Assembly (NCBI GenBank): GCA_944324645.1
Contig: CALUXB010000001.1
Coordinates: 428,837 to 492,836 of the forward strand
Length of the DNA stretch: 64,000 nt
Direction of reading: 5' to 3'
Source: an uncultured Elusimicrobiales bacterium
GTDB taxonomy: Bacteria; Elusimicrobiota; Elusimicrobia; Elusimicrobiales; Elusimicrobiaceae
Shown: positions 1 through 64,000 of the stretch, piece by piece
How the letters are laid out: each line of letters starts with the position of its first letter
Position numbering within the stretch: the stretch's first letter is position 1
Program-made: the position numbers and the translations under genes
The notes under the pieces: generated by a model
What the model saw: only the letters and a program-made list of their open reading frames with translations
Databases searched by the model: none
What the model was told of the DNA's origin: nothing

Positions 1-960
1 TTAGTTTTGATATGGAAATTCTGCTGCGCGTCGTTCTGACTCTTTTGCTGGCTATAGCCATATGGGGTTTGCCAGTGAATGGTATCAGATGAAATAGATT
101 TCGTGCACCGGCGCAAAAAAAGAATGCGCGGTCCGACGGGAGGAGAGGTTGTTCTCCTCCCGCTTGCTGTTTTGTTTTATAGGAAAGGCAAAAGAAGAGG
201 GATTAAAAAGAAGTCTTGGATAGAAAGAATTAAATCCCTTGATAGCACTTAGGTTTCCAAGCCGCAGCAGGCGAATTTGCCCCTAGGCAAGCAGATAGGG
301 ATGCTCAAAGCAGAAAAAATGAGGGGCCCAAATAGGCAAAATGGCGGGGTGGGAAAAAAGGAAAGTTCTTTGCGCGGAGAAGAAAGAGAGATGCATCGGC
401 GCTACTACCCTATAAGGATAAAGGCCGGCGCGCTCAAAAGTAAGGTTAGTAACAAGAAAGTTTTTGGACGAGCAGGGATATTTATTTTATGAAAGCTACC
501 CAGAATATGGCGTTGAAAGAAGAACAGAGCAAAAAGAAAATAGTGAACTCCGGTACAAAATCGTGGGATAAGATTTGCTTAGAAAACCATATTTTTAGGC
601 AAGTGGCCTTGAAAGAAGCGATAGTATATAGCCGTGCGGGGCGGCTGTATGTGCTGGGCGGCGGGGACGTTTTACAAGCCTTAGTGTCTATCTATAATCA
701 TTTTTTTGGCAGGCAGAATGAGCGTTTTATGCGGGCGGCGCGCAGGAATAGGGCGCAAGAAGAATATGCCTTTGCCTGCCACTATGGCCAAGAGGAGAAA
801 CAAATGCCAATCCAAAAACTTTTTTTCTATCTCCCCGGCTGCCGAAAAGGCAGGAAAAGTTAAAATGCCTAAAAGCCGAAAATAAAAAAGCATACCCCTT
901 TCCCTGCAAGAGAAGGGAAAACTTTATCATAAAAAGGCCGGCAAATAGAATGTCCGAATT

Positions 961-1737
961 TTATCTGCGCGCCATTTTCCACATCAGCCGGCGCAAACAG
1001 GTGCGATGGGTAACCGGAAAAACACAAAGCAGCTTGTCTGCAGACAAGGGCAACAGGTTATTGCCGGGTTGGTTGCCAATAAGCAAAGAGAAATGATTGC
1101 GTGCCGTTTGCAATACGGCGGGGCGCTGTGGATTTTCAAACGGGAAATACAGCGCAAGGGGCTTTAATTTATACAGCTGTTGCAGACGGGTTTTGTTTTC
1201 CAGCAATTTCCAGGAAATGTTTTCCGTATCTTCCCCATTGGCGGCAGTCCCATCCAGCGTAGAAGATACAAACTCCACCCGGTTACTTCTTTGAAGTTGT
1301 TGGATTTGGGCCGCGGTGAGCAAGTTTTGCCAAGGGCCCTTTTGGGCCGATTGCCAGGCATTGTATTGGCCGATAAGACCGGCTGAGAGAGCCACTGCGG
1401 CTTTGGCTTGGTATTTTTCCAACAAGGGATAAACATCGGTAAAAAAAGACTGGTATCCCCCTGTAAATAGCAATAAAACCGGGTGTTGCACCTGCGGGGA
1501 ACGGGCCAAATCACGCGGCAGCAGAGGGGTAAAACCGGTTGTTTTTAGACGAGCAAGTAAAGCGGCTAAACGGGCCTGTGAGAGCCCAGCAGAACGGCTG
1601 TTTGTGTGGGCCTGCGCTTCCACTTGGCTGATAAGCAATACCGGCAAAGTGGCTTGTTTGGCGCGCAGTAAGGGACTTATAAACAGTAAAACAGCCGCGA
1701 GAACGCCGGCCAGGCAGATTTCAAATAGCAGTATCAT
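961..1737 (-). CDS. Polysaccharide deacetylase (CE4/NodB)-like protein, probably catalytically inactive
   Basis: N-terminal TM helix. Aligns with the neighbouring deacetylase but has LLFTGGY for TFDDGY and SSTLDG for SHTLSH. Start overlaps the upstream stop (TAATG). Confidence 0.75.
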   Translation of the reverse strand: MILLFEICLAGVLAAVLLFISPLLRAKQATLPVLLISQVEAQAHTNSRSAGLSQARLAALLARLKTTGFTPLLPRDLARSPQVQHPVLLLFTGGYQSFFTDVYPLLEKYQAKAAVALSAGLIGQYNAWQSAQKGPWQNLLTAAQIQQLQRSNRVEFVSSTLDGTAANGEDTENISWKLLENKTRLQQLYKLKPLALYFPFENPQRPAVLQTARNHFSLLIGNQPGNNLLPLSADKLLCVFPVTHRTCLRRLMWKMARR

Positions 1738-2510
1738 TAAAATTTACTCTTTCCGCGGGTAATCTGTATATAAAAATCCGTCAGCGTTTCGCCCCCGCGC
1801 GGAAAAGCGCGCAACAGGGTTTTCTTCCCTTTCCACGGCCACGGGTTGATGCCGGGCTTGGTGCTAAAGTCCAGCGTATAGCCCGCCTGGAAGACCAAGG
1901 GGCGCACCCGTTTATCTAAACCGCCGGAGCCAAAGGGATAGCAAAAAGCTTCACAAGCAACACCAAGTTGCTCCTCTAACGTTTTTTTGCTCTGTGTCAG
2001 TTCCCGCAGCACTTCTTCGTTAGGCAACCGGCGCAGCCGAGCGTGGGAAAGCGTATGTGAGCCAAATTGCACAAGACCGCTTTGCTGCATTTGCTGCACT
2101 TGTTGCCAAGACAAATAGCCGGGCCGGCTGCCAATATAGTCGGTAATCAAGAAGATAAGGACTTTGATATTTCTTTTTTGAAGAATAGGGAAAAGCAAGT
2201 GGTAGTTGTCTTCGTAGCCGTCATCAAAAGTCAGCAGAACGGGTTTGGGGGGCAGCCGCTGGCCGGTGCGGGCCGCTTGTTTTATTTCGTCCACTCCCAC
2301 GGGGGTAAAACCGCATTTTTCCAACATATCCAGTTGTTGTTCAAAACGCTGCGGTGTAATGGTAAAGGGATATTGTTCATTGGCAGCGTCAACCGTTCCA
2401 ATATGATGATACATTAAAGCCAATAACCCTTTTTTGGGCAGCCGCCAAAACTGCCACCGGTATGCCGCTGCCAGTATGAGCAGCAATATAATAATTCCCA
2501 AATAAATCAT
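1737..2510 (-). CDS. Membrane-anchored polysaccharide deacetylase (CE4/NodB)
   Basis: LMYH, TFDDGY, GSHTLSH and FCYPFG motifs; N-terminal anchor. Confidence 0.9.
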   Translation of the reverse strand: MIYLGIIILLLILAAAYRWQFWRLPKKGLLALMYHHIGTVDAANEQYPFTITPQRFEQQLDMLEKCGFTPVGVDEIKQAARTGQRLPPKPVLLTFDDGYEDNYHLLFPILQKRNIKVLIFLITDYIGSRPGYLSWQQVQQMQQSGLVQFGSHTLSHARLRRLPNEEVLRELTQSKKTLEEQLGVACEAFCYPFGSGGLDKRVRPLVFQAGYTLDFSTKPGINPWPWKGKKTLLRAFPRGGETLTDFYIQITRGKSKF

Positions 2511-3265
2511 TTTTTATCCTTTTGTTGTAACGCCCACAGTTTCATATATTTGACAAAAACATAAAAAGCAGATAAAGCCGCCCAAAGGAAGCCGCGCATT
2601 CCGTCTAAAATACCCAATTTGAGTATATAGCGTTTTAAAAAATCAAAAGGCAGGCGTAATAATACGGGGAGAAAATGGAATTTGCGGCCATTTTGGTACA
2701 TTTGGCGCGCCGCCAGCGTGGTATATTTGTTGAACTTATTAAAATATCCTTCCAGACTGTTATAAGGATGATGCGAAATCAAATGCTGCAGATGCCCTAG
2801 GCTGCCGTCCACTTTTAATCCTTCGTGCACTAGGCCGCCTTCGTAATGAGCCTTGTCTTTGCGCACCAGGCGCAGGTGATATTCTTTGTTGAGGCCGCTG
2901 TGCTTCATCTGTTTGCCTAAGAAATAGTTGGAAAAAGGGATATAAAAACCCGCGTGGGAAGTTTGTTCCACGGTGCGGCGTATTTCTTCACAAAGGGCGG
3001 GGGAAAGCGTTTCGTCTGCGTCTAGGTTTAGTGCCCAAGGATGTGTGACCAGATTTAAGGCAAAGTTCTTCTGGTTGGTAAAGCTGTCAAAAGCACGCCG
3101 GAACGTTTTAGCGCCTAAGGTCTGGGCAATTTGGACGGTCTTGTCTTCTGAAAAACCATCCACCACAATAACCTCGCTTACCAAATTTTTGGCGCTTAAA
3201 ATGCAGGCTTGGATATTGGCTTCTTCATTCTTGGCAATAATGAAAAGGCTTATTTTTTCAGGCAC
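2507..3265 (-). CDS. Glycosyltransferase family 2 (WaaE/KdtX-like LPS glucosyltransferase)
   Basis: IIAKNEE, VVDGFSED, LDADE motifs. GTG start at 3265 follows AAGGAG; the ORF-track start at 3454 is probably too long. Confidence 0.88.
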   Translation of the reverse strand: MPEKISLFIIAKNEEANIQACILSAKNLVSEVIVVDGFSEDKTVQIAQTLGAKTFRRAFDSFTNQKNFALNLVTHPWALNLDADETLSPALCEEIRRTVEQTSHAGFYIPFSNYFLGKQMKHSGLNKEYHLRLVRKDKAHYEGGLVHEGLKVDGSLGHLQHLISHHPYNSLEGYFNKFNKYTTLAARQMYQNGRKFHFLPVLLRLPFDFLKRYILKLGILDGMRGFLWAALSAFYVFVKYMKLWALQQKDKK

Positions 3266-3529
3266 GGTGATCTCCTTTTTATTCATTTTATCATATCCGG
3301 GCGGGGATACAATAAAAAACCCCCGGCAGTGCCGGGGGAAAGGGGAACCGCTGCAGCAGGGTTTGGGACTGCAGCGGTTTGGGGGTAAAGGGGTTTCTGA
3401 ACAAATATAATCTATCATTTGCCTGCCACAAAACGACAGGGCCTTAGGGCCCAATTTGCCAAAAAATTTGTGCCTAGAAGAAATTGGGTCTTTTGTGCTA
3501 TAATTTTTTGGGACTTGGGAGGAAAAAAT

Positions 3530-4129
3530 ATGAAAAAAATTTTGCTCTTATTAGCTGTAATAAGCTGTTGTGCCTGCCAAACATTGCCTACTTCTACGGA
3601 ATGGAAAGTGCGCGGGGACGGATATTTTAAAGACGGCAAAGCGCAGAAAGCGTTGGCAGCGTATAACCGGGCGCTGAAATTAAATCCGGAAAATGGCAGC
3701 GTGTATGCTGCCCGGGGTGCCGCCTATTTTTTTACTGGGGAATATGCCGCGGCCCAAAAAGATTTTGAGAAAGTATTAGAAATTAACCCGTACGAGCCGG
3801 AAGGTTATTCGGCCTTGGGGTCTGTTTTAGCTGCGCAAGGGCATTATGACGATGCATTAAAAATATTAAATGTTGCTTTGGTGCTGGCTCCTAATAAACC
3901 GGAAATCTTCTTTTCCCGGGGGGGCATTAATTTTATGTTGGGTAAGTATGACCAGGCGGTGGCCGATTATTCGTATGTAATCAATTTGCGCCCGGCAGCG
4001 GACGTATATAATGCCCGCGGAGCGGCTTATTTGAAAATGGGAGACCAGGCCGCTGCAGACAAAGATTTTGAAATGGCAAAAAGCGGACAAGTGCCCGAAA
4101 AGTTAAACGATTATTCTATGATAGACTAA
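3530..4129 (+). CDS. TPR-repeat protein, putative lipoprotein
   Basis: MKKILLLLAVISCCAC signal after GGAGG; repeated TPR patterns (A..YNRAL.LNP, A..DF..VL..NP). Confidence 0.85.
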   Translation: MKKILLLLAVISCCACQTLPTSTEWKVRGDGYFKDGKAQKALAAYNRALKLNPENGSVYAARGAAYFFTGEYAAAQKDFEKVLEINPYEPEGYSALGSVLAAQGHYDDALKILNVALVLAPNKPEIFFSRGGINFMLGKYDQAVADYSYVINLRPAADVYNARGAAYLKMGDQAAADKDFEMAKSGQVPEKLNDYSMID

Positions 4130-4158
4130 GGGTTTTTACGTCAAAAAGCGCGGCGGGA

Positions 4159-4188
4159 TTGCAAGGTCTGGTGCGCTTTTGATATAAT
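4159..4188 (+). promoter_or_regulatory. Sigma70-type promoter of the tRNA gene
   Basis: TTGCAA-18 nt-TATAAT just upstream of the tRNA. Confidence 0.6.
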
Positions 4189-4205
4189 ATGTATATCCAA
4201 TTTAC

Positions 4206-4282
4206 GTCACCGTAGCTCAGCTGGTTAGAGCGAGCGTTTCATAAGCGCTAGGTCGGTGGTTCGAGCCCACCCGGTGACACCA
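4206..4282 (+). tRNA. tRNA with CAT anticodon (elongator Met or Ile2), CCA encoded
   Basis: Acceptor GTCACCG/CGGTGAC, D-arm TAGCTCAGCTGGTTAGAGC, anticodon loop TTCATAA, T-loop GGTTCGAG, 3' ACCA. The G1-C72 pair argues against initiator. Confidence 0.95.
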
Positions 4283-4287
4283 TATAA

Positions 4288-4315
4288 AGCCTCTTCTTCA
4301 AGAAGAGGTTTTTTT
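4288..4315 (+). terminator. Intrinsic terminator after the tRNA
   Basis: CCTCTTCT-tca-AGAAGAGG followed by a T run. Confidence 0.8.
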
Positions 4316-4433
4316 ATGTCCGGATGATTTTTAGCACCGTGCATTGCTGGAGAAAACGGACGGAATGTAACAGTAAAGCGGCCGGCTGGGTGGCATTTTC
4401 CGGTTTGTTGCTAAATTTGCTATAGTAATTTCA

Positions 4434-5660
4434 ATGAAAAACACAGATTTATATGATGTTATTATCGTCGGAGCTGGGGCCAGCGGGCTGATGTGCGCCC
4501 TGCAATGTGCCCGGCGGGGAAAGCGGGTGCTGTTGTTGGAAAAAGAGGGGCAGCCGGGCCGCAAAATTTTGGTCAGCGGAAATGGCCGCTGTAATTTGAC
4601 TAACGTGTATGTGTCGGCTGAAAACTATCAGGGCAGCCAGCAGCTGGTGCAGGCGGTATTGCAAAAGTTTCCGTTTCAAAAATGTTTGGCTTTTTTTCAT
4701 AGTTTAGGTGTCTTGACTGTGCAAGAAGAGGCAGGCCGTGTGTTTCCCCGTACGGGCAAATCTACTGCGGTGGCAGAGGCGTTGCGCCTGGCTTGCGCTG
4801 AAGCAGGCGTTGAGTTAAAAACCAATAGCCGTGTGGTCAAAATAGAAAAGAAGCAATCTTTTCGTGTTACTTTGCAAACGGCGGAATCATTTTATGGCAA
4901 GTATTGTGTATTGGCCTGCGGCTCTAAAGCTTATCCGCAAGTGGGGGGAACAGAAGACGGGTATGCGTTGGCACGTGCGCTGGGGCATCATATTGAGCCG
5001 TTAACACCGGCCTTATGCGCATTAAATGTAAAAGAAAAAGCGGTGGCCCGCCTGCAAGGGATTCGGGCCCAGGTGCGGGTGCGGGTGTGGCCGGGAACGG
5101 CCCAGGAAATACAAAATGAAGGAGAAGTGTTATTTACCTCTTATGGGCTTTCCGGGCCGGCGGTGCTGAATGTAAGCGGGGCTGTCAGCCGTGCATTAAA
5201 ACGGGGGGCGGTCCCATTTGCCTTGGATTTGTTGCCTGAAGTGCCCAATAAACAGGCTTTATTAAAAGAAAGAGCGGCCCTTTTTTCCCAACGCAGAGCT
5301 AAAGAGTTTTTTGCAGGTTTATTGCACGAAAATATAGCCAATTTGCTTATTGATTTTGCAGGCATACGTAAAAATGTGCCTGTTAAAGAATGGACCCCTA
5401 ATACCTGGCAAACGGTCGCCCGCACTATTGGGGCGTGGCCGTTTAGCGTGGTGTCGGCCCGCCCGTGGACTGAGGCGATGGCCGCGGCGGGGGGTGTAAA
5501 TTGCGCCGAAATAAACTATAATACATTGGAGTCGCTGTGCTGCCCCGGACTGTATATATTAGGGGAACTGTTAGATGTTGACGGGCGCAGCGGAGGATTT
5601 AATTTACATTTTGCCTGGGGCTGCGGTTTTACAGCGGCCTTAGCTATGCCGGAGGATTAA
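4434..5660 (+). CDS. HI0933/YhiN/BaiN-family flavoprotein
   Basis: GAGASG dinucleotide motif, GRKILVSGNGRCNLTN, GELLDVDGRSGGFNLHFAW. Confidence 0.93.
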   Translation: MKNTDLYDVIIVGAGASGLMCALQCARRGKRVLLLEKEGQPGRKILVSGNGRCNLTNVYVSAENYQGSQQLVQAVLQKFPFQKCLAFFHSLGVLTVQEEAGRVFPRTGKSTAVAEALRLACAEAGVELKTNSRVVKIEKKQSFRVTLQTAESFYGKYCVLACGSKAYPQVGGTEDGYALARALGHHIEPLTPALCALNVKEKAVARLQGIRAQVRVRVWPGTAQEIQNEGEVLFTSYGLSGPAVLNVSGAVSRALKRGAVPFALDLLPEVPNKQALLKERAALFSQRRAKEFFAGLLHENIANLLIDFAGIRKNVPVKEWTPNTWQTVARTIGAWPFSVVSARPWTEAMAAAGGVNCAEINYNTLESLCCPGLYILGELLDVDGRSGGFNLHFAWGCGFTAALAMPED

Positions 5661-5663
5661 TCT

Positions 5664-6335
5664 ATGGCAGATATCGTACGTAAAACCGTCAGTTTGGATG
5701 ACCCATTGAATATAGGCTTTGTAAGGACCTATTTGGTGGACGGCAAAGAAGTGTACCGGGAAACGTTGGATAAAAATTTGGATATTGTTAAAAAAGAGGG
5801 ATCTTTGCCCGATGGTACAGTAAAAGAATTTTTTGAAAACGGCAAAGTGTATTTTGAATGTGAATTTAAAAATGGCGTGCGCAACGGTAAATGCCGTATC
5901 TTTTTTGAAAATGGCCGGGTAAGTATTGAAAAATCCTATGAAAACGGCCAGCTGGAAGGTATTGTGCGCGTGTATCATCCGACAGGCCGTTTGCACAAAG
6001 AAATGCATTACGCAGCGGATTGCCAAGAAGGCCGGCAAACGAAATATTACCCTTCCGGGAAAATTTTAGAAGTAGCCGAATATAAAAAAGGCTACTTAAA
6101 CGGTCTGTGCCGTGTATATACGCAGGATGGGGATTTGCGTTCGGAATGTTCTTATAAGAATGACAAAATTATTGGGGATAAAATTGTCTATCACCCCAAT
6201 GGCACCATCGCTTTGATTTCTCCGCATAAAGACGGCAAACCCAATGGAGTAACCAAAAAATTCAGTGAAACGGGCGAATTAATTGAAGAATGGTTTTTTG
6301 AAGACGGCGTATTAACGCTGAAAAAAGTCTATTAA
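5664..6335 (+). CDS. MORN-variant repeat protein (YwqK-like)
   Basis: Repeated (F/Y)(F/Y)ENG...E..YKNG..NG units. Confidence 0.85.
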   Translation: MADIVRKTVSLDDPLNIGFVRTYLVDGKEVYRETLDKNLDIVKKEGSLPDGTVKEFFENGKVYFECEFKNGVRNGKCRIFFENGRVSIEKSYENGQLEGIVRVYHPTGRLHKEMHYAADCQEGRQTKYYPSGKILEVAEYKKGYLNGLCRVYTQDGDLRSECSYKNDKIIGDKIVYHPNGTIALISPHKDGKPNGVTKKFSETGELIEEWFFEDGVLTLKKVY

Positions 6336-6348
6336 TTGTTTTAAGTCC

Positions 6349-6388
6349 ACAAGAGCCCCGGTGTGAAAACCGGGGCTCTTGTGTTTTA
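6349..6388 (+). terminator. Intrinsic terminator
   Basis: 14-bp stem ACAAGAGCCCCGGT/ACCGGGGCTCTTGT with T-rich tail. Confidence 0.8.
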
Positions 6389-6487
6389 TTTCTGATTTGT
6401 TTTGATGTGATGTTTATTGGCTTTGCATTTTACAGAAACCAAGGCGCTAATAGGTTTTGAAACGTATTTTAGAAAAGAAATATCTGT

Positions 6488-6520
6488 AAAAAACCCGCCG
6501 TTTCCGGCGGGTTTTGGTTT
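6488..6520. terminator. Bidirectional terminator
   Basis: AAAACCCGCCG-tttc-CGGCGGGTTTT. Confidence 0.75.
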
Positions 6521-6532
6521 GCTTATGAAAAC

Positions 6533-6835
6533 TTATTCTTCTGCTGTGGGGGCGGGAGCTTCTTCTTCATATTCTTCGTTATAGTCGCGTACAAAGAGCA
6601 AGATGTAGGCCAGCAGCGAGCCACCAAAGAACATTAAGAATGCATAAGAAAACCACCACAGTTGGGTAAAGGGGTTGTAGTCCAATTTGATAGACTGCCA
6701 TACCAAAGATACCTGAATGCACATCAGATATACCCATACCACAATGGTGATGACTTTGACGCATAAATCCGTCAAACCCCACCAAAAACCCTTCACTGAA
6801 AACGGCTTAACAAAAAGTTGATGTAACATAGTCAT
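6533..6835 (-). CDS. Small membrane protein with two TM helices and an acidic tail
   Basis: Two hydrophobic segments; C-terminal YNEEYEEEAPAPTAEE. Confidence 0.7.
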   Translation of the reverse strand: MTMLHQLFVKPFSVKGFWWGLTDLCVKVITIVVWVYLMCIQVSLVWQSIKLDYNPFTQLWWFSYAFLMFFGGSLLAYILLFVRDYNEEYEEEAPAPTAEE

Positions 6836-6873
6836 AGTTTATTGTAATCCTATTAAGGCGTATTGTCAAATTT

Positions 6874-7659
6874 TTACGGTTGGAAAGCCGGATCTGTGGC
6901 ATTGTAGCCAAAGCCGCTTTGGCCCATTACGCCCCCATCCGTAAAGCCGGCCGGTGCTGCGCCGTTTGCCGTGTTGTTTTGATACAAAGGATCATTTTGC
7001 AGGGCTTGGGCTTGTTGAATTTCGGCCGCAGGGGTTTGCGCCGTGTCGGCAGGCAGGGCCGCATTCTGTGCAGGGGTCGTTTGAACTCCGGCCGAATAAG
7101 CCGGATAAGCGGTTGTATTTTGCCCTATAGTGTAAGCCGCTGCCGGTGCTGTGGGCGAGGCAGCCTGCCAAGCATCTTCTGCCGGGGCTTCTTCTTGTGT
7201 AGCTGGGGCCGCTTTCATTTGCCGGGCGGGTTTAGTAAGGCTTTTGGAGCCTTTAGCGCCGGTTTTTTCTTGGGAATGCCCCAGCGCTTCCAAAGCTACG
7301 GCGTGGGCGCTGTCGTCATTTAAGCGCGGCAGAATGTCATTGCGAAAAGCGGGATAATCATCTCTGTCTATATATTCTTGAGAGATAGGCTGCTGGGTGT
7401 ATGTTTTTGTTACTTCTTGTTCTGTTGCACTTTTTTTCGTTTTAGGTTTGGGATATTGAACGGAATATACATCAGAGAGAACAACTTCCGTTACCGGTGT
7501 GTCGTCCGCCTCTTGCGGCTCTTCGGTCAGACAATAGTCCACACGTTCTGCCGTAGAAGCGTCTTGGTGTTTATCCACCCGGGTTTCACAGGTAGATACA
7601 GCCGCCAGCACCGGGGCCGCGGCCACGCACAATACAAAAAAAGAAAACAGTTTTTTCAT
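6874..7659 (-). CDS. Secreted hypothetical protein with a small Cys-containing domain and a long Ala/Pro/Gln/Thr-rich tail
   Basis: Signal peptide MKKLFSFFVLCVAAAPVLA after GGAG. Confidence 0.75.
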   Translation of the reverse strand: MKKLFSFFVLCVAAAPVLAAVSTCETRVDKHQDASTAERVDYCLTEEPQEADDTPVTEVVLSDVYSVQYPKPKTKKSATEQEVTKTYTQQPISQEYIDRDDYPAFRNDILPRLNDDSAHAVALEALGHSQEKTGAKGSKSLTKPARQMKAAPATQEEAPAEDAWQAASPTAPAAAYTIGQNTTAYPAYSAGVQTTPAQNAALPADTAQTPAAEIQQAQALQNDPLYQNNTANGAAPAGFTDGGVMGQSGFGYNATDPAFQP

Positions 7660-7792
7660 AATTACTCCGTACATACGAAGATACTTTATTATACAAAAAC
7701 TGGGTCTGTTGGCAATACAAAATGCGTACATTTTGTTGGAAAGTAGAAAACGAAAAATTGTTTCCCAATAGATTTAGAAAGGGCTTGCTTTG

Positions 7793-7838
7793 TTTTTTTT
7801 TTTTGATAAATTTTATCGGAAGATAAAATTTATCAAAA
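7793..7838. repeat. T12 tract plus perfect 17-bp inverted repeat (pilin upstream element, copy A)
   Basis: T12 at 7793-7804. TTTTGATAAATTTTATC (7801-7817), GGAA loop, GATAAAATTTATCAAAA (7822-7838). Confidence 0.95.
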
Positions 7839-7850
7839 GAGGTCCCCAAA

Positions 7851-8447
7851 ATGAAAATGCTGTTAGAGCGCAAAATAGCGGGGTTTACGCTTATTGAACT
7901 GTTAGTGGTAGTGTTGATTATAGGTATTTTGGCAGCGATTGCACTGCCGCAATATCAGAAAATTGTGGCAAAAACCCGAGTAAGTACCTATTTGCCCGTT
8001 TTAAAAGCTTGGGCCGAAGCAGAAGAACGTTATTTTATAGCTAATGGAAGTTATCCTCCATCTTCCAGCAATGCGGAAGAAATTGAACAGTATTTAGATA
8101 TAGAGTTGTCTAAGATAGTGGAAAATGACAAATCTATGATTGTTATGTCTTTAAAAAATAATTCGTTCTATTCATCTGTTTTGATGAAGTTTTTTGGTGT
8201 TGGTCACTCTAAAATTGTGATTTTATCAAAGATGTTGCAAGGATCGCGTTTATATGGAAATTTATCAACTGAAATTGGTTGTATGGTAATGGACGAGGAG
8301 ACGTTAGATATTTGTACAGCAATATGTGGTCATCAAACTGTGGGGAGAGTCTTTTTTTATGACGAATTTGGTTGTTTAATAGGTAACGGAAATCCTCAGG
8401 CGTATCCAAGAGGCTCCTTTTTATCTGTAGATCCTGCATATAAATAA
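7851..8447 (+). CDS. Type IV pilin-like (PilE-like) protein
   Basis: G|FTLIELLVVVLIIGILAAIALPQY with E5; RBS AAGAGG; visibly AT-richer than flanks. Confidence 0.9.
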   Translation: MKMLLERKIAGFTLIELLVVVLIIGILAAIALPQYQKIVAKTRVSTYLPVLKAWAEAEERYFIANGSYPPSSSNAEEIEQYLDIELSKIVENDKSMIVMSLKNNSFYSSVLMKFFGVGHSKIVILSKMLQGSRLYGNLSTEIGCMVMDEETLDICTAICGHQTVGRVFFYDEFGCLIGNGNPQAYPRGSFLSVDPAYK

Positions 8448-8452
8448 GCCTT

Positions 8453-8489
8453 AAAAAACCCCCGCTTGTCAGAGCGGGGGTTTTGTTTT
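8453..8489. terminator. Bidirectional terminator between the pilin gene and adhE
   Basis: AAAACCCCCGCT-tgtcag-AGCGGGGGTTTT. Confidence 0.8.
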
Positions 8490-8498
8490 CAAAGCAGG

Positions 8499-11144
8499 TT
8501 ATTTGCTTTTTTTGTGCTTGACTGGCTCACCGTAGTAAGCTTTCAAGTACAGCTCTTTGATTTCGCTTACCAGCGGGTAGCGGGCATTGCCGCCGGTGCA
8601 CTGGTCGTCAAAGGCCAATTCAGACAGTTTGTCTAAGTTTGCCAAGAATTCCTGTTCGGGAATACCATATTCCTTAATGGATTTGGGAATATTGAGCTCA
8701 TTTTTCAGTTTGGTAATCATCTCAATGAGCTTTTGCACTTTGGCGTCCTTATCGTCGCCCATATCATTGTTGGGCAGCAGGAAGTCCACAATTTTGGCGT
8801 AACGGCCGCGCACGAACGGGTATTTATACTGCGGATACAAGCCCTGCTTGGTGGGTTTATCCGTGGCGTTGAACTCAATGACGTAGGTCAACAGCAGCGC
8901 ATTGGCCAACCCGTGCGGCACGTGGTACATAGCGCCCAGTTTGTGGGCCATAGAGTGGCACAAGCCCAAGAAGGCGTTGGCAAAAGCCATACCGGCAATG
9001 GTGGCGGCGTAGTGCATTTTTTCGCGGGCGTTGATGTCCTGCGCGCCTTTGTCGTAAGAGCTTTTTAAGTATTTAAACACCAAACGCATCGCTTCCAAGG
9101 CTTGGCCGTCGGTAAAGTTGGTGGCAAATACAGAAGTATAAGCCTCAATGGCGTGGGTCAGCACGTCCAAGCCGCTGTAGGCGGTTAAGCCTTTGGGCAT
9201 ACCCAGCACAAATTCCGGGTCAATAATAGCCATATCCGGGGTTAAAGCGTAATCCGTAATAGCGTATTTGGTGCCGGTTTTCTCATCGGTAATGATAGTG
9301 AACGGCGTTACTTCAGAACCGGTGCCGGACGTGGTGGGAATAGCCACCATAACGGCTTTTTTACCCAACGGAGGAGCCGCATAAATGCGTTTGCGGATAT
9401 CCATAAAGCGCATTGCAATATCTTCAAAGCTGGTGTCCGGGTTTTCATACATCAGCCATACCATTTTGGCTTCGTCCATAGCAGAGCCGCCGCCCAAGCC
9501 GATAATTACGTCAGGCTGCCAAGAGTTGGCGATAGTCAGCGCTTCGGTTACGTTTTCAATATTCGGGTCCGGGATTACGTTGGAGAATACGCGGAATTTG
9601 ATGCCAATGCTTTCCAACACTTCCGCTACCGCACGCACGTGGCCCAGTTGTTCCATTGTTTTATCGGTAATGATATAAGCCCGCTGTTTGCCGGCCAGTT
9701 CTGCCAGGGCCTGTTCCAGCGCGCCGCGTTTGAAGTAGATTTTGGAAGGTACTTTGTACCAGTACATATTTTCGCGGCGTTCCGCGACGGATTTTACGTT
9801 CATAAGGTGTTTGACTCCGATATTTTCGCTGACCGAGTTGCCGCCCCAAGAGCCACAGCCCAGCGTGAGTGACGGCGCCAGTTTGAAGTTATACACGTCG
9901 CCGATAGCGCCCTGGGAAGAAGGCATATTAATTAACGTGCGGGCGGTGGGCATATCTTTAAAGATGTCAATGTGCGCTTCGTTGGCTTCGTCGGTGTAGA
10001 GCACAGAGGTATGGCCTGCGCCGCCGTAAAGAATTAAGTCACGCGCCAGCTGCACGGCGTGGTCAAAATCTTTGGCGCGGTAGAACGCCAACACCGGGGA
10101 AAGTTTTTCGCGGGCGAAGGGTTCCTCGTCGCTCACTTTTTCCGCTTCGGCAATTAAGATTTTGGTGTCGGCGGGTACTTTAATGCCTGCCATTTCGGCA
10201 ATGGTTTCTGCGCTTTGGCCGGCGATGGCGGAGTTGAGTTTGCCGTCTTTTACAATAGTGTCGCCCAGTTTTTTGCGGTCTTTGCCGGTGACAAAGTGGC
10301 AGCCGCGGTCAATAAATTCCTGTTTGACTTTGTCATAGATAGCGTCTTCTACGATAACGGACTGTTCGCTGGCGCAGATGGTGCCGTTGTCAAAGGTTTT
10401 GCTCATAATAACGGAGCTGACGGCCATTTTAATATTGGCGGTGGCGTCAATTACAACAGGGGTGTTGCCCGCGCCTACGCCGATGGCCGGCTTGCCGGAA
10501 GAGTAGGCCGCTTTGACCATACCCGGGCCGCCGGTAGCTAAAATAAGGTTAATGTCTTTGTGGTGCATCAGCGCGTTGGAGAGCGGCATAGTCGGGTTGT
10601 CTATCCAGCCAATAATGCCTTCCGGCGCGCCGGCTTCTACCGCGGCGTTGAGTACGATGCGGGCCGCTTCAATGGTGCATTCTTTGGCGCGCGGATGTGG
10701 AGAAAAAATAATGCCGTTGCGCGTTTTCAAGGCCAGCAAACTTTTGAAAATAGCCGTAGAGGTTGGGTTGGTGGTCGGAATAACGCCGGCAATCAAACCG
10801 ATAGGCTCTGCCACCTGGCGGTAACCAAAGGAGTCGTCGTCTGATAAGACGCCGCAGGTTTTGGTGTCTTTATATTGGTTATAAATATATTCGGAAGAAA
10901 ATTGGTTTTTAATTACCTTATCTTCCATAACCCCCATACGGGTTTCCGCCACGGCCATTTTGGCCAGCGGAATGCGGTTCTGTGCCGCGGCAATGGCAGC
11001 GGCGCGGAAAATTTTGTCCACTTGTTCCTGCGTATAGTTGGCATAAATGCGCTGGGCCTTTTTTACCTTTTCCACAATTTGGTCCAGGTGGGCCAACTCT
11101 TCGGGGGTGGCCACGGCCGGCGCTTTGGTTTTTTTGTCCGCCAT
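8499..11144 (-). CDS. adhE: Bifunctional acetaldehyde-CoA/alcohol dehydrogenase
   Basis: ALDH motifs (PTTNPTST, ATGG, GVGAGN, CASEQS) and Fe-ADH motifs (GGGSAMD, PTTSGTGSEVT, HAIEAY, HSMAH). ATG at 11144 follows AAGGAG. Confidence 0.97.
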   Translation of the reverse strand: MADKKTKAPAVATPEELAHLDQIVEKVKKAQRIYANYTQEQVDKIFRAAAIAAAQNRIPLAKMAVAETRMGVMEDKVIKNQFSSEYIYNQYKDTKTCGVLSDDDSFGYRQVAEPIGLIAGVIPTTNPTSTAIFKSLLALKTRNGIIFSPHPRAKECTIEAARIVLNAAVEAGAPEGIIGWIDNPTMPLSNALMHHKDINLILATGGPGMVKAAYSSGKPAIGVGAGNTPVVIDATANIKMAVSSVIMSKTFDNGTICASEQSVIVEDAIYDKVKQEFIDRGCHFVTGKDRKKLGDTIVKDGKLNSAIAGQSAETIAEMAGIKVPADTKILIAEAEKVSDEEPFAREKLSPVLAFYRAKDFDHAVQLARDLILYGGAGHTSVLYTDEANEAHIDIFKDMPTARTLINMPSSQGAIGDVYNFKLAPSLTLGCGSWGGNSVSENIGVKHLMNVKSVAERRENMYWYKVPSKIYFKRGALEQALAELAGKQRAYIITDKTMEQLGHVRAVAEVLESIGIKFRVFSNVIPDPNIENVTEALTIANSWQPDVIIGLGGGSAMDEAKMVWLMYENPDTSFEDIAMRFMDIRKRIYAAPPLGKKAVMVAIPTTSGTGSEVTPFTIITDEKTGTKYAITDYALTPDMAIIDPEFVLGMPKGLTAYSGLDVLTHAIEAYTSVFATNFTDGQALEAMRLVFKYLKSSYDKGAQDINAREKMHYAATIAGMAFANAFLGLCHSMAHKLGAMYHVPHGLANALLLTYVIEFNATDKPTKQGLYPQYKYPFVRGRYAKIVDFLLPNNDMGDDKDAKVQKLIEMITKLKNELNIPKSIKEYGIPEQEFLANLDKLSELAFDDQCTGGNARYPLVSEIKELYLKAYYGEPVKHKKSK

Positions 11145-11185
11145 AACTGTTCTCCTTTTCAAAATATCTTTGGTAAAACGAGATG

Positions 11186-11233
11186 TAGATATTTTTATAT
11201 CCATATGATACCTGTTTTAAAAAAGTCTGTCAA
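11186..11233 (-). promoter_or_regulatory. adhE promoter with 18-bp palindromic operator
   Basis: Minus strand TTGACA (11233-11228), 17 nt, TATCAT (11210-11205), then TGGATATAAAAATATCTA (11203-11186). Confidence 0.8.
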
Positions 11234-11261
11234 TATATCGTCTAAAATAAAAATGGCGGAC

Positions 11262-11309
11262 TTGACAAAAAAAACAGAAAAGTTTATTATATGGATATTG
11301 AAATATCTA
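11262..11309 (+). promoter_or_regulatory. rex promoter with 18-bp palindromic operator
   Basis: TTGACA (11262-11267), 17 nt, TATTAT (11285-11290), then TGGATATTGAAATATCTA (11292-11309). Confidence 0.8.
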
Positions 11310-11335
11310 GATTTTTAAGACGGGAGAATTTTTAT

Positions 11336-11974
11336 ATGGGCCTTTTTTCCAAGAAAAAAAGCATTAGTGTGCAGACTATACGCCGCCTGCCGCAGTATTT
11401 GCGCGTGCTGTATGATTGGCACGGCTACGGGCGGGAGCTGGCCTCTTCCACTGAGCTGGCGCAGGAAACGCAAGTGCTCCCGATTGTGATTAAAAAAGAC
11501 CTGCAGGCTATAGGTGCCCCCAGCAAAATGCGGGCGGGGTTTAAGATAAAAGGCACCATTACCGCGATTGAGAATTTTCTAGGTTGGGACAATTTAAATA
11601 AAGCTTTTTTAGTGGGTGCCGGGCATTTGGGTGCGGCGCTGTTGGGCTTTTCCGGCTTTAAAAACCACGGGCTTGAAATTGTGGCGGCCTTTGACACGCA
11701 TCCGGAGCGGGTGGGAAATGAAATACACGGCGTGCACGTCTATCATACAGCGCAGTTAAAAAGTGTGATAGAAGAGAAAAAATTAAAAATCGCCGTACTG
11801 ACCGTGCCCGGCCCCGCCGCCCAGGGGATAACCGATACGCTGGTGGCTTGCGGTATAAAAGCGATTTGGAATTTTGCCCCGGTCAAACTGGCGGTGCCGC
11901 CCGATGTGGCGGTGCAGCAGGAAGATATCGCCTCGGGCTTGGCGGAGCTGTGCGCGCAGCTGAAAAGTAAATAA
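11336..11974 (+). CDS. rex: Redox-sensing transcriptional repressor Rex
   Basis: TIRRLPQYLR winged-helix start, SSTELA, GAGHLG Rossmann motif, IKAIWNFAP. Divergent from adhE. Start at 11336 follows GGGAG. Confidence 0.93.
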   Translation: MGLFSKKKSISVQTIRRLPQYLRVLYDWHGYGRELASSTELAQETQVLPIVIKKDLQAIGAPSKMRAGFKIKGTITAIENFLGWDNLNKAFLVGAGHLGAALLGFSGFKNHGLEIVAAFDTHPERVGNEIHGVHVYHTAQLKSVIEEKKLKIAVLTVPGPAAQGITDTLVACGIKAIWNFAPVKLAVPPDVAVQQEDIASGLAELCAQLKSK

Positions 11975-12389
11975 CGTTTTATGTAATGCGGCGCGAGCGT
12001 TGCGCTGTGCTTTAAAACGGGCAAAGCTTTTGTTAAGGGGCTCTGCGGCGTTTAAGCGAATGCTGTTGGTGTGAATGGTTGGGTTTGACGCAGTTGTGCG
12101 CACAATAAAAAAGCAAACAGATGCATATTTTTTGGGAGGAACGCTTGCGTTGTGCCTGCTACTGAAAAGCAGGCAATAGCATATGGCTTTAAAGAGAACA
12201 ACCGCGCTTTTGGGCGCGGTTGTTTGCGTGAGGAGGGTTTTTTGTTTGTTATGTTTTGTTAAACGGCAACTCTAAAGGGGTTGTAACAAGCAAAAAGCGT
12301 TAGCCCGAAAGAAGCGAGAAAGTTTAAAAAAATTGCAGGCAAAGCAGTAATAAATATCCCCGGCTTAGCCCGGGGGCAAAAAGCAAGAA

Positions 12390-12416
12390 GAAACCCGGGC
12401 TTTAAGCCCGGGTTTT
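12390..12416. terminator. Hairpin/terminator downstream of the HIT gene
   Basis: AAACCCGGGCTT-TAAGCCCGGGTTT palindromic stem. Confidence 0.65.
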
Positions 12417-12427
12417 GCCTAGAGAAA

Positions 12428-12763
12428 TCAGCCTGCCGGCCACAAAAAGCGCCGCCCCGCCATCAGGTGGAAGTGCAGATGGTCCACGCTTTGGCCTGCG
12501 CCTTTGCCGTTGTTGGTAACCAGGCGGAAATCTTTTAAGTCGTATTTTTTAGCCAAATCGCGGGCGGCCAATAATACCTTGCCCAGCAATTCGGCATCGC
12601 CGTCTTGGGCTTGGTCCAAGCGGCTGATGTGTTTCTTGGGGATAATCAGCAGGTGGGTGGGCGCCTGCGGATTTAAATCCTTAAACGCCACCACGTCATC
12701 GTTTTCATAGATGATTTGGCTTTTGATTTCCCCGCTTACAATGCCACAGAATATGCAATCCAT
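12428..12763 (-). CDS. Histidine triad (HIT/HinT) nucleotide-binding protein
   Basis: CIFC, DLNPQAPTHLLIIPKKH and HLHFH triad. Confidence 0.93.
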   Translation of the reverse strand: MDCIFCGIVSGEIKSQIIYENDDVVAFKDLNPQAPTHLLIIPKKHISRLDQAQDGDAELLGKVLLAARDLAKKYDLKDFRLVTNNGKGAGQSVDHLHFHLMAGRRFLWPAG

Positions 12764-13017
12764 ATGCCTATTATATAAAATAACCGCACCGGCACAAGGG
12801 CAAGCACCCAAGCGAAAACGCCAGCCCCCAACGCAAAAAGAAACAGTCCTTTTTAGCTAACCGGCAAACGCGGGCAGTCCGGCCCCTCTTTTTGTCTGAG
12901 AGGGGGGCTTTCGGGCGCGGCAAAAGGGGCGGCGAATAAAAGCTAAAATTGCTACAATAAATAAAAAGGCGCCCGCCTGTGCGGGAGCCCGGTTATTTTT
13001 CGCTGTAAGAGGTTTTT

Positions 13018-14424
13018 ATGGCCAGTAATTTATTAGAGGAAAAAATACCCCCGCAAGCTATAGATGCAGAAATGGCGGTGCTGGGTTCTATGTTAATGGA
13101 AAGCAATGCGGTGGAGCGGGCGCTGGATATTTTAAAGCCAGAGCATTTTTATAAAGACGCTCACAAAAAGATTTTTGCCGCTATGAAAAGCCTGGCCGAT
13201 AAAAACCAGGCCGTGGATTTAGTGACCCTGACCGAAGAATTGAAAACTCAAAATCTCTTGCTGCAGGTGGGGGGAGAGCTGTATCTGGCGGATTTGATTA
13301 ATAAAGTTTCTACCGCCGCCCACGTGGAACATTATGCCAATATTGTCCGCCAAAAATATTTGGTGCGTGATCTGATACGCACGGCTACCTCTTTGGTGGA
13401 AGAATGTTATAAAGGCGAAGAAGAGCCTGAAAAACTGATTGATATGGCCCAGGACCAAATTTTCAAACTTAGCCAAAAGCAGGATTTGAGAGGGTTTGTT
13501 TCTTCTAAAGTGTTGGCGGTAGAAGTAATGGAAATGATAGAAAAAGCCCATCTGGACCGCAACCCCATTAAAGGGGTGCCGACCGGTTTTAGAGCTTTTG
13601 ACGACAAAACGGGTGGTTTTCGTAAATCGGATTTAATTATTTTGGGGGCCCGCCCCAGCCAGGGTAAAACGGCTTTGGCGCTGAATATTGCGCATTATGC
13701 CTGCGTGCAGAAAAAAATACCAGTGGCTATTTTTTCATTGGAAATGAGCCGCCATTCCATTTACGAACGTATGCTTTGCTCTGCCGCTATGGCAGAAGTG
13801 CATTTGGTGCGCAGCGGGCGTTTCCCGCGCAACAAATGGCCGGAGCTGACCCACCAGCTGGCCTGTCTTTCGGAAGCGCCGCTGTATATTGATGACACGT
13901 CCGGGATTTCTATTACGGAAATTCGTATGCGCTCGCGCCGTTTGGCTAATGAACTGGCCAAACAAGGCAAAACCCTGGGGCTGATTGTGATAGACTATTT
14001 GCAGTTAATCCGCTCTTCGGGCCGTTCAGAAAGCCGCCAGCAAGAGGTGTCTGAAATTTCGCGTATGCTAAAAGAGCTGGCGCGCAGCTTGGAAGTTCCG
14101 GTGTTGGCGCTTTCCCAGCTGAGCCGTAAAAACGAAGATAAAAGCCGCGAGGATAAACGTCCGTTGCTCTCCGATTTGCGTGAATCCGGCTCTATTGAGC
14201 AAGACGCAGACGTGGTGGCTCTGCTTCACCGCGACGAATATTATAAGCGCGACGATGAACGCTTTAAAGGCAAGGCCACGCTGATTATTGCCAAACAGCG
14301 CAACGGCCCGGTGGGAGACATAGATTTGAACTTTATTAGCCAATACACCCTGTTCACCAACCCGGTGGCTGAGACGGAGAACTTAGGCCCGGCGGATGCA
14401 GGGGTAATGGTGTTGCCGGAGTAA
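13018..14424 (+). CDS. dnaB: Replicative DNA helicase
   Basis: GARPSQGKT Walker A, IVIDYLQL, SDLRESGSIEQDAD, KQRNGP. Confidence 0.97.
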   Translation: MASNLLEEKIPPQAIDAEMAVLGSMLMESNAVERALDILKPEHFYKDAHKKIFAAMKSLADKNQAVDLVTLTEELKTQNLLLQVGGELYLADLINKVSTAAHVEHYANIVRQKYLVRDLIRTATSLVEECYKGEEEPEKLIDMAQDQIFKLSQKQDLRGFVSSKVLAVEVMEMIEKAHLDRNPIKGVPTGFRAFDDKTGGFRKSDLIILGARPSQGKTALALNIAHYACVQKKIPVAIFSLEMSRHSIYERMLCSAAMAEVHLVRSGRFPRNKWPELTHQLACLSEAPLYIDDTSGISITEIRMRSRRLANELAKQGKTLGLIVIDYLQLIRSSGRSESRQQEVSEISRMLKELARSLEVPVLALSQLSRKNEDKSREDKRPLLSDLRESGSIEQDADVVALLHRDEYYKRDDERFKGKATLIIAKQRNGPVGDIDLNFISQYTLFTNPVAETENLGPADAGVMVLPE

Positions 14425-14426
14425 AT

Positions 14427-15533
14427 GTGGATATACCGTTTCTGCGCCCGACTTGGGCGGAAATAGATTTAGGCGCTTATGGGCGCAACTTGCAAAAAAT
14501 CCGTGCCAAAGTGGGTCCGGAAGTAAAATTGCTTGCCGTAGTGAAAGCCAATGCCTATGGGCACGGGGCGGAACGCTTGGCGTTATATGCCCAGCAACAC
14601 AAGCTGTGTGATTTTTTAGGGGCGGCTTCTGTAGAAGAAGGCATTGTTTTGCGTCGTGCGGGGGTAACGCTGCCTGTTTTGGTGCTGGGCAGTTTGTATC
14701 CGTTTGAAGCGTTTGAATATGCCATCAAATATGATTTGTCTGTGGCGGTGGCCAGCCTGGAAGCGGCCAAGGCTATCAAACAAATTGCGCGTAAGCTGGG
14801 CAAAAAAGCCCGCTGTCACGTCAAGCAAGACAGCGGTATGGGCCGCATCGGCACACGGCGCGGTGGCGTGATGCATATTATTCACGAGCTAAATGGGGAC
14901 GAATTTATTGTGCTGGAGGGGCTTTTTACCCATCTTTCCAGCGTAGATAGCGACCCAGCCTATACTGAAGAGCAAATTGGCTATTTCCGCGATACGATGA
15001 CCAATGTGCGTTTGCATAAAATTCCGGTGCAACTATGCCATATGGCAGCTTCGCCGGCGATAGAATTGCGGCCGGACTCGTATTGTGATATGGTACGGGC
15101 GGGACACAGCGCTTTTGGCCTCTCAGAAGGGTTTGAGCCCGTGCTGTCTTTGAAGAGCCGCATTGTGTTTGCCAAAGACGTAGCGGCCGGGGCCAGCATT
15201 AGCTATAACCGCAGTTTTATTGCACCCGGCGCGATGAAGGTGGCCACCATACCGGTAGGGTATGGAGACGGCTATTTGCGGGCCCTGTCTAACAAGGCTG
15301 AAGTGTTAATCCAGGGTACGCGCTGCCGGGTACTGGGCAATATTACGATGGATATGACGATGGTAGATATCTCTGCCGTGCCGCAGGCGCGTGTGGGGAA
15401 TGAAGTGGTGCTGATTGGTTGCCAGCAAGGGCAGCAAATCCGCGCGGCAGAACTGGCTAAACTGGCGGGGACGATTGATTATGAGCTGACTACGCTTCTA
15501 ATGCCCCGCGTACCGAGGTTTTATAAAGAATAA
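14427..15533 (+). CDS. alr: Alanine racemase
   Basis: AVVKANAYGHG PLP-lysine motif; VGYGDG; ITMDM; IDYE. Confidence 0.96.
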   Translation: MDIPFLRPTWAEIDLGAYGRNLQKIRAKVGPEVKLLAVVKANAYGHGAERLALYAQQHKLCDFLGAASVEEGIVLRRAGVTLPVLVLGSLYPFEAFEYAIKYDLSVAVASLEAAKAIKQIARKLGKKARCHVKQDSGMGRIGTRRGGVMHIIHELNGDEFIVLEGLFTHLSSVDSDPAYTEEQIGYFRDTMTNVRLHKIPVQLCHMAASPAIELRPDSYCDMVRAGHSAFGLSEGFEPVLSLKSRIVFAKDVAAGASISYNRSFIAPGAMKVATIPVGYGDGYLRALSNKAEVLIQGTRCRVLGNITMDMTMVDISAVPQARVGNEVVLIGCQQGQQIRAAELAKLAGTIDYELTTLLMPRVPRFYKE

Positions 15534-16310
15534 ATGTTCACCGCTATAGGAACGATGGTAACCCGTTGGATGGACCAGACCGGAGGCGCGGCCAATATGG
15601 TGCGCGCGGCCTGCTTTTGGCTGGTGCGTTCCCGTTTTGAGTTTGAGCAGTTTGTACGCCAAAGCGTTAGTGTGGGGGTGGAGTCTTTTGGCGTAACGGC
15701 GTTGACCAGCTTGTTCACCGGTATGGTGCTGGCGCTGCAGGCCGGCAACACCATAGGCAATATTTTTGGCGACCCGATTTATGTGGGTACGATTGTGGCG
15801 TTCTCCCTAATCCGCGAATTGGGCCCCGTGCTGACGGGGGTGGTGGTAGCCGGGCGCGCCGGGGCCGCCGTAACGGCGCATATTGGCACTATGGCGGTAA
15901 CCGAACAGCTGGACGCGCTCTATACCTTAGGTACTAATCCCATTCAATATTTGGTCATTCCGCGTATGTTTGCCTTTTTGCTGACTATGCCGGTGCTGAC
16001 GTTGTTTTCCAATTTATTTGGTATTGTGGGCGGATATTTGGTGGCGGTGTACGCGCTGGAAGTGCCCGGAGAGGTGTATTTGAGCGATATCACGTCTTTT
16101 ATGGACGTCAACGATTTTATGCACGGGTTTTTAAAATCTTTTGTGTTTGCCTTTTTGGTAGCCACCGTGTGCTGTTATAAAGGCGTCAGCACGCGCGGCG
16201 GCGCGGAAGGGGTGGGTAAATCCACCACCGGCGCGGTGGTGACGTGCATTGTAATGATTTTGGTGTTGGATTATTTCTTGACCGCCATTTTAACGGCGTT
16301 TGGAATTTAA
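15534..16310 (+). CDS. mlaE: MlaE-family ABC permease
   Basis: RELGPVLTGVVVAGRAGAA, EQLDALYTLG, GAEGVGKSTT. Confidence 0.92.
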   Translation: MFTAIGTMVTRWMDQTGGAANMVRAACFWLVRSRFEFEQFVRQSVSVGVESFGVTALTSLFTGMVLALQAGNTIGNIFGDPIYVGTIVAFSLIRELGPVLTGVVVAGRAGAAVTAHIGTMAVTEQLDALYTLGTNPIQYLVIPRMFAFLLTMPVLTLFSNLFGIVGGYLVAVYALEVPGEVYLSDITSFMDVNDFMHGFLKSFVFAFLVATVCCYKGVSTRGGAEGVGKSTTGAVVTCIVMILVLDYFLTAILTAFGI

Positions 16311-17075
16311 ATGATAGAGATAAAACATCTCAAAAAGAGCTTTGGCTCCCACCACGTGCTTAAAGACGTGAACCTAAATATTGAGGACGGGAAAGTGACC
16401 TCTATTTTGGGCGGTTCCGGCTCGGGCAAAAGCACACTGATAAAGTGTATGATACGCTTGCTGGATTGCGACGGGGGGCAGATTATCGTCAACGGCAAAG
16501 ACATTTCCCGCGTGCAGGACCCGTTCCGCCTGGCGGCGGTGCGGCGGCACTTTGGCTATTTGTTTCAGGAAGGGGCGTTGTTTGACTCTATGACGGTGGG
16601 GGAAAATGTTTCTTTCGGGCTGAAATACTTGACCGATATTCCTCAAGAGCGCTACGCCGCCATTGTGAAAGAAAAACTGGCTATGGTGGGTTTAAAACCC
16701 CAGGTGGCGGATTTGAATCCGTCAGAGCTTTCCGGCGGTATGCGCAAGCGCGTGAGTTTGGCGCGGGTGCTGGCGGTCAGCCCCAAATGTATTTTGTATG
16801 ACGAACCCACCACCGGCCTGGACCCCATTATGTCTGACATTATCAGCGATTTGATTTTAGAGATGAAAAAGAAAATCGGCGTTACTTCGGTGGTGATTAC
16901 GCACGATATGCATTCGGCTTTTAAAATATCGGACTACATTGCTTTCTTGCACGAAGGACATATTATGATGTACGGCACACCGGAAGAATTTAGAAAGACG
17001 GACAATCCGTATGTGCGGCAGTTTGTGGACGGCTCCAGCCAGGGGCCTATCAAAATGAAGTTGATGCGGGAGTAG
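16311..17075 (+). CDS. mlaF: MlaF-family ABC ATPase
   Basis: GGSGSGKS, LSGGMRKRV, LYDEPTTGLDP. Confidence 0.93.
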   Translation: MIEIKHLKKSFGSHHVLKDVNLNIEDGKVTSILGGSGSGKSTLIKCMIRLLDCDGGQIIVNGKDISRVQDPFRLAAVRRHFGYLFQEGALFDSMTVGENVSFGLKYLTDIPQERYAAIVKEKLAMVGLKPQVADLNPSELSGGMRKRVSLARVLAVSPKCILYDEPTTGLDPIMSDIISDLILEMKKKIGVTSVVITHDMHSAFKISDYIAFLHEGHIMMYGTPEEFRKTDNPYVRQFVDGSSQGPIKMKLMRE

Positions 17076-17164
17076 CTCTTGGGCCGCGGCGGCTTTTGCA
17101 GACTACGCGGAAAATACAGCCCGGGAGCAGGAAAATTGAAATCTATTTAAGGTAGAATAAACGT

Positions 17165-18433
17165 ATGAAACCGGAAACAAAATTAGGCATATTTACCGTA
17201 CTGGGGCTGGCAGTCCTGGGATTTTCTTTATATTTTTTGGGCGGTCTTTCCATTACCCGCACCTATGATTTAAACGTGTATTTTGCAGACGTATCCGGCT
17301 TACCGGTCAAAGCAGCAGTCAAACTGGCTGGGGTGGAAGTGGGCAAAGTAAAAGAGATTAAAATTGAAGATGACCAGGTGGTGGTAGTTACCGCTATCCG
17401 CTCTGACATACCCATATATAAAGGAGCCCGCTTTGCCGTGGTGATGACGGGTATTATTGGTACCAAATACATCAAAATTACGCAAGGCGATGCAAGCTTG
17501 GGCCAATACCAACCCGGTGACTATGTGCAGGGGATAGACGAAAAACCGATGGACGAGCAACTGGCGGAAACGATGGCCAGCGTCAAACAATTGGTGGATA
17601 GTATTAATAACCAGGGGCAATTCGGCGCGCAGTTAAACGACGCGATGCGCGATGTGCGCCAGCTTTCCGCCAATGTCAACCAGCTGGTGCAAACGATGCG
17701 CCCGTATGTTACCAGCTCTATGAAAAATTTGGAAGAAATTACCGATAAACTCAACTCCATTATGGACAGTATTTCCAATCAAGACGGCGTGTTAGGTAGT
17801 TTAATTAAAGACAAAGAGATGAAAGAGCAAGTAAAACAAAGCGTGGGCGAGCTCAAAGAAACGATGACAGAAGTGAAAACATTTGTGGGCCGGATGAGCC
17901 GCTTCCGCGTATATTGGGACTATGATTTCTTCTATGCCACCAAACCCGGCGTAGCCACCAGCGATTTGGCGTTGGAAATTTTCCCTTCCAGCGGATACAC
18001 TTATTACCGCGCGGGTATTTCTAATATCGGGAACGAAGATGATACATTGGGTGACGGGGATTATGTGGAGCGTAATAAGCTGGACCTGCGTTTTGGTTTG
18101 TATAACCGCTGGGCCAATGTGTCTGCCGGTTTGATACGCGGTGCAGGTGGCGTGGCGCTGGAAGTCAAACCCTTCTATAACCACGAATTTTTGCAGCGTT
18201 TTACCGCCGGGGTGGAATTTACCGATTGGGGGCGCGATCGTACCATTAATGGCCGCCTGTTTGATAAACCCAATCTCTCTTACGGACTGGATTTGCGTGT
18301 AAGTAAATATTTCTCTGTAGGTGCGTGGATGCGCGATGCGTTGGAAACCAATTATTTCAACGTCAAAGCCAATATCTCTTTCAACGACCAGGATATTTCC
18401 TCGTTCTTTGGGCTGGCTACGATGGCCCGCTAG
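17165..18433 (+). CDS. mlaD: MCE/MlaD protein with helical stalk and beta-rich C-terminus
   Basis: N-terminal TM, MCE motif VSGL...VKLAGVEVGKV, helical middle region, aromatic-rich C-terminal beta pattern. Confidence 0.88.
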   Translation: MKPETKLGIFTVLGLAVLGFSLYFLGGLSITRTYDLNVYFADVSGLPVKAAVKLAGVEVGKVKEIKIEDDQVVVVTAIRSDIPIYKGARFAVVMTGIIGTKYIKITQGDASLGQYQPGDYVQGIDEKPMDEQLAETMASVKQLVDSINNQGQFGAQLNDAMRDVRQLSANVNQLVQTMRPYVTSSMKNLEEITDKLNSIMDSISNQDGVLGSLIKDKEMKEQVKQSVGELKETMTEVKTFVGRMSRFRVYWDYDFFYATKPGVATSDLALEIFPSSGYTYYRAGISNIGNEDDTLGDGDYVERNKLDLRFGLYNRWANVSAGLIRGAGGVALEVKPFYNHEFLQRFTAGVEFTDWGRDRTINGRLFDKPNLSYGLDLRVSKYFSVGAWMRDALETNYFNVKANISFNDQDISSFFGLATMAR

Positions 18434-18442
18434 GGGAGTGGT

Positions 18443-19807
18443 ATGAAATTTAAAACGGTGTTTGTCTGCCAGCAATGCGGTTATGAGACCCCCAAATGGG
18501 CGGGCCAGTGCCCGCAGTGCGGGCAATGGAACACGCTGGCTGAAGAAGTAAAACAGCAGGAAAGCAAAAAAGAAAAACGCACCCGCTCTTTTACGGATTT
18601 TTCTTCGGAAATTATCAAGCTCTCTGACAGCCGCTCCGTGCAGGAGCAGCGCGTGCCTACCGGCATTGGCGAGTTTGACCGCCTGCTGGGCGGCGGCCTG
18701 GTCAAAGGGCAGATTACCCTTTTAGCCGGAGCGCCGGGCATTGGCAAAAGCACACTGATGCTGCAAGTAGCAGACGCGCTGGCAAAAAGTGTAAAGGTGC
18801 TTTATATCTCAGGTGAGGAAAGCATTAACCAAATTTCCGGCCGCGCCCAGCGGTTGGGCGTGCAAAACCCCAATATTTTCTTGCTTTGTGAGACCAATAT
18901 TCAAAACATTATAGAGTCGGTGGAAAAAGTAAATCCCGAGGTGCTGGTGCTGGACTCTATTCAAACGGTCTATCACCCGGAATTTACTTCTTCCGCCGGT
19001 ACCATTGGCCAAGTGCGCGAATGCGCCGCTGAGCTGGTGCGTCTGTGCAAACCCAAAGGTATTATGACCTTTGTGTTGGGGCACGTAACCAAAGACGGGG
19101 AGCTGGCGGGACCGAAAATTTTGGAGCATATGGTGGACTGTGTTCTCTATTTTGACACGGAAAAAGACAATGTGCTGCGTCTGCTGCGCCCGCATAAAAA
19201 CCGCTTTGGTTCCACGCAGGAAATCGGCCTTTTTAAAATGACAGGCCACGGCCTGGAAGGAGTGGAAAACGCCGGCGAATACTTTGCGCAAACCTCTGCA
19301 AGCACAGCACTCAAAGGGCGTGCCTATACTTTAGCTTTGGAAGGCTCCCGCCCAATTTTAACCGAAGTGCAGGCCCTGGCCAGCCCGACGCATTATCCCT
19401 ACCCGCGCCGGATAGCGACGGGGGTGGATTTAAACCGCTGTTTGATGTTGTTTGCGGCGCTGGAAAAGCACGTGGGGCTGAGTCTGGACAATAAAGACAT
19501 TTATGTCAGCATTGCCGGAGGAGTAAAACTGAAAGACCCGGCGCTGGACCTGGCTATTTGCGCGGCGGTCATTAGTTCCGTGCGCGATGTGCCCGTGCCG
19601 CACGATGCGATGTTTTTGGCCGAAGTGGGCATCTTGGGCCAAATTGCCAAAGTGCCGCTGATGGACAGACGTTTGGAAGAAGCGCAGCGGTTGGGGTTTA
19701 AAACCGCTTACAGTGCGCCGCTTGCCAAAGAAGAAAAGAAAAAACTTTCCTCACTTTCTCTGCAGGAAATTACCGAAATTAATGAGCTGGCTTTAAAATT
19801 GCGTTAA
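18443..19807 (+). CDS. radA: DNA repair protein RadA/Sms
   Basis: CxxC-CxxC zinc finger, GAPGIGKST, KNRFG, Lon-like C-terminus. Confidence 0.97.
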   Translation: MKFKTVFVCQQCGYETPKWAGQCPQCGQWNTLAEEVKQQESKKEKRTRSFTDFSSEIIKLSDSRSVQEQRVPTGIGEFDRLLGGGLVKGQITLLAGAPGIGKSTLMLQVADALAKSVKVLYISGEESINQISGRAQRLGVQNPNIFLLCETNIQNIIESVEKVNPEVLVLDSIQTVYHPEFTSSAGTIGQVRECAAELVRLCKPKGIMTFVLGHVTKDGELAGPKILEHMVDCVLYFDTEKDNVLRLLRPHKNRFGSTQEIGLFKMTGHGLEGVENAGEYFAQTSASTALKGRAYTLALEGSRPILTEVQALASPTHYPYPRRIATGVDLNRCLMLFAALEKHVGLSLDNKDIYVSIAGGVKLKDPALDLAICAAVISSVRDVPVPHDAMFLAEVGILGQIAKVPLMDRRLEEAQRLGFKTAYSAPLAKEEKKKLSSLSLQEITEINELALKLR

Positions 19808-19825
19808 CTTTTAGCCGGACAGGCC

Positions 19826-19856
19826 AAGCCCCCGCTGATGAAGCGGGGGCTTTTGT
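19826..19856 (+). terminator. Terminator after radA
   Basis: AAGCCCCCGCT-gatga-AGCGGGGGCTTTT. Confidence 0.8.
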
Positions 19857-20008
19857 ATGAAAAACTGGGTTGTTAAACCGCGGGAAGAAAGAGCGGGAGA
19901 GGGGAATGGTATCTTAAATTTTATACAAAGGCAACCGTCCGGCGCTGGTCCTTTGGCCGTGCAGCGCGTTTATGCTTCCTGGCAAAAGAGGCCCAAATGC
20001 CATTTATT

Positions 20009-21421
20009 TTAAGAAACGGAGGCGCGTTTTTTCTTGGGTGAAAATTTGCGGCTGAAAAAGAAGTTTTGCTTATATTTTGCAAAATAACCGCGCAGCATAA
20101 AATACGTCAGTATGCAGGAGAGGAAGTCCGCTATCGGCGGCGCAAAGAATACACCGTAAAGACCAAAGAACATAGGCAGTATCAGCACCAGCGGAATAAT
20201 AATCAATACTTGGCGCGATAAGCTCAGCACCGCGGCGCGGAAAGGTTTATTAATGGCCTGGAAGAAGCTGCTGCCCAATATTTGCAGGGCGTCAAAGGCC
20301 GTAAAAATATTTAAAATACGTACCGCTTTGGAGGCCAGCGCAATAAGTTCCTGGTCTGTGCCGTTAAAAATGCGCACAATATACGGCGCAAACAATAGGG
20401 CAATCATAGAGCCTGTAAAACCAACGGTGATACCCCAACGGATAGCCATTTTGAGCGTTTGGAAAGAGGTGGCGTATTTGCGTGCGCCATAGTTATAGCC
20501 AATCAGCGGTTGGGCGCCTTGGCTTAAGCCCAAAAGCGGCATTAAGAAAATGGCGTTGGAGCTGATGGCTATGCCCATAGCAGACACCGCCACATTGCCC
20601 CCGTATTTGAGCAGAGCGTGGTTTAACAACAGGTTTAAAGCGCTGGAAGCCAACTGAAATACCGATTGGGAAACTCCAATCAGCGCGCTGGCAGAAAGAA
20701 TGCTCCAGCGCAAACGCATATAACGAAAATGCAGTTTGTATTTGCTTCTCGGCCCTAAAAAGAAAAGCAAAATCCACGTAAAAGACACCACCTGCCCGCA
20801 TACGGTGGCGGAGGCCGCCCCGCGCATACCCCAACCTAATACAAAGATAGTCAGAGGGGCTACAGTTAAGTTCAAAAAAGCCCCGATAAACTGCGTTGCC
20901 ATAGCGGTTTTGGGATGGCCCGAAGAGCGAATAAAGTTGTTCATACCCGCCCCGACATTGAACAGACAATACCCCGGCAGTACCACCTGCATATAGGCGG
21001 TGGCATAGGGAAGTGTTACTTCATCTGCCCCCAGAAACGCCAGCACCGGGTCCATAAAAATATAGCCCAACGTCATTAATGCACCGCTAATTAAGAAAAG
21101 AGCCACAAAGGCATTGCCCAAAATATATTGGGCTTCTTCGTCATTTTTCTCGCCCAGACGAATGGAAAAAAGCGCATTGGATCCCACGCCGATAAGCACG
21201 CTGAAAGCCATAAAGAAAAAGCCCATAGGGAACAAAAGCGTAATGCTGGCTATGCCGGCTGCGCCAAACTCGTGCCCTACATAAATGCGGGAAATAATAT
21301 TGTAAAGCGCACTGACAAACATACCCGCTACCGCCGGTGCAGAAAATTTAATCAGCAGGCTGGATATGGTGCGTGCTTTAAAGGGATTGCCCGTTTTAAT
21401 AGCTTGTGTTTGCGTGTTCAT
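20009..21421 (-). CDS. MATE efflux transporter (MepA-like)
   Basis: About 12 TM helices; ALYNIISRIYVG, RSSGHPKTAM, GAQPLIGYNYGA. Start is ATG 21421 or TTG 21433. Confidence 0.92.
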   Translation of the reverse strand: MNTQTQAIKTGNPFKARTISSLLIKFSAPAVAGMFVSALYNIISRIYVGHEFGAAGIASITLLFPMGFFFMAFSVLIGVGSNALFSIRLGEKNDEEAQYILGNAFVALFLISGALMTLGYIFMDPVLAFLGADEVTLPYATAYMQVVLPGYCLFNVGAGMNNFIRSSGHPKTAMATQFIGAFLNLTVAPLTIFVLGWGMRGAASATVCGQVVSFTWILLFFLGPRSKYKLHFRYMRLRWSILSASALIGVSQSVFQLASSALNLLLNHALLKYGGNVAVSAMGIAISSNAIFLMPLLGLSQGAQPLIGYNYGARKYATSFQTLKMAIRWGITVGFTGSMIALLFAPYIVRIFNGTDQELIALASKAVRILNIFTAFDALQILGSSFFQAINKPFRAAVLSLSRQVLIIIPLVLILPMFFGLYGVFFAPPIADFLSCILTYFMLRGYFAKYKQNFFFSRKFSPKKKRASVS

Positions 21422-21592
21422 AGGGTCAGACAAATCAAGCCGCCCAGTACCGCGGCGGCTTGTGCTGTGCTTTAATTTATTTATATTTTATCAAAATGAG
21501 AGGGCAGACTCAACTTTTACCGTCCGCTTGGCAGGGCGAATATAATGGAGTAGTCGTTGCGGTCTGCTGAACACCTACAAATAGAATTTTGG

Positions 21593-22738
21593 TTAGCGTC
21601 CGCTCAGAAAAGTGCGTACGGGATGAAATTGACGGTCAAACACCGTAATGTCTGCATCCATACCGGCGGCTAAAGTACCTTTGTCTTTGAGCCCCAGCAG
21701 CCGGGCCGGGTTGGCCGTGGCGCAGGCGGTGGCGTGCGGCAGGGTAAAGCCAAAATGGACGAGGTTTTTAATCCCTTGCAGCATAGTCAGCGCAGAGCCT
21801 GCTATCACGCGGTCTGAGGCGCGTTTCCACACGCCGCCTTCAAAAACCACTTCTTCCTGGTTGGCTAAAAAGGGCGGATTGGGCTGTGCGGTGGGCCGCA
21901 AGGCATCGGTAATTAAAATGATATTTTGCTGGGGTTTTATTCGGCCTAAAAAATTGACTACGTCTGGGTGCACGTGCACGCCGTCGGCTATAATTTCGGC
22001 GGAAATATCCGGCTTCATCAGCGCCGCGCCTGCCGCGCCCGGGGCGCGGTGATTAAAAGAGCTCATTGCATTAAACAGATGGGTGGTGTGTTTGATACCC
22101 AGTTCTGCTCCGTGTAAGAATTCTTCGTAGGTGGCGTTGGTGTGCCCGGCTTGCAGCAAAATGTGTTTTTCTTGGCAGAAGGCAGCCAACTGTTCAATGC
22201 CGGCTAACTCCGGAGCGGCGGTCATAATGGCAATGTGCCCGCGGGCCGCCTGCCACAGCTCTTCTAATACAGCCATATCAATGGGGGTAATATCCTGCGG
22301 TTTCATTACGCCGGGTTTTTGGGGGGAAATAAAAGGGCCCTCCAAATGATAGCCCAAGAGCCGGGCCCCTTGTTCTTTGCCAAAAGCTCCGACGGTATTT
22401 TCTATAATCTGACGCATTTGCTGGGGTTGCCCGCAGTAAAGTGTAGGGCAGAACGCGCTGACCCCGTGTTTGGCAAGTTCCAAAGACATTTGCAACAGGG
22501 CTTGCTGCGTGCCCAATTCCGGCCCAAAACCGGCAAATCCGTGAATATGTAAATCCAGCAGCCCGGGGGCGGCGTAGGCGTCATTTGCGTCCCACACTTC
22601 TACCTCTTTTTCCAACGCCTGCAGCCGCTGGCAAGCAAACACGGCGGCAATTTTGCCGTCTTTAATTTCTATGCAATGATCCGGCAGCACCTTTTCCGGC
22701 GTAATGACGCGGGCGTTGATAATAAGCTGGTGGGACAT
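21593..22738 (-). CDS. nagA: N-acetylglucosamine-6-phosphate deacetylase
   Basis: DLHIHG, HLEGPF, TAAPE, HLFNAM, IADGVH, ITDA. Confidence 0.95.
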   Translation of the reverse strand: MSHQLIINARVITPEKVLPDHCIEIKDGKIAAVFACQRLQALEKEVEVWDANDAYAAPGLLDLHIHGFAGFGPELGTQQALLQMSLELAKHGVSAFCPTLYCGQPQQMRQIIENTVGAFGKEQGARLLGYHLEGPFISPQKPGVMKPQDITPIDMAVLEELWQAARGHIAIMTAAPELAGIEQLAAFCQEKHILLQAGHTNATYEEFLHGAELGIKHTTHLFNAMSSFNHRAPGAAGAALMKPDISAEIIADGVHVHPDVVNFLGRIKPQQNIILITDALRPTAQPNPPFLANQEEVVFEGGVWKRASDRVIAGSALTMLQGIKNLVHFGFTLPHATACATANPARLLGLKDKGTLAAGMDADITVFDRQFHPVRTFLSGR

Positions 22739-22756
22739 AGCAAACTCTCCTTGCTT

Positions 22757-23557
22757 TTATAAAGTCAGTATGACATCTTCGTCTGGCTGTTGGCGCCAGG
22801 CTTCTTCCAACTGGGCTTTTGCGCTTCCAGTCAAGGCGGACGCTGCCTGCGGGTCCACAAGCAGTGCTGCGCGCGGATGGGTTTTGAGCGCGGTAATAGG
22901 CCAGTTGGGTGTAATTTCACCCTGGGCCAAACGGGCCACGGCTTCTGCTTTGCTGGAGCCGGAGGCTAAAAACAGCAGTTCTTTGGCGTCCAGCACGGTG
23001 CCGATGCCTACGGTTAAGGCTTGCACTGGCACTAAGGCCGGGTTGTTGTTAAAGAAACGGGCGTTGGCTTGGCGGGTACTTTCGGTAAGTTCCATTACGC
23101 GTGTGCGGGAGTCAAAAGAAGATCCCGGCTCATTAAATGCCAAATGACCGTTGCGGCCTACTCCGCCTAAAAATAAATCTATTCCTCCAGCTTGCTTAAT
23201 GGCGCTTTCATACCGGGCGCATTCGGCAGGCAAATCTTTTGCCATACCGTCTAAAATATGTACATTTTCTGCTTTTGCGTCCACGTGGTCAAACAGATTA
23301 TGTTTCATATAGTAGTGGTAGCTTTGTTCGTGAGCCGGGGGCAGACCTACATACTCGTCCATATTAAACGTAATGATATTTTGAAAACTCATTTTGCCAT
23401 TTTGGACTAACCCTGACAAAGAAGCGTACATATCCACCACTGTGCCGCCGGTAGGCAACCCCAGCACAAAAGGTTTTTGTCCATTAGCTTGCCAGCGTGC
23501 GCGGATGTAGGAAGCGGCCCAAAGACCTAAATTATGTTTGCTGATAATCAGTTTCAT
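22757..23557 (-). CDS. nagB: Glucosamine-6-phosphate deaminase
   Basis: LGLPTGGT, FNMDEY, GVGRNGHLAFNEPG. Confidence 0.96.
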   Translation of the reverse strand: MKLIISKHNLGLWAASYIRARWQANGQKPFVLGLPTGGTVVDMYASLSGLVQNGKMSFQNIITFNMDEYVGLPPAHEQSYHYYMKHNLFDHVDAKAENVHILDGMAKDLPAECARYESAIKQAGGIDLFLGGVGRNGHLAFNEPGSSFDSRTRVMELTESTRQANARFFNNNPALVPVQALTVGIGTVLDAKELLFLASGSSKAEAVARLAQGEITPNWPITALKTHPRAALLVDPQAASALTGSAKAQLEEAWRQQPDEDVILTL

Positions 23558-23558
23558 A

Positions 23559-25094
23559 TTATTTGAGGTATTTTTTGATTTCGTCAGAAATTAGGTCCGC
23601 TTCCGGGCCGATAACCACCTGCACCGCCCCGCCGGCGGCTTTGACCACACCGCGCGCACCCAAGGCTTTTAAGGCGGCGGCGTCAATAAGTTCTGCGTTA
23701 ACTACTTCTAAACGCAGGCGCGTGGCGCAGGCGTCAATAGTTTTTATATTGTCTTTGCCGCCCAGCTTGCGCAGGTAATTGGCCCCGCGGCTTTGGTCGT
23801 CTGCGGGGGGAAAGCCGTTGGCTTGGGGGGCTGCCGTGTCTGCCTGAGGCGCTTGCTCTTTTGCGGCAGGAGCCGTAACAGCGGGTGAAACCGGGCCTGC
23901 AGCTTGCATAGCGGGCGTTTGGACGGCAACGGGAGCAGGCTCCTGGTCTGTTTCTTCGGGTTCGCGCCCGGGAGTGGTAAGATTAAATTTTACAATTGCC
24001 CACTTGAACAAGAAATAATACACCAGCGCATACACAATGCCGACCGGGATTAAATAGAGCCCGTTTTTACCCAGCCCGTAGCTGAGCAAATAGTCAAACA
24101 AACCGGCAGAGAACGTAAAACCCAGTTTAACGTCCAGTATGTTCATTACCACCAAAGACAAGCCCGTCAGTACGGAATGCAATACATACAGCGGGAAAGC
24201 CAAAAACATAAAAGAAAACTCTATCGGCTCTGTAATCCCTGTTAAAAAGGAAGTCAGTGCCATAGATAACAGCAACCCGCCAATGGCTTTTTTGCGGGTG
24301 GTTTTGGCGGTGGCAATCATCGCCAAACAGGCCGCCGGCAGGCCAAACATCATAATGGGGAAGAATCCTGCCATAAAAGGCCCGGCCATTGGGTCGCCTG
24401 CAAAGAAGCGGGATAAATCCCCCTGCACAACAGTTACCACCCCTTCTTTGATTACTTCAAAACTGCCAAATTGGAACCAAACCAAATTGTTTAAAATGTG
24501 GTGCAACCCCAGCGGGATAAGCAGGCGGTTGGCAATGCCGTAGAAGAAAAGGCCGACGTTGCCTGAGGTAATCGTCCAATCGCCAAATGCGCCGATGACC
24601 CGCGCAATCGGCGGCCAGACAAAATAGGCTGCCCCTGCAATAAGCAGACTGGCCGCCCCGGTAATGATGGGCACAAAGCGCCGCCCGCCAAAGAAAGCCA
24701 AGTAAGAGGGCAGTTTAATACTTTTGTATTTGTTATAAAGCAACCCGGCGGTAACACCTACAATAATGCCGCCCAACACGCCCATATCAATATCGTCGTC
24801 TAATACACCCAGGGAGGCGGTCAAAATCACATATCCTACATAGGCCGCCAGCGCCGCGGCGCCGTGGTTTTCATCAGCAAAGCCAATAGCTACGCCTAAG
24901 GCAAAAATGACCGGCAGGTTCGTAAAAACAGCCTGCCCGGCAGCTGCCATAAAGGCAATGTTGAGCAAGTCCGGCTGCCCTAGGCGCAGCAGCAGGCCGG
25001 CAATGGGCAATACGGCAATAGGCAGCATAAGGGCTTTGCCCAGTTTGACCAAACCCCTTCCAAAAGGGGCGAATGTGTTTTTGAAGTTTTGCAT
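23559..25094 (-). CDS. nagE: PTS GlcNAc-specific EIICB
   Basis: GKALMLPIAVLP, GITEPIEFSF, EIIB DACATRLR; long Ala/Pro linker. Confidence 0.94.
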   Translation of the reverse strand: MQNFKNTFAPFGRGLVKLGKALMLPIAVLPIAGLLLRLGQPDLLNIAFMAAAGQAVFTNLPVIFALGVAIGFADENHGAAALAAYVGYVILTASLGVLDDDIDMGVLGGIIVGVTAGLLYNKYKSIKLPSYLAFFGGRRFVPIITGAASLLIAGAAYFVWPPIARVIGAFGDWTITSGNVGLFFYGIANRLLIPLGLHHILNNLVWFQFGSFEVIKEGVVTVVQGDLSRFFAGDPMAGPFMAGFFPIMMFGLPAACLAMIATAKTTRKKAIGGLLLSMALTSFLTGITEPIEFSFMFLAFPLYVLHSVLTGLSLVVMNILDVKLGFTFSAGLFDYLLSYGLGKNGLYLIPVGIVYALVYYFLFKWAIVKFNLTTPGREPEETDQEPAPVAVQTPAMQAAGPVSPAVTAPAAKEQAPQADTAAPQANGFPPADDQSRGANYLRKLGGKDNIKTIDACATRLRLEVVNAELIDAAALKALGARGVVKAAGGAVQVVIGPEADLISDEIKKYLK

Positions 25095-25112
25095 AGCTTT
25101 CTCCGTTGAAGT

Positions 25113-27650
25113 TTATACGCCAAATTCTTTTTTGACCAGTTCACGCACTTGGTGTGCGTTTTCCAACGTGCAGGCTTCTTGGGCCACTTGGGCGCAATGT
25201 TTTTGGTTTAAGGTGCGCACTTGGGCTTTGATTTGTGCAATGGCATTGGCACCAACTGCCAGCTCGGTTACGCCTAGGCCTATCAGAAGAGGTACAGCCT
25301 GGGTGTCTGCTGCCATAGCGCCGCACACCGCCACCGGCCGGTTATGCTGGCGGGCGCCTTGGCAGGTCAGCCCAATCAACTTTAATACCGCCGGGTGCAA
25401 ATGGTCAGCCCGGGCGCATAGGGTTTTATGCCCGCGGTCTATAGCCAGTGTGTATTGGGTCAAATCGTTCGTGCCTAGAGAAAAGAAATCCGCCTGGGCT
25501 GCAAACTGTTGCGCCATTAACGCGGCGGAGGGCACTTCTATCATAATGCCTATCTCCACCGGGGCGGAAATACCCAGTTTTTCTTTTTCTTGGACAATGA
25601 TTTTTTTATATTCCGACAGTTCATCTACAAAAGTAACCATTGGCAGCATAATACGTATAGCCCCGGGCGGCTGCACCCGCAGCATCGCGCGGATTTGGGA
25701 AAGAAAAATATCCCGATATACACTATAATTTCTGACGCCGCGCAAACCCACAATCGGGTTTTCTTCAGGGGGCAGCGGCATATACGGCACAGGTTTATCT
25801 CCACCCACGTCCAATGTGCGCAGCGTAACCGGTTTGCCGTGCAAGGCCGCGACTATATTTTGATAGAGCATAAACTGCCGCTCTTCGGAGGGCACTTCTT
25901 GGCCTTGGAAGAATAAAAATTCCGTACGAACTAAGCCCAATCCGTCAGCTCCGTTTTCTGCTGCTGCCAGGGCCTCACGTTCGTTGGAGGCATTGCCGCA
26001 AATGTGAACCCATACGCCATCTTGCGTTCGGGCCGGCTCTGTGGCGGTCTTTTGGTTTTGGAGATGGGCGGCTTGTTCTTGGTGTAAGGCGGCGTCAAGT
26101 TGGCGGATTTGTTCTTCGGTCGGACGGACATAAAGCAGCCCCCCTGTGGCGTCTAAGCCCAGTTCTGTGCCGCTTTCTATAGCAAGAACACATTCCCCGG
26201 CCCCGACTAAAGCCGGCAAGCCCATATTCCTAAGCAAAATAGATACGTGTGCCGTAGGGGAACCATAAGCCAGCAGAACCCCTTTTACCCGGCTGTCAAA
26301 CAGAGCTAAGTCGGAAGGGAGCAATTCGTCCGCCACAATAATACAGTCATTGGGGAATGGCGGTTTTTGGGTTTGCACTCCCGTTAATTTGATTAGCACC
26401 CGGCGGCGCAAATCTTTAAAATCTGCAATGCGCTCCTGCAAAAAACGGTTTTTCGTCTTTTTGAGTATATCAATGCTGGCGCGGATTGCTTCGTTAAAAG
26501 CAAACGGCGCACTTTTGCCTTGGCGGATTTGTTGGGCAGATTGCTGGGCAAGGAAGGGGTCTTTTAGAAGCTCCGCGTGGGCTTGCAAAATTTCTTTGGC
26601 GGCTTTGCTGGGAGCGCAGAGAAGATCTGTTTCAAAATCAGAGGCGGTTTCTTCTAGGGCTTGCTCCAGGCGGGCTTGTTCTTCTGCTGCATTTGCGGCG
26701 TTTTCTTCAAAAGTTACGTCGGCGGCCGTGAACAGAAAGGCGCGCCCCCGGGCGATGCCTGCGCAAGCCGTCAGCGCTTTAAGTACGGCAGAGGAAGCAA
26801 AATCCGGCGTGTTGACGCTATTGCACAGGCAAGGGTTTTGGACGGAACAGGCAACGGGTTCAGTGGGGTTTTCTGCCGGATTTTCTCCTAATCCGCTTTC
26901 CAGCAGTTGGGCCAGTTCTTCCAAAGCGTGTGCTGCTTGCGGCTCAGACTGGGGGGCACGCAGGCAGACTTTGCTGCCGTGGCAGAGGGAAAGGCCCATA
27001 ATAGATACCAGACTTTTTGCATCGGCGGTATTTTCACCGCACACCAGCTGCAGCGGAAAATTAAATTTTTTAGCGGCTTCTGCCAAACGCCCTGCCGGAC
27101 GGGCGTGCAAACCATTGGCATTAGGTACGGTAACTAAACGGGAAAATTGCCAATCCTGCGTTGGGGCAGCAGCCGCAGACGGTTGGCAAACCTCTGCGGC
27201 AGGAAGGGAAAAGACTACATCCTTTCCAGCCTGCACCTGGGCGGCGGCGGCCTTGTGCAAGGCGGCGCCGTCCGGGGAAGTGACAATTAAAATAACTAGA
27301 TTGCTGGGCGCATTTTTTGCCAAAAAATCCGGGTTAAATTCTGTAAGGCGCTGGCCTTTTTTTACTTCGTCGCCTGCTTTAACTAAGGCTTTAAATCCTT
27401 TGCCCTGCAAATTAACTGTTTCTACTCCAACGTGAATGAGTACTTCCAGCCCCGGCCGGCCGATTACTACGGCGTGCAGGGCTTTGTGTACACTAATTAC
27501 TTTTCCGTCAAAAGGGGCTGCGGTAAAACCAGCGGTAGGGGCGACGGCTATTCCATCGCCGAGCATACGTTCACTAAAAGCCGGGTCTGGCACTTGTTCC
27601 AGCGGAACCAGTTGTCCGTCGGCGGGAGAAAAGACCTGTAGATCGGGCAT
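25113..27650 (-). CDS. Multiphosphoryl transfer protein EIIA(Glc family)-HPr-EI (NagF-like)
   Basis: EIIA LIHVG, HPr GLHARPA, EI phospho-His region GSPTAHVSIL, GLVRTEF, RTLDVGGDK, SLGTNDLTQY. Confidence 0.94.
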   Translation of the reverse strand: MPDLQVFSPADGQLVPLEQVPDPAFSERMLGDGIAVAPTAGFTAAPFDGKVISVHKALHAVVIGRPGLEVLIHVGVETVNLQGKGFKALVKAGDEVKKGQRLTEFNPDFLAKNAPSNLVILIVTSPDGAALHKAAAAQVQAGKDVVFSLPAAEVCQPSAAAAPTQDWQFSRLVTVPNANGLHARPAGRLAEAAKKFNFPLQLVCGENTADAKSLVSIMGLSLCHGSKVCLRAPQSEPQAAHALEELAQLLESGLGENPAENPTEPVACSVQNPCLCNSVNTPDFASSAVLKALTACAGIARGRAFLFTAADVTFEENAANAAEEQARLEQALEETASDFETDLLCAPSKAAKEILQAHAELLKDPFLAQQSAQQIRQGKSAPFAFNEAIRASIDILKKTKNRFLQERIADFKDLRRRVLIKLTGVQTQKPPFPNDCIIVADELLPSDLALFDSRVKGVLLAYGSPTAHVSILLRNMGLPALVGAGECVLAIESGTELGLDATGGLLYVRPTEEQIRQLDAALHQEQAAHLQNQKTATEPARTQDGVWVHICGNASNEREALAAAENGADGLGLVRTEFLFFQGQEVPSEERQFMLYQNIVAALHGKPVTLRTLDVGGDKPVPYMPLPPEENPIVGLRGVRNYSVYRDIFLSQIRAMLRVQPPGAIRIMLPMVTFVDELSEYKKIIVQEKEKLGISAPVEIGIMIEVPSAALMAQQFAAQADFFSLGTNDLTQYTLAIDRGHKTLCARADHLHPAVLKLIGLTCQGARQHNRPVAVCGAMAADTQAVPLLIGLGVTELAVGANAIAQIKAQVRTLNQKHCAQVAQEACTLENAHQVRELVKKEFGV

Positions 27651-27780
27651 AAATGCTCCTTGCAGGGATATTTTCTTTCATTATAGTATTTTACGCGCAG
27701 CTTTCAAGCGCAATATATAGGTTTGAATTTATTTCCAAAAACCTATATACTAAAAAGTAAGTGAAATAAAGGAGAAACAT

Positions 27781-28257
27781 ATGAAAAAATTTGCTTATTG
27801 GGGCCGCGGTGGTTTTACGCTGGCAGAGTTGATGGCGGTGGTGGTAATTATTGCTATTTTGGCGGGGATTGCTATTGGCTCTTACCGCCGCTCTGTAGAA
27901 AGAGCGCATTTTGCAGATATGCGTTCGCTGGCGCATCAGGTAGCGGCCGCACGGGATGTATATTATTATGATCATCAGTATGGTGGAAGCTCTGCTTCTA
28001 TGCCAACGGCGTTTAGTCTGCTCTCACTAGAACTGTCCGGCACGAATGGGGCAACCTATCAGGGAGCTCATTTTAAGCTGGATATTTCTAATTCCAGATA
28101 TGTTAAAGCAACTCATAACGACGGCAACTACGGCCTTTGTGTGTATCAGGAAGCCAATGTGCGCGGGAAGGTGTCGGATGAGAAATGTCTAGGCATAACT
28201 ACCGAGGGCAATGAATTTTGCCAAACGATGGGTTATACGCCGGCTTCAAGCTGTTAA
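27781..28257 (+). CDS. Type IV pilin-like protein
   Basis: G|FTLAELMAVVVIIAILAGIA; RBS AAGGAG; C-terminal Cys residues. Confidence 0.9.
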   Translation: MKKFAYWGRGGFTLAELMAVVVIIAILAGIAIGSYRRSVERAHFADMRSLAHQVAAARDVYYYDHQYGGSSASMPTAFSLLSLELSGTNGATYQGAHFKLDISNSRYVKATHNDGNYGLCVYQEANVRGKVSDEKCLGITTEGNEFCQTMGYTPASSC

Positions 28258-28270
28258 AAATAGATATATA

Positions 28271-28306
28271 ATAAAAATCCCGCGTGATAGACGCGGGATT
28301 TTTTAT
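28271..28306. terminator. Bidirectional terminator
   Basis: AAAAATCCCGCGT-gatag-ACGCGGGATTTTT. Confidence 0.85.
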
Positions 28307-28407
28307 GAAATTAAAGAGTCATCCGGGTTTCAGACGGGAAAGAAGAGTTCTTCTTCCCGTCTGCCAAGGCGGCCGGTAGGCCCGCTTGGCTTGGATGTGC
28401 CTGACGC

Positions 28408-28509
28408 TTATTTAATATGGTTGGTCAGGTAATGAGCGCCGCGGACGTTGTCCCCTACTTTTACCAGTGCCTCGGCGATTTTTTCCAGGATGCTGTTGCT
28501 TTTTGTCAT
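28408..28509 (-). CDS. Small 33-aa protein MTKSNSILEKIAEALVKVGDNVRGAHYLTNHIK (not in ORF track)
   Basis: AAAGGAG RBS 8 nt before ATG; AT-rich upstream region with TATAAT; downstream hairpin and terminator. Confidence 0.65.
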   Translation of the reverse strand: MTKSNSILEKIAEALVKVGDNVRGAHYLTNHIK

Positions 28510-28693
28510 TTTTATTTCTCCTTTATTAAAAATCTGTCTGTGGGGACGCGGAGAAATTTTCTATATAAATATTATACAAAATTTTACAATCTAAAAAAAT
28601 GCAGGGCAGTATAACATTTTTTTAAAATCAAAAGCAAGAAAAAAGAAGATTTTTATCCTTCGGCCCTGCTAAGCCTTTTTATATAATAAAAGT

Positions 28694-30235
28694 ATGAAAA
28701 TATTGCAAACGGATTGTTTGGTTGTCGGAGCGGGGATTGCCGGCTCTGTCTATGCTTATGAAGCGGCCCGCCGGGGGCTGCAAGTTACTTTGCTTAGCTG
28801 TGGCAGCTGGGACGTGGCAAACAGCGATTTGGCGCAAGGGGGCATAGTATATGAACCGCAGCTGAACGTAGAAGAGCTGTTGGCGGATGTGCGTCTGGCT
28901 ACGGCCGGGCTGTGTAATGAAAGCGCCGTGCGGGTGCTTTCTGAGGCGGGGTGTGAAGCGGTTAGAAAGATTTTTTTAAAAGAGCTGCATACTGATTTTT
29001 CCCGCGATGAAAAGGGCAATTTGCTCTTTACCCGGGAAGGAGCCCATACCAAAAACCGGATTATTTATTGGAAAGACACCACAGGCCATTCTTTGCTTTC
29101 TTCCATACATAAAGCGTTGCTGAAAGAAAAAAATCTGACGCTTTTAGAAAATCACGCCGCAGTAGATTTGCTAACTCTTTCCCACAGTTCTACCGATATT
29201 ATGGACCGCTATGCCCCGCTGACTTGTTTTGGGGCGTATGTGCTGGACAACAAAACAGGCGAAGTCTGCGCCATTAAAGCCAAAAAAACGATACTTGCCA
29301 GCGGGGGGGTAGGACAGGTGTATCGCCATACCACCAATGCAGAACACGCGTACGGCCACGGTATTGCTATGGCTTACCGTGTGGGTGCACGCGTGATGAA
29401 TATGGAATTTATGCAATTTCACCCTACGGTGTTTGCCAAAGGAAAAAGCTTTTTGATTTCAGAAGCCTTGCGGGGGGAAGGCGCCGTTTTGCGCAACTGC
29501 AAAGGGGAAGCTTTTATGCCCAAGTATCATCCGCTAAAAGATTTGGCCCCGCGGGATATTGTGGCCCGGGCTATTGAAGAGGAACGTTTAAAAACCTCCC
29601 ACGATTGTGTCTATTTGGATATTACACACGAACCGGCCCAGCATACCAAAGAACGTTTCCCGGCCATTTATGAAACCTGCCTTAAAGAAGGGGTGGATAT
29701 TACCCAGCAGCCCATTCCTGTAGTGCCGGCGGCTCATTATTTTTGCGGTGGGGTGTATGCCACTGCGCAGGGCCGTACCAACATTTTAAACTTAAATGCT
29801 GTAGGTGAAACGGCCTGCACAGGCTATCACGGGGCGAACCGGTTGGCCAGCACTTCTTTGTTAGAAGCAGTTGCGACAGGTTATCTGTGCGCCGGAGCCG
29901 ATGCACACGATATTCAGACGCAGACCTTTAAGCTGCCTGAACCCAAAGAATGGGTAGTGCCGGATAAACAGCCGGACTTGAATTTAATCAAACAGGATTT
30001 GGCTACTCTCAAGAGCACAATGTGGAACTATGTAGGTTTGGTGCGCAGCGCCACGCATTTGAGCCGCGCCGAAAAAATCCTGCGGCATTTGCACAATGAA
30101 ATTGACGCTTTTTACAAAGGCTATGCGCTGAACCAGGAACTGTTGGACTTGCGCAACGGTACGCAGACGGCTTTGCTGATTACTTATGCGGCATTAAAAA
30201 ATAAACACAGTATAGGCTGCCATTTTATCCGCTGA
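28694..30235 (+). CDS. nadB: L-aspartate oxidase
   Basis: GAGIAG, SDLAQGGI, TREGAH, QFHPT, SEALRGEG, DLAPRDIVARAI, GANRLASTSLLE. Confidence 0.93.
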   Translation: MKILQTDCLVVGAGIAGSVYAYEAARRGLQVTLLSCGSWDVANSDLAQGGIVYEPQLNVEELLADVRLATAGLCNESAVRVLSEAGCEAVRKIFLKELHTDFSRDEKGNLLFTREGAHTKNRIIYWKDTTGHSLLSSIHKALLKEKNLTLLENHAAVDLLTLSHSSTDIMDRYAPLTCFGAYVLDNKTGEVCAIKAKKTILASGGVGQVYRHTTNAEHAYGHGIAMAYRVGARVMNMEFMQFHPTVFAKGKSFLISEALRGEGAVLRNCKGEAFMPKYHPLKDLAPRDIVARAIEEERLKTSHDCVYLDITHEPAQHTKERFPAIYETCLKEGVDITQQPIPVVPAAHYFCGGVYATAQGRTNILNLNAVGETACTGYHGANRLASTSLLEAVATGYLCAGADAHDIQTQTFKLPEPKEWVVPDKQPDLNLIKQDLATLKSTMWNYVGLVRSATHLSRAEKILRHLHNEIDAFYKGYALNQELLDLRNGTQTALLITYAALKNKHSIGCHFIR

Positions 30236-30254
30236 GAAATAGCTGCTCTTTGGG

Positions 30255-30298
30255 AAAACCCGCCTGTATAAGTTTTATACAGGCGGGTTTTGCTTTTT
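30255..30298 (+). terminator. Terminator after nadB
   Basis: 17-bp perfect stem AAAACCCGCCTGTATAA/TTATACAGGCGGGTTTT. Confidence 0.85.
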
Positions 30299-30569
30299 AA
30301 GAGCACAGGGCGTGTTTCCAAGAAATGCCATCTTGCCGAAACAGAAGTGGATAGAAGAAAAACAATTTTGTAGTTTCTAGAGAAAAAGGGCATTTCGTTT
30401 GCCAAGAGGAGTGCCCAGCCCGCTAAACAGTGCGGGGGGAAAGAGACGACGGCGTGTGCGGGAATATTTGGCTGCAGGGATATCTGAGCAATGCGTGGGG
30501 CAGGAGCAGGCAAAAATAATCTCTTTTAAGTTGTTGACGGGGGGGTGTTTCTTCTGGTATGCTGTAAAA

Positions 30570-31145
30570 ATGAAAATATACGCAGTAATGTTATGCAGCT
30601 GCTTGGTCTTGTGTGGGTGTGCCGCGGTTACTTCGTCCGGGGCGCCGCGTTACCGCGTGAGCACAGAGCGGGAACCCCCTTATTACTTGGGAACAAATGC
30701 GGAAGAAGTGGAAGATACCTGCCCGGGGAATGATATTTTAAAGCAATACAACTGTTCGCGCAAACAAGACGACGGTTTTGCCTGTTTTGACGTATATTTG
30801 GCACAGGGCAGCCCGGTTAATAACCAACGCTATTCTTTGCTGCAAGAGCGCGTAGAACGCCAGTCCGTCAGCCCGCAGCCCCAGTGCCCGGCTATGGAGC
30901 CTACCTGCGAAGCTTTTCTGCAGGCATTGAATTATAATTTGGAATTTTCCTGGTATTTGGTCAACTTTCCTACCTCGTCATTTCCCCAATGCCGTGAAAC
31001 GTATGATTGCAAACGGATAGATTGTTATCTCCCTCCGGACCCGTCTAAAGGGATAAAAGAATCCACCTTGGTGTCTTGCGTGTATAAACGAAACCAGCTG
31101 TTCTTTGTAGGCTCCGAGATTACTTGCCGTCAGACACCTCGCTAA
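30570..31145 (+). CDS. Cys-rich putative lipoprotein, hypothetical
   Basis: Signal ending LVLCGC; 10 further Cys in the mature part. Confidence 0.7.
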   Translation: MKIYAVMLCSCLVLCGCAAVTSSGAPRYRVSTEREPPYYLGTNAEEVEDTCPGNDILKQYNCSRKQDDGFACFDVYLAQGSPVNNQRYSLLQERVERQSVSPQPQCPAMEPTCEAFLQALNYNLEFSWYLVNFPTSSFPQCRETYDCKRIDCYLPPDPSKGIKESTLVSCVYKRNQLFFVGSEITCRQTPR

Positions 31146-31283
31146 ATAAAAGTATCCATTTCCTCTAAAAATGACGGCTATAAAATGGCCGTCTATTTTC
31201 TCTTGCAAGAAAAGCAGTAATTTATTAGCATATAGAAAACACGGCCCCGCGGGGGCCGCGATTACGCGCGCTCGAGGGAATAT

Positions 31284-34200
31284 ATGGCCAACAAAATCTT
31301 TTCGTTTTTCTCTAAAGATGGCAAAGAGTCGGCAAACTTGGAACAGTTTGAAGAATTTTTAAACTTACTGCCCTGTGCAGCTTGTTTAATAAACGATAAA
31401 GGGGAAATATTGCTGGCTAATGAAAAAATGACAGCCGTCTCCGGATTTAGCGTTTCCTCTTTAAAAGGGACGGCTCTGTCTGAATATGGTTTGACTTGGC
31501 CCGATATTGAAGGGTTGCTGAATAATAAAGAACCTTCCTCCCTGATGAAAGAAATGGTCACCAAAGATATGGAGGCCGTTTATATGAATATTCGGGCTTC
31601 GCGCGTGCCCAATTTGCCCTATAGTATTGTGAGTTTTGATTCAGCCCCGCAGTACCGCCGCTTGCTTAAAGAAAAATCTTTTTTTAAATCTATTGTGGAT
31701 AATTATCCCTTCGCCGTTACCGTGCAGGATAAGCAAGGTGTATGTTTGGTTTGGAACGATAAGGCGGAAAAAATGTTTGGCCAGTCGGTTTCCGGTGCCA
31801 TCGGCCGGAAAATGAATGAATTGTTGCCCCAGCAGCTTTCTGTGGCAGTTGATATGCTGGATAAAGAAGTGCGGGAGAAAAAACAAAACCGCGTAGGCCG
31901 GCAGATGAGCTTTAAAAATTCCCGCAACAAAGAGACCATTTTATCCGTCACGAAAGTACCTACATTTGATGCCTCCGGCCATCTGATGACTGTCTTGACC
32001 GTATATGAAGATATTACGGCCCGCCGCGCCCAAGAAGAGGATTTGCTGCAAACCCGCAACTTGCTGCAGGCTATTTTGGATCACGTACCGATGGGGATTT
32101 ACACTCGTACTGTAGATGGAGTAATGACGTTTTTTAATAAGCAAAGCCAAGTTGTTTTTGCGGAAACAGAACCCAAATGCGTCAATGCGCCTCATCCCAA
32201 GCAGACGGCTGCTACCATTCGGCAATATGCGGAGCGGGAAAGAAAAATTTTGGAAGAAGGAAAAATGCGAGATTATCCAGATGAAATTTATGTGGACCGG
32301 GAAGGGCGAGAAAAGATTATCCATATGATTAAAGTGCCGCTGCGCCACGCCGGGCCAGAGCCGCTGGTGCTTAGCATTGTAGAGGATGTGACATCCAAAC
32401 GAGAACAGGAGCGGGAAATCGCCAAGGCAAATAGCTTTTTGGCGGCTATCGTTGATAATGCCCCTATTGGTTTGTATGCGCGTACCAAAGAGGGCAAAAT
32501 GCTGCTGCGCAACAAAAGATGTGCGGAAATTTTTGGCACGGCTGATAGCTGCTTTGACGAACAAGGATCTTTGCCGCACGAAACCAAAGAGCAAATTAGC
32601 AGTTATTTGAACCGGGAAGTAGAGGTAATGGAGTCTGGCCGTCCTTTAGATATTCCAGAAGAAGAATATGCTACGGGAGATGGCAAACGGTTGTTGCTTC
32701 ATATGGTAAAAGTTCCTGTTTCGGACGCAGAAGGCAACCCGGAATTTGTTATTACGATGGTAGAGGATGTTACAGAGAAAAAAGAACAGGAGCGCCGTTT
32801 GGTGGAGGCGAAAAACTTCCAGCAGGCAATTTTGGACAATGCCCCGTTAGCTATTTATGCCCGCGGAGTGGATTTATCTATGAGTTTCGTTAACCGGAAA
32901 GCGTCCGAAATGTTCCCAAATGAAACAATTTATAAAGAAGAAGACAATTTCTACGGAGAACGCGAAAGAGAATTTTTCCGCCAGGGGAAAATAGTGGATA
33001 TCCCGGAGGAGGAATATATTACCAAAACGGGTAATAAAATTTTGCTGCATTTAATTAAGGCGCCGGTCTATGATAAAGAAGGCAAACCGTTTATGATGCT
33101 TTCCATTGCAGAAGATATTACAGATAAACGGGATAAAGAACGCCGCTTAAATGAGGCACAGGCCTTGCAGCAAAGTATATTGGACAATGCCCCAGTAGCT
33201 ATCTATGCTTATGATGTAAATCACAATATCTGTTTCTTTAACAAAGAGGCAGACCGTCTTTTCCCTGGGGAAATGCTTTCTACGGAAGATGGCAGAGGCT
33301 ATAATGAGCGGGAGCAGGAAATTTTCAAAAAGAAGGAAATAGTGGAAATTCCAGAAGAAGAATATATCCGCAAAGATGGTAAGAAATTGTTGGTGCATTT
33401 AACCAAGGCCCCTATCTTTGACAGTTTAGGCAACCCACAAATGGTGCTGACGATAGCCAATGATATCACTCAGAAAAAACAGCAGGAAATAGAAATCCGT
33501 GAGTCTAAAAACTTCTTGCAAAACGTGGTAGATAACCTGCCTATTGCGTTGTCTGTAAAACGACATAACGGGGAGTATATTGTTTGGAACAAAAAGAGCG
33601 AGGATTTGTTCGGCGTGTCGGCTAAAGATGTCATTGGTAAAGACAATTACCGTACGGATATTACCAAAGAACAAGCCGAATTTATGCGGGAATCAGATGA
33701 AAAAGTTTTCCAAAGCCGCCGGGAACTCAATATCCCGCAAGAGCTGATTTCCACTCCAAACGAAGGGGTTAAAATTATGCATACGGTAAAAACGCCGTTG
33801 TATAAGCCCGATGGTTCGCCGGATTATTTGTTGAATGTATCGGAAGATATCACGGCGAAAACGAAAATGGAAAAACAAATCCGGGAAACGGGGGAAAAGA
33901 ACTCGCTGTTGGTAGAAAATGCACGGGAAGGTATTTTGATTTTGGAAGATTATAAAATCATTTACGCTAACCGCGCCGCTTGCCGCATTCTGGGATATGA
34001 AGCCGTAGAGGAAATTGTGCGGCGGCCGCTGCTGGATTTTGTGGCGGCGGATCATCAGATATTTGCGAAAGACAAATATGAATCGGTGATTAACGGCTTA
34101 GAAGGCGCTTCTGAACCGGCCCAACTGCATTTTGTTAAAAAATCCGGCGTGGTGGCGGAAGTGGAATTTGCGGCGATGGCCTCTAAGTATTTGGGGCGGC

Positions 34201-36668
34201 GCATTGTTATCGGCTTTTTGCGGGACGTAACGGCAGTTAATAAGACGATGCGCGATGTGCGTGGTGAGCGTGAAAAATTCAAAAACGTGTTTGAGCGCGG
34301 TTTGCTGCCGGCTTTGATTCTTAACCATAAAGGTTATATCAATGTGATGAACAAAGCCGCACGGGATATGTTCCGTCTGAATGAAAATGACCGCAATTTC
34401 TACCGCAATGTTTATATCCGCCCGGCCTTGACGCTGGACGTGCGCCGCAAGCTGCGCCGCGGAGAAAGTGCGTATATGGATTATACGTTTGACTTTGACA
34501 AAGCGGCGGCACAGTTCCCGGGCCGCATCCACGGGGAAGGCAAAATGTTGCTTCACGTTACGCTGGAGCCCTTTAACCGCCGCGACTGCCAAGACGGCAC
34601 GGTAGAAGCAGATTACTTGGTTACCTTAGACCGCCGCGAACGCGGCGGCTCTACGCAGCCTCCCGGCGGAAAAATGACGGACGGCAAACCTGCTCCTTTA
34701 AAAGCGCTTCGCCCTCCGCAGCCGCCTGCAGCCGTTTTGTTGCCTAATACAGAGCCGTATGTAATCTGCTCTTCCAAATTCAAGATTACTTCTTGTAATG
34801 AACTGTTCTGTACGCTCTGCCAGTTGCAGCCGGAAGAATTGAAAGGGCAAGAAATTATTAAGCTTTTTAGCCAAGACAGTATTCCGCTGTTAATGGCAGA
34901 CTTGAAAACACTTATGTCTAAAGGCAGTATGGAAAACCGCGAATATTTGATTTGTTTGGCCAGCGGTTTGGAAACGTCGCCTGTGCGCGTGAGTGCTTTG
35001 CGGGCCCAAAATGGAAGCTATGTGTTTATTTTCCGCAATATGGCCTTCCAAAAGCAGATTATGCATATTTTGCAGGAACGTTCCGCCCAGCTGAATGCAT
35101 TGTTGGAGGCCACGGACGGGGCGGTTTTCTCCGTGCATTATGAGGAGGGCAAATTGGGCCGGGTGGAACAGGCCAATAAGTTTTTAGCCCAGCTGATTGG
35201 TTATTCCCACGATGAGTTGACCTCTATGGCCTTTGCCCAATTATTTACGCAGAAAGATGGTAAAAATGCGGAAGAAGTGGCGGAAACACTGAACCAGGCG
35301 GTTAAAGATTTGGAAACCAAAGGCCGTGCTTCTTTTGGCGCCGTATTGTTCACCAAAGACGGTCGCCATATAGAAACTTCTGTTACGTTGACTGCTTTGG
35401 ATATCCCCGGCAAAAATGCAGTTTTGGCTCTGGTGACGGATTTGTCAGACCTGCTGGAACGTATATCTCATAATTCCCGCGAAGCACTGGAGTTGCGCAG
35501 CGTGCGGCAATCTTTGCCCGGTTTGTATTTAAAAACGGACGGAGAAGGGGTGGTGTTGGAAGTGTCTTCCAATTTGCCGTATTTGGATACGGACCAGGCC
35601 CGGAGTATTTTCTTGGGAAAAACGCCCAGCCAATATTGGCCGGAAGATGCTGCCGCTAAAGAATTGTTTGCTATTAAAGAAGCTTGCAGCGTGAACATCA
35701 ATACGACTTTTGAGTTTGATTGGGACTATGCAGACAAACGCCGCTTTTTTGAAGCGGTCTGCACGCCTATCAGCGGTCAAAACCAAGTGGTCATTTGGTT
35801 GCGCGACGTAACGGACCGCCGCGTTCACGAGCGGCATATCCGCCAACTGTACGATATCAGCAATGAGAATAAATCTACCATTACCCAACAAGTAGATAAA
35901 ATCTTGGATTTTGGTAAAAAAGTATTTCAGGCGGATGTAGGAATTGTGTTGCGCTTCCGGGAATCCAACCCGGATGAACTTACGGTAGTATATGCCACGC
36001 CCAGTCCTTTTAATATTGAGCGGTATATGGTGTTCCCGGTAGAGGAATGCCTGTTTGATGTGCGTGATGACAATGTGGTGGTGTTTGCCGATTTAGCTAA
36101 CACAAACTGCAAGCGCTGTATCCATAAAGAGAAAGAGTTTGGTTCTTTGATTGCTGCCCCGTTATATGTAGGTGGCAAGGTGGCAGGGGCTTTGTGTTTT
36201 GCGGCGCGCGCGCCTAAAGCCCGCTTTGTGGAAGGGGCTGAAGAACTGATAGGTATTATGTCGCGCATTTTGAGTTTGCGCATAGAGCTGCGTGAAGCCA
36301 GTAAAACGCTGGGGGAGACTTCCCAAAGCTTTATTCGTACCTTGGAATATGTGGATTTGCCCGCCGTAGTGCTGGATTTGCAATACCGCGTAAAATATGC
36401 CAACGAGGTGTTTTTGGCTTCTACTGGCCGGCGCCGGCAAACGGTGGAAGACCGAGAGTTCTTTGATGAGTTTATCCGGATTGCCGACGGCAGCCGCCGT
36501 ATGTTTGAAACCAGCAGCAAAAATGCTTCTGGAAATGCTTTCCAAGTAAAATTGGACTTGGTGGACGAGCACGGCAAATATACGGCCACCGGCTGGGATG
36601 TCTTTTTGATTAAAGACATTAAAGGCGAGGTGGAAGGCTACGGCCTTATTGGCGTGCGCAAACAATAA
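31284..36668 (+). CDS. Giant cytoplasmic multi-PAS plus GAF protein (1794 aa), no output domain visible
   Basis: About 13 PAS/PAC repeats (e.g. AILDNAP.AIY...G...F.N; V.DIT..K) and a GAF (GSLIAAPLYVGGKVAGALCF). Confidence 0.9.
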   Translation: MANKIFSFFSKDGKESANLEQFEEFLNLLPCAACLINDKGEILLANEKMTAVSGFSVSSLKGTALSEYGLTWPDIEGLLNNKEPSSLMKEMVTKDMEAVYMNIRASRVPNLPYSIVSFDSAPQYRRLLKEKSFFKSIVDNYPFAVTVQDKQGVCLVWNDKAEKMFGQSVSGAIGRKMNELLPQQLSVAVDMLDKEVREKKQNRVGRQMSFKNSRNKETILSVTKVPTFDASGHLMTVLTVYEDITARRAQEEDLLQTRNLLQAILDHVPMGIYTRTVDGVMTFFNKQSQVVFAETEPKCVNAPHPKQTAATIRQYAERERKILEEGKMRDYPDEIYVDREGREKIIHMIKVPLRHAGPEPLVLSIVEDVTSKREQEREIAKANSFLAAIVDNAPIGLYARTKEGKMLLRNKRCAEIFGTADSCFDEQGSLPHETKEQISSYLNREVEVMESGRPLDIPEEEYATGDGKRLLLHMVKVPVSDAEGNPEFVITMVEDVTEKKEQERRLVEAKNFQQAILDNAPLAIYARGVDLSMSFVNRKASEMFPNETIYKEEDNFYGEREREFFRQGKIVDIPEEEYITKTGNKILLHLIKAPVYDKEGKPFMMLSIAEDITDKRDKERRLNEAQALQQSILDNAPVAIYAYDVNHNICFFNKEADRLFPGEMLSTEDGRGYNEREQEIFKKKEIVEIPEEEYIRKDGKKLLVHLTKAPIFDSLGNPQMVLTIANDITQKKQQEIEIRESKNFLQNVVDNLPIALSVKRHNGEYIVWNKKSEDLFGVSAKDVIGKDNYRTDITKEQAEFMRESDEKVFQSRRELNIPQELISTPNEGVKIMHTVKTPLYKPDGSPDYLLNVSEDITAKTKMEKQIRETGEKNSLLVENAREGILILEDYKIIYANRAACRILGYEAVEEIVRRPLLDFVAADHQIFAKDKYESVINGLEGASEPAQLHFVKKSGVVAEVEFAAMASKYLGRRIVIGFLRDVTAVNKTMRDVRGEREKFKNVFERGLLPALILNHKGYINVMNKAARDMFRLNENDRNFYRNVYIRPALTLDVRRKLRRGESAYMDYTFDFDKAAAQFPGRIHGEGKMLLHVTLEPFNRRDCQDGTVEADYLVTLDRRERGGSTQPPGGKMTDGKPAPLKALRPPQPPAAVLLPNTEPYVICSSKFKITSCNELFCTLCQLQPEELKGQEIIKLFSQDSIPLLMADLKTLMSKGSMENREYLICLASGLETSPVRVSALRAQNGSYVFIFRNMAFQKQIMHILQERSAQLNALLEATDGAVFSVHYEEGKLGRVEQANKFLAQLIGYSHDELTSMAFAQLFTQKDGKNAEEVAETLNQAVKDLETKGRASFGAVLFTKDGRHIETSVTLTALDIPGKNAVLALVTDLSDLLERISHNSREALELRSVRQSLPGLYLKTDGEGVVLEVSSNLPYLDTDQARSIFLGKTPSQYWPEDAAAKELFAIKEACSVNINTTFEFDWDYADKRRFFEAVCTPISGQNQVVIWLRDVTDRRVHERHIRQLYDISNENKSTITQQVDKILDFGKKVFQADVGIVLRFRESNPDELTVVYATPSPFNIERYMVFPVEECLFDVRDDNVVVFADLANTNCKRCIHKEKEFGSLIAAPLYVGGKVAGALCFAARAPKARFVEGAEELIGIMSRILSLRIELREASKTLGETSQSFIRTLEYVDLPAVVLDLQYRVKYANEVFLASTGRRRQTVEDREFFDEFIRIADGSRRMFETSSKNASGNAFQVKLDLVDEHGKYTATGWDVFLIKDIKGEVEGYGLIGVRKQ

Positions 36669-36691
36669 CAAAAAGAATGTCTTGGGAATGT

Positions 36692-36732
36692 AACAACGGG
36701 GAATGCAAGCAGCATTCCCCGTTGTTTTTCTT
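36692..36732 (+). terminator. Terminator after the PAS gene
   Basis: 15-bp stem AACAACGGGGAATGC/GCATTCCCCGTTGTT with T-rich tail. Confidence 0.85.
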
Positions 36733-36925
36733 TCTTGGCGGCGAGGGGATTGAAATGAGTTTGGGATAAAGACAAAGCGGCCGCTTTTTAGACCAAGATA
36801 TACAACGCCTTAAAGTATAGACCAGGCAACTAACCCGCAGCAGGCAAATCCGGCACAAAGATACGGCCATAGAGAAATAAAAAAACCGCGTCTGAAAATC
36901 AGACGCGGAGTATAAAGAAAACCAA

Positions 36926-37342
36926 TTAGTTGATTTCTTTTATTTCTACTTCAAAGGTCAAGTCTTTTCCCGCTAGAGGATGATTGAAATCCAAGGTGAT
37001 TTCCTTGTCAGAGATTTCTGTTACTACTGCCCGGAAGGTGTGTCCTTCGTTGCTGGCACCCACCATATCGCCCACTTTTAATTGGTCAGCGTTCATAATA
37101 GCTTCTTTGGGTACCCGTTTAATAGCTTCTTGCAGTACGGGGCCGTAGGCTTTCTCGGCTTTAATTTGGACGGTCTTTTTGTCCCCCACGTTCATTTGTT
37201 CCAGCTCTTCTTCCAAGCCTTGAATGATTTGTCCGGCGCCGTGGGTATATTCCAGCGGGCCGCGGCCGGCAGACGTATCCTGCACTTTTCCGTCAACGGT
37301 TAGCGTATAGTCAAATTTTACTTTGGAACCTTTTGTAATCAT
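36926..37342 (-). CDS. slyD: FKBP-type peptidyl-prolyl isomerase (SlyD-like, no His-rich tail)
   Basis: PLEYTHGAGQIIQGLE, AEKAYG, DFNHPLAGKDLTFEV. Confidence 0.9.
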   Translation of the reverse strand: MITKGSKVKFDYTLTVDGKVQDTSAGRGPLEYTHGAGQIIQGLEEELEQMNVGDKKTVQIKAEKAYGPVLQEAIKRVPKEAIMNADQLKVGDMVGASNEGHTFRAVVTEISDKEITLDFNHPLAGKDLTFEVEIKEIN

Positions 37343-37583
37343 TTCTTTCTCCTTTGGCCGCAGGTAACCCCGGGACTGTATTTATTGTAACATTTCCAAG
37401 CGGATAATGGGGCGTTTTAGCGTTTTTGTTAAGTAAAAGGCCCCGTCAGGGGGGACGGGCAGATAAGTTGGAAGAAAAAGGGCCTTTTTGTGTTTTCCTA
37501 CTTTAAGTAAAAAATGGCAAGGCGTAAAAAAGACTAAAGAGCTTTTGCTTTTAGAGAGGACCTGGCAGAGCAATTGGCAAAAC

Positions 37584-37612
37584 AAAAACGCCGCCTAAAA
37601 GGCGGCGTTTTT
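37584..37612 (-). terminator. Terminator after guaC
   Basis: AAAAACGCCGCCT-aaa-AGGCGGCGTTTTT. Confidence 0.8.
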
Positions 37613-37625
37613 AGAGCGGACAATT

Positions 37626-38732
37626 TTACTTCTCTTCGCCAAAGATAGTATTTAGCTGCCGGTTAACGCGGTAGAACGTGGCGCATTTGGGCATATCTTT
37701 TAAACGTTTGGCCCCAATATACGTCATACAGCTGCGCAAACCGCCCAAAATAGCCAGCAGCGTGTGTTCAATAGGGCCGCGGAACGGGATTTCTACCACT
37801 TTACCCTCGCTGGCCCGGTATTTCTTCATTCCGCCATAATGGGTTTGCTGGGCATATTGGGAGCTCATCCCGTAAAATTTTTTGAACTGTTTTTCTTCTA
37901 TATGAAGAGCGCAGGTTTTATCGTCCATAAAGTCCACTTCTCCGGTTTGATAATGTTTGGTGCACAATTCTCCGGCGCTTTCTTCGTGTCCTGCCAGCAT
38001 ACCGCCTAACATTATAAAATCGGCCCCCGCACAGAAACTTTTGCATACATCCCCAGGAACCGTACATCCCCCATCGGCGCAAATCATACCACTCACGCCG
38101 TGGGCAGCGTCGGCACATTCTATAACGGTGGAAAATTGCGGGCGGCCTACCCCTGTCAGCTTGCGCGTAGTGCAGACGGAGCCGGGGCCTATGCCCACTT
38201 TGACGATATCAGCCCCGCTTAAAATTAAATCTTCGGTCATATCTCCCGTCACCACATTGCCCGCCATAATCAGGCTTTCCGGCCAGGCTTGGCGTACTTT
38301 TTTAACGTAGTTGACTAAATACGGGGAATAGCCGTTGGCTACATCTATGCAAATATTGTGGACGAGGCCGCTTTTCATTACGGCAGTTAATTTTTCAAAA
38401 TCTGTATCCGAAACGCCTGAGCTGATAAACAAGAGATCATTGTGCCCAAAAAGTTTCATATTGTCTTTTAAGAAAGAAAGGAGCTCTTCGGCGGCATAAT
38501 GCTTGTGCAAGGCAGTAAAGAGATGTTGCTTTTGCATTTCCCGCGCAATTTCCATAGTGCCGGTTGTGAACATATTAGCGGCAACAATGCCTGTAGCTTC
38601 AATGGCGTGTGGGCACCATTTAAAGCTATAGCGGCGGATAATATCCACTTGGGAGCGGGAAGCCAAAGCCGAACGTTTAGGCCGCAGGAGCACATCGCAG
38701 TAATCTAATTGCACATCGTCTTGAATTCTCAT
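37626..38732 (-). CDS. guaC: GMP reductase
   Basis: LDYCDVLLRPKRS, CIDVANGYS, GIGPGSVCTTR, FYGMSS, YRASEGK. Confidence 0.94.
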   Translation of the reverse strand: MRIQDDVQLDYCDVLLRPKRSALASRSQVDIIRRYSFKWCPHAIEATGIVAANMFTTGTMEIAREMQKQHLFTALHKHYAAEELLSFLKDNMKLFGHNDLLFISSGVSDTDFEKLTAVMKSGLVHNICIDVANGYSPYLVNYVKKVRQAWPESLIMAGNVVTGDMTEDLILSGADIVKVGIGPGSVCTTRKLTGVGRPQFSTVIECADAAHGVSGMICADGGCTVPGDVCKSFCAGADFIMLGGMLAGHEESAGELCTKHYQTGEVDFMDDKTCALHIEEKQFKKFYGMSSQYAQQTHYGGMKKYRASEGKVVEIPFRGPIEHTLLAILGGLRSCMTYIGAKRLKDMPKCATFYRVNRQLNTIFGEEK

Positions 38733-38811
38733 AAATCACCCCAGCCCCGACAGATTAATTTAAGCATTTCGGGCCGATACATATCATAGCAAATTTGAGG
38801 GTGCAGAGCTG

Positions 38812-38840
38812 TTGGCAAGGGGGGTGGATTTAGTTATAAT
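38812..38840 (+). promoter_or_regulatory. Sigma70-type promoter of the three-pilin cluster
   Basis: TTGGCA-17 nt-TATAAT. Confidence 0.6.
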
Positions 38841-38890
38841 AAGTAATAGCACAGGAGATTATTTTGCAGCAGGTCGTAAAGGGAGAATTT

Positions 38891-39364
38891 ATGCCTTTTT
38901 TAGGGTTTAAACAAAAAACTGGATTTACTTTAATAGAATTACTGGTAATTGTGTTGATTTTGGGGGTCTTAACCTCCATAGCGCTGCCGCAATACCGTCG
39001 TTCTGTGGAGCGGGCTCGTGTGGCGGAAGCGCTGACGTTGGTGCGGTCTATCTATGATTCGTGTGAGCGGCTGGCGTGGGAAAACCAAAAAAATAACTGT
39101 GGAGCGGCGGTGACGGCTGGCATAGCAAAATTTCCTAAATTGGATATTACGATAAAGGGAACCTACTCCTCAACAGGGACGGCATTACTTACGGATAACT
39201 TTACCTATGAGTTGGGCAATAATATTACGGCTACTTCCGTTAAAGGCAGTTATCAAGGCGCAAAAATAGTATTTAATGGCCGGAATTTCTCTTGTTCTGC
39301 GCCAGCTTCAGGGGAAGCTTCCAGGGCCTGTTCGGTGTGGGGGGCTTCCACTTGGAATGAGTGA
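38891..39364 (+). CDS. Type IV pilin-like protein (cluster gene 1)
   Basis: G|FTLIELLVIVLILGVLTSIALPQY; RBS GGGAG. Confidence 0.9.
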   Translation: MPFLGFKQKTGFTLIELLVIVLILGVLTSIALPQYRRSVERARVAEALTLVRSIYDSCERLAWENQKNNCGAAVTAGIAKFPKLDITIKGTYSSTGTALLTDNFTYELGNNITATSVKGSYQGAKIVFNGRNFSCSAPASGEASRACSVWGASTWNE

Positions 39365-39371
39365 GGAAATT

Positions 39372-39827
39372 ATGAATAAGAAAGGTTTTACATTAATGGA
39401 ACTTTTGACGGTAGTTATTATGATTGGTATATTGACGGCGGTTGCTTTGCCGCAGTACCGCAAAGTGGTGGAAAAAGGCCGTTTTACCAAGGCGCAGGTA
39501 ATGGCAAAATCTATGTATGATTCTTGCCAACGGCTGATAGCGGAATGGGGAGAGGAGGATTATGCTTCTTTGCCGGCTTCTGTGCGGAAAATATCCCGTT
39601 TAGATATTGGCAGCACGGATTTATTGCCCAGCGGCTTTGTGCTCAATGATTCCAGCAATTTGATTTCCGGGGCTGGTTTCCAGTACACGCTGAGCGGAAA
39701 CTGTATTATTAACATCAAAAAAACGGAAGGCAATTACTCCGGTGTTACTATGGATTATAGCGGTGTACAATTTTATAATTGTAACGATAACGGCAACGGA
39801 GCCTGCGATATATATGGTATAGATTGA
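39372..39827 (+). CDS. Type IV pilin-like protein (cluster gene 2)
   Basis: MNKKG|FTLMELL; RBS GAGG. Confidence 0.9.
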   Translation: MNKKGFTLMELLTVVIMIGILTAVALPQYRKVVEKGRFTKAQVMAKSMYDSCQRLIAEWGEEDYASLPASVRKISRLDIGSTDLLPSGFVLNDSSNLISGAGFQYTLSGNCIINIKKTEGNYSGVTMDYSGVQFYNCNDNGNGACDIYGID

Positions 39828-39837
39828 GGAAAGTGAT

Positions 39838-40389
39838 ATGCAAAAAATGACAGCTATTTGGAGAAACCGTTTGTTTGCTGGCCGGAGGGGTTTTACCCTG
39901 ATGGAAATATTGGTGGCGGTATTGATTTTAGTTATTTTAATTACAATGTCCGTGCCGATGTATGAGCGTACAATAGAAAAATCCCGCGTGGCGGAAGTGA
40001 GTGCAATGCTTAAACGTCTGAGCGAGTCTAAACTGCGCACGATGGATAGCCGCAATCTTTTTACCTATACTTCGGGTAGTTTTGGCCTGAACCAGCTGGA
40101 CATCACAGTACCTGCCAGCCCGGATTTTTCTTTCAGTCTTTATCCCAGCTCTTATCCCAATGCGGTTTGTGCCAAGCGTAGCCGCGGCGATAATGCGGGA
40201 ACGGTCTTTTTGTATTTAGGAGAAACCGCCCCGGACTATTGCTCTAATTCCTCTTCTTCTGTATATAATACCAGCGTTTGCCAAGAATATCGCTCCAGCG
40301 GGCGCAAATTTTTCTGTCAAAACGCAACGGGTACAACCAGCTGTGACGCTTATAGCTTGACCAGCTACACGGTTGGCTCTTGCAGTTGA
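39838..40389 (+). CDS. Type IV pilin-like protein (cluster gene 3)
   Basis: RRG|FTLMEILVAVLIL; Cys-rich C-terminus. Confidence 0.9.
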   Translation: MQKMTAIWRNRLFAGRRGFTLMEILVAVLILVILITMSVPMYERTIEKSRVAEVSAMLKRLSESKLRTMDSRNLFTYTSGSFGLNQLDITVPASPDFSFSLYPSSYPNAVCAKRSRGDNAGTVFLYLGETAPDYCSNSSSSVYNTSVCQEYRSSGRKFFCQNATGTTSCDAYSLTSYTVGSCS

Positions 40390-40400
40390 GCTCTCTTTTG

Positions 40401-40435
40401 CAAAAACCCCGCCTTTTAGGCGGGGTTTTTTGTTG
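40401..40435. terminator. Bidirectional terminator
   Basis: CAAAAACCCCGCCT-ttt-AGGCGGGGTTTTT. Confidence 0.85.
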
Positions 40436-40439
40436 GAAA

Positions 40440-41267
40440 TTAGTTGATTTTGCTGTGTGCGGGAATGTTTTGGGTAATCCATTTATTGGCCCCGATAATG
40501 GAGCCGGCACCGATAGTTACATTGCCCAAGATGGTGGTTTCAGCATAAATAATCACATCGTCTTCAATATGCGGATGGCGCACAATGCCTTTAACCGGGT
40601 TTCCGTTTTCATCCAACGGGAAGCTTTTGGCTCCCAACGTGACGCCTTGATACAACTTGACGCGGGCGCCTATTACGCAGGTTTCGCCAATGACTACGCC
40701 TGTACCGTGGTCAATAAAAAACGCCGGCCCTATTTGCGCTCCCGGGTGTATGTCTATGCCCGTTAGGCTGTGGGCGTGTTCGGTAATAATGCGCGGTACG
40801 ATGCGTACCCCGCGTTTGTATAAAAAATGCGCCATACGCTGGCAGGTAATAGCCAACACGCCGGGATAGCAGAGCAATGTTTCTATTTCGTCCACGGCGG
40901 CGGGATCTCCTTCGTAGGCGGCGCGGATGTCAGTGCCTAACAGTTGCTGAATATGGGGCAAGTTTTCCACAAAAGCCTGCGTAATATGCGCCGCTTTTGT
41001 GCGGCAGGCATCACAATCTTTTTTCTGTTTGCAAAAAAGACAAAGTGAATTTAAAATTTGCTTTTCCAACCCTTCAGCACATTGGGCCAACAAGCGCGGC
41101 TGGTCTTGGCGCATATTGTAAAGAGAGTATTGGCACAATAACGCCCGAAACCCCTCAAAAAGACGCACCACATCGGTGGTGGTGGGAATGTGGGGCGCTT
41201 TATCGTAAAAGGTTTGGTCAAAGGTGTTTTGCAGCGCTTGGGTGATAGAGTCGTAGTCGGGGGCCAT
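40440..41267 (-). CDS. cysE: Serine O-acetyltransferase
   Basis: AAYEGDPAA, TGIDIHPGAQIG, IDHGTGVVIGET, YQGVTLG, RHP. Confidence 0.93.
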   Translation of the reverse strand: MAPDYDSITQALQNTFDQTFYDKAPHIPTTTDVVRLFEGFRALLCQYSLYNMRQDQPRLLAQCAEGLEKQILNSLCLFCKQKKDCDACRTKAAHITQAFVENLPHIQQLLGTDIRAAYEGDPAAVDEIETLLCYPGVLAITCQRMAHFLYKRGVRIVPRIITEHAHSLTGIDIHPGAQIGPAFFIDHGTGVVIGETCVIGARVKLYQGVTLGAKSFPLDENGNPVKGIVRHPHIEDDVIIYAETTILGNVTIGAGSIIGANKWITQNIPAHSKIN

Positions 41268-41276
41268 AAATCCTTC

Positions 41277-41996
41277 TTACATTTTAAAATCTTCACCCAA
41301 ATACAGCCGCCGGGCGTCCGGGTCGTTTAAGAGGGTGTTTTGGTCGCCCTCTACTAAGATTTTTCCGTCGTAAATCAGATAGGCCCGCTCCGTCAGCGGC
41401 AGGGTTTCGCGCACATTGTGGTCGGTAATCAGTACGCCGATGCCCTTGTCTTTGAGTTTAAAAATCATGTGGCGCAGGTCCGACACGGTAATAGGGTCAA
41501 TACCTACAAAAGGCTCGTCCAAAAGAATAATTTTGGGGTTGCTGATCATACAGCGGGCAATTTCCATGCGGCGTTTTTCACCGCCGGATAAAGTCCAGGC
41601 TTTTTGGCGGGCCAATTTGGTCAGGCCAAATTCGCTCAGCAGGGCGTCCACGCGGCGTTTTTGTTCCTGTTTGTCGTCTAAAATGCGTTCCAATACCGCC
41701 AGCAGGTTTTCTTCTACGGTCAGACCTTTGAAAATGGTCGGCTCCTGGGCCAAATACCCCAGTCCGTGCCGGGCGCGTTCGTACATGGGCAGGGGGGTAA
41801 CATCTTCGTTGTCTATGAACACCCGTCCTTTAGTCGGGCGGATAAAACCCACCATCATGTAAAACGTAGTGGTTTTGCCGGCGCCGTTGGGGCCCAAAAG
41901 CCCCACGATTTCTCCGGACTTTACCCGAATATCCACCCCTTTGACCACCATGCGGTCTTTATATGCTTTTATGACGTTATCGCTGCGAAGTTCCAT
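41277..41996 (-). CDS. lptB: LPS export ABC ATPase
   Basis: GPNGAGKTT, LSGGEKRR, LDEPFVGIDP, ITDHNVRETL, YLGEDF. Confidence 0.96.
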   Translation of the reverse strand: MELRSDNVIKAYKDRMVVKGVDIRVKSGEIVGLLGPNGAGKTTTFYMMVGFIRPTKGRVFIDNEDVTPLPMYERARHGLGYLAQEPTIFKGLTVEENLLAVLERILDDKQEQKRRVDALLSEFGLTKLARQKAWTLSGGEKRRMEIARCMISNPKIILLDEPFVGIDPITVSDLRHMIFKLKDKGIGVLITDHNVRETLPLTERAYLIYDGKILVEGDQNTLLNDPDARRLYLGEDFKM

Positions 41997-42033
41997 AATA
42001 TATCCTGCGTCCTGACGCATGGAGCGCGGCCCG

Positions 42034-42978
42034 CTACAAAGTTTTATTGGCTGGGGAATTGTTAATTTGCTCTGATACAGTCCAGCCTTGCACCTGCCCC
42101 GAAAGGTTAATTTTACGCGTTTTATTTTCGGCGGTAATCTTGTCTGCTATTATAGCAAATGTGCCGTCCTCTGTTTTGCCCTGTATGAGCGGGCGCCCGC
42201 CGTATGCATAGGAAAAGCCCTTGATGCCGTCGTACTCTATAGTTTGGGCTTTTAAATGATAATTGGCGTTTTGCGCTTCGGCCCCGCCCTGCAGCAATGC
42301 GTACTGCTCTTTTTGCCGGGCGGTGAGTTCTTGGGCTTTTAAGGTGGCTATTTTGCCTTCTTTGTCCTGATAAGTAACAAAAATATTACCGCTTAACTGG
42401 TAGGTTTGGGCTTGTGTATTAAACACAGCCTGGTCAGCCAGGGCGGTTATTACGTCCCCTTTTGAGTCGTGGTAGACGAGCTTGATTTGCTTTTTGCCGC
42501 TGCCGTAGGCAGAGCCGTCGGCGGTTTTATAATTATAGACGGCTTTGTCTGCGTATACTTCGTACCAGGTTCCTTCCGGGGTGTTATAGCGGGCAAAGAC
42601 ATTGCCTTTGGCGGTAAACAAATTCTTTTTGCGTTGGGAAAGGGCATAATCGGAGCGGAAAGAATAGGTGCCGTTGTCGTAGCGGACATTGCCTTCAAAC
42701 TCTTCCTCTTCTTTTTCTTTATAGATAATCCAGCGCTCGCTGGATACCACGCCGCCTAATGTGTCGGGCAGCTGCGTTTTTTGTTTTTCTTTTTCTTTTA
42801 AGTGTTGAACCTTCTGCTTGGCAGCGGCCTGTACGGCAGCGGGATTAGGCCCGGAAACGGGCGAAATTTGGGCATGTTTTACGCCACAGCCTCCCAGCCA
42901 CGGCAGCAACAAAAAACCGGCCAGAGAGGCCATAAGGCGCCCGGAAAACCCGCGGCGCAGCCGCTCTTTCCCGCTCAT
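42034..42978 (-). CDS. Extended LptA/OstA-like beta-jellyroll protein, putative lipoprotein
   Basis: Lies between lptC and lptB; repeated AD.A.YN / L.GN beta motifs; signal ending LGGC. Confidence 0.7.
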   Translation of the reverse strand: MSGKERLRRGFSGRLMASLAGFLLLPWLGGCGVKHAQISPVSGPNPAAVQAAAKQKVQHLKEKEKQKTQLPDTLGGVVSSERWIIYKEKEEEEFEGNVRYDNGTYSFRSDYALSQRKKNLFTAKGNVFARYNTPEGTWYEVYADKAVYNYKTADGSAYGSGKKQIKLVYHDSKGDVITALADQAVFNTQAQTYQLSGNIFVTYQDKEGKIATLKAQELTARQKEQYALLQGGAEAQNANYHLKAQTIEYDGIKGFSYAYGGRPLIQGKTEDGTFAIIADKITAENKTRKINLSGQVQGWTVSEQINNSPANKTL

Positions 42979-43511
42979 TTAGCGGCCTCCTGCAGTTCTT
43001 TAATATCTTGAGGCAATTGGGTGGTTTGTTGTTTCAGTTCAATGGTCAGCAGTTTGGAATCAGTTTCTATGCCGCCGCGGGCCGTTACTTTGGTATTGCC
43101 GCGGGTAACAATGGTTTTTTTGTCCGACCAAACGCGGTCTTTTTCTATATCGTAGAAGAAACGGTCCGTGGCCAGGTCCGTCTTTTCAGTAAAAGAACGC
43201 ACGTGGGCATTCCCTTCAATGCTGACGAGTTTTTTAATATAGTCAAATGTGCCGCGTTTGCCGCTTACTTCGGCGCTGTCTTGTCCGTTTTCACGCAGTA
43301 AAAGGCGGGGGTTGGTCAGCACGGCGTTGTTAAGGTCTTGAAAATCCACTTCGTCGGCTTGCAAAATCCATTTTTTTTGGCTGTCTTTAGATTCAAAAAT
43401 GGTCACAGCCTCTGCGCGCTGCATATCGCCGTCATCGGGAGAAAAGTCTTTTTCACCCCCGCAGGCGCTGATTAGCAGACACAACAGAACAAGGATAGGC
43501 AATTTGTTCAT
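42975..43511 (-). CDS. lptC: LPS export protein LptC
   Basis: KWILQADE, TDLATDRFFYD, VTARGG; position between kdsD and lptA-like gene. Confidence 0.8.
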   Translation of the reverse strand: MNKLPILVLLCLLISACGGEKDFSPDDGDMQRAEAVTIFESKDSQKKWILQADEVDFQDLNNAVLTNPRLLLRENGQDSAEVSGKRGTFDYIKKLVSIEGNAHVRSFTEKTDLATDRFFYDIEKDRVWSDKKTIVTRGNTKVTARGGIETDSKLLTIELKQQTTQLPQDIKELQEAAK

Positions 43512-44503
43512 ACTTTTTTATCCAGCATAGCAATAAATTCAATCAAATCTTTCTCATCAATAATGCCCACCACTTTGCCCGTTTTGTCCAGCACCGGGAT
43601 ATTATCTACGTGGGTGGAGTGAATCATTTTGGCTGCGTCAATGGCGGGGGCGGTGTCTAAAATATGGTAGGGGTTGCGCGTCATCACTTCGGTAATTTTT
43701 TTATGGATAACGCTTTCGTCTTTTTGCAATTCACGGCGCAGGTCGCCGTCTGTAAAGTAGCCCAGCAGCTTGCCTTTTTTATCCACCACGCTGGTGGCGC
43801 CGGCGGCGTTGCTTTGCGTCATAATAAACAGAGCGTCTTTGACGGTGGCGCTTTGCGGCACGGTGGGATTATTTTTGCCTTTGCGCATTAAATCTTTGAC
43901 CTGTTGGGTCAACAGCTTGCCCAAAGAACCGCCCGGGTGAAAGAGGGCAAAATCCGTCTTTTCAAAATGTTTAATTTTCATCAAGCACACCGCCAGCGCG
44001 TCTCCCACAGCCAAGGTGGCAGTGGTGGAAGCGGTGGGAGCCAGATTGTAGGGGCAGGCTTCGCGGTCAATATAAATTTTGATATGGATGTCCGACATCA
44101 AAGCCAGTTTGGAATTTTCGTGCCCAGTCATAGAAATAATGGTTAACTTGCGCTGGGCCAGCGAGGGCAGAATTTTGTTGATTTCTTCGGTTTGCCCGGA
44201 AAAGGAAATAGCCAAAATGACGTCCCCGCTCATAATCATTCCCAAATCCCCGTGCAAGGCTTCCACTGGGTGCACAAAGAAAGACGGCGTGCCCGTAGAA
44301 GCCAGCGTGGCCGATATTTTGCGCCCGATAAGACCGCTCTTGCCAATACCCAACACAACGACGCGCCCTTTTGTTTCGGCACAGGCTTTGACGGCTTTTA
44401 AAAAGCCCGCGTCCAAGCTTTTGCGCGAAAGCTCCAGCGCTTTGTGCTCTACGTTTAAAACGTTGCGGGCGGTTGTTAAGATCTCTTTGTTGTTGTATTT
44501 CAT
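43508..44503 (-). CDS. kdsD: Arabinose-5-phosphate isomerase (SIS plus CBS domains)
   Basis: GIGKSGLIG, HPVEALHGDLG, LAPTASTT, FHPGGSLG. Confidence 0.95.
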   Translation of the reverse strand: MKYNNKEILTTARNVLNVEHKALELSRKSLDAGFLKAVKACAETKGRVVVLGIGKSGLIGRKISATLASTGTPSFFVHPVEALHGDLGMIMSGDVILAISFSGQTEEINKILPSLAQRKLTIISMTGHENSKLALMSDIHIKIYIDREACPYNLAPTASTTATLAVGDALAVCLMKIKHFEKTDFALFHPGGSLGKLLTQQVKDLMRKGKNNPTVPQSATVKDALFIMTQSNAAGATSVVDKKGKLLGYFTDGDLRRELQKDESVIHKKITEVMTRNPYHILDTAPAIDAAKMIHSTHVDNIPVLDKTGKVVGIIDEKDLIEFIAMLDKKV

Positions 44504-44513
44504 AAGGTTGCCT

Positions 44514-44681
44514 CTAGTCCAGCCACGGAGTGGTTTCGGGGGCCGGTTTTGGGGGTTGGTATTGCGCGGGTAATTTGGCGGCTGCGCACGAAAGAATAAA
44601 AAATGCCGCCGTGCATAACACCAGTATCACAGCCAATACTTTTAAATGCCATTTGAGGGTGGGGGTAAAAGGATTGGCCAT
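44514..44681 (-). CDS. Small 55-aa single-TM protein between kdsA and kdsD (not in ORF track)
   Basis: MANPFTPTLKWHLKVLAVILVLCTAAFFILSCAAAKLPAQYQPPKPAPETTPWLD; AGGTG RBS; fills the intergenic gap. Confidence 0.75.
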   Translation of the reverse strand: MANPFTPTLKWHLKVLAVILVLCTAAFFILSCAAAKLPAQYQPPKPAPETTPWLD

Positions 44682-44689
44682 AAGCACAC

Positions 44690-45517
44690 CTATTTAAATT
44701 TTTTGACTACGGCGTCTATTTGCACCAGCTGGCGGGTCATTTTTTCCACTTGTTTCATGTCCAGTGAGTTGGGCCCGTCAGAAAGCGCTTGCTGCGGTTG
44801 GGGGTGCGCTTCAAAAAACACGCCCGCTATGCCCAAAGCCGCCGCCGCTTTAGCCAGCACCGGGGCCAGCGCGCTGTTGCCGCCGGTGGCGGTGCCCAAA
44901 GCGCCCGGTTTTTGCACGGAGTGGGTGGCGTCAAAAATGACGGGATAGCCAAACTGTTTCATAATCTCCAGCGAACGCATATCCACCACCAAGTCGCCAT
45001 AGCCAAAGCTGGCTCCGCGCTCGGTCAGCAGGATATTGTGGTTGCCTTGTGACTCTATTTTTTTAATCACTTGCTCCATCGCCACCGGAGCTAAAAATTG
45101 GCCTTTTTTTACATTGACTGCTTTGCCCGTAGCGGCGCAGGCCAGCACCAAATCCGTCTGGCGGCACAGGAAAGCCGGTATTTGCAGCATGTCCGCCACG
45201 CGGGCCACTTCTTCCGCCTGCCAGGGCTCATGTACGTCTACCACCAGCGGCAGGCCAGTAATGCGTTTGGCTTTTTCCAAGATGTCCAGCCCTTTGGCCA
45301 GACCAGGCCCGCGGTAGGCCGATAAAGAGGTGCGGTTGGCTTTGTCAAAAGAAGCTTTTAAAATATAAGGGTGCGCCGTTTTGGCGATAATTTTTTTCAG
45401 CGTTTTGGCGGTGTCAATGTAATGTTTTTCACTTTCAATAACGCAGGTGCCCGCCATAAACACCAGCGGGAGGGTATTAGAAATTTTAACAGAACCTACT
45501 TTTACTGTTTTTTGCAT
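44690..45517 (-). CDS. kdsA: KDO-8-phosphate synthase
   Basis: KASFDKANRTS, QIPAFLCRQT, KKGQF, TERG, DATHSVQKP. Confidence 0.96.
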   Translation of the reverse strand: MQKTVKVGSVKISNTLPLVFMAGTCVIESEKHYIDTAKTLKKIIAKTAHPYILKASFDKANRTSLSAYRGPGLAKGLDILEKAKRITGLPLVVDVHEPWQAEEVARVADMLQIPAFLCRQTDLVLACAATGKAVNVKKGQFLAPVAMEQVIKKIESQGNHNILLTERGASFGYGDLVVDMRSLEIMKQFGYPVIFDATHSVQKPGALGTATGGNSALAPVLAKAAAALGIAGVFFEAHPQPQQALSDGPNSLDMKQVEKMTRQLVQIDAVVKKFK

Positions 45518-45576
45518 AAATACATCATACCAAATTTGCCCCTCTTACAGAGGGAAAAAGAACGGGCATTGGGGGC

Positions 45577-46050
45577 TTAATAGCGGATAATATAACCCGC
45601 CTGTCCTTCAATTTCCGTATCAGGGCCTTCGTCTTGGCCGGCTTGGGTCTGGCAGAAACTGTCCCCGGCGTTATTAAGCGGCACGCAGACCAGTTGTTTG
45701 AGGTTGTCCTGCGTAGCCAGAAAATATTGTACGTTTTGGGAGGCATCCTTTAAACGCAGTTCCAGCTCCCAGCAGGATTCATTCGGGTCCTCTTTCAAGC
45801 GGCAGAAAAAAGCCACCGTGAAATATTTTAATTTGTTTTTTTCGTTGACTTCTTTTTCATAACGGTCGGCGCGTTCGCGGGTCATATGTTTGCCGGCGTC
45901 CACCCGCTTTAATTGCCCCCACCAAATGGTGGCTTCGGCGTTGCGGGCGCTCTGCACAGCGTTTTGATAGTATGGCAAGGCGATAGCAGCCAAAACGCCG
46001 ACAATTAAGAGAACCACCATTAACTCTATAAGAGAAAAGCCCTTTTTCAT
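45577..46050 (-). CDS. Type IV pilin-like protein
   Basis: MKKG|FSLIELMVVLLIVGVLAAIALPYY; ATGA overlap with the upstream gene. Confidence 0.88.
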   Translation of the reverse strand: MKKGFSLIELMVVLLIVGVLAAIALPYYQNAVQSARNAEATIWWGQLKRVDAGKHMTRERADRYEKEVNEKNKLKYFTVAFFCRLKEDPNESCWELELRLKDASQNVQYFLATQDNLKQLVCVPLNNAGDSFCQTQAGQDEGPDTEIEGQAGYIIRY

Positions 46051-47219
46051 TTTTTATGCTCCGTAAATTCTGCAATTAATTTATGAATGGTTTGCTCGCT
46101 TAAGCGCAACCCTAAAGACCAGGCGGCTGTCTGCAAAATGTCCTGCAAAATGGCTTCCAGATGGGAATGGATTTCCGTGATGTTATAATTTTCGTCCAGC
46201 CTTAAATAATCTTCCAACACGGTGGCGGTTTGTTTATCTAGCCGGGCGCGCAAGGCGCGGGTGTTGTTCATTTTTAAGCGGAAATACAAAGGCCCTCCAA
46301 AAGACAGTTCGGTGAAAAATAAAATGGCCCGGTGGAAAAAACGGATAATTTGGGCGGCCAAATCGGCAAAATCTACTGCTTGGGTTTCGTGCCCGTTAAA
46401 AGATACTGTTTGGGCCGCATTCCATTTTGTCATTAACAGGCCATAGGCATTAAATTCGGTCATTTTATGTATTTCGCGGCGGCCGTCTATAATGGCCACT
46501 CCGTCTTGTACCGGCTGCATACTGGCGTGGGCGTGATGTGCTAAGTCCGGGGCGCAGCGGTCTATCAGTTTGGGCAGCTGGCGGTAATTTAGCAGCGGTT
46601 CTTGCGGATACAGCGGCAGCAAAGACAGCGTGGCTACCGATAAAGAAGCGGGGGAAATATTTTTGTTTTTAATATAGTTTTCAAAATGGCTTTCGGCTTT
46701 GTCGTATAAAATGTGGCGCAGTCGTTCGGATTTTTTGCGGTGGTCCAACAGCCAAGGCAGGCGGTCCGGGTGGACGATTATTTCCGGGCGGCTGCTTTGG
46801 CCGGTGCGAATATAGGCGCGTTTTAATTTGCCCACTAAATGCGGGGTCAGATTGCTTTGCGGAATGCTGACAACCACAAACATATTCTTGCCATCTTGGC
46901 TGACGCAGGTGTTGATATCTACAAATACGATTGGGTCAATATAGGTTTGAATGATGTCTTCTATGGTATTGCGCATCTTTTCGTGGTATGCAATGCCGGT
47001 AAAAGGGGGGCAGGGTTTGTCGTTTTTATCGTCGTTGACCCCCATAATGACCGTGCCGCCCATTGCATTGGCGAAGGAGGCAATGGTCTTGGCGAATTTT
47101 TCTTTGTTTTTAGGCAGATAATACTTATAATCCAGCTGTTTGCCTTCTGGCAGCTGTTGCTGACAGAAATGGACCACATCGTCAAAGGTCAAGTCGTGAA
47201 TTGGTTTGTCAAAAAACAT
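46047..47219 (-). CDS. Schlafen AlbA_2-domain protein with uncharacterised C-terminus
   Basis: PEGKQLDYK, IASFANAMGGTVIMGV, VVSIPQS..PH. Confidence 0.82.
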   Translation of the reverse strand: MFFDKPIHDLTFDDVVHFCQQQLPEGKQLDYKYYLPKNKEKFAKTIASFANAMGGTVIMGVNDDKNDKPCPPFTGIAYHEKMRNTIEDIIQTYIDPIVFVDINTCVSQDGKNMFVVVSIPQSNLTPHLVGKLKRAYIRTGQSSRPEIIVHPDRLPWLLDHRKKSERLRHILYDKAESHFENYIKNKNISPASLSVATLSLLPLYPQEPLLNYRQLPKLIDRCAPDLAHHAHASMQPVQDGVAIIDGRREIHKMTEFNAYGLLMTKWNAAQTVSFNGHETQAVDFADLAAQIIRFFHRAILFFTELSFGGPLYFRLKMNNTRALRARLDKQTATVLEDYLRLDENYNITEIHSHLEAILQDILQTAAWSLGLRLSEQTIHKLIAEFTEHKK

Positions 47220-47308
47220 AACTCCCCCCGGTCAGGCAGGCCTTGTATAATATTTATTATAATAAAAACAGGATTTTTTTAAAGCCCGCTTTGGCTGGGT
47301 TGATTGTT

Positions 47309-48064
47309 ATGAACGGACCGAATGCGAATCTGACTCCGTGGATAACGGAGAAATTTATTTCCGCTGCGCCTAAAGCCGCCGCCCAGGCATTAGGTGCGCT
47401 GGCCACCTATGAAGCGGTATTGCTGTTAAAACCGCTGAAAGCACAATATATGGTGGCTTGTTTGGAACCAATGGAATGTGGCAAGGCAGCCGCTATTTTG
47501 CGCAGGCTTCCTGCCCGGCAGGCAGCCCACGTGCTTTCGCGCTTGGATTTGCGCCAAGCTGCGAAGATATTTGCGGCGTTTTCTGTGCCGCAGCGGGAGA
47601 AAATGAAAATGTTGCTTTCTGCTTCTTTGCGTACGGCTTTGGAAGGGGTGGACCGTTGGCCTAAAAACAGCGCCGGGGCAAGAATGAAAACCGATTTTTT
47701 AGTATTTAAAACGGAAGCCAAACTGTCTGAAATAGTGGAAAAATTAAAAATTCTGCCGCGCAAAAAATTGCCGGCTGCTTGTTTTATAACCGGGCGGGAC
47801 GGCAAGCTGAAAGGGTTTATCCGTACGGCAGAGTTGGCTTTTTACACACTAGAGAGTACAGCCGGTTCCGTAATGAGTGAAGTAAAAGCGGTTTTAGCTT
47901 CTGCCCCGCTGGAACAAACACAAAAGATTTTTGACGAAGGGCAGCCCTTGGTGCCTGTTACAGATGAAAACGAAGTTGTATTAGGCGTTATTGCGCCGGA
48001 GCACGCCGTGGCGGTCCCAACGGCGCGCAAGAAACGGTTCGGTTGGTTTGGTAGTATCTGTTAA
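47309..48064 (+). CDS. MgtE intracellular N-domain plus CBS pair, no membrane domain
   Basis: Helical repeats, then AGARMKTDFL, FITGRDGKLKGFI, PVTDENEVVLGVI. Confidence 0.7.
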   Translation: MNGPNANLTPWITEKFISAAPKAAAQALGALATYEAVLLLKPLKAQYMVACLEPMECGKAAAILRRLPARQAAHVLSRLDLRQAAKIFAAFSVPQREKMKMLLSASLRTALEGVDRWPKNSAGARMKTDFLVFKTEAKLSEIVEKLKILPRKKLPAACFITGRDGKLKGFIRTAELAFYTLESTAGSVMSEVKAVLASAPLEQTQKIFDEGQPLVPVTDENEVVLGVIAPEHAVAVPTARKKRFGWFGSIC

Positions 48065-48072
48065 AAGCCTTG

Positions 48073-48121
48073 TTTTTTTTTTTTGATACATTTTGTTTAT
48101 GAACAAAATGTATCAAAAAAA
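48073..48121. repeat. T12 tract plus perfect 20-bp inverted repeat (pilin upstream element, copy B)
   Basis: T12 at 48073-48084. TTTTTTTGATACATTTTGTT (48078-48097), TATG loop, AACAAAATGTATCAAAAAAA (48102-48121). Confidence 0.95.
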
Positions 48122-48680
48122 CATTCTTTTTCTTCAAAAACTCTCTAAATTGAAAATAAGCGCGTTTAATGCCGTATCTCTTTTTAAAATTAAATGCGCT
48201 TGTTGGCGCTGCACGGGCTTTACATTAATAGAATTATTAGTCGTAATTTTGATTATTGCTATTTTGTCTGCAGTTGCTTTACCTCAATATCGCAAGGCGG
48301 TGGATAAAGCCCGTTTTGCTGAAATACAATTGATTGCCCGTGATTTGTACCAAGCGAATATACGTTACCAGTTAGCAAATGGCGGCAGCGATCTTGTTCT
48401 GTATGATAAATTAGATATAGAAGCCCCGTCTGGTTTTGTATATGACGAAGGAACTTCCACCTGGAAAAAGGGAGAGATAAAGCCCGTAAAAATATTTATG
48501 CCCAATGCCCAAAACATTTACATTTATTGGTATCCTTCTGGCAAAGATATGAATTTAGAAATTAGCTTGGCTGCTCCATATCGGGGAGTTCGGTGCGCTT
48601 ATCATAATGACAGTTATGTAAAAAGTTTATGCGAATCTGCCGGGGCAACGGCGGATAACGGATATTTTCTTCTTCAATAA
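48099..48680 (+). CDS. Type IV pilin-like (PilE-like) protein, start uncertain
   Basis: G|FTLIELLVVILIIAILSAVALPQYRKAVDKAR; AT-rich; nearest in-frame ATGs (48099, 48108) give a leader of about 40 aa. Confidence 0.85.
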   Translation: MNKMYQKNILFLQKLSKLKISAFNAVSLFKIKCACWRCTGFTLIELLVVILIIAILSAVALPQYRKAVDKARFAEIQLIARDLYQANIRYQLANGGSDLVLYDKLDIEAPSGFVYDEGTSTWKKGEIKPVKIFMPNAQNIYIYWYPSGKDMNLEISLAAPYRGVRCAYHNDSYVKSLCESAGATADNGYFLLQ

Positions 48681-48795
48681 ATCCCTGTTAAACTAACTGG
48701 TCAAATAAGATGGAACTGCGTGAAGAGAAAGGCCCCGCCCCCTGGCCAGACATTACCATTGGCTTAAGAAGTAAATGGCCCCGTTTAAAGACAGA

Positions 48796-48826
48796 AAAAC
48801 CCCGCCGGAACAAGGCGGGGTTTTGT
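48796..48826. terminator. Bidirectional terminator
   Basis: AAAACCCCGCC-ggaacaa-GGCGGGGTTTT. Confidence 0.8.
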
Positions 48827-48835
48827 ACGGGAAAC

Positions 48836-50779
48836 TTAGTTTAAATAGAATGGAGTGCTCAAGGCTTGGGTCAGGTGGCTTTCCTCTATTTTATAAGCGT
48901 TTTCCATTTCATCTTCCAAGCGGGCGGGGGGAATGTCTCCCAAGCTCATTACTTTAGCGTGAAAATCAGAGAGCGAGAACTTTTTCCCTTGTTTTTTCTG
49001 ATATTTAGTCCGCAAGTCTTGCAATGCCTGGTAGCCGTAAATATAACTGACCGCTTCACCCGGTCTGCGGGCAATTTGCTTAAGAATCTCTTCGGCTTGC
49101 GCTTGGTTAAAGCCATTTTCCTGCGTTAAGAAATTATAGGCTTCGGTATAGGTCATCTCGTCCGTATGCAGTTTAAAGTCCACCAACGCTTGCGCAGCGC
49201 GCACATAGTCTGCCCACGCCAAATAGAGCAGTTCTTCGTCGGTAATAATATAGCCGCGTTCGCTGGCTAAATGTTGTGCATATACTTCCCACCCGTTGCG
49301 CAGCGTGGGGACGGCATACATTTTGCGGAACGAAGAAATTAATTTGTTATTGTATGCAGAACGGTAATACAAGCCCGGCACCAGCTGCCCCGCCATCATC
49401 AGCTTAAGAGTAGGCAAGTTAAAATCGCGGTTCAGCATTTCCTGTTTGGTGGTTTCGTTGCCGGAAGGCAGGCGCAAAAATAAGTCATTTGTGGGGTTGG
49501 TCTGCGTGCCGAAAGGCGGCAGGAACAAATAGGCTTTTGTATAGGCGTAATAGTCCGGCATTTTATAGACGCTAAAGGTTACCTCTGAAGTAGGCAACGT
49601 ATCATCTTGGGCAAAGAATTTGGCTAAATTGCCGGCTTCTCTGGCTAATGCCGGGGCAAAATCTTGATTGCGTACGTTTTGCTGCAGCCGGTTGGCGATA
49701 GCGTAAAAATCAGACGCTAACACCAAAGGAGCCTCTTTATTTTTCTTTTTTTGTTCTTTAGCTGCAGGGACGGTTTGTTCTTCTCCGGTCTGGGCATCCA
49801 GGGGGGTTACTATCACGCCTTCGGCCTCTTCTTCACCGGGTACTTGGATTTCTTCAATAACCGTTTCTGCTTCTTCCACCGCCACGGGGAGTGCAAACAT
49901 TTCTACGGCCTTGGCCAGCGCTTCTTGTGCAGAGCGGAAGTTTTTGGTCAGCCGTTTTTCCAAGCTGCGGGGTCTTTCGTCAATAAAATAATAGTTTTTC
50001 AGCACAAACGCATATTCTTTTTCGCCCAAGCGGAAATCTTGGTCGCTGTTTTCTTGGGCCAGTTTTTTAAATAGTTCAAACATCTTTTTTACGGCTTCTT
50101 TGGAGGCGCGTGCGTCCGTGCGCAGTTGGGCGCGGCTGACGTCGTCCTGGGCGCGTTTGGAGAGGTATTGGGGAATATTGTCAAAAGCCAAATAGGCGTA
50201 ATAAGCGTCTTCCATAGCCAGCTGTGCTATAAACGCGGGGGGAGTGGTCAAGTTTTTTTCGGCTTCTTCGGCCACTTGCGTCAGCCCGCGCAGGCGGGAG
50301 GCTAGGTCCCGGTCTTGCAAGTCCTGGAAATTCAATGTTTTCATAGACAAATCATACACGGAGGTAAAAGCCTGCGTATATAAAAGCGGGTCCCGGGCCG
50401 TGCGGTTGCGGTTCAGATTCCATTTCTCCATAGCTAAGCGGCCTTGCAAAATATCATAGTCCGTTTTTTTGGGCTCGGAGAGGTTTTTGCGGTTCACTTC
50501 TTGCAAGCTTTCTTCTACAATATTGTAGGCGCGCAAGGCCTGGGCGTCGCGCTCGCTGTTGCGGTTGTCTAGTTTGTTGTTGGCGGATTCAAAACCAAGC
50601 CGGGTGGCTTGCTCCGGAAAGAAAGACAACTGTACCGCCGAGTAACGGTTGACGGTATCAGTTAAAGCGTTATCTTCCATAATGGAATCTATGTTCTCAA
50701 AACCCGTCAAATCCAAAGCTTGGGCTGCGGGAGATAAGAGCAGAGAAAAACTTAATAAAGAACAAAGCAATTTTTTCAT
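48836..50779 (-). CDS. DUF885-family secreted protein
   Basis: Signal peptide; GQLVPG..Y, LRNGWEVYAQHL, RPGEAVSYIYG, FSLSDFHAKVMSLG resemble the DUF885 C-terminus. Confidence 0.8.
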   Translation of the reverse strand: MKKLLCSLLSFSLLLSPAAQALDLTGFENIDSIMEDNALTDTVNRYSAVQLSFFPEQATRLGFESANNKLDNRNSERDAQALRAYNIVEESLQEVNRKNLSEPKKTDYDILQGRLAMEKWNLNRNRTARDPLLYTQAFTSVYDLSMKTLNFQDLQDRDLASRLRGLTQVAEEAEKNLTTPPAFIAQLAMEDAYYAYLAFDNIPQYLSKRAQDDVSRAQLRTDARASKEAVKKMFELFKKLAQENSDQDFRLGEKEYAFVLKNYYFIDERPRSLEKRLTKNFRSAQEALAKAVEMFALPVAVEEAETVIEEIQVPGEEEAEGVIVTPLDAQTGEEQTVPAAKEQKKKNKEAPLVLASDFYAIANRLQQNVRNQDFAPALAREAGNLAKFFAQDDTLPTSEVTFSVYKMPDYYAYTKAYLFLPPFGTQTNPTNDLFLRLPSGNETTKQEMLNRDFNLPTLKLMMAGQLVPGLYYRSAYNNKLISSFRKMYAVPTLRNGWEVYAQHLASERGYIITDEELLYLAWADYVRAAQALVDFKLHTDEMTYTEAYNFLTQENGFNQAQAEEILKQIARRPGEAVSYIYGYQALQDLRTKYQKKQGKKFSLSDFHAKVMSLGDIPPARLEDEMENAYKIEESHLTQALSTPFYLN

Positions 50780-51079
50780 GCGATACCTCGCTGTAAGATA
50801 GTTGACAGAAATTATTATAGCTAATTTTATACTGGATGCAATGCAATATATACCTGTCAAACAGCTATTTGCCCTGTGTGCAGTACAAAAAAGATTTTGA
50901 AGAGCAGTTTTGAATGATTCACCTGTTGGGCTGTTTTCTGCCTGTAAAAAGATGGTATGCTGCCGTGTTTTGTGTGCATCTGCAAAATATGCTAAAATAT
51001 ATACAAAAGGCAGTACCCCGGGTCTTCACAGCCCAAACCTGCCGCTCTTTTTTTGCTATAATCTTTTTATCCGATTTGC

Positions 51080-51152
51080 GGGCCATTAGCTCAGCTGGTA
51101 GAGCAGACGCCTCTTAAGCGTAAGGTCGTGAGTTCGAGCCTCACATGGCCCA
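51080..51152 (+). tRNA. tRNA-Lys(CTT), CCA not encoded
   Basis: Acceptor GGGCCAT/ATGGCCC; anticodon loop CTCTTAA; T-loop GTTCGAG. Confidence 0.95.
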
Positions 51153-51171
51153 CTTTTTTAACAATAGAATA

Positions 51172-51253
51172 GGACGGATGGCGGAATCGGCAGACGCGCA
51201 CGCCTTAGGAGCGTGTGGGGAAACCCTTGAGGGTTCAAGTCCCTCTCCGTCCA
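51172..51253 (+). tRNA. tRNA-Leu(TAG), CCA not encoded
   Basis: Acceptor GGACGGA/TCCGTCC; anticodon loop CTTAGGA; long variable arm; T-loop GTTCAAG. Confidence 0.95.
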
Positions 51254-51274
51254 GTTTTTTTAAGGAGCAGAAAA

Positions 51275-52564
51275 ATGTCCATTTTCAAAACCGCCACGGC
51301 GGATGAAGTGAAAACCAAACAACTAAATAAAGAAGGATGCCGCGTCAACCTAAGTGTAGAAGCTTCCGCTGGTCTGATTACCAAAGCCTTCCAAAACGCC
51401 GCCGTACAAGTGCAGTCCCGCGCGCAAATGCAAGGTTTCCGCGCCGGGAAGGTGCCTCTTGATTTAGTCAAACAAAATTTTGCCGGCCATATTAAAGAAC
51501 GTGCATTGGATTTGGCAATTAAAAGTGCCATCTCCGCCGCGTTGGAACAGGCCAAATTAAACCCGGTTGCCGTGCCGTCTTTGACCAAAGCCGATTTTGC
51601 CACCTTTGACGATGGAAAAGCTTTTAGCTTTGAGCTGGCGGTAGATGTAGCCCCGGAGTTTGAAGTAAAAGACTACAAAGGCATTCCGGTAACTAAAAAA
51701 GCTGAAGAAGCCACTGAAGAAGAAGTGAAAGCCCAGATGGAGCGCATTTTGCAGGCCAATGCCCGCTTAGAGAGCGCGCCCGAAGGCACCGTTATTGACG
51801 ATAAAGTATATGCCGTGGTGCAATATAAAGGCAAACGCAACGGGACGGAGGATTATAAACTCAGTGCCGACAGCGAACTGATTGATATGGCTGCCCCGCA
51901 AACTATGCCGGAGCTGGCTAAAGCCGTGTTGGGGATGAAAAAAGGCGAAAGCAAAGATTTTGAAACCAAAGAAGGGGAAGACACCCTTTCTTTCCACGTA
52001 ACAGTAGATGATATTAAGAATAAAATCGTGCCGCAGCTGGACGATTCTTTTGCCAAAGATATGGGGTTTGACACGTTGGACGCACTTAAAAAACGCGTAC
52101 AGGAAGGGTTAAATGCAGAAGCAAAAGAAAATTCCGCGCGGGATTTTGTCAACCAAATAGAAGAACATTTGGTGAAGATGAACAATTTCGCCCTGCCCGA
52201 AACCCTGGTGCAGGAATATACGGACAATTCTTTAAATAACTTTGTGCGCAACGTAACGCAGCTTAAGCCTGAACAGCTGACTGCTGAACAGCGCAAAAGT
52301 TTTGAGGAACGCATCCGTCCTACGGTAGAGAAAGATCTCCGCATTGGCTATATCATCCACGCCATTGCCAAAAAAGAAAACTTGGAAGCTACACAAGCCG
52401 ACTGGCAGGCCGAGCTGGACAAGAGCCTGACGGCTAATGCCAAAACCAAAGAAGACGAAAAGAAAATCCGCGCTTTCTTTGAAGAACGCAAGGATCATAT
52501 CCTGGCTACTTTAAATGAACGCAAAGTGTTTGATTTTCTGAAAAAAGAAGCGGTTGTAAAATAA
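51275..52564 (+). CDS. tig: Trigger factor
   Basis: QGFRAGKVP ribosome-binding signature; ATG 51275 after AAGGAG. Confidence 0.93.
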   Translation: MSIFKTATADEVKTKQLNKEGCRVNLSVEASAGLITKAFQNAAVQVQSRAQMQGFRAGKVPLDLVKQNFAGHIKERALDLAIKSAISAALEQAKLNPVAVPSLTKADFATFDDGKAFSFELAVDVAPEFEVKDYKGIPVTKKAEEATEEEVKAQMERILQANARLESAPEGTVIDDKVYAVVQYKGKRNGTEDYKLSADSELIDMAAPQTMPELAKAVLGMKKGESKDFETKEGEDTLSFHVTVDDIKNKIVPQLDDSFAKDMGFDTLDALKKRVQEGLNAEAKENSARDFVNQIEEHLVKMNNFALPETLVQEYTDNSLNNFVRNVTQLKPEQLTAEQRKSFEERIRPTVEKDLRIGYIIHAIAKKENLEATQADWQAELDKSLTANAKTKEDEKKIRAFFEERKDHILATLNERKVFDFLKKEAVVK

Positions 52565-52949
52565 CAATTAAAATGCTATCCTGTCTGTCCCGCCTTTTGA
52601 GCGGAACGGGGTTTGCGCCCTCTAAACGAGCTAAAAAGCGTTTGGGGTGCAGGCAGCAAAGCAATTTGCCATAAGGCAATTAAACTTCTTGTTTTAGATA
52701 CCTAAGATAATTAGTTTAACCTCAGGGGCGGGCTTTTTACGGGGCCCGCCTCTTTAATTGGTTGTTTGGGCTGGTTGTGTTTCTGCGATAGGCAAGACGT
52801 CTGCTTGCCCGGGCTGCCTGATAGCTACAAAAAGCCCTCAAAAAATGCCTTTTTATTCTTTATAATAAAAAATACTTTGCGGCAACGGCGAAAAAAACTA
52901 CAATATAAAAAATTCTAACGCGTTCGGATAGAACGGGGACGAGGGGTTT

Positions 52950-55559
52950 ATGTTTCCTGTAAGCAAATCATCTTCTGAAGGCATATATATAAAGATAATG
53001 CGGGCTTTGTTGGCGGCCAGTTTTCTGATGGTGCCCTTGTTGTTTTTTACCGGTTTGACTTCCAATCCTTTTACCGTGCAAAATGTGCTGCTTTATCTGC
53101 TGTTGGCGGCGATGTATGCAGTTTCGGCGGTGCGTTTTTTACGGGCAGGACATATTAATTTTACCCGCACTTTTTTTGACTTGGCTTTCCTGATTTATAT
53201 CTTTGCCAGTGCGGTCAGCTGGCTTTCCTCCGTATCTGCTGCACCCCAATATATGCGCCAAACTTTGTTTTTCAATTTATTGGATTTTGGCACGTTGCTT
53301 TTAGTGGTGGCTTTAGGGGCTTATGTAATTAGCAAAAACGTGGTGTTTAGTGGAGTGATTGAAAGCAAAACAAACTATATTTTGCTTTTTATCGGCTGGG
53401 GCGCTTTGTGGTTTTTGCTGCCTCCGTTGAAAACGCAACTGTCCGCAGACAGCTTTTTTGCTTGCGTTTTTGACGTATATGGGTTGATTTTATGGGTGGT
53501 AGGAATATGGCTGGCAATGCGTGTGTTGCGCAAGCTGACGCAGGAAAACGTGCTGGTGCTGAGTTTTGTGGCGTGTGCGCTGGCGTGTATGTATGGGGTG
53601 TTCCAAAGTTTTGGCTTGGATATTTTGTGGCCGTTTGATATGAATCAATTTGCCAGCCGGGCTTTTTCTACGTTTGGCAATCCCAACTTTTTGTCTTCTT
53701 TCGTCATTATGCTTCTGCCTGCGCTGTTGGTGTATTATATGCGTGCGTCCAGCCGCAAAGATATTTGCGTTTATGGCTTTTTAGTATTGGTGTATTTGTT
53801 TTACTTGTCTGCGGGGTTGTGCCGCTCTTGCTGGATAGCCGGCGGGGTGGGGCTGGTAATGATGTGGATGTTTGGCACATTGCGCACGCTGATTTTGCAG
53901 CGCAAAGCCCGGGTGTTTTGGCTGGTTGTGTTGGGGATAGCGGTGTCTTATTTGCCGGTGTTTGTGCAAAGTACGCGTCCCTCTTTAGTGAAACGCGTGG
54001 CGGAAGTGGCCCAGGTAACGCCGTCTTCTTTTACGCTGCAAGTGCCGCGTGAAGAAATTTTCCCGTCGCTTCACCAGCGTTTATATATGTGGGACGTATC
54101 AAAACGAATTTTTTTAAACCGTCCGGTAATGGGGGCCGGTTTGGGCAATTTCCAAACGGCATTTGCTCATACCCAGCCGCAGACCTTGTTAAAATATCCT
54201 AATCTGCGCCAATTAAAGACGGTAACAAATTCCCCGCATAACGAGTTCTTTTTTCAACTTGCGCAAGGGGGCATTGTCGGGCTGGGTCTTTTCCTGTTTA
54301 TGTTTATGGTGCTTTTTTTGGAAGTGCACGACTTTGCCGCCCGCAAGAAAGAAGGCGACAAAAAACAGCTTTTACAGGCCTTGTTTTGCGGTATATTGGC
54401 GATGTTGGCAGACAATATGCTCAATATCTCCTTGCATACGTTAGTGCCTGCTTTTGTATTTTGGTGGCTGGTGGGGGCAGAAGTGAGCGGGGTGGGCCGC
54501 GAAGAACGCCGGGTGGAGATTACGGCTAACCCTGTTACCAAGACGGTGGCGTTGGCGTTATTGGGAGTGTGTGCGTTAGTGGTGTTGTGGCAGGCGGCGT
54601 CTCTGGCCAGCCAATATCTTGCGTTCCGCGCGCAAAAGCAGTTGGCGCGCCAAAATAAAACCCAAGCTCAAACCGATTGGGCTGCGGCCCAATATTGGTA
54701 TCCGGCCAATGCCGAGGCGGGCTATATGTTGGGCGATTTTCTGCTTTCCCAGCAAAAATATACGGACGCTTTGGCCGCGTATGAAAAAGCAATTTCCGCT
54801 GCCGCTTACTATGATCAAATTTATTACCACGCCGCGTTGGCCGCCTTGGGAAACAAAGATGTTTCCAAAGCGGTGCGTTATTTGCGCCAGACGCTGCGTT
54901 TAGATCCGTTCAATTTGGCTGCGTATGAAACTTTGGCCTCGTTGGTAAAAGAAGATGTTATCTATGCCGATGCAGATACTATGGAGTTGCTCTCTCGCGG
55001 GCTGCAGCTGTTTCCTTATGATGCCGCGCTTTGGCATATGGTAGGAGATATTTACCTCAAACGCGGGGAAAAAGAATATGCAAAAACCGTCTATAAAAAT
55101 GCCTTGACTATTGATACGCTGGATAAATCGCTGCGCCGCAGTTTGGCTAAACTGTATGAAAAAGGGGAGGAAATCCCCGCCGTGTTGCAGCAGGCGCAAC
55201 AATTGCAACAATATTATGACAAGGTGCAAAATTTGCAGGGTACTTCCGGCGCCGGCTTGAAGAAATTGCGTGCCCAGTTGGAAGAATATGTGGCGGCCTA
55301 TTCGGAAGATACCAACGGACCTATTTTGCTGGCGCGTTATTTTACGCTGACGGGCAATGATATAAAATCCAAAGAATTGTTGGAAGAGGTGCTGGCAAAA
55401 CACCCGGACGATTTATCCGCCAATTTGGCTTTAGCCTCGCTGTTGCAAAAGGCGGAAGATATACCAGAAGCCAAACGCTATTTGCAAAATGTTTTATTTT
55501 ATTATCCGGGAAATATAACGGCGCAGCGTCGGTTGGAGCGGCTGGAATCAAAGAAATAA
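52950..55559 (+). CDS. O-antigen ligase/O-oligosaccharyltransferase-like membrane protein with C-terminal TPRs
   Basis: Multiple TM helices; STFGNPNFL, R.YMW, PHNEFFFQLAQGGIVG (Wzy_C-like); TPR tail. Confidence 0.85.
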   Translation: MFPVSKSSSEGIYIKIMRALLAASFLMVPLLFFTGLTSNPFTVQNVLLYLLLAAMYAVSAVRFLRAGHINFTRTFFDLAFLIYIFASAVSWLSSVSAAPQYMRQTLFFNLLDFGTLLLVVALGAYVISKNVVFSGVIESKTNYILLFIGWGALWFLLPPLKTQLSADSFFACVFDVYGLILWVVGIWLAMRVLRKLTQENVLVLSFVACALACMYGVFQSFGLDILWPFDMNQFASRAFSTFGNPNFLSSFVIMLLPALLVYYMRASSRKDICVYGFLVLVYLFYLSAGLCRSCWIAGGVGLVMMWMFGTLRTLILQRKARVFWLVVLGIAVSYLPVFVQSTRPSLVKRVAEVAQVTPSSFTLQVPREEIFPSLHQRLYMWDVSKRIFLNRPVMGAGLGNFQTAFAHTQPQTLLKYPNLRQLKTVTNSPHNEFFFQLAQGGIVGLGLFLFMFMVLFLEVHDFAARKKEGDKKQLLQALFCGILAMLADNMLNISLHTLVPAFVFWWLVGAEVSGVGREERRVEITANPVTKTVALALLGVCALVVLWQAASLASQYLAFRAQKQLARQNKTQAQTDWAAAQYWYPANAEAGYMLGDFLLSQQKYTDALAAYEKAISAAAYYDQIYYHAALAALGNKDVSKAVRYLRQTLRLDPFNLAAYETLASLVKEDVIYADADTMELLSRGLQLFPYDAALWHMVGDIYLKRGEKEYAKTVYKNALTIDTLDKSLRRSLAKLYEKGEEIPAVLQQAQQLQQYYDKVQNLQGTSGAGLKKLRAQLEEYVAAYSEDTNGPILLARYFTLTGNDIKSKELLEEVLAKHPDDLSANLALASLLQKAEDIPEAKRYLQNVLFYYPGNITAQRRLERLESKK

Positions 55560-55810
55560 AAAGAGCAAATTTGTTGAAAAAAGAAATCAATCAAACAGAA
55601 CAGCAGGTTTTTCAGACGGAAACAAGTTTTGGAAGTTTGTTGCTAAAAATAAAAATTTTACTTGCCAGACGGCGTAAATTTATGCTTGAATAAGCTCTGC
55701 GGGAGCGTACGTCCGTTTCTTTCGTGCGCGAGAGTCTTTACAAAAAGATGTAAATTGCTATAATTATCTGTGGGTTGTGCCATTTACTTAAAAGGGGCAA
55801 TAACAAGTCT

Positions 55811-57640
55811 ATGAGAATATTGAACAAGATGCAAGTCAGATTTTTGGCGGCGTTGCTGGCCTTGTCTTTGTTGGCAAGCGGCAGCGCTTTGTTTGCCGCG
55901 TCTTCTTCTGCTAAACAGTTGGAGAAAGGTATTGAGCTGTATCAGGCTAATAAAGACGAAGAAGCGATGGACTATTTGATTGATGTTTTGGTCAATGGTT
56001 CCCGCCCGGAAGTGGAAGAGGCAAATAAATATATTAATTTGATTCATAACCGGATGGGTGGAATCCAAGACCCGGTAGAAGTGGATGTGAATTTTAAAGA
56101 GGGCGAGGCTAGACGTTTGCAGCCGGGACAAGACCCTGCCGTGCTGGAAGCGCAGATGCAGGCAGAAAATGCCCCCGTGGAAGATTTCTTGGATTCAGAA
56201 GGGCTTACTTATACCGCGCAACAAGATGCCGTGGCTATGAAAGGCCAAGAAGAAGCGGAAATGTTGGCTGCCCAGCAAGAAGCCGCCCGCCAGCAGGAGC
56301 TGTTGCAACAACAGGCGCAGGAACGTGCGTTAGAAGCCCAAATGCGTTCTAAAGACCGCCAAGTGCAAGAACCCGCTGTTGTCGTAGATACACCGGTGCA
56401 GCAGGAACAAACGGCCAGCTCCACATTTACAGACTTGTCTTCTCCGTCGGCATTAAAAGCCCGCCAGATTTATACCAGCCAAAAATTGGATAGTATGAAA
56501 AAAGCGGCTATCGCTAAACTGGAAAAAGAACAAGGTGTGCGTTTATATTTCCGCGATGGCTTGCCGGATGCAATTGATATTGACAGCGATGTCTTGTTCA
56601 ACGGCTATAAATTCCGTCCGGAAGCGATGCCGGTGTTGGATGAAATCTATACCTTGATGGCGCTGACCCAAGGGGCCGGATATGTGATTCTGCCTCCGGG
56701 TTCTTATACGGACAATATTACGCTGGCCGGTATCCGGCAGGCGATGGCGCTGAACTCTTTCTTGGTGCATAAAGGTTTGTCTTCGGGTAAATTGAGCTAT
56801 AATATGGGGCTTTTTGACCAGGAACCTCCCGCCAAGTATGCCAATTTGGACGGGGTGTCTATTGTGTTTGACTTTGATGCTGAATTACCCGCTTCTATGC
56901 CGCAGGCGGCTTCTGTGAGCAAATTGCCGATGTTAAGTATGGCGGTGGTGCCTGTGAGCAATGAAATAGATCCTTCTGCCGGGGAAGCGTTTGCCATTGA
57001 TTTCTCTGTTATTGAAACCTCAGAAACGGTGGATAATTGGTTGTTCCAAGTGGTGCAACACGCAGCTAACGGCGGATATTATGTGGTGCGCCAGTTGGAA
57101 GGGTTTGCGCCGGTTTATCACCAGTTGGTATGGAATGGACGCAAAGGCATTATCGGGCCTGAATTGGCCTGCGGCACTTATACGTTGGCTTTAACTGCTA
57201 CCGACGTGATGGGTGGCAAACGCACGATTCGCCGCCAAATAGAGGTAGCCTGCGCCAACGCCCAGCCGGAAAAGAAGGTAGAGTCTTCTGGGCAGGATAC
57301 AAACCTCAATTATAAAACGGCCCGCTTGTGGAATAAGCCGGCCCGCATTATGAAATCGGCCCCGGCTGCTTCTGCTGAAGCAGAAATAGTGGATCCTTTT
57401 GCAACTGAAAATACCGCCACCCAAGCGGCGGACGCGTATGCGGCGCAAAATTCCGGAGTGACTGATCCTTATGCCGCGTATGGAACGGGCGTAACCAATC
57501 CGTATGCTGCACCGGCGGCTTCTGCGCAAGGGGTAAGCAACCCTTATGCAACGGCCCCGGCTGCTGCCGGCCAACAGACGGCCCCTGCACAAGGTGTTTC
57601 CAACCCGTATGATATGCCTTATGAGGAATATGGCAACTGA
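55811..57640 (+). CDS. Secreted multidomain hypothetical protein (helical, OmpA-like and FlgD-Ig-like segments, [ND]PY tail)
   Basis: Signal peptide; IDIDSDVLF...AMPVLDEI; LVWNGRK..GTYTLALTATD; repeated DPY/NPY. Confidence 0.7.
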   Translation: MRILNKMQVRFLAALLALSLLASGSALFAASSSAKQLEKGIELYQANKDEEAMDYLIDVLVNGSRPEVEEANKYINLIHNRMGGIQDPVEVDVNFKEGEARRLQPGQDPAVLEAQMQAENAPVEDFLDSEGLTYTAQQDAVAMKGQEEAEMLAAQQEAARQQELLQQQAQERALEAQMRSKDRQVQEPAVVVDTPVQQEQTASSTFTDLSSPSALKARQIYTSQKLDSMKKAAIAKLEKEQGVRLYFRDGLPDAIDIDSDVLFNGYKFRPEAMPVLDEIYTLMALTQGAGYVILPPGSYTDNITLAGIRQAMALNSFLVHKGLSSGKLSYNMGLFDQEPPAKYANLDGVSIVFDFDAELPASMPQAASVSKLPMLSMAVVPVSNEIDPSAGEAFAIDFSVIETSETVDNWLFQVVQHAANGGYYVVRQLEGFAPVYHQLVWNGRKGIIGPELACGTYTLALTATDVMGGKRTIRRQIEVACANAQPEKKVESSGQDTNLNYKTARLWNKPARIMKSAPAASAEAEIVDPFATENTATQAADAYAAQNSGVTDPYAAYGTGVTNPYAAPAASAQGVSNPYATAPAAAGQQTAPAQGVSNPYDMPYEEYGN

Positions 57641-57659
57641 TTTTTAAGGACTGCACGCG

Positions 57660-59261
57660 ATGAACATAGCAGATACATTAATAGGCAAAAATATGAAGAC
57701 CCATCCCGAAGCTTTGGGGCTGTATATCGGGATGGATGAAATGTATATTGCACAAAGTTCCCGCAAGGACGGGGGCGTTGTGCTGGAGTCTTTATTGCGT
57801 GTGCCTATTGCGGCCGTGGACCCCAGCAAATTGAAACCTTTGGAGTTAAATGAAGGGTTTTTTAGCGAAGAGAATTGGTTAGAAGCATTAACCAAGGTGG
57901 CAGCCAAGAAGAAATGGAATAATCATCAAGTAGTAGTGTCTTTGGCGCCGGCGTTTTCTCTATTGCGGCATTTTGTTATTCCGACAATGATTGAGCGGAA
58001 ACATTGGAAAGAAGCGATTCCTTTGCAGGCGCGCAAATATATTCATTTTCCATTTGAGAAGACCTTATACTCTTATTATGTGTATGAGTTTGAAACGGCA
58101 GCTACCAAACAGAAGCGTTTGGGGGTGATTTTTACGATGACTCCCAAGACAGTAGTGGAACGCATAGAAAAAGGGCTTAGAAGCGTAGGCTTAGACCCAA
58201 TTTCCATAGAGCCGTCTCCTTTGTCTTTAAGCCGTGCTTTTGGAGATAGTGACAAAGAAGCGGTAGATGCTTCCGGTCGCATTTATTCTTTCTTCGGTAC
58301 GGAGTTGGCTAGCTTTATTTTTACTAATCAAAATGCCCCGGTGCTTTTGCGTGAGGTAGAGATATCGGGTTCTCTGCCGGTGGAACGCCGCCGTTTTGAA
58401 ATTACCAACTGTACGGAATTTATTGCTAAACAGCTGGAAAAAGACCCGTTTGAAGAAGCGGTCATTATGGGGTGTGATACGGAGAATTGGACCCCCTTAT
58501 TGGAGGCGGATTCCAAAAAGCCGGTCCGCAAGTGGAATTTGAGCGAAGTATATGGTATAGAAACTAAATCTGCCGGAGAAATAGCGGCCATTGGTGCCAG
58601 TATGAAATTTTATGACACCAAAAGCCCGGATTTAGATTTCATTAAACGCAATCGTTTAAGCGATTATGAATTTAATGCCGGATTGATGTTTTGGAAAATA
58701 GCCGGAGTGGTGACCGTGTTTTTCTTATTGTTATTAGGAAAAGCCTGGTGGAGTGTTTATTCATCCTCTTCAGAATTGGCTCAGGCAAAACGTCAAAATG
58801 CAAATCCCATTGCAGACTTTGAAGGGTTAACGGCATCGCAAATTCAAAGTAACTTAAGCCGTATTAAAAGCCAAAATGACAGTTTGCAACAATTAACCCA
58901 GCGTAATACAATTACGCCGCTGTTGGTGGATGTGGCAGCGGCTATTCCCCCGCAGATGTGGATTTCCACTCTCTCTTACAGGGAAGATTTCCCGGCTAAG
59001 CGTGGGGATGTGCGTTCTTTTACATTTGAGGGATTTATTAAAACGGGCAATTCCGAACAGGATTTGACGGTAGGGAAACAGTTTTATGATAAACTGGTAC
59101 AGATGCCGGCCATCAAAGCCCTGTGCGGAAATACGGCGGAAATTAAATATAAGGACTTAGCCACCGGGTCGCAAAAAGATGCTGCCAAAAGACGCGATAC
59201 GAATGTGGGTATGCAGACATCTTTTACGTTCACTTGCAGCAAAGGAGGTTCTGCCAGATGA
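57660..59261 (+). CDS. PilM-PilN fusion-like type IV pilus assembly protein
   Basis: PilM-like actin fold (QARKYIHFP, SIEPSPLSL), internal TM helix, PilN-like IPPQMWISTLSY. Confidence 0.78.
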   Translation: MNIADTLIGKNMKTHPEALGLYIGMDEMYIAQSSRKDGGVVLESLLRVPIAAVDPSKLKPLELNEGFFSEENWLEALTKVAAKKKWNNHQVVVSLAPAFSLLRHFVIPTMIERKHWKEAIPLQARKYIHFPFEKTLYSYYVYEFETAATKQKRLGVIFTMTPKTVVERIEKGLRSVGLDPISIEPSPLSLSRAFGDSDKEAVDASGRIYSFFGTELASFIFTNQNAPVLLREVEISGSLPVERRRFEITNCTEFIAKQLEKDPFEEAVIMGCDTENWTPLLEADSKKPVRKWNLSEVYGIETKSAGEIAAIGASMKFYDTKSPDLDFIKRNRLSDYEFNAGLMFWKIAGVVTVFFLLLLGKAWWSVYSSSSELAQAKRQNANPIADFEGLTASQIQSNLSRIKSQNDSLQQLTQRNTITPLLVDVAAAIPPQMWISTLSYREDFPAKRGDVRSFTFEGFIKTGNSEQDLTVGKQFYDKLVQMPAIKALCGNTAEIKYKDLATGSQKDAAKRRDTNVGMQTSFTFTCSKGGSAR

Positions 59262-59884
59262 CAGCACCTGTGAAATCTCCCAATAAATTTGTGGAATCAA
59301 TAAAAAAGGGTTTAGAAGACATTAAACTGGTAATGGAAGAAGGCAATTATAAACTTTTCCTTAAACAGGTTGTATTTATTATTGTCATTTTCTTAGGGTA
59401 TCGTTATTGCAATACAGCATTAACAGATAAGGTCTCTAATATCCAAGGCCAAATCGCCGCTTTGCGTGCCCAGCAAACCAATGAACAGGAATATTTGGCC
59501 AGCAAAAATAAGCTGTTGGATTTAGAGCCGCGCTTCCCGGATTTGTCTATGAAGAACGATTGGCTGTTGCGCCAAATCGTAGCGGTATTTCGTGATTCTA
59601 ATCTGACTCCGCAGTTGGGCTCTTCCCAGGCGGAAGATACGACCAATCCTTCTTACACGGTAGTAGGCATTCCTGTAACTTTGGATGCTTCCTATGCGCA
59701 GTTTGGTCAGTTATTGGCTAACATTGAAAACCGTACGGAATATCTGCGGATTTCTGACTTTACGCTTACTAAAAGTACAGAACAGTTGGGTCAGAATAGT
59801 ATTAATATACGTATTAACACCATTTTCCCTAAAGAAAAAATAGCCGCACAAATGTTTAAAGATGTGGCGGGGGGGAAGAAATGA
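59258..59884 (+). CDS. pilO: PilO-like assembly protein
   Basis: TM plus coiled coil; SYAQFGQLLANIEN..YLRISDF; ATGA overlap. Confidence 0.78.
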   Translation: MTAPVKSPNKFVESIKKGLEDIKLVMEEGNYKLFLKQVVFIIVIFLGYRYCNTALTDKVSNIQGQIAALRAQQTNEQEYLASKNKLLDLEPRFPDLSMKNDWLLRQIVAVFRDSNLTPQLGSSQAEDTTNPSYTVVGIPVTLDASYAQFGQLLANIENRTEYLRISDFTLTKSTEQLGQNSINIRINTIFPKEKIAAQMFKDVAGGKK

Positions 59885-60759
59885 ACTGGTATATTTTTGT
59901 TTTTACTTTTTTGGCGGTTTTTTCTTTCCAGACCGGTTGGGCTCAAACGGAAGTGGGGCCTGCTTTGCCGGATTTGACACTTCCTGCTGAAGTGGAGATA
60001 GTGGAAGAACAAACGGAACAAGTAGCTGCAGTACCGGCTCCTGCACCGGTTAAAGCGAAAGCCGCCGTTTCTAAGAAAAGTTCTGCCAAAAAGACCGCAG
60101 CTACTAAAAAAACTGCTGCTTCAAATAAAAAAGCTGCTGCTTCTGCAACACAGCAACAGCCACTTCCCGCACCAGTTGTAGATGCCGCGCCGAATGCGGT
60201 GGTGCCGGAAGTAACCAATGCGGCGGCTAAAGTAAATAATGAAGAAATTGTGGTTGAAAATTTAATGACGCAAGCGGAGGTTGCTCCGGCTCCTGCGGCG
60301 CAAGTTACGGCAGCTCTTCCTGCCGGTCCGGGACAAGCCGCTTCTAATGCGTTACAAACTAATCAAGCAGTAAAAGTAACGTTAGTGGCTTACAATCCGC
60401 CAACGGACCGGGATCCGACGCTGTCGCCGGACGATACTTTGTTGTTGAAGCATCGGGAAGAAGAACGTTTGCGAGCTTTGGAAGCAGAACGCAAACGTAA
60501 ATTGGAAGCGGAGCGCCGCCGTTTAGCAGAGCTGGAACGCCAACGTCAGTTGGAGTTAGAGCGTTTGCGTGATCCTTCCCGTGAAGTGCGCGGTAAAATA
60601 CGTGTTAGCGGCATTATCGGACAGGAAGTTTTTATTGGGAACAAAATTTATTCCGTGGGCCAAAGCGTATTGGGCGCGCGGATAGTAAGTGTTCAGCCTG
60701 ATTCAGTTGTGTTCACATATAAAGGCCAAAAGTTTACAAAGAAAGTAGAATTGAAGTAA
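59881..60759 (+). CDS. PilP-like protein with Ala/Pro/Lys linker and charged coiled coil
   Basis: DRDPTLSP; C-terminal VSGII...IYSVGQSV.GARIVSV; located between pilO and the secretin. Confidence 0.65.
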   Translation: MNWYIFVFTFLAVFSFQTGWAQTEVGPALPDLTLPAEVEIVEEQTEQVAAVPAPAPVKAKAAVSKKSSAKKTAATKKTAASNKKAAASATQQQPLPAPVVDAAPNAVVPEVTNAAAKVNNEEIVVENLMTQAEVAPAPAAQVTAALPAGPGQAASNALQTNQAVKVTLVAYNPPTDRDPTLSPDDTLLLKHREEERLRALEAERKRKLEAERRRLAELERQRQLELERLRDPSREVRGKIRVSGIIGQEVFIGNKIYSVGQSVLGARIVSVQPDSVVFTYKGQKFTKKVELK

Positions 60760-60790
60760 AATCATTTATGGATTGTACACAGGAGGATAG

Positions 60791-62374
60791 ATGAAACATC
60801 GGTTAGGAGTTTTTCTGGCTTTGTTGATGGCAGCGTCCGCAGCTGCACCAGTTGCGGCGCAGAATTCCGTGGCGGAAGCTACCACCATTATGGCCGAGGA
60901 AACTGTAAAGTTGTCCGGGGAGTCTGATCTGTATAAGGAAGCGGAAGTGTCTTCCCCGTTGGAGCGCAAGGTATCCATCCGCGTAGCCAACGTGCCCATA
61001 TCCGCATTTCTCAATAGTATTACAACTCAGGCCGGAATCAACTTTATTATGAGCGAAGAGTTTGCCAATAAAAAGGTAACCGCTTCGCTTACGAAAGTAA
61101 CGGTTCGGGAAGCCTTGGACACCTTGTTACGTGTGCACGGTTTAACCTATCAGCGTATCGGCAAGAGCGAAAGTTATGTGGTTACTAAACGTTCCAATGA
61201 TGCGCCAGATACAATTACGAAAATTTATACACTGAGCTACATCTCCTTGCAGGCTATTGGCTCTCCTTCCAGCGAGCTCAACAGCATTATGCCGCAGGAT
61301 GTGTCCACCACGGGCTCCAGCTTAGGGAGCAGCTATTCGTCTTCCTCTTATACAGATGGAGGTATTGGTGGTTCTTCTAATGGCGGTGGGGATGCTTATT
61401 CTGGCACAGCTGAAATTATTGGCATCGTCAAGAGTATGCTTTCACCAGTGGGGCGTATTGCGGTAGATCCCCGCACCAATAAGCTCATTATTACCGATGT
61501 GGCGGAAGTGTTTCCCCAAATTGAAAATATTTTGGCGGAGCTGGATATTAAGCCGCCCCAAATCTTGATTGAGGCACAAATTGTAGAAGTGAGCAAAACC
61601 AGCGGTTTAACGTTAGGGTTTGAATACGGCGGTACGGACGGTACGTTGGTGTCTTTCTCTGGCCCGAAACGTGAGATTACTTCTGAATTTATGCACGGTT
61701 ATGCTTCCGATGGAACGACTAAACTGAGCGGCTGGGATTGGATTTTCCCCAGCAATGCGGACTTAAACGATACGGGTTCCAGCTCTTCCAGCAGCAGCAG
61801 CTCGTCCTCTTCCAGCGAGAATGAAAGTGAAGGCGGTGTGCTGGACTTTACGGCTTTTAAAATTATTTTGAAAAGCTTGTTGACCCGCGGTGAGGCCAAA
61901 TACTTAGGTAAGCCCAAAGTGGTAACGCTTAATAATAAAACGGCTACGATCACCACCTCTACGGATGCAACGGTCGGTTTCACGCAGTCTCAGTCCGGCG
62001 GCGGTGATAATACATTGACCGTGGCTGGCGCGGAGAGAAAACGTGTAGGGTTGACTTTGCAAGTGACCCCGCAGGTGAACCGTGAAGGCTATGTAACATT
62101 ATATGTACAGCCGTCTTATTCGGACTTGGTCAGCTCCGGTTTTGACAATACCAAAGATACTACCACCCGCGCGGCTTCTACGTTGGTGCGTGTGAAAAAT
62201 GGGCAGACGGTAGTTATTGGCGGTTTGTTGACTTCCCGCGAAACGGACCAAACCCGCAAGGTGCCCCTCTTGGGTGATATTCCCATATTGGGCTGGCTCT
62301 TTACCAGCCGCAGCACCTCTAAAAATACTACGGACTTAGTCATTTTTATTACGCCGACTATCTTGGCGGAATAA
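60791..62374 (+). CDS. pilQ: Secretin (PilQ/GspD family)
   Basis: DPRTNKLIITD, QILIEAQIVEV, TLNNKTATI, GQTVVIGGL, KVPLLGDIPILGWLF. Confidence 0.9.
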   Translation: MKHRLGVFLALLMAASAAAPVAAQNSVAEATTIMAEETVKLSGESDLYKEAEVSSPLERKVSIRVANVPISAFLNSITTQAGINFIMSEEFANKKVTASLTKVTVREALDTLLRVHGLTYQRIGKSESYVVTKRSNDAPDTITKIYTLSYISLQAIGSPSSELNSIMPQDVSTTGSSLGSSYSSSSYTDGGIGGSSNGGGDAYSGTAEIIGIVKSMLSPVGRIAVDPRTNKLIITDVAEVFPQIENILAELDIKPPQILIEAQIVEVSKTSGLTLGFEYGGTDGTLVSFSGPKREITSEFMHGYASDGTTKLSGWDWIFPSNADLNDTGSSSSSSSSSSSSSENESEGGVLDFTAFKIILKSLLTRGEAKYLGKPKVVTLNNKTATITTSTDATVGFTQSQSGGGDNTLTVAGAERKRVGLTLQVTPQVNREGYVTLYVQPSYSDLVSSGFDNTKDTTTRAASTLVRVKNGQTVVIGGLLTSRETDQTRKVPLLGDIPILGWLFTSRSTSKNTTDLVIFITPTILAE

Positions 62375-62487
62375 AAACGGGTCCTGCTGAAAGTTTTTGC
62401 TTGCCCCCTTTTTTGCTTTTGTAGAAAAAGGGGGCAAGCGGCAAAAAAAGGGTTAGATAATACCATAAGAGCGTAAAGGAAGGAAAA

Positions 62488-64000
62488 ATGGCGAAAGAAT
62501 TAAGCGAAATTTTAGTGGAACAGGGTACCATTAATGCAGACCAGCTCAAACGTGCTGAATTGTACGCAAAGCAAAATAACGCCACATTAGCGGAAGCGGT
62601 CGTTTTGTTTGGCTTTGCAACGGAGGAGCAAGTTACTTCTGCATTGGCTAAACATTTTTCCCTCCCTTACGCTTCTAAGGAAAACGGCATTTTAATTCCG
62701 GAGCGGGACCAAGATTTGCAAAAACTGATTCCGGAAAAGTTTGCGCGTGAAAATCTAGTAGTGCCTTTGTTTATTGAAGATAATGAATTGGCCATAGCTC
62801 TTTATGACCCTTCCAACCTCTTTTTAATTGATAACGTGCGTATGATGGCAGGCAAAGAGGTGCAAGTATTCATTGCCAGCAAGAGTCAAATTTTAGCGGT
62901 GGTGGATTCTTTTTACGGCCATAAAAACCTGTTGGACGAAGTAGTCAAAGAAACCGGGGAAACTAAAGATACAGCTGTGCCGGTGGATGAAGATGTGCAG
63001 GTGGAAGCGGGCAGCTTGGACTTGGATAAAGCTTCGGGGACGTCCTCTCAGTACATTAAGCTGGTGAACGCTATTTTAAAACAGGCCATATCGGAGCGTG
63101 CCTCAGATATTCATTTGGAACTCTTTGACGAGCGCGTAAGCTTGCGCTTCCGTATTGACGGGTCTTTATATGAACGTACGCCGCCCAACAAGGATTCTGT
63201 ATCAGCTATTATCTCTCGTATTAAGATTTTGTCTAAACTGGATATTGCGGAAAAACGTTTGCCGCAAGACGGCAGCTTTAGTATCAAATACCAAAACCGT
63301 ACGATTGAGGTCCGTGTATCTGTCTGTCCGGCGGTATATGGGGAAAAACTGGTGCTTCGTATTTTGGACCGCGGTACTGGGGAAATGAATGTAGATAAAT
63401 TAGGTTTTGAGCCGGAACAAAAGAAGGCCTTTTTGGAAGCCTCTCATTTGCCGCACGGGCTTATTTTCTTGACGGGGCCTACCGGTTCGGGTAAATCTAC
63501 TACGCTTAACGCGGTATTGACCACTATTCGCACACCGGAGCTTAACTTTATGACGTTGGAGGACCCAGTGGAATATAAACTGGCGGGTATTAGCCAGGTG
63601 CAAGTGAAACCGCAAATTGGGTTGACGTTTGCTGCGGGGCTGCGCTCTTTCTTGCGTCAAGATCCGGATGTAATTCTGGTGGGGGAGGTGCGCGATAACG
63701 AAACGGCTGAAGCCTGTTTAAAGGCTGCTTTAACGGGGCACTTGGTGCTTTCTACTTTGCACACCAACGATGCGTTGGGCGCTATTCCGCGTTTGATTGA
63801 TATGGGGATGGAGCCTTTCTTGTTATCTAGCTCTTTGGCCTTGGTGGCGGCCCAGCGTTTGGTGCGTATTTTGTGCCCATACTGCAAGGTGCCTTATCAG
63901 CCCGACCCGGCTGTTGTGGCTAAAATAATTAATGAAGGGCGTTTTAACCCGCGTGAAGTAGGTACTTGGACGTTTTATAAGGCCGTAGGCTGCCCTAAAT
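62488..64000 (+). CDS. pilB: Type IV pilus assembly ATPase PilB/GspE (3' end truncated by the window)
   Basis: In frame from ATG 62488: ASDIHLE, RFRIDG, LDIAEKRLPQDG, GPTGSGKSTT, EDPVEY, RQDPDVILVGEVRD, TGHLVLSTLHTN. Absent from the ORF track because it has no stop in the window. Confidence 0.95.
   Translation, partial: MAKELSEILVEQGTINADQLKRAELYAKQNNATLAEAVVLFGFATEEQVTSALAKHFSLPYASKENGILIPERDQDLQKLIPEKFARENLVVPLFIEDNELAIALYDPSNLFLIDNVRMMAGKEVQVFIASKSQILAVVDSFYGHKNLLDEVVKETGETKDTAVPVDEDVQVEAGSLDLDKASGTSSQYIKLVNAILKQAISERASDIHLELFDERVSLRFRIDGSLYERTPPNKDSVSAIISRIKILSKLDIAEKRLPQDGSFSIKYQNRTIEVRVSVCPAVYGEKLVLRILDRGTGEMNVDKLGFEPEQKKAFLEASHLPHGLIFLTGPTGSGKSTTLNAVLTTIRTPELNFMTLEDPVEYKLAGISQVQVKPQIGLTFAAGLRSFLRQDPDVILVGEVRDNETAEACLKAALTGHLVLSTLHTNDALGAIPRLIDMGMEPFLLSSSLALVAAQRLVRILCPYCKVPYQPDPAVVAKIINEGRFNPREVGTWTFYKAVGCPK

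Follow-up and report, generated by a model that had tools for sequence, protein, structure and literature searches.

The pilin genes of an uncultured gut Elusimicrobiales bacterium carry a stereotyped 5′ module of ~75 bp in which a homopolymeric T12 tract runs into a palindrome. We read this module, with a probability of roughly 70%, as the shared promoter and 5′ end of ~58 pilus-subunit genes, with tens of such genes in many relatives. The window analysed here, a stretch of 64,000 nt from this genome (1.51 Mb, 91%-complete), holds two copies, A and B (Table 1), and these account for its only tracts of at least ten T; the other pilin genes in the window lack the module, as an earlier sequence-only reading had noted for five of them. 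That reading knew the element at two pilin genes only. Genome-wide, we found 58 copies, essentially each of which precedes a prepilin gene; the enrichment that had been proposed as a test is strong, the element being neither limited to two copies nor equally common before non-pilin genes. Pilin-like proteins are encoded by 94 ORFs, ~6% of this small genome, and ~58 of these have a private copy of the promoter. Homopolymers of A or T at least 10 nt long number 56 in the genome, and 55 of the 56 belong to the module. An A12 run outside these promoters lies at C4:8913. Replication and transcription are co-directional at 58/58 copies, the T12-bearing strand being the lagging-strand template.

The possibility that the T12 is an assembly artefact had also been raised. 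It is not one, because the T12 module recurs in independent ENA assemblies and in >20 species; a single Logan contig showed a continuous T16 with the same total length. Comparisons across genomes were made on 147 copies from 11 genomes, with 76 distinct sequences among them. Literature searches on Elusimicrobia pilin promoters returned nothing relevant and no published description. In the E. minutum genome, pilE-like genes are reportedly abundant (Herlemann, 2009).

Table 1. Positions of the features of copies A and B within the window.
Feature	Position	Strand	Details
Copy A -35 hexamer TTGCTT	7785..7790	+	16 nt upstream of the -10; family consensus TTGACT/TTGCAT
Copy A T12	7793..7804	+	core of the 16-nt -35/-10 spacer 7791-7806 (TG + T12 + GA)
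Copy A extended -10 TGATAAATT	7804..7812	+	hexamer TAAATT 7807-7812; TGA-TAAATT
Copy A palindrome	7805..7834	.	13-bp arms GATAAATTTTATC 7805-7817 and GATAAAATTTATC 7822-7834; loop GGAA 7818-7821
Copy A predicted 5′UTR, ~32 nt	7819..7850	+	right arm, A4, Shine-Dalgarno AAGAGG 7837-7842
Copy A A4 run	7835-7838	.	3′ of the right arm
Copy A prepilin gene	7851..8447	+	198 aa; leader MKMLLERKIAG, then FTLIELLVV
GC-rich hairpin with A- and T-run flanks	8453..8489	.	3′ of copy A; read from sequence
Copy B T12	48073..48084	+	adjoined by TTG 48070-48072
Copy B extended -10 TGATACATT	48084..48092	+	TGA-TACATT
Copy B palindrome	48085..48114	.	arms GATACATTTTGTT 48085-48097 and AACAAAATGTATC 48102-48114; loop TATG 48098-48101
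Copy B prepilin gene	48099..48680	+	starts at the loop ATG; predicted leaderless
Copy B A7 run	48115-48121	.	3′ of the right arm

Probable promoter anatomy and predicted start codons

The module is probably a sigma-70-type promoter with an A/T-rich segment upstream, a reading based on the TGn-TAnATT motif, a -35 element at a conserved 16-nt spacing and the positions of the start codons. In the family as a whole the -35 is TTGACT or TTGCAT, the 16-nt spacer is made up of 2 nt, T12 and GA, and the extended -10 is TGATAAATT. TGn-TAnATT was invariant in the 147 copies (76 distinct sequences) from all 11 genomes, varying only at the two 'n' positions, and was seen as TGn-TA(A/C/G)ATT. The 16-nt -35/-10 spacing was modal in 8/11 genomes, that is, in every genome with at least two fetched copies, and the three genomes with a single fetched copy had spacers of 13 or 17. 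Across species the same spacing is reached by compensating combinations, namely T12+2, T11+3 (genome G015) and T10+4 (genome G001); in the genome studied here, exactly T12 is present in 45/58 copies. The TTG of copy B abuts the tract, leaving a spacer of 11 nt that is 5 bp short, with the usual -35 only 11 nt from the -10; compared with copy B, the family consensus carries five extra bases (CATTG or ACTCG) between TTG and tract. A simple promoter scan missed both pilin promoters, as at most 3/6 positions match in the -35 hexamers of copy A and copy B.

The predicted transcription start lies midway through the palindrome, 7 nt downstream of the -10, and two architectures were found around this point. 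In type L, to which copy B belongs, the prepilin leader is long (M-x-K-I/M-Y-Q-K) and takes its codons 2-6 from the right arm, and the predicted transcription start coincides with the A of the ATG, which would make the mRNA leaderless. In type S, the copy-A type, the right arm opens a predicted 32-nt 5′UTR with a Shine-Dalgarno site; this architecture was seen in 24/24 fetched copies of genome G015, plus others. The loop of copy A has no ATG, and its predicted transcription start, ~7819-7820, lies within the loop. In 53/58 copies (copy B and 52 others), counting from the G of GATA, an ATG occurs at a constant offset of +14. No Shine-Dalgarno site accompanies this loop ATG, which shares the reading frame of G|FTLIELL and usually has no competing start codon in the leader, so it is predicted to be the real start codon in most copies. 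Its distance from the -10 is exactly 7 nt, and leaderless mRNAs are predicted for this reason. Copy B follows this pattern, with the A of its ATG 7 nt after the -10 and no Shine-Dalgarno site, and public gene calls also start the gene at the loop ATG.

The genes of copies A and B both encode prepilins of the type IV pilin kind, with a class III signal peptide. The copy A product scored above the cut-offs for PF07963 (N_methyl, 31.8 bits) and TIGR02532 (29 bits); an N_methyl domain was also found in the copy B product, with PF07963 and TIGR02532 above the cut-offs. The leader of copy B is unusually long at 39 aa (MNKMYQKNILFLQ...CWRCTG, then FTLIELLVV).

The position of the predicted start also bears on the suggestion that the inverted repeat is an RNA leader whose hairpin controls translation or stability of the mRNA. 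The fold is strong and the type-L start codon lies within the loop, but the predicted start lies downstream of the left arm, which is the -10 itself; the mRNA would hold the right arm only, and both arms would be transcribed only in read-through from an upstream gene. No Rfam 15 family matched at the gathering score, generic hairpin hits lying far below threshold. We rejected this model, which appears extremely improbable. Among the three models put forward in the sequence-only reading, the one that best fits these sequence features is the first: its homopolymer promoter, with an extended -10 in the left arm, agrees with TGn-TAnATT, the 16-nt spacing and the start codons, while its phase switch stays a prediction and its palindromic operator a tentative assignment (see below).

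Length of the T-tract

If the module acts as a promoter, the T12 would set its geometry. As a pure homopolymer the tract would be expected to slip, changing the length of the spacer so that expression of each gene could be dialled or switched independently. Tract lengths ranged from 8 to 17 among near-identical paralogues. Between samples, length differed at 4/5 loci with proteins 100% identical (12 vs 13, 11 vs 13, 15 vs 13 and 10 vs 12), in a small comparison whose loci were mostly non-modal, which biases the count towards variation. At one T13 and three T12 loci, look-ups of the exact protein yielded only the source sample, whose assembly is ENA ERZ28613423, or no match. The tract had been proposed to be phase-variable, and its length is indeed polymorphic between strains with identical alleles; the polymorphism fits an expression dial, with switching as a prediction. 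The copy A tract was stable at 12 in three assemblies from different samples, and T12 is retained at most loci across species that are ~17% diverged. On these two grounds, tract length may be mainly a fixed working state, not a frequent switch.

If the tract does tune expression, the family would be among the largest sets of contingency loci known, in a non-pathogenic gut commensal lineage, and combinatorial diversity of the pilus surface would be possible. Combinatorial surface diversity by contingency loci is documented mainly in pathogens, including Mycoplasma, Neisseria, Bordetella and Helicobacter. Phase-variable promoter repeats are found at Bordetella fim2/fim3 (poly-C), Neisseria porA (poly-G) and opc (poly-C), Haemophilus hifA/B (TA repeats) and Treponema tpr (poly-G); in such fimbrial and outer-membrane cases the tract lies in or beside the core promoter and its length sets promoter strength. 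In common with them, the present module puts a repeat tract at the core promoter of genes for adhesins or pili, but those cases concern one to few genes, in pathogens, and we know of none in which the tract is joined by a leaderless start codon or a conserved palindrome.

By analogy, we class the module as a putative new variant of the vlp-type contingency promoters. Each is a multigene family of surface proteins with a conserved 5′ module per gene and an A/T homopolymer in the promoter of every member; tract insertions and deletions switch each vlp gene independently, whereas switching here is a prediction. The vlp genes encode lipoproteins in Mollicutes, whereas the genes described here encode pilins in Elusimicrobiota and form a far larger family of ~58 genes, in which T12 gives a 16-nt spacer and the module additionally has an extended -10, a +1-centred palindrome and predicted leaderless start codons. 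In H. pylori sabA, a promoter-proximal T-tract undergoes slipped-strand mispairing, and its length tunes RNA polymerase binding via DNA geometry without a dedicated regulator (PMC4081817). The likeness is a promoter-proximal T-tract of varying length; the sabA tract, however, is a neighbour of the -35 that brings UP-like elements into alignment, whereas the tract here forms the -35/-10 spacer, and H. pylori has few such promoters compared with dozens of paralogues sharing one stereotyped module here (PMC4081817).

The palindrome at the predicted transcription start

Copies A and B had been described as a T12 tract followed by a perfect inverted repeat, with arms that differ between the copies at three positions, each change mirrored in the opposite arm; our inspection of the sequence confirmed the coordinates of both copies and the mirrored differences. 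Folded as single-stranded DNA, the copy A hairpin has -14.1 kcal/mol (z = -6.9 vs shuffles) and the copy B hairpin -18.5 kcal/mol (z = -7.8 vs shuffles), the T/A flanks of copy B lengthening its stem to 20 bp (48078-48121). A single 30-nt palindrome geometry, fixed relative to the -10 and +1, fits 127/147 copies. Hardly any variation is seen in the outer 10 bp, in either architecture and in many species. Half-site spacing is mostly N10, with N9 in all copies of genome G023 and N11 in one copy of G011, and the central regions vary among copies in both sequence and length (GGAA, TATG, GTATGA; 3-11 nt).

Two results bear on the earlier suggestion that pairing or symmetry is under selection. First, the covariation score of the arms was 0.091 vs 0.053 in shuffles (0/500 reached it) and 0.02-0.044 in slid controls. 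Changes in the left arm are followed by the right arm precisely at the two positions that RNA polymerase does not read, and the self-complementary arm variants number six (GATAA/TTATC, GATAC/GTATC, GATAG/CTATC, GGTAA/TTACC, GCTAG/CTAGC and GCTAA/TTAGC). The tracking is imperfect: the tracked base is mismatched in 5/6 of the GCTAAATT copies of G001 with a readable right arm, and inner arm pairs are often mismatched (27/76 at column 18 and 43/76 at column 19). Second, synonymous sites in the right arm are frozen, with CAA at 48/48, TAT at 44/44 and AAA at 46/46, codons whose usage in the genome is 54%, 70% and 80%. By comparison, the modal codon has a share of only 0.39-0.84 in the FTLIELLVVVLIIGILAA codons, which are conserved to the same degree. 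Type-S copies, whose right arm is not translated, keep the palindrome too, which is thus independent of coding. The 30-44-bp self-complementary, +1-centred site points to constraint at the nucleotide level even where it is translated. For promoter function the palindrome appears dispensable, because some species (G008, G020, G021, G163 and G221) keep the T-tract promoter alone. Palindrome-positive genomes include G000, G001, G005, G012, G015, G017 and G193.

We infer, with some uncertainty, that the palindrome acts at the DNA level and not as an RNA element. Our tentative preference, held at somewhat under even odds, is that it is the binding site of a putative shared dimeric regulator, overlapping the -10 and +1 across the pilin regulon. 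The Deinococcus RDRM, bound by DdrO, and LexA boxes are palindromic operators placed on the core promoters of leaderless-mRNA regulons. They likewise put a fixed palindrome over the -10 and +1 of many promoters with a start codon at or near +1; here, however, arm covariation and a variable arm spacing set the site apart from the usual operator, it spans 30-44 bp of almost pure A/T, and the regulator is putative. FNR/CRP-type (TTGAT-N4-ATCAA), Fur-box, CodY-box and IHF consensus sequences were rejected on spacing. Against an operator, a protein-binding site does not predict mirrored arm changes, and the arm spacing varies. The arms could be kept complementary by a hairpin on the lagging-strand template, in which templated correction would copy changes from arm to arm.

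The main rival to the operator is a protein-free cruciform switch, which we consider unlikely. The AT-rich palindrome with its T/A flanks would extrude as a cruciform under negative supercoiling, or as a single-stranded hairpin, hiding or exposing the -10 and coupling pilin expression across the whole family to DNA topology or replication; with the -10 mirrored at +3 to +16, the promoter would fold on itself, helped by the T12/A6 flanks. Tracking at the two positions that the polymerase leaves unread fits such a switch, as do a loop or spacing of 3 to 11 nt, tolerable for a hairpin, complementarity that enters the T and A runs and lengthens stems to as much as 20 bp (-18.5 kcal/mol), and a T12-bearing strand on the lagging-strand template in 58/58 copies. 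However, templated correction of quasi-palindromes gives the same covariation without a selected structure, the inner pairs at columns 18 and 19 are mismatched at the frequencies given above, and co-orientation with replication is also expected of highly expressed genes. To our knowledge, no natural bacterial regulon is under a protein-free cruciform or hairpin switch. The promoters of the phage N4 virion RNA polymerase are hairpin promoters read by a phage polymerase, with 5-7-bp stems, and an artificial cruciform-regulated promoter was reportedly engineered in E. coli (Horwitz and Loeb, 1988). These share an inverted repeat over the -10; supercoiling-dependent extrusion controls initiation there and is hypothetical here. 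A hairpin switch, if true, would add a layer coupled to topology or replication above the gene-by-gene T-tract dial, and leaderless copies would translate half of the structural element as K-I-Y-Q. Because the co-varying arm positions are ones that the polymerase ignores, operator and cruciform can be told apart with compensatory mutants, and since the module is short and looks sigma-70-compatible, it is testable in E. coli though the host is uncultured.

Two further explanations bear on the same sequence patterns. The palindrome could have no function of its own, as a relic that gene conversion between the 5′ modules of paralogues, together with hairpin-templated mutation, would have spread and kept uniform. 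The 5′ modules look species-specific, pointing to concerted evolution, with MKNV..GG in every fetched G015 copy and ..PAGKxxG in 13/16 G017 copies (most often PAGKNAG), and several species keep the promoter without the palindrome. We nevertheless find a relic quite unlikely, as the outer 10 bp are nearly invariant in two architectures and many species, and the synonymous freeze is confined to the right arm although neighbouring conserved codons face the same gene conversion. Alternatively, the right arm could provide the opposite strand with an extended -10 (TGATAAATT) of its own, serving as an antisense promoter or an RNA polymerase decoy. The bottom strand does read T5-7-GATAAATT, and in type L a TTTACA lies 18 nt upstream, on the complement of conserved D-V-K codons. 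Yet two independent -10s need no covariation at free positions, and those positions co-vary, which makes a mirror promoter very unlikely.

Genomic context and known element classes

The sequence-only reading had also proposed that the hairpin is used in recombination that disperses pilin cassettes. On such a model, a hairpin or lox-like core would let a recombinase or transposase move or exchange the cassettes. The 13-bp inverted arms and 4-8-nt spacer resemble tyrosine-recombinase cores, the pilin bodies found at the copy A slot in G008, G017 and G020 are non-orthologous, with G041 retaining there just a promoter-plus-leader remnant, unrelated DNA lies directly upstream of the tract in one strain, and the strict orientation bias recalls single-stranded DNA transposons. 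Against this, the genome has no Y1/HUH transposase, the arms vary, and the spacers differ in sequence and length, so that strand exchange between sites would fail. Moreover, each gene has a complete promoter and needs no expression site, copy A is syntenic at the same locus in G000 and G011, and the 150-200 bp of shared 5′ sequence suffice for ordinary homologous recombination. With no Y1 transposase, variable loops and syntenic loci, the proposal finds little support, and we hold a recombination site to be highly improbable.

Among known classes, a tyrosine-recombinase core of the loxP/FRT/dif type was rejected since the central spacers differ between copies, although inverted arms are present, and an IS200/IS605 or REP/RAYT hairpin element was rejected for want of a cognate Y1 HUH transposase; a PF01797 search of the 91%-complete genome gave no match, with control genomes positive. 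An intrinsic terminator was likewise rejected, as the stem has 2-3 G:C pairs, with the T-run 5′ and the A-run 3′ on both strands, an anatomy that agrees with the earlier statement that the element is no intrinsic terminator on either strand. A simple terminator scan flagged copy B only because of the downstream CATTCTTTTT. The GC-rich hairpin 3′ of copy A is the terminator common to the copy A gene and the convergent adhE, and the same scan flagged its minus-strand version.

Two putative pilin-promoter elements and their genome-wide family

Elements with a T-tract and a palindrome, which a sequence-only reading had placed ahead of two pilin genes (copies A and B), were both found at the positions it gave (table), and on re-reading each of the three arm differences between them was indeed mirrored in the opposite arm. 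As ssDNA hairpins, copy A folds at -14.1 kcal/mol (z = -6.9) and copy B at -18.5 kcal/mol (z = -7.8). Both downstream proteins carry a prepilin N-methylation domain over curated cut-offs. These are the only two long T-runs in the window, so that its other pilin genes lack the element, as had also been claimed.

Features of copies A and B in the window, with tracts read from the sequence, and tract lengths at loci elsewhere in the source genome (C, contig)
Feature	Coordinates	Strand	Detail
Copy A T12	7793-7804	+	
Copy A palindrome arms	7805-7817 and 7822-7834		loop GGAA
Copy A 3' of palindrome		+	AAAA, then Shine-Dalgarno AAGAGG, ATG at 7851
Copy A pilin gene	7851-8447	+	
Copy B T12	48073-48084	+	
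Copy B palindrome arms	48085-48097 and 48102-48114		loop TATG, then A7
Copy B pilin gene	48099-48680	+	
Tract compared across assemblies	C5:18861		T13 (three assemblies, among them one from the window's own sample) and T12 (one assembly)
Tract compared across assemblies	C1:199408		T11 and T13
Tract compared across assemblies	C4:87586		T15 and T13
Tract compared across assemblies	C1:381855		CAC+T10 and CA+T12

The window is C1:428837-492836 of the source genome, which has 1.51 Mb, 9 contigs and 48% G+C; a pattern search of this genome recovered 58 elements, 45 with exactly T12 and the others with T8-T11, T13 or T15, with the consensus aaGGgC-TTGAC(T)/TTGCA(T)-nn-T12-GATA(A/C/G)ATTTTGCg-TATG-AGCAAAAT(T/G/C)TATC-A5-7. 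By motif census the genome holds 94 pilin-like ORFs, ~6% of its genes (examples in the window at 38921, 39384, 39889 and, on the reverse strand, 46041); 56 of the 94 lie directly behind an element, and the remaining two elements also precede pilin-like genes, missed by the regular expression or frameshifted. In the 38 ORFs without an element the leaders are short and of MKKG type, and the G+C (47.8%) is more ordinary than the mean of 42.9% for the C-terminal domains of element-bearing pilins, a family in which copies A and B are lowest (36% and 37.5%). Among A/T homopolymers of at least 10 nt, 55 of 56 share the element's flanks. The sole one outside the pilin modules, an A12 at C4:8913-8924, adjoins a terminator-like hairpin (AACAGCGTTCTAAAAGAACGCTGTT-T7) and would make an internal control for tract-length error in reads.

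When 201 genomes of the phylum were sampled, the pattern T>=9-NN-TAnATT reached tens of copies per genome in two genera of the family Elusimicrobiaceae, and the remaining genomes had 0-3 copies, a background similar to that of a reversed-pattern control. An exact scan of GTDB species genomes gave matches in gut Elusimicrobiales MAGs, 'uncultured bacterium' records and one Eggerthellaceae-labelled bin, and in nothing else. This bin, 'Eggerthellaceae bacterium H07618-L1_cleanbin_000027' (a GTDB species genome; CAVHDF01 records; fetched stretches L100, L110, L112, L122 and others), holds many copies; it has probably been given the wrong label or contains stray Elusimicrobiales contigs.

The elements are also aligned with replication. 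C1 has positive GC skew throughout, C2 and C4-C7 have negative skew, and on C3 the sign changes at dnaA (C3:54407-54889); in each of the 58 elements the sense strand, which carries T12, is the G-rich leading strand, co-directional with replication, for which chance gives ~1e-14, taking ~57% co-orientation from a crude gene set. Pilin genes without the element are co-oriented in 31 cases and head-on in 7. Among the copies listed from other species, those on the same contig share a strand, the one exception being C15 of G008 (a related species, as are all G-numbered genomes below). This alignment could stem from high expression, from selection against inversions between the 58 repeats, or from a function of the hairpin or tract that depends on the strand.

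Predicted promoter spacing and two start architectures

TTGACT or TTGCAT followed, after 16 nt, by a TG-preceded TAAATT is, as judged from its motifs, a putative strong sigma-70-type promoter with an extended -10, and comparison across species supports this better than the match to a consensus does. With 89 further copies fetched from ten other species of the genus, the modal -35/-10 spacing was 16 nt in all eight genomes with at least two copies fetched (of 11 genomes), and 13 or 17 in the three single-copy genomes. The 16 nt are built as T12+2 nt in most species and T11+3 in G015, and loci fetched later from further species have T10+4 (G001) and T11+3 (G005); since different combinations of tract and flank reach the same total, selection acts on total spacing, with the T-run as its variable part. 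Copy B has its TTG adjoining the tract, lacking 5 bp of the family consensus, and the usual -35 would be only 11 nt from its -10, so that its promoter would rely on the extended -10 or be weakened. Its T12 begins at 48073, 8 nt past the stop codon (ending at 48064) of an upstream MgtE-like gene.

Two 5' architectures follow the promoter. In type L (copy B and 52 others in the source genome; most fetched copies of G011, G017 and G019), the ATG is fixed at +14 from the G of GATA, with its A 7 nt past the -10, at the predicted transcription start. This leaves no room for a Shine-Dalgarno site; the ATG opens, in frame, a leader of 16-47 aa (39 aa in copy B) that ends in G|FTLIELLVV, is usually the leader's sole start codon, and is followed by the right arm as codons 2-6 (S/N/C-K-I/M-Y-Q), a layout that is the signature of a predicted leaderless mRNA. 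Type S (copy A and two others; 24/24 fetched G015 copies; also G006, G023, G024 and part of G007) has the same palindrome with a loop lacking ATG, then A5, GGAAGG or GGAG, an ATG ~46 nt from GATA and a short leader, MKN..GG|FTLIELL. The palindrome thus persists both where its right arm is coding and where it is untranslated.

A type-L subset in the source genome (C1:108636, C5:12186, C1:413696, C1:419860, C2:284263 and others) has leaders of 40-47 aa, far above the usual prepilin length and conserved in G011, with an extra segment between the K-I/M-Y-Q-K start and G|FTLIELL, such as ..RRFALFVFNCFLLSFSKNLRTRRVCG or ..GGILRRLLGRPWAAKNHFWPVVCGG. Outside the window, the copy at C5:15500 (reverse strand) has A5 rather than A6 after the right arm, giving MRKMYQK-stop, and its paralogue at C5:12186 is intact; the leader-coding A-run may be a second, translational slippage site, or the copy may be a pseudogene. 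Beside copy A, the divergent gene at 6874-7731 encodes a low-complexity exported protein and has its own near-consensus promoter (TTGCCA-16-TATAAT, 7688-7715, reverse strand) ~70 bp from the pilin -35, the two promoters standing back to back.

Constraint on the palindrome and its possible roles

In 52 type-L genes, right-arm codons were compared with their genome-wide shares: CAA was used in 48/48 cases (54% genome-wide), TAT in 44/44 (70%), AAA in 46/46 (80%) and ATT in 30/32 (58%). The right arm is constrained as DNA, because equally conserved residues, FTLIELLVVVLIIGILAA, vary freely at synonymous sites (modal-codon share 0.39-0.84) under the same gene conversion. Several species (G008, G020, G021, G163, G221) keep a T-tract promoter without any palindrome, which is therefore an add-on to the promoter; that it is a relic with no function of its own is quite unlikely.

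Among 76 distinct 42-mers, 90.2% of arm cells pair, the arm covariation score is 0.091 vs 0.053 in shuffles (0/500 reach 0.091) and 0.02-0.044 in slid controls, and 43 cells are changed on both arms vs 16.8 expected. The outer 10 bp of the arms vary at two positions only; in the left arm, variation falls on the n of TGn (-13) and the third hexamer base (-10), those that RNA polymerase reads least. It is very unlikely that the right arm serves as a mirror or antisense -10. Six self-complementary arm variants occur: GATAA../..TTATC, GATAC../..GTATC, GATAG../..CTATC, GGTAA../..TTACC (G001, G012, G193), GCTAG../..CTAGC (G005) and GCTAA../..TTAGC. In a blind prediction on the last, the tracked base matched in 4/4 G193, 1/1 G195 and only 1/6 G001 copies, so that arm tracking is strong, not absolute. 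Arm spacing is not constant (N9 throughout G023, N11 in a single G011 copy; loops of 3-8 nt), and mirrored changes together with variable spacing point to base pairing.

Where a palindrome covers the -10 and +1 of all promoters in a regulon, the classical reading is an operator. Quasi-palindromes are subject to templated correction, a process established in E. coli. On the lagging-strand template any perfect 13-20-bp palindrome would form a hairpin, and such correction would copy changes from arm to arm, reconciling an operator with base pairing. We favour, at a probability of roughly 40%, a putative operator with hairpin-driven homogenisation. A cruciform that switches without a protein is a rather unlikely reading of these pairing arms. 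The RNA leader proposed in the sequence-only reading fails, as the left arm is the predicted -10 and would be untranscribed; the palindrome matches no known RNA family, and a role as RNA structure is hardly credible. That reading was right that the palindrome is not an intrinsic terminator, its stem being A/T-rich and flanked by T 5' of it and A 3' of it. An IS200/RAYT-type element was rejected, no Y1 transposase having been found in the 91%-complete genome, as was a lox-like site, the central spacers being unlike between copies. A small share of the probability falls to none of the readings named here.

Tract variation and turnover of pilin slots

Paralogues with near-identical flanks have T-tracts of anywhere from 8 to 17 nt (T9, T10, T11 and T12 within G015), and independent assemblies encoding 100% identical proteins, compared at mostly non-modal loci, differ in tract length (table); both speak for a mutable tract. 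Other observations speak for constraint: at most loci T12 is unbroken and unchanged between the source genome and G011 (~83% DNA identity), and the copy A locus has T12 in three assemblies from different samples. In a fourth copy A sequence, L251 (Logan ERR4096553), the G between TTGCTTT and T12 is a T, giving a continuous T16 of the same total length, either a real variant lengthening the slippery tract or a contig-end error. In our reading, 16 nt would be the working state, and slippage is predicted to yield weaker or OFF variants.

Literature searches found no published description of this pilin T-tract/palindrome module. Among known systems the nearest is the vlp family of M. hyorhinis, whose members each have a poly-A tract in their promoter (PMC10502178), and the T-tract rheostat of H. 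pylori sabA is a mechanistic relative (PMC4081817). New in the Elusimicrobiales module are host lineage, family size and pilin cargo, and also the predicted leaderless starts, the co-varying palindrome centred on the predicted +1 and the absolute replication co-orientation.

The copy A slot, between the divergent gene 6874-7731 and adhE, holds in G011 an orthologous type-S pilin (C-terminal domain 68% identical), in G017 a type-L pilin, in G008 a T12 promoter without palindrome and in G020 an interrupted T5-C-T8 spacer, and the pilin bodies in the last three are not orthologous to copy A. In G041 (L210, G041:C5, positions 1290-1400) only a remnant is left, with T7, a decayed palindrome (GATAAATTCTGTTTATGGACAAAATTTATC) and a 9-codon ORF, MDKIYQKIC-stop, followed by a terminator, the pilin body being cleanly deleted. 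As the slot is occupied across species by differing bodies, slots are old and the pilin bodies in them turn over by replacement or loss. Within each species the 5' modules appear to have been homogenised, a sign of concerted evolution; that the palindrome is itself a recombination site is highly improbable.

One further stretch, L258 (ENA ERZ16268229 scaffold_38101), encodes the same pilin protein and downstream gene as the source genome, with T13 vs T11; the DNA upstream of its T-tract (positions 1-100, compared with C1:199300-199400) is unrelated and absent from the source genome, and the breakpoint lies at the promoter module.

Follow-up and report, generated by a model that had tools for sequence, protein, structure and literature searches.

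GATA-type palindromes as probable operators of the redox repressor Rex at the divergent adhE and rex promoters of Elusimicrobiaceae

Rex is the main sensor of NADH/NAD+ setting the fermentation balance in anaerobes, and genomic predictions of its regulons rely on the half-site consensus TTGTGAA or TTGTTAA. The canonical operator, TTGTGAA-N4-TTCACAA, is described from Streptomyces coelicolor, Bacillus subtilis, Thermus and Staphylococcus, where it overlaps the promoters of NADH-recycling genes, including adhE and often rex itself. A clostridial/Thermoanaerobacter box, TTGTTAA-N4-TTAACAA, is bound by C. acetobutylicum Rex, T. ethanolicus RSP (3WGI) and C. thermocellum Rex_2471; it controls adhE and alcohol production (PMC8457756) and constitutes a precedent for lineage-specific deviation in the core of the operator. 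The T. maritima TM0201 operator, ATTTGAGAAATTTATCACAAAA (PDB 7WB3), has a GAGA half-site and so tolerates A at position 4. Repression of adhE by Rex, often combined with autoregulation, is known from many anaerobes (PMC8457756). Here we describe an adhE-rex locus in which the putative Rex operators depart from all of these forms, and in which the repressor itself is unusual.

The stretch of DNA analysed (the window, 64,000 nucleotides) belongs to a 1.51-Mb genome in 9 contigs, from a gut member of Elusimicrobiaceae of the Candidatus Avelusimicrobium type. An intergenic region of 191 bp (11145-11335) separates the divergent adhE and rex genes (Table 1). An earlier reading of the window, made from sequence only, had claimed back-to-back promoters of the TTGACA-17-(-10) kind in this region, and the promoter scan agrees: it returned exactly two sigma-70-type promoters, TTGACA-17-TATTAT for rex and TTGACA-17-TATCAT for adhE, each scoring 11/12. 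The 18-mers which that reading had placed one nucleotide after each -10 box are also found there. The one on the adhE side is TAGATATTTTTATATCCA on the plus strand, its reverse complement TGGATATAAAAATATCTA being the form seen by adhE (11203-11186), and the one on the rex side is TGGATATTGAAATATCTA. As claimed, they are identical at 16/18 positions with 7-4-7 symmetry, differing only inside the 4-nt spacer. Each is an inverted repeat with arms complementary at 6/7 positions, and the consensus of both palindromes is T-R-G-A-T-A-T-N4-A-T-A-T-C-Y-A. Two gene starts had to be reassigned: adhE begins at 11144, where the ATG (11144-11142) is preceded by AAAGGAGAA, and not at the ATG at 11204 given by the ORF finder, and the start codon of rex is at 11336 rather than 11291.

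Table 1. Features of the adhE-rex locus, in positions of the window
Feature	Position	Strand	Basis
adhE, bifunctional aldehyde/alcohol dehydrogenase, 881 aa	8499..11144	-	Pfam Aldedh + Fe-ADH + ADH_Fe_C
adhE ribosome-binding site AAAGGAGAA	11150..11158	-	Sequence read; columns conserved in 57-locus alignment
Putative operator O-adhE TGGATATAAAAATATCTA (TAGATATTTTTATATCCA on the + strand), 1 nt past adhE -10	11186..11203	-	Found in 56/56 relatives
adhE -10 box TATCAT	11205..11210	-	Promoter scan, promoter 11/12
adhE -35 box TTGACA	11228..11233	-	Promoter scan; 5/6 columns invariant (57 loci)
rex -35 box TTGACA	11262..11267	+	Promoter scan; 5/6 columns invariant (57 loci)
rex -10 box TATTAT	11285..11290	+	Promoter scan, promoter 11/12; conservation moderate only, 0.77 bits
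Putative operator O-rex TGGATATTGAAATATCTA, 1 nt past rex -10	11292..11309	+	Found in 56/56 relatives
rex ribosome-binding site GGGAG	11322..11326	+	Sequence read
rex, redox-sensing repressor, 212 aa	11336..11974	+	NCBIfam NF003994, Pfam PF06971 + PF02629, PDB matches

The two sites stand out from their genomic background. With up to two mismatches allowed, the window holds four matches to the consensus, two of them exact, against 0.37 expected by chance; with at most one mismatch, TRGATAT-N4-ATATCYA matches only O-adhE and O-rex in the whole 1.51-Mb genome. A genome-wide scan with a position weight matrix, proposed in the sequence-only reading and carried out here with a matrix built from the sites of relatives, gives the same picture, with scores of 28.8 and 27.3 bits for the two sites and 13.3 for the next best. 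The eight further matches, all at or below 13.3 bits, were rejected as additional regulon members; the best two lie within a pilin-like ORF and at the 3' end of a GH57-like gene. Canonical Rex boxes with 0 mismatches are absent from the genome, the sole match with one mismatch (C6:59144) was discarded as it sits within a MutY-like ORF, and upstream of genes neither a canonical nor a clostridial Rex box occurs anywhere in the genome.

In its geometry each palindrome is nevertheless that of a Rex operator. It shares with the canonical box the length of an 18-20-bp palindrome (7-4-7 here), half-site centres 10 bp apart, an A/T-rich spacer, overlap with the promoter, and the bases G3 and A6. The bases at the remaining positions bear out the claim of a non-canonical box. 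The half-site T-R-G-A-T-A-T matches T-T-G-T-G-A-A only at T1, G3 and A6, that is at 3/7 positions, and differs at positions 2, 4, 5 and 7; as 18-mers, the sites depart from TTGTGAA-N4-TTCACAA at 3-4/7 positions per half-site. The core is GATA where the clostridial box has GTTA, and position 5 is T where the T. maritima TM0201 operator has G. When five half-site types are aligned (canonical TTGTGAA, clostridial TTGTTAA, Thermotoga TTGAGAA, the ATCGATA / TCGATAW of the outgroup described below, and TRGATAT of the window), position 3 is always G and position 6 always A.

Conservation was assessed among 56 related Elusimicrobiaceae loci with Rex identity of 70-99% (57 loci in the alignment with the window). 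In 56/56 of them adhE is divergent from rex and both sites keep their places relative to the start of rex, at about -150 and -45. Since the loci are related, such raw counts are not independent, and the argument is carried by the contrast within the footprint. The phylogenetic footprinting suggested in the sequence-only reading yields a mean of 1.79 bits for the arms of O-adhE and 1.89 for those of O-rex, with 11/14 columns invariant in each (22/28 together), while the rest of the intergenic region has a mean of 0.57 bits, only 2/112 of its columns being invariant. The -35 boxes reach 1.8-2.0 bits, the operators are the best-conserved part of the intergenic region, and their spacer is variable. 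The earlier designation of the 18-mers as operators is thus well borne out: they are footprinted, overlap the predicted transcription starts, stand before rex and adhE, and co-occur with rex.

Inverted repeats at the very start of predicted transcripts could also be thought of as RNA or DNA hairpins, for instance as a stabiliser or attenuator in the 5'-UTR, rather than as protein sites. The pattern of substitutions makes this extremely improbable. There is no covariation in the stem, the inner five pairs being invariant in sequence, and the purine at position 2 changes independently of the pyrimidine at position 17 (A/C 50, A/T 21, G/T 18 and G/C 10 among 99 sites), leaving 68/99 sites non-complementary there. 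Such independent variation would be expected from a protein that accepts both purines in each half-site, not from a selected hairpin. Furthermore, the predicted start, about 7 nt past the -10 box, would omit most of the left arm from the transcript, and the search against Rfam gave no match, only noise at E = 0.97.

The pair also recurs in the genus. Among its 41 genomes, 28 hold exactly one pair, 105-109 bp apart; overall there are two stray single sites, and the pattern scan of the 41 genomes found no recurrent third site. In the 13 genomes checked for both elements, the pair is present in 10/10 with Rex and absent from 3/3 without it. The predicted regulon would be restricted to adhE and rex, because the pair is exclusive both in this genome and in the 28 genomes of the genus. 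In this respect the system differs from canonical Rex with its global set of targets.

By homology the protein encoded next to these sites is a true Rex. It scores 246.6 bits against the NCBIfam equivalog model NF003994 (cut-off 130), carries the winged-helix domain PF06971 at residues 10-56 (E = 5e-12, 46 bits against a cut-off of 27) and the Rossmann domain PF02629 at residues 88-183 (E = 6e-21), which is the same two-domain architecture as in canonical Rex, and matches the PDB entries 2VT2, 3WG9, 3IKT and 1XCB over nearly its full length with E from 5.6e-35 to 8.4e-30. The alignment to T. ethanolicus RSP (3WG9, E = 3.6e-30) is a distant one, and this protein and the clostridial Rex belong to different Rex subfamilies. 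No second rex paralogue is present in the genome. The P-loop, GAGHLG, fits GxGxxG, a pattern invariant across the clade.

This Rex diverges in its DNA-reading parts. The atypical segment singled out in the sequence-only reading, PIVIKKDLQAIGAPSKMRAGF, is indeed there, and gap-free alignment to solved Rex structures gives FQVRKDLSYFGSYGTRGVGY in its place; the recognition helix and the wing both differ from textbook Rex, as claimed, and are invariant in the clade. In the T. maritima Rex-DNA complex, Arg48 reads G and Lys49 reads G and A, bases equivalent to 18-mer positions 3, 5 and 6 (of which G3 and A6 are invariant here), and the wing residues Arg60 and Gly61 touch the outer T-T (positions 1-2) in the minor groove (PMC8836258). 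We mapped the residues of the window protein to these contacts via a gap-free alignment to Thermus Rex. The backbone contacts Arg12 and Ser33 are kept, as is Lys49 (the reader of G7 and A8), which becomes Lys54, while Arg48 is replaced by Lys53, so that the Arg-Lys pair of helix alpha-3 is not retained, although the change is conservative. The K-K pair occurs in all parsed clade members, against R-K in all outgroup proteins. Gln46, which makes a water-mediated backbone contact, is Val. In the wing, the backbone contacts Gly58 and Tyr64 are Ser and Phe, and Arg60 and Gly61 are Met and Arg, where sister proteins with GATA-type boxes have Pro and Lys. The wing as a whole reads G-A-P-S-K-M-R-A-G-F (S63-K-M-R-A-G-F69) and not the glycine-rich G-x-x-G-x-R-G-x-G-Y.

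How might such a repressor work at these sites? The 18-bp palindromes are very probably Rex binding sites, and we infer from sequence comparison that the adjacent Rex binds them, represses and responds to NADH. We consider it likely that they are GATA-type operators through which Rex exerts NADH-relieved repression of adhE and negative autoregulation. One Rex dimer would occupy each site, its two recognition helices reading GATA cores 10 bp apart in the same register as in TTGTGAA-N4-TTCACAA, with which G3 and A6 are common. The operator covers the predicted transcription start, so that bound Rex would block RNA polymerase at both divergent promoters. At low NADH/NAD+ both adhE and rex would be repressed; rising NADH would take Rex off the DNA and allow AdhE to be made, which would re-oxidise two NADH for each acetyl-CoA. 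Derepression would reach rex together with adhE, which amounts to negative autoregulation. Rex would act in this reduced genome as a dedicated local regulator of one gene pair.

The NADH response is the least secure step of this scheme because of the exchange of Arg for Lys, the rebuilt wing and the exchange of Tyr for Phe in the sensor; with these changes, the response could be altered or lost. The palindromes might accordingly be Rex operators under a repressor whose NADH/NAD+ sensing is non-canonical, that is, constitutive, differently controlled or shifted in its set point through the Phe at the position of Tyr98/100. The substitution is fixed in 54/54 clade members, where the outgroup has Tyr in 86/100 and His in 13/100 proteins, and it removes a hydroxyl which in T. 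maritima Rex bonds the NAD+ ribose or, in the NADH form, Asp191 of helix alpha-9 (PMC8836258). The aromatic ring is retained, however, and Phe would still be able to stack on the nicotinamide ring. The P-loop, the acidic residue of AAFD and the alpha-9 Asp (188/191, here within EDI) are all kept, purifying selection on the Rossmann domain is clear, and without a link to redox state the control of adhE would make no physiological sense. We therefore regard altered sensing as unlikely, and retain NADH-relieved repression as the preferred reading.

Is the operator itself peculiar to this lineage? The next-closest Rex proteins, 42-48% identical, belong to Omnitrophota, Verrucomicrobiota, Planctomycetota, Endomicrobiaceae and some Clostridia; their helix is still Q-V-R-K-D, and their wing is GKPKxGY. 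Similar palindromes lie upstream of rex in 17/21 of the first sister loci examined, in the form ATCGATA-N6-TATCGAT, ATAGATA-N6-TATCTAT or ATTGATAA-N4-TTATCTAT. The sample was enlarged to 143 non-redundant loci, in which exact G-x-y-A-N6-T-y'-x'-C palindromes were sought in the 250 nt upstream of rex. The core GATA accounts for 155 matches, GAGA for 15, GTGA for 11 and GTTA for 4, and every other core for at most one. With 155 copies in the 35.6 kb upstream of rex and 31 in the other 782 kb of the same loci, GATA-N6-TATC is enriched about 110-fold. Base composition is not the explanation, because the equally AT-rich cores GAAA and GTAA are found zero times upstream of rex in the 143 loci. Like the window, all 53 non-redundant ingroup loci carry the GATA-type palindrome, as do, in exact form, 42/90 outgroup loci from at least seven phyla; the exact N6 palindrome is absent from about half of the outgroup loci and from 41/68 further Clostridia loci. 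The box that we propose on these grounds is (A)T-[C/A/G/T]-GATA-N6-TATC-[G/T/C/A]-A(T), within about 150 nt upstream of NF003994-like rex genes.

The sequence-only reading had proposed that a variant Rex co-evolved with a new operator. In that form the proposal is not supported, since the GATA-N6-TATC core is shared with sister Rex proteins that keep Q-V-R-K-D, and the GATA operator type would predate the helix and wing changes of the clade, because sisters with the canonical helix share the core. That the operator is a lineage-specific novelty, arising with the unusual helix and wing IKKD...SKMRAGF of Elusimicrobiaceae Rex, has some appeal in view of the Rex tree, in which a long branch of 0.98 substitutions per site leads to the window clade with full support. 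The helix and wing changes do not vary among clade members, and positions 2 and 7 of the box differ from those of the nearest sisters: position 2 is a purine in 100% of clade sites and C in 70% of the sisters' sites, and position 7 is T in 91% of clade sites and A/T in sisters. The same tree, though, nests the clade among GATA-type sequences of Omnitrophota and Verrucomicrobiota, and the core, the spacing and the place upstream of rex are common to Rex with an unmodified helix in Omnitrophota, Verrucomicrobiota, Planctomycetota, Ignavibacteriota, Endomicrobiaceae and Clostridia. Even the link between flank and clade is not clean, because Endomicrobiaceae use TAGATA without the protein changes. 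A lineage-specific origin is on this evidence quite unlikely. On the Elusimicrobiaceae branch the apparent change of the box is limited to flank positions 2 and 7, and the GATA-type box appears by this comparison to be a property of much of the Rex subfamily, not one unique to Elusimicrobiaceae.

The breadth of this association also bears on whether Rex is the protein that reads the palindromes. GATA-containing palindromes serve other regulator families, and an unlinked transcription factor might bind here with rex merely among its targets. Against this stands the observation that the motif tracks rex across at least seven phyla whatever the neighbouring genes. Within the genus it is found only at rex and adhE and is missing from the three rex-less genomes, and a Pfam search of the genes neighbouring the locus found no regulator besides rex. 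The 10-bp spacing of half-sites and the conserved G3 and A6 likewise fit the geometry of Rex. A different factor is very unlikely to be responsible, and the adjacent Rex remains the preferred candidate.

Other box types have their own distribution in the Rex tree. GTGA boxes are confined to a clade of Acidobacteriaceae. GAGA boxes are found in Nitrospirota, in the other Acidobacteriota, and in part of the Verrucomicrobiota and Ignavibacteriota. A single-residue code in the recognition helix for GATA, GTGA and GAGA was considered and rejected, as V-Q-V-R-K-D occurs both with GTGA in Acidobacteriaceae and with GATA in Clostridia. Co-variation between the wing (T-R-G versus K-P-K) and position 2 of the box is plausible at the level of the subfamily.

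We hypothesize that the GATA-type box, ATCGATA-N6-TATCGAT, represents a distinct class of Rex operator, spread over at least seven phyla and read by proteins with the K-P-K wing, and that the gut Elusimicrobiaceae branch kept the box, exchanged Arg for Lys and Tyr for Phe, rebuilt the wing and shrank the regulon to a two-gene adhE switch; the case for this whole scenario seems to us evenly balanced. The taxa named for the class are Omnitrophota, Verrucomicrobiota, Planctomycetota, Ignavibacteriota, Elusimicrobiota and Clostridia, and Bacteroidota may possibly belong to it, as judged from a single MAG-labelled contig. The literature searched, which excludes Ravcheev et al. 2012, describes neither a GATA-type Rex box nor Rex in Elusimicrobia. 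The abstract of that 2012 study reportedly gives the clostridial box as the only deviation found.

Among cultured bacteria, the closest counterparts are Clostridia with rex-adhE clusters. Both Acetivibrio mesophilus and A. straminisolvens have adhE following rex, with GATA boxes upstream of the latter. Plasmid pRUMAL01 of Ruminococcus albus 7 carries an annotated rex-adhE-phosphotransferase-ferredoxin cluster; its box, TATCGATA-AAGATAA-TATCGATA, has N7 spacing and lies about 70 nt before rex. These rex-adhE(-hydS-hydA2) loci resemble that of the window in that their Rex falls into the same subfamily in the tree, adhE adjoins rex, and ATCGATA...TATCGAT palindromes, with C at position 2, precede rex. 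They differ in the co-directional arrangement of rex and adhE in one operon, often with hydrogenase genes, where the window has divergent genes, and in the Arg-Lys pair and GKPK/GRPK wing, which their Rex keeps and the window Rex does not. By analogy with its congeners A. mesophilus and A. straminisolvens, we infer that the rex-adhE-hydrogenase cluster Cthe_0422-0432 of C. thermocellum carries a Rex of the same subfamily. This region was among the most down-regulated under furfural, which depletes NAD(P)H (PMC3848806), and such a drop is the behaviour that a Rex-type repressor would produce. DAP-seq in C. thermocellum characterised only the other Rex, Rex_2471, with the clostridial box (PMC8457756).

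If a widespread Rex subfamily does use GATA-type boxes, scans with the canonical motifs miss its targets. This would affect uncultured Elusimicrobiota, Omnitrophota, Verrucomicrobiota and Ignavibacteriota, and also the second Rex of cellulolytic Clostridia on adhE-hydrogenase clusters relevant to biofuel engineering. The GATA-type box would be useful for regulon prediction rather than being a new principle. With a single repressor, two operators and two promoters, the Elusimicrobiaceae locus represents a minimal system, which could easily be rebuilt in Rex-less E. coli and is suited to tests of the determinants of specificity (the Arg/Lys position and the wing) and of the sensor Tyr. If the proposed history is true, the family has provided a natural experiment in which a repressor rewrote its reading head and its sensor while the target stayed unchanged. 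For the organism itself, ethanol formation is predicted to switch directly with the redox state.

The Rex encoded in the window carries Phe at residue 105, within an ALLGF motif, at the position of the NAD(H)-pocket Tyr (Tyr98 of T-Rex, Tyr100 of the Thermotoga maritima protein). The same position is Phe in all 54 of the 54 clade members, the Elusimicrobiaceae Rex proteins like that of the window, and Tyr (86) or His (13) in the outgroup of sister Rex proteins. Some database Rex entries are 225-242 aa long, the common form being that of 212 aa with a GGGAG ribosome-binding site; an in-frame ATG at 11291 would lengthen the rex ORF by 15 codons. Since this ATG falls inside the operator, 1 nt after the rex -10 box, translation from it is very unlikely, and it was rejected as the rex start.

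The spacer of O-adhE, the candidate operator on the adhE side, is AAAA or CAAA when read along the adhE strand and is much better kept than that of its rex-side counterpart O-rex (1.65 vs 1.14 bits), and may double as a transcription start or an A-tract. The genome also holds several genes of the prepilin type whose products carry the N-terminal methylation motif, one of them located just downstream of adhE.

Locations of the features discussed
Feature	Location	Where found
rex	11336-11974	window
15-codon extension of the rex ORF	11291-11335	window
O-adhE spacer	11193-11196	window
Prepilin-type genes	7851-8447	window
Prepilin-type genes	C1:584787-585386	contig of the window's genome
Box with 7-nt gap	L240:3838-3865, upstream of rex-adhE	Ruminococcus albus 7 pRUMAL01
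Tandem GATA-type boxes	upstream of rex	L104 (Melioribacteraceae), L059, L074, L102, L108, L111, L125, L126, L147, L148, L156, L158
CGTGAC-N4-GTCACG box	~-50	L079, L093-L106, L109, L120 (Terracidiphilus, other Acidobacteriaceae)

The operator pair is absent from 12 of the 41 genus genomes (G004, G005, G009 and nine others), and rex, searched for in three of these 12, was found in none of the three. Either the rex-adhE module may be one that these bacteria can do without, or its absence may reflect incomplete MAGs. Elusimicrobiaceae-type Rex proteins of 79-87% identity also occur on four contigs labelled as other phyla (L008, L011, L030 and L032, with the record titles Eggerthellaceae, Duodenibacillus, Muribaculaceae and Spirochaetes). 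Three of them (L008, L030, L032) carry the divergent adhE and both operators, while L011 begins within rex and lacks the upstream region. Binning contamination of these MAGs is the most likely explanation.

The palindrome search was limited to the N6 gap of the putative GATA-N6-TATC operator and scored 41 of the 68 Clostridia loci as having none. The R. albus 7 box, TATCGATA-AAGATAA-TATCGATA, separates GATA from TATC by 7 nt instead of 6, so that such a search undercounts Clostridia sites. Many outgroup loci have two or three tandem GATA-type boxes with a period of exactly 14 bp. Adjoining boxes have the self-complementary junction TATCGATA in common, which would place adjacent Rex dimers 4 bp apart on different helix faces, and the arrangement may represent a cooperative Rex array. 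The GC-rich box of the Acidobacteriaceae rex loci is close to the canonical TGTGA-N6-TCACA. The Rex proteins of these loci belong to the same subfamily and share the Q-V-R-K-D helix and a GKPKTGY wing, which indicates that the helix residues alone do not set the box type.

Follow-up and report, generated by a model that had tools for sequence, protein, structure and literature searches.

What does a bacterium do with a protein of 1794 residues that is assembled from sensory domains and ends without an output? PAS/GAF proteins that lack an output are a known kind, common in genome databases but little studied, and to our knowledge few of them have a known readout. The one described here belongs to a gut bacterium of the Elusimicrobiaceae with a reduced genome (1.5 Mb), and is encoded in the window, the whole stretch of 64,000 nucleotides that was analysed. 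A literature search returned nothing relevant on Elusimicrobium PAS proteins or on stand-alone multi-PAS proteins. An earlier note, made from the letters of the window, had offered three roles for it: scaffold, ligand sink or regulator in trans. We conclude that the protein is a sensor array without an output in cis, and we see about an even chance that it is a soluble, cytoplasmic, multi-input array working in trans by way of protein contacts.

The gene is one intact open reading frame (31284..36668, forward strand) with an ATG start, and encodes a protein of the length first noted. It is monocistronic and flanked by terminators, the downstream one being the strong terminator that the note had described (Table 1). 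Pfam, NCBIfam and two AlphaFold models together yield 13 PAS folds and a single GAF, with a disordered Pro-rich linker between PAS8 and PAS9, in keeping with the initial count of about 13 PAS domains, a GAF near the end and a final PAS. The AlphaFold2 models, built with 34-35 orthologues, have pLDDT values of 79.7 and 81.8, and contain 8 + 5 = 13 canonical PAS folds besides the GAF and the linker. Assignment to the PAS arrays follows from this repeated fold, a sheet of five antiparallel strands with helices on its flanks, and from the Foldseek neighbours FixL, DosP and PpsR; that of the GAF follows from a PF01590 match at residues 1536-1666, above the cut-off of 22.4 bits, and from its predicted fold.

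Table 1. Features of the gene and its product, with positions in the window
Feature	Residues (aa)	Position	Strand	Basis and remarks
RBS GAGGG (31274-31278) and ATG (31284)		31274..31286	+	Sequence inspection; spacing 5 nt
PAS0	15-120	31326..31643	+	Pfam PAS, 26.8 bits, N-terminal half only; AlphaFold2 PAS fold
PAS1	122-243	31647..32012	+	Best Pfam and TIGR00229 match (130-254); AlphaFold2 fold
PAS2-PAS5	245-368, 370-495, 497-611, 613-727	32016..33464	+	Tandem paralogous units; AlphaFold2 folds
PAS6	729-855	33468..33848	+	Most conserved domain of the protein
PAS7	857-981	33852..34226	+	Best PAS_9 match (882-984); AlphaFold2 fold
PAS8	991-1117	34254..34634	+	AlphaFold2 PAS fold, pLDDT 85-92
Disordered Pro-rich linker	1120-1153	34641..34742	+	pLDDT <50
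PAS9, with Cys cluster C1162, C1171, C1176, C1179	1159-1252	34758..35039	+	PAS_9, 28 bits; AlphaFold2 fold
PAS10 and PAS11	1254-1386, 1388-1508	35043..35807	+	Pfam slices; AlphaFold2 folds
GAF	1510-1674	35811..36305	+	Pfam GAF, 27.9 bits; AlphaFold2 fold
PAS12, terminal domain	1680-1791	36321..36656	+	AlphaFold2 fold; profile matches
Intrinsic terminator-like hairpin		36692..36726	+	15-pair stem and T-run

The domains differ in how readily they are recognised. Searched whole, the protein matches only PAS-type families and the GAF in Pfam, and in NCBIfam ten sensory_box units (TIGR00229, 325 bits across 10 stretches). When it is searched in slices, PAS0, PAS2, PAS8, PAS11 and PAS12 are weak or fall under the Pfam cut-off. 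PAS8 goes unrecognised as a PAS by sequence models, its sole Pfam match being a weak one to MLTR_LBD. PAS12 has profile matches to PYP, LOV2 and the PAS of phytochrome A (E ~1e-4), and PAS6 has ThkA PAS as its closest solved sequence, in a match confined to the N-terminal half. Neighbouring domains are joined by helical linkers of ~22 residues each; the linker between GAF and PAS12 reads RIELREASKTLGETSQS and contains no acidic repeat.

Nothing in this inventory could serve as an output. HMM searches, the motif scan, the predicted folds and Foldseek comparison all failed to detect a kinase, cyclase, phosphodiesterase, HTH, MCP or transmembrane element, in agreement with what the note had read from the letters, and the profile scans and structure prediction that it proposed disclosed no cryptic effector and no recognisable catalytic domain. 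The motif scan of the protein found no H-box, N or G1 box, and no GGDEF, EAL, HD-GYP or Walker A pattern. HisKA and HisKA_3 gave no match in Pfam or NCBIfam, and no DHp-like helical hairpin appears in the AlphaFold2 models. HATPase_c is absent by Pfam, the genome's eight PF02518 matches all lying elsewhere, and GGDEF, EAL and HD-GYP are likewise missing from the protein, the four GGDEF matches of the genome being at other loci. NCBIfam kinase and PDE models match it through their PAS parts only. There is no transmembrane segment, the top Kyte-Doolittle window (1.61) being the core of the GAF. Foldseek searches of the PDB with both models return PAS/GAF arrays and nothing else. The chain ends, in the AlphaFold2 model, only 3 residues beyond the last strand of PAS12, and no helical tail follows that could extend into a DHp-like bundle.

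The same architecture recurs in the family: in the Elusimicrobiaceae it is shared by more than 120 clusters of proteins and, at the genomic level, by over 80 loci. The proteins of these clusters are 1264-1814 aa long (most 1550-1814), and consist of PAS and GAF domains only. The gene is single-copy, is present in almost every genome of the genus and in five of the ten genera of the family, and has orthologues in cultured relatives (e.g. Elusimicrobium simillimum). The C-termini of 34 aligned orthologues coincide to within 0-3 residues, and the most distant ones reach at most 16 residues beyond. None continues into a kinase; all end at PAS12, which answers the question of orthologue outputs that the note had raised. 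Given no catalytic domain in the protein and no such continuation among its orthologues, the interpretation as a sensor without an output in cis stands.

Might the protein nevertheless be what is left of a multi-PAS histidine kinase that is decaying or has been cut short, or else an artefact of assembly? Its GAF lends the idea some substance, for among the 3089 GAF proteins found with its profile the nearest relatives outside the family directly precede HisKA-HATPase_c, and descent from a kinase is thus plausible. A like input array occurs in multi-PAS/GAF kinases (P0142: PAS array, GAF, HisKA, HATPase_c), and the GAF is of a subfamily whose members usually lie directly against the DHp helix; in every orthologue of the giant protein, however, a PAS is found where the transmitter would be. 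As an account of the present-day gene the idea is barely credible and, indeed, already refuted. The frame is free of stops and intact in dozens of independent assemblies, the C-terminus occupies the same position across the family, a strong terminator lies immediately downstream, and dN/dS is ~0.05 overall (dS being saturated). Truncation and pseudogene status are ruled out by the shared architecture, the common C-terminus and this low ratio.

Selection is unevenly distributed along the chain. PAS6, the GAF and PAS12 have the lowest dN and are the most constrained parts; PAS0 evolves fastest, with the highest dN of the domains. PAS6 has a dN of 0.035-0.047, a mean majority-residue frequency of 0.82 and 35 invariant columns, and retains 56-71% identity even in Elusimicrobium orthologues. 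The Pro-rich linker has the highest dN/dS among the segments (0.18-0.25) and varies in length from 16 to 66 aa in the orthologues.

PAS1-PAS6 form one block of internally related domains, within which PAS2-PAS5 are 38-51% identical in pairwise comparisons. The motif (D/E)IPEEEY is found at residues 456, 572 and 688, with a period of 116 aa, and hhHxxKxP at 345, 471, 587, 703 and 831; the tandem PAS2-PAS5 units carry these motifs. The duplication with recurring motifs that the note had perceived in its 'PAS 3-7' is therefore real, and corresponds to PAS2-PAS6 in our numbering. Units of the PAS2-PAS5 type number one, two or three depending on the clade, PAS5 being an additional copy restricted to the closest relatives. 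Such variation is what one might see if the dosage of a binding site mattered and the protein did not signal at all, either buffering a cofactor or metabolite on PAS2-PAS5 as a ligand sink, or serving as a structural, organising scaffold. The lack of both an output domain and a conserved operon partner fits this as well. We nonetheless consider it distinctly improbable: at least 12 mutually divergent domains, each under strong purifying selection, fit distinct inputs better than bulk binding, the helical linkers between PAS domains resemble those of signalling proteins, and a 5.4-kb gene is a costly one in a 1.5-Mb genome. Of the three roles originally offered, between which the evidence discriminates only indirectly, regulation in trans is the best supported.

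Several cysteines raise the separate question of whether the array has a chemistry of its own. In the GAF, C1589, C1609-x2-C1612-x-H1614 and C1638 are conserved, these Cys and His residues being invariant or nearly so (32-35 of 35 orthologues). In PAS9, four Cys fall within 18 residues (C1162-x8-C1171-x4-C1176-x2-C1179) and are kept in 29-34 of the 35. The host lineage is anaerobic and lives in the gut, and one or both clusters might bind a metal or Fe-S centre or form redox disulfides, making the protein chiefly an oxygen or redox sensor, or a thiol enzyme. In NreB, for example, four Cys of a PAS domain hold a [4Fe-4S] cluster, in the pattern CxxC-x11-CxxC; the four Cys of PAS9 are spaced differently. 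fRMsr is a Cys-dependent GAF enzyme, but a catalytic GAF of this kind gained no support: at E<=1 the GAF profile retrieved neither fRMsr nor any other enzyme from the PDB, its matches being to regulator GAFs and confined to their C-terminal half. The conservation also has its exceptions, since CxxCxH is absent from several family clusters defined at 50% identity (P0126, P0128, P0131-P0133 and P0136), and the Elusimicrobium clade keeps only C1162 of the PAS9 cluster. C1589 and C1638, finally, are found in ordinary GAF-kinases too, and so are marks of the GAF subfamily, not of any special site. An intrinsic Cys chemistry is on this evidence unlikely, and it could in any case coexist with signalling in trans.

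Precedents for signalling of that sort come from Foldseek relatives whose target is a partner protein or DNA and which do not work through an enzyme domain: PpsR minus its HTH, AppA-PpsR, NifL-NifA, RpBphP1 and XccBphP. PpsR/CrtJ, AppA-PpsR and RpBphP1-PpsR2 (4hh2, 4hh3, 4gw9), which are among the top matches, are helix-linked PAS arrays that form elongated oligomers, and AppA and RpBphP1 act on PpsR through protein-protein contact rather than catalysis. PpsR itself combines three PAS domains with an HTH at the C-terminus and binds DNA, whereas the giant protein has no HTH, and their kinship in sequence extends to the PAS fold only (TIGR02040, 30 bits; cut-off 275). NifL (PAS1-PAS2-H-GHKL; 9qq6) is a PAS redox or ligand sensor that does not phosphorylate but binds a separate protein, NifA. 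It retains degenerate kinase-like H and GHKL domains for this contact and is co-transcribed with NifA; the giant protein lacks GHKL as well as any linked partner, and scores 81 bits with the NifL model TIGR02938 (cut-off 242). XccBphP (PAS-GAF-PHY-PAS9; 5akp, 6pl0) matches the C-terminal model, and is a PAS/GAF array in which a terminal PAS replaces the usual kinase, but it has two PAS domains and a PHY, against 13 PAS domains and no detectable PHY or bilin-binding CH motif in the giant protein, whose host is a gut anaerobe.

Smaller sensors without an output are also read by other proteins, among them NreA, a GAF that acts on NreB, the short LOV proteins and PYP. These are single-domain proteins, usually encoded beside the partner gene, whereas here there are 14 domains and no linked partner. 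Identity with PYP, LOV or phytochrome was rejected, the defining residues being absent. The LOV motif GxNCRFLQ, which holds the flavin-adduct Cys, was sought as [NG]CRFL and not found in the protein; PAS12 has no Cys, and so cannot be a PYP, whose chromophore is bound by Cys69 (TIGR02373 gives 23 bits; cut-off 143). The bilin-binding motif of phytochromes is C-H; here the Cys is part of C-I-H, the domain after the GAF is a PAS, and PHY (PF00360) has no match.

If the array speaks to another protein, which one? Every PAS domain of the genome that can be detected by sequence sits in this protein, all 10 TIGR00229 matches falling within its reading frame. No paralogue of any of its domains was found elsewhere in the genome, even in an unfiltered search at E<=1, and the idea of a PAS heterodimer partner recognisable by paralogy was discarded. 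Nor does the locus point to a partner: comparison across clades, between which the neighbours of the gene differ, revealed no conserved operon partner, and no kinase or che gene was present among the neighbours whose sequences were read. The sole recurrent neighbour encodes a Cys-rich lipoprotein without a family match, which lies next to the gene, in one orientation or the other, in Avelusimicrobium-type loci and is missing from the Elusimicrobium clade. The genome contains about a dozen signalling enzymes, with six histidine kinases, four GGDEF proteins and one GAF-HD-GYP protein as candidate transmitters.

Among these, an orphan kinase of 254 aa, encoded ~300 kb away at C1:152363-153127 on the minus strand and consisting of HisKA and HATPase_c (DHp and catalytic domain) only, is the leading candidate for the partner. 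In the four genera without the giant protein, the positional orthologue of this kinase is a GAF-PAS-HisKA-HATPase_c protein of 534-547 aa; of the five genera with the giant protein, four have the kinase in its short form. The fifth, g18, has the giant protein and no close orthologue of the short kinase. The giant protein and the kinase's sensor module are distributed in complementary fashion, a pattern that amounts to one transition on the tree and is thus confounded by phylogeny. Simple gene fission, with the GAF-PAS12 end as the module that the kinase lost, is not the explanation, and in this form the 'unlinked kinase' idea of the note is weakened: BLASTP gives no match, the GAF profile scores the GAF of the long kinases at 4.5-13 bits against 85-100 for unrelated GAF-kinases, and hhalign yields a probability (85%) that is no more than generic. 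Nor is the lost GAF-PAS encoded at another place in the genome, where the sole tblastn match is the GAF-HD-GYP protein on C7. The short kinase lies in a conserved operon of its own (OMP-like gene, kinase, 169-aa helical protein, PerM-like permease), and these neighbours, instead of the giant protein, could regulate it. The specific proposal that the giant protein is a detached, shared PAS/GAF input, docking non-covalently on this kinase and possibly on other transmitters so that sensing is centralised, is a speculative one, to which we attach a small probability. If true, a two-component sensor would here be divided into separately encoded sensor and transmitter polypeptides.

With neither an enzyme nor a DNA-binding end, the giant protein probably passes on its signal through contact with another protein. 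The analogy of PpsR, FixL, DosP and NifL suggests a long parallel dimer, in which individual PAS and GAF units would sense changes in ligand or redox state and the signal would travel along the helical spine of the array. Readout might then occur by direct contact of its most constrained parts, PAS6 and GAF-PAS12, with a separately encoded transmitter. With about a dozen signalling enzymes in the genome, its PAS domains gathered in one protein, and one kinase stripped of its sensor, the space in which to search for the partner is small. The case could reveal how a sensor array without a transmitter relays what it senses, and how the wiring of signalling networks changes in the course of genome reduction.

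The giant PAS protein, the product of a single open reading frame of 1794 codons, is made up of PAS and GAF domains. Over its whole length, Pfam finds PAS-clan families and one GAF (aa 1536–1666) and nothing else; NCBIfam assigns ‘sensory_box’ to 10 stretches, and its kinase, PDE and NifL models match by their PAS parts only, all far under cut-offs. Because five PAS units (PAS0, PAS2, PAS8, PAS11 and PAS12, numbering the domains from the N-terminus) were weak or undetected by sequence in searches with domain slices, both halves of the protein were folded, separately, from alignments of 34–35 orthologues. The N-terminal model (pLDDT 79.7) comprises eight PAS folds connected by helices ~22 residues long. 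The C-terminal model (pLDDT 81.8) comprises PAS8, a linker, PAS9, PAS10, PAS11, the GAF and PAS12, in that order, and the chain ends three residues past the final strand of PAS12. Foldseek matched both models to PAS/GAF arrays only in the PDB (DosP, PpsR without its HTH, the FixL PAS dimer, LOV-PAS-HK, NifL–NifA, phytochromes, XccBphP and AHR–ARNT), and the PAS12 profile matches PYP, LOV2 and the phytochrome A PAS (E ~1e-4). Pattern scans of the protein found no H-box, N or G1 box, GGDEF, EAL, HD-GYP, Walker A or LOV motif, and it has no transmembrane helix, the most hydrophobic 19-mer (1.61) being the GAF core. The earlier note had described about 13 PAS domains with a GAF and a final PAS, and neither output motif nor transmembrane helix. 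Domain searches, fold models, and motif and repeat analysis confirm the count, and pattern scans, Pfam, NCBIfam and Foldseek agree on the absences.

The recurring motifs described in the same note are real: (D/E)IPEEEY occurs at aa 456, 572 and 688, and hhHxxKxP at aa 345, 471, 587, 703 and 831. PAS1–6 form one block of kin, within which PAS2–5 are 38–51% identical pairwise; PAS0 and PAS7–12 are unlike one another. There are three copies of the IPEEEY-type unit (PAS3–5) in this protein; most orthologues have two, and another clade has one. PAS5 is the extra copy, present in the query clade. Such differences in copy number between clades show that a 115–116-aa PAS unit has been gained or lost in tandem repeatedly. 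From PAS6 to PAS12 the architecture is invariant among orthologues.

Features of the giant PAS gene, its product and related loci (aa, residues of the giant protein)
Feature	Location	Strand	Remark
Giant PAS gene	window 31284–36668	+	open reading frame
GAGGG	5 nt 5' of its ATG	+	read from sequence
Leader hairpin	window 31240–31260		GC-rich, perfect (CGGCCCCGCGGGGGCCG); ~24 nt before start codon
Terminator hairpin	window 36692–36726	+	15-pair stem, 3' of gene
IPEEEY-type units	window 32391–33464	+	PAS3–5
PAS0–PAS7	aa 15–120, 122–243, 245–368, 370–495, 497–611, 613–727, 729–855, 857–981		N-terminal model
Disordered Pro-rich linker	aa 1120–1153		C-terminal model; between PAS8 and PAS9
GAF	aa 1510–1674		C-terminal model
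Cys-rich putative lipoprotein	window 30570–31145 (longest ORF starts 30399)	+	MKIYAVMLCSCLVLCGC...; adjoins giant PAS gene
Prepilin-like genes	window 27781–28257, 38864–39364, 39276–39827, 39838–40389, 45577–46050		N-terminal GFTLIELLVV-type leader
Short kinase, 254 aa	own genome C1:152363–153127	minus	orphan histidine kinase; HisKA and HATPase_c only
GAF-HD-GYP protein, 403 aa	own genome C7:14142–15353	+	

A protein lacking an output might simply come from a truncated gene, with homologues that run on into a kinase. We reject this. A search of 5.8 billion proteins returned >120 clusters of 1264–1814 aa (most 1550–1814) with PAS and GAF only by precomputed domains; all 35 aligned sequences stop near the same C-terminus, within 0–3 residues (the two most distant are up to 16 residues longer); and dN/dS is ~0.05 overall, synonymous sites being saturated. 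PAS6, the GAF and PAS12 have the lowest dN, PAS0 and the linker the highest. The protein is encoded at 80 genomic loci, nearly all in Elusimicrobiaceae MAGs, including Candidatus Avelusimicrobium, Elusimicrobium, the cultured E. simillimum Sma112 and termite-gut bins. No publication on the family turned up in literature searches.

The gene is monocistronic, and the strong terminator reported earlier does follow it. On its 5' side lie nadB and a small gene for a Cys-rich lipoprotein that matches no Pfam family; on its 3' side, on the opposite strand, lie genes for an FKBP-type isomerase and a GuaC/IMPDH-like protein. The neighbourhood varies from locus to locus. The sole persistent neighbour is the gene for the Cys-rich lipoprotein, which adjoins the giant PAS gene at most Avelusimicrobium-type loci, pointing the same way in the closest relatives and divergently in the others; in the Elusimicrobium clade, different genes take its place. 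The neighbours read from sequence, many others being known by length alone, include no kinase, cyclase or regulator. The leader hairpin, preceded by a promoter-like TTGCAA-17-TAGCAT, would be a minus-strand terminator by its score, yet no gene on that strand ends there. Elusimicrobia genomes are pilin-rich, and the many prepilin-like genes dispersed in the window agree with this.

The genome assembly (1.51 Mb, 9 contigs, 91.5% complete) contains eight HATPase_c matches, six of them histidine kinases, four GGDEF proteins, one GAF-HD-GYP protein and seven receiver domains. The GAF-HD-GYP protein, likely a c-di-GMP phosphodiesterase, adds to the GGDEF proteins in a genome very poor in sensors. 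All 10 sensory_box matches genome-wide fall inside the giant PAS gene, and domain profiles run against the six-frame translation (E<=1, filters off) found no paralogue of any of its domains elsewhere. Sequence-detectable PAS domains are therefore concentrated in one output-less protein.

One kinase stands out as a candidate partner, the short kinase, which starts ~24 residues ahead of its phospho-acceptor His. Among 61 Elusimicrobiaceae genomes, the giant protein occurs in genera g1, g13, g14 and g18, with a fragment in g12; orthologues of the short kinase (~250–285 aa, 44–87% identity) occur in g1, g12, g13 and g14. The giant protein is missing from g11, g15, g17 and g19; there the best-matching kinase is 534–547 aa long and has a GAF, a PAS-like segment (not detected by Pfam), HisKA and HATPase_c. 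Since the same OMP-like gene (~290 aa) lies upstream of both forms, they are positional orthologues. The giant protein is present where the kinase is short and absent where it is long, and so the kinase has lost its own sensor where the giant sensor is found; g18 is an exception, and the complementarity amounts to one transition on the tree. The short kinase also belongs to a conserved operon (OMP-like gene, kinase, 169-aa helical protein, PerM-like permease; loci L103 and L105–L109) with no response regulator adjacent, and could be regulated by the products of this operon instead. GAF-PAS12 is not the module that the kinase lost: BLASTP gave no matches, the GAF profile scores long kinases at 4.5–13 bits versus 85–100 for unrelated GAF-kinases, and hhalign similarity is generic only. 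Nor is the lost module encoded elsewhere in the genome. Specific pairing of the giant protein with this kinase is a lead only, and an improbable one.

Searched against 1.84 billion representative proteins, the GAF profile gives 16 clusters at E<1e-30, followed by a sharp fall in score. The majority are long proteins whose GAF, as here, ends ~110–140 residues from the C-terminus, alongside a few that are longer or fragmentary. Next in score come the GAFs of ordinary sensor kinases, placed directly before HisKA-HATPase_c (e.g. clusters P0142, P0145, P0147 and P0148). P0136 is one more PAS-GAF-PAS protein with no output. Because the nearest outside GAFs adjoin HisKA-HATPase_c, the family plausibly descended from a multi-PAS-GAF kinase whose transmitter was replaced by a PAS. 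C1589 and C1638 of the GAF are common to many GAF-HisKA-HATPase_c kinases; C1609-x2-C1612-x-H1614 is found in the main clade alone, and several family clusters lack it. In the PDB, the profile's only matches are to sigma-54-regulator GAFs, over their C-terminal half; fRMsr is not among them. In PAS9, Cys 1162, 1171, 1176 and 1179 are kept in 29–34 of 35 orthologues, and only C1162 in the Elusimicrobium clade. These Cys/His sites may point to redox or metal sensing, and we regard them as leads rather than findings.

The best-supported reading, to which we give about an even chance, takes the giant protein for a soluble PAS/GAF array with multiple inputs, probably a dimer, which signals in trans through contact with another protein, as PpsR does with AppA, NifL with NifA, and RpBphP1 with PpsR2. 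Its most constrained surfaces, PAS6 and GAF-PAS12, are likely contact or key input sites. Output-less PAS/GAF proteins are not new as a kind; this one, which has neither a C-terminal helical tail nor an acidic linker between the GAF and PAS12, is unusual in its extreme form. Its 13 PAS domains and one GAF fill ~0.36% of a 1.5-Mb genome in which no other PAS domain is detectable; a gut-associated clade has conserved them, and in those lineages the sensor of an orthologous kinase was lost.
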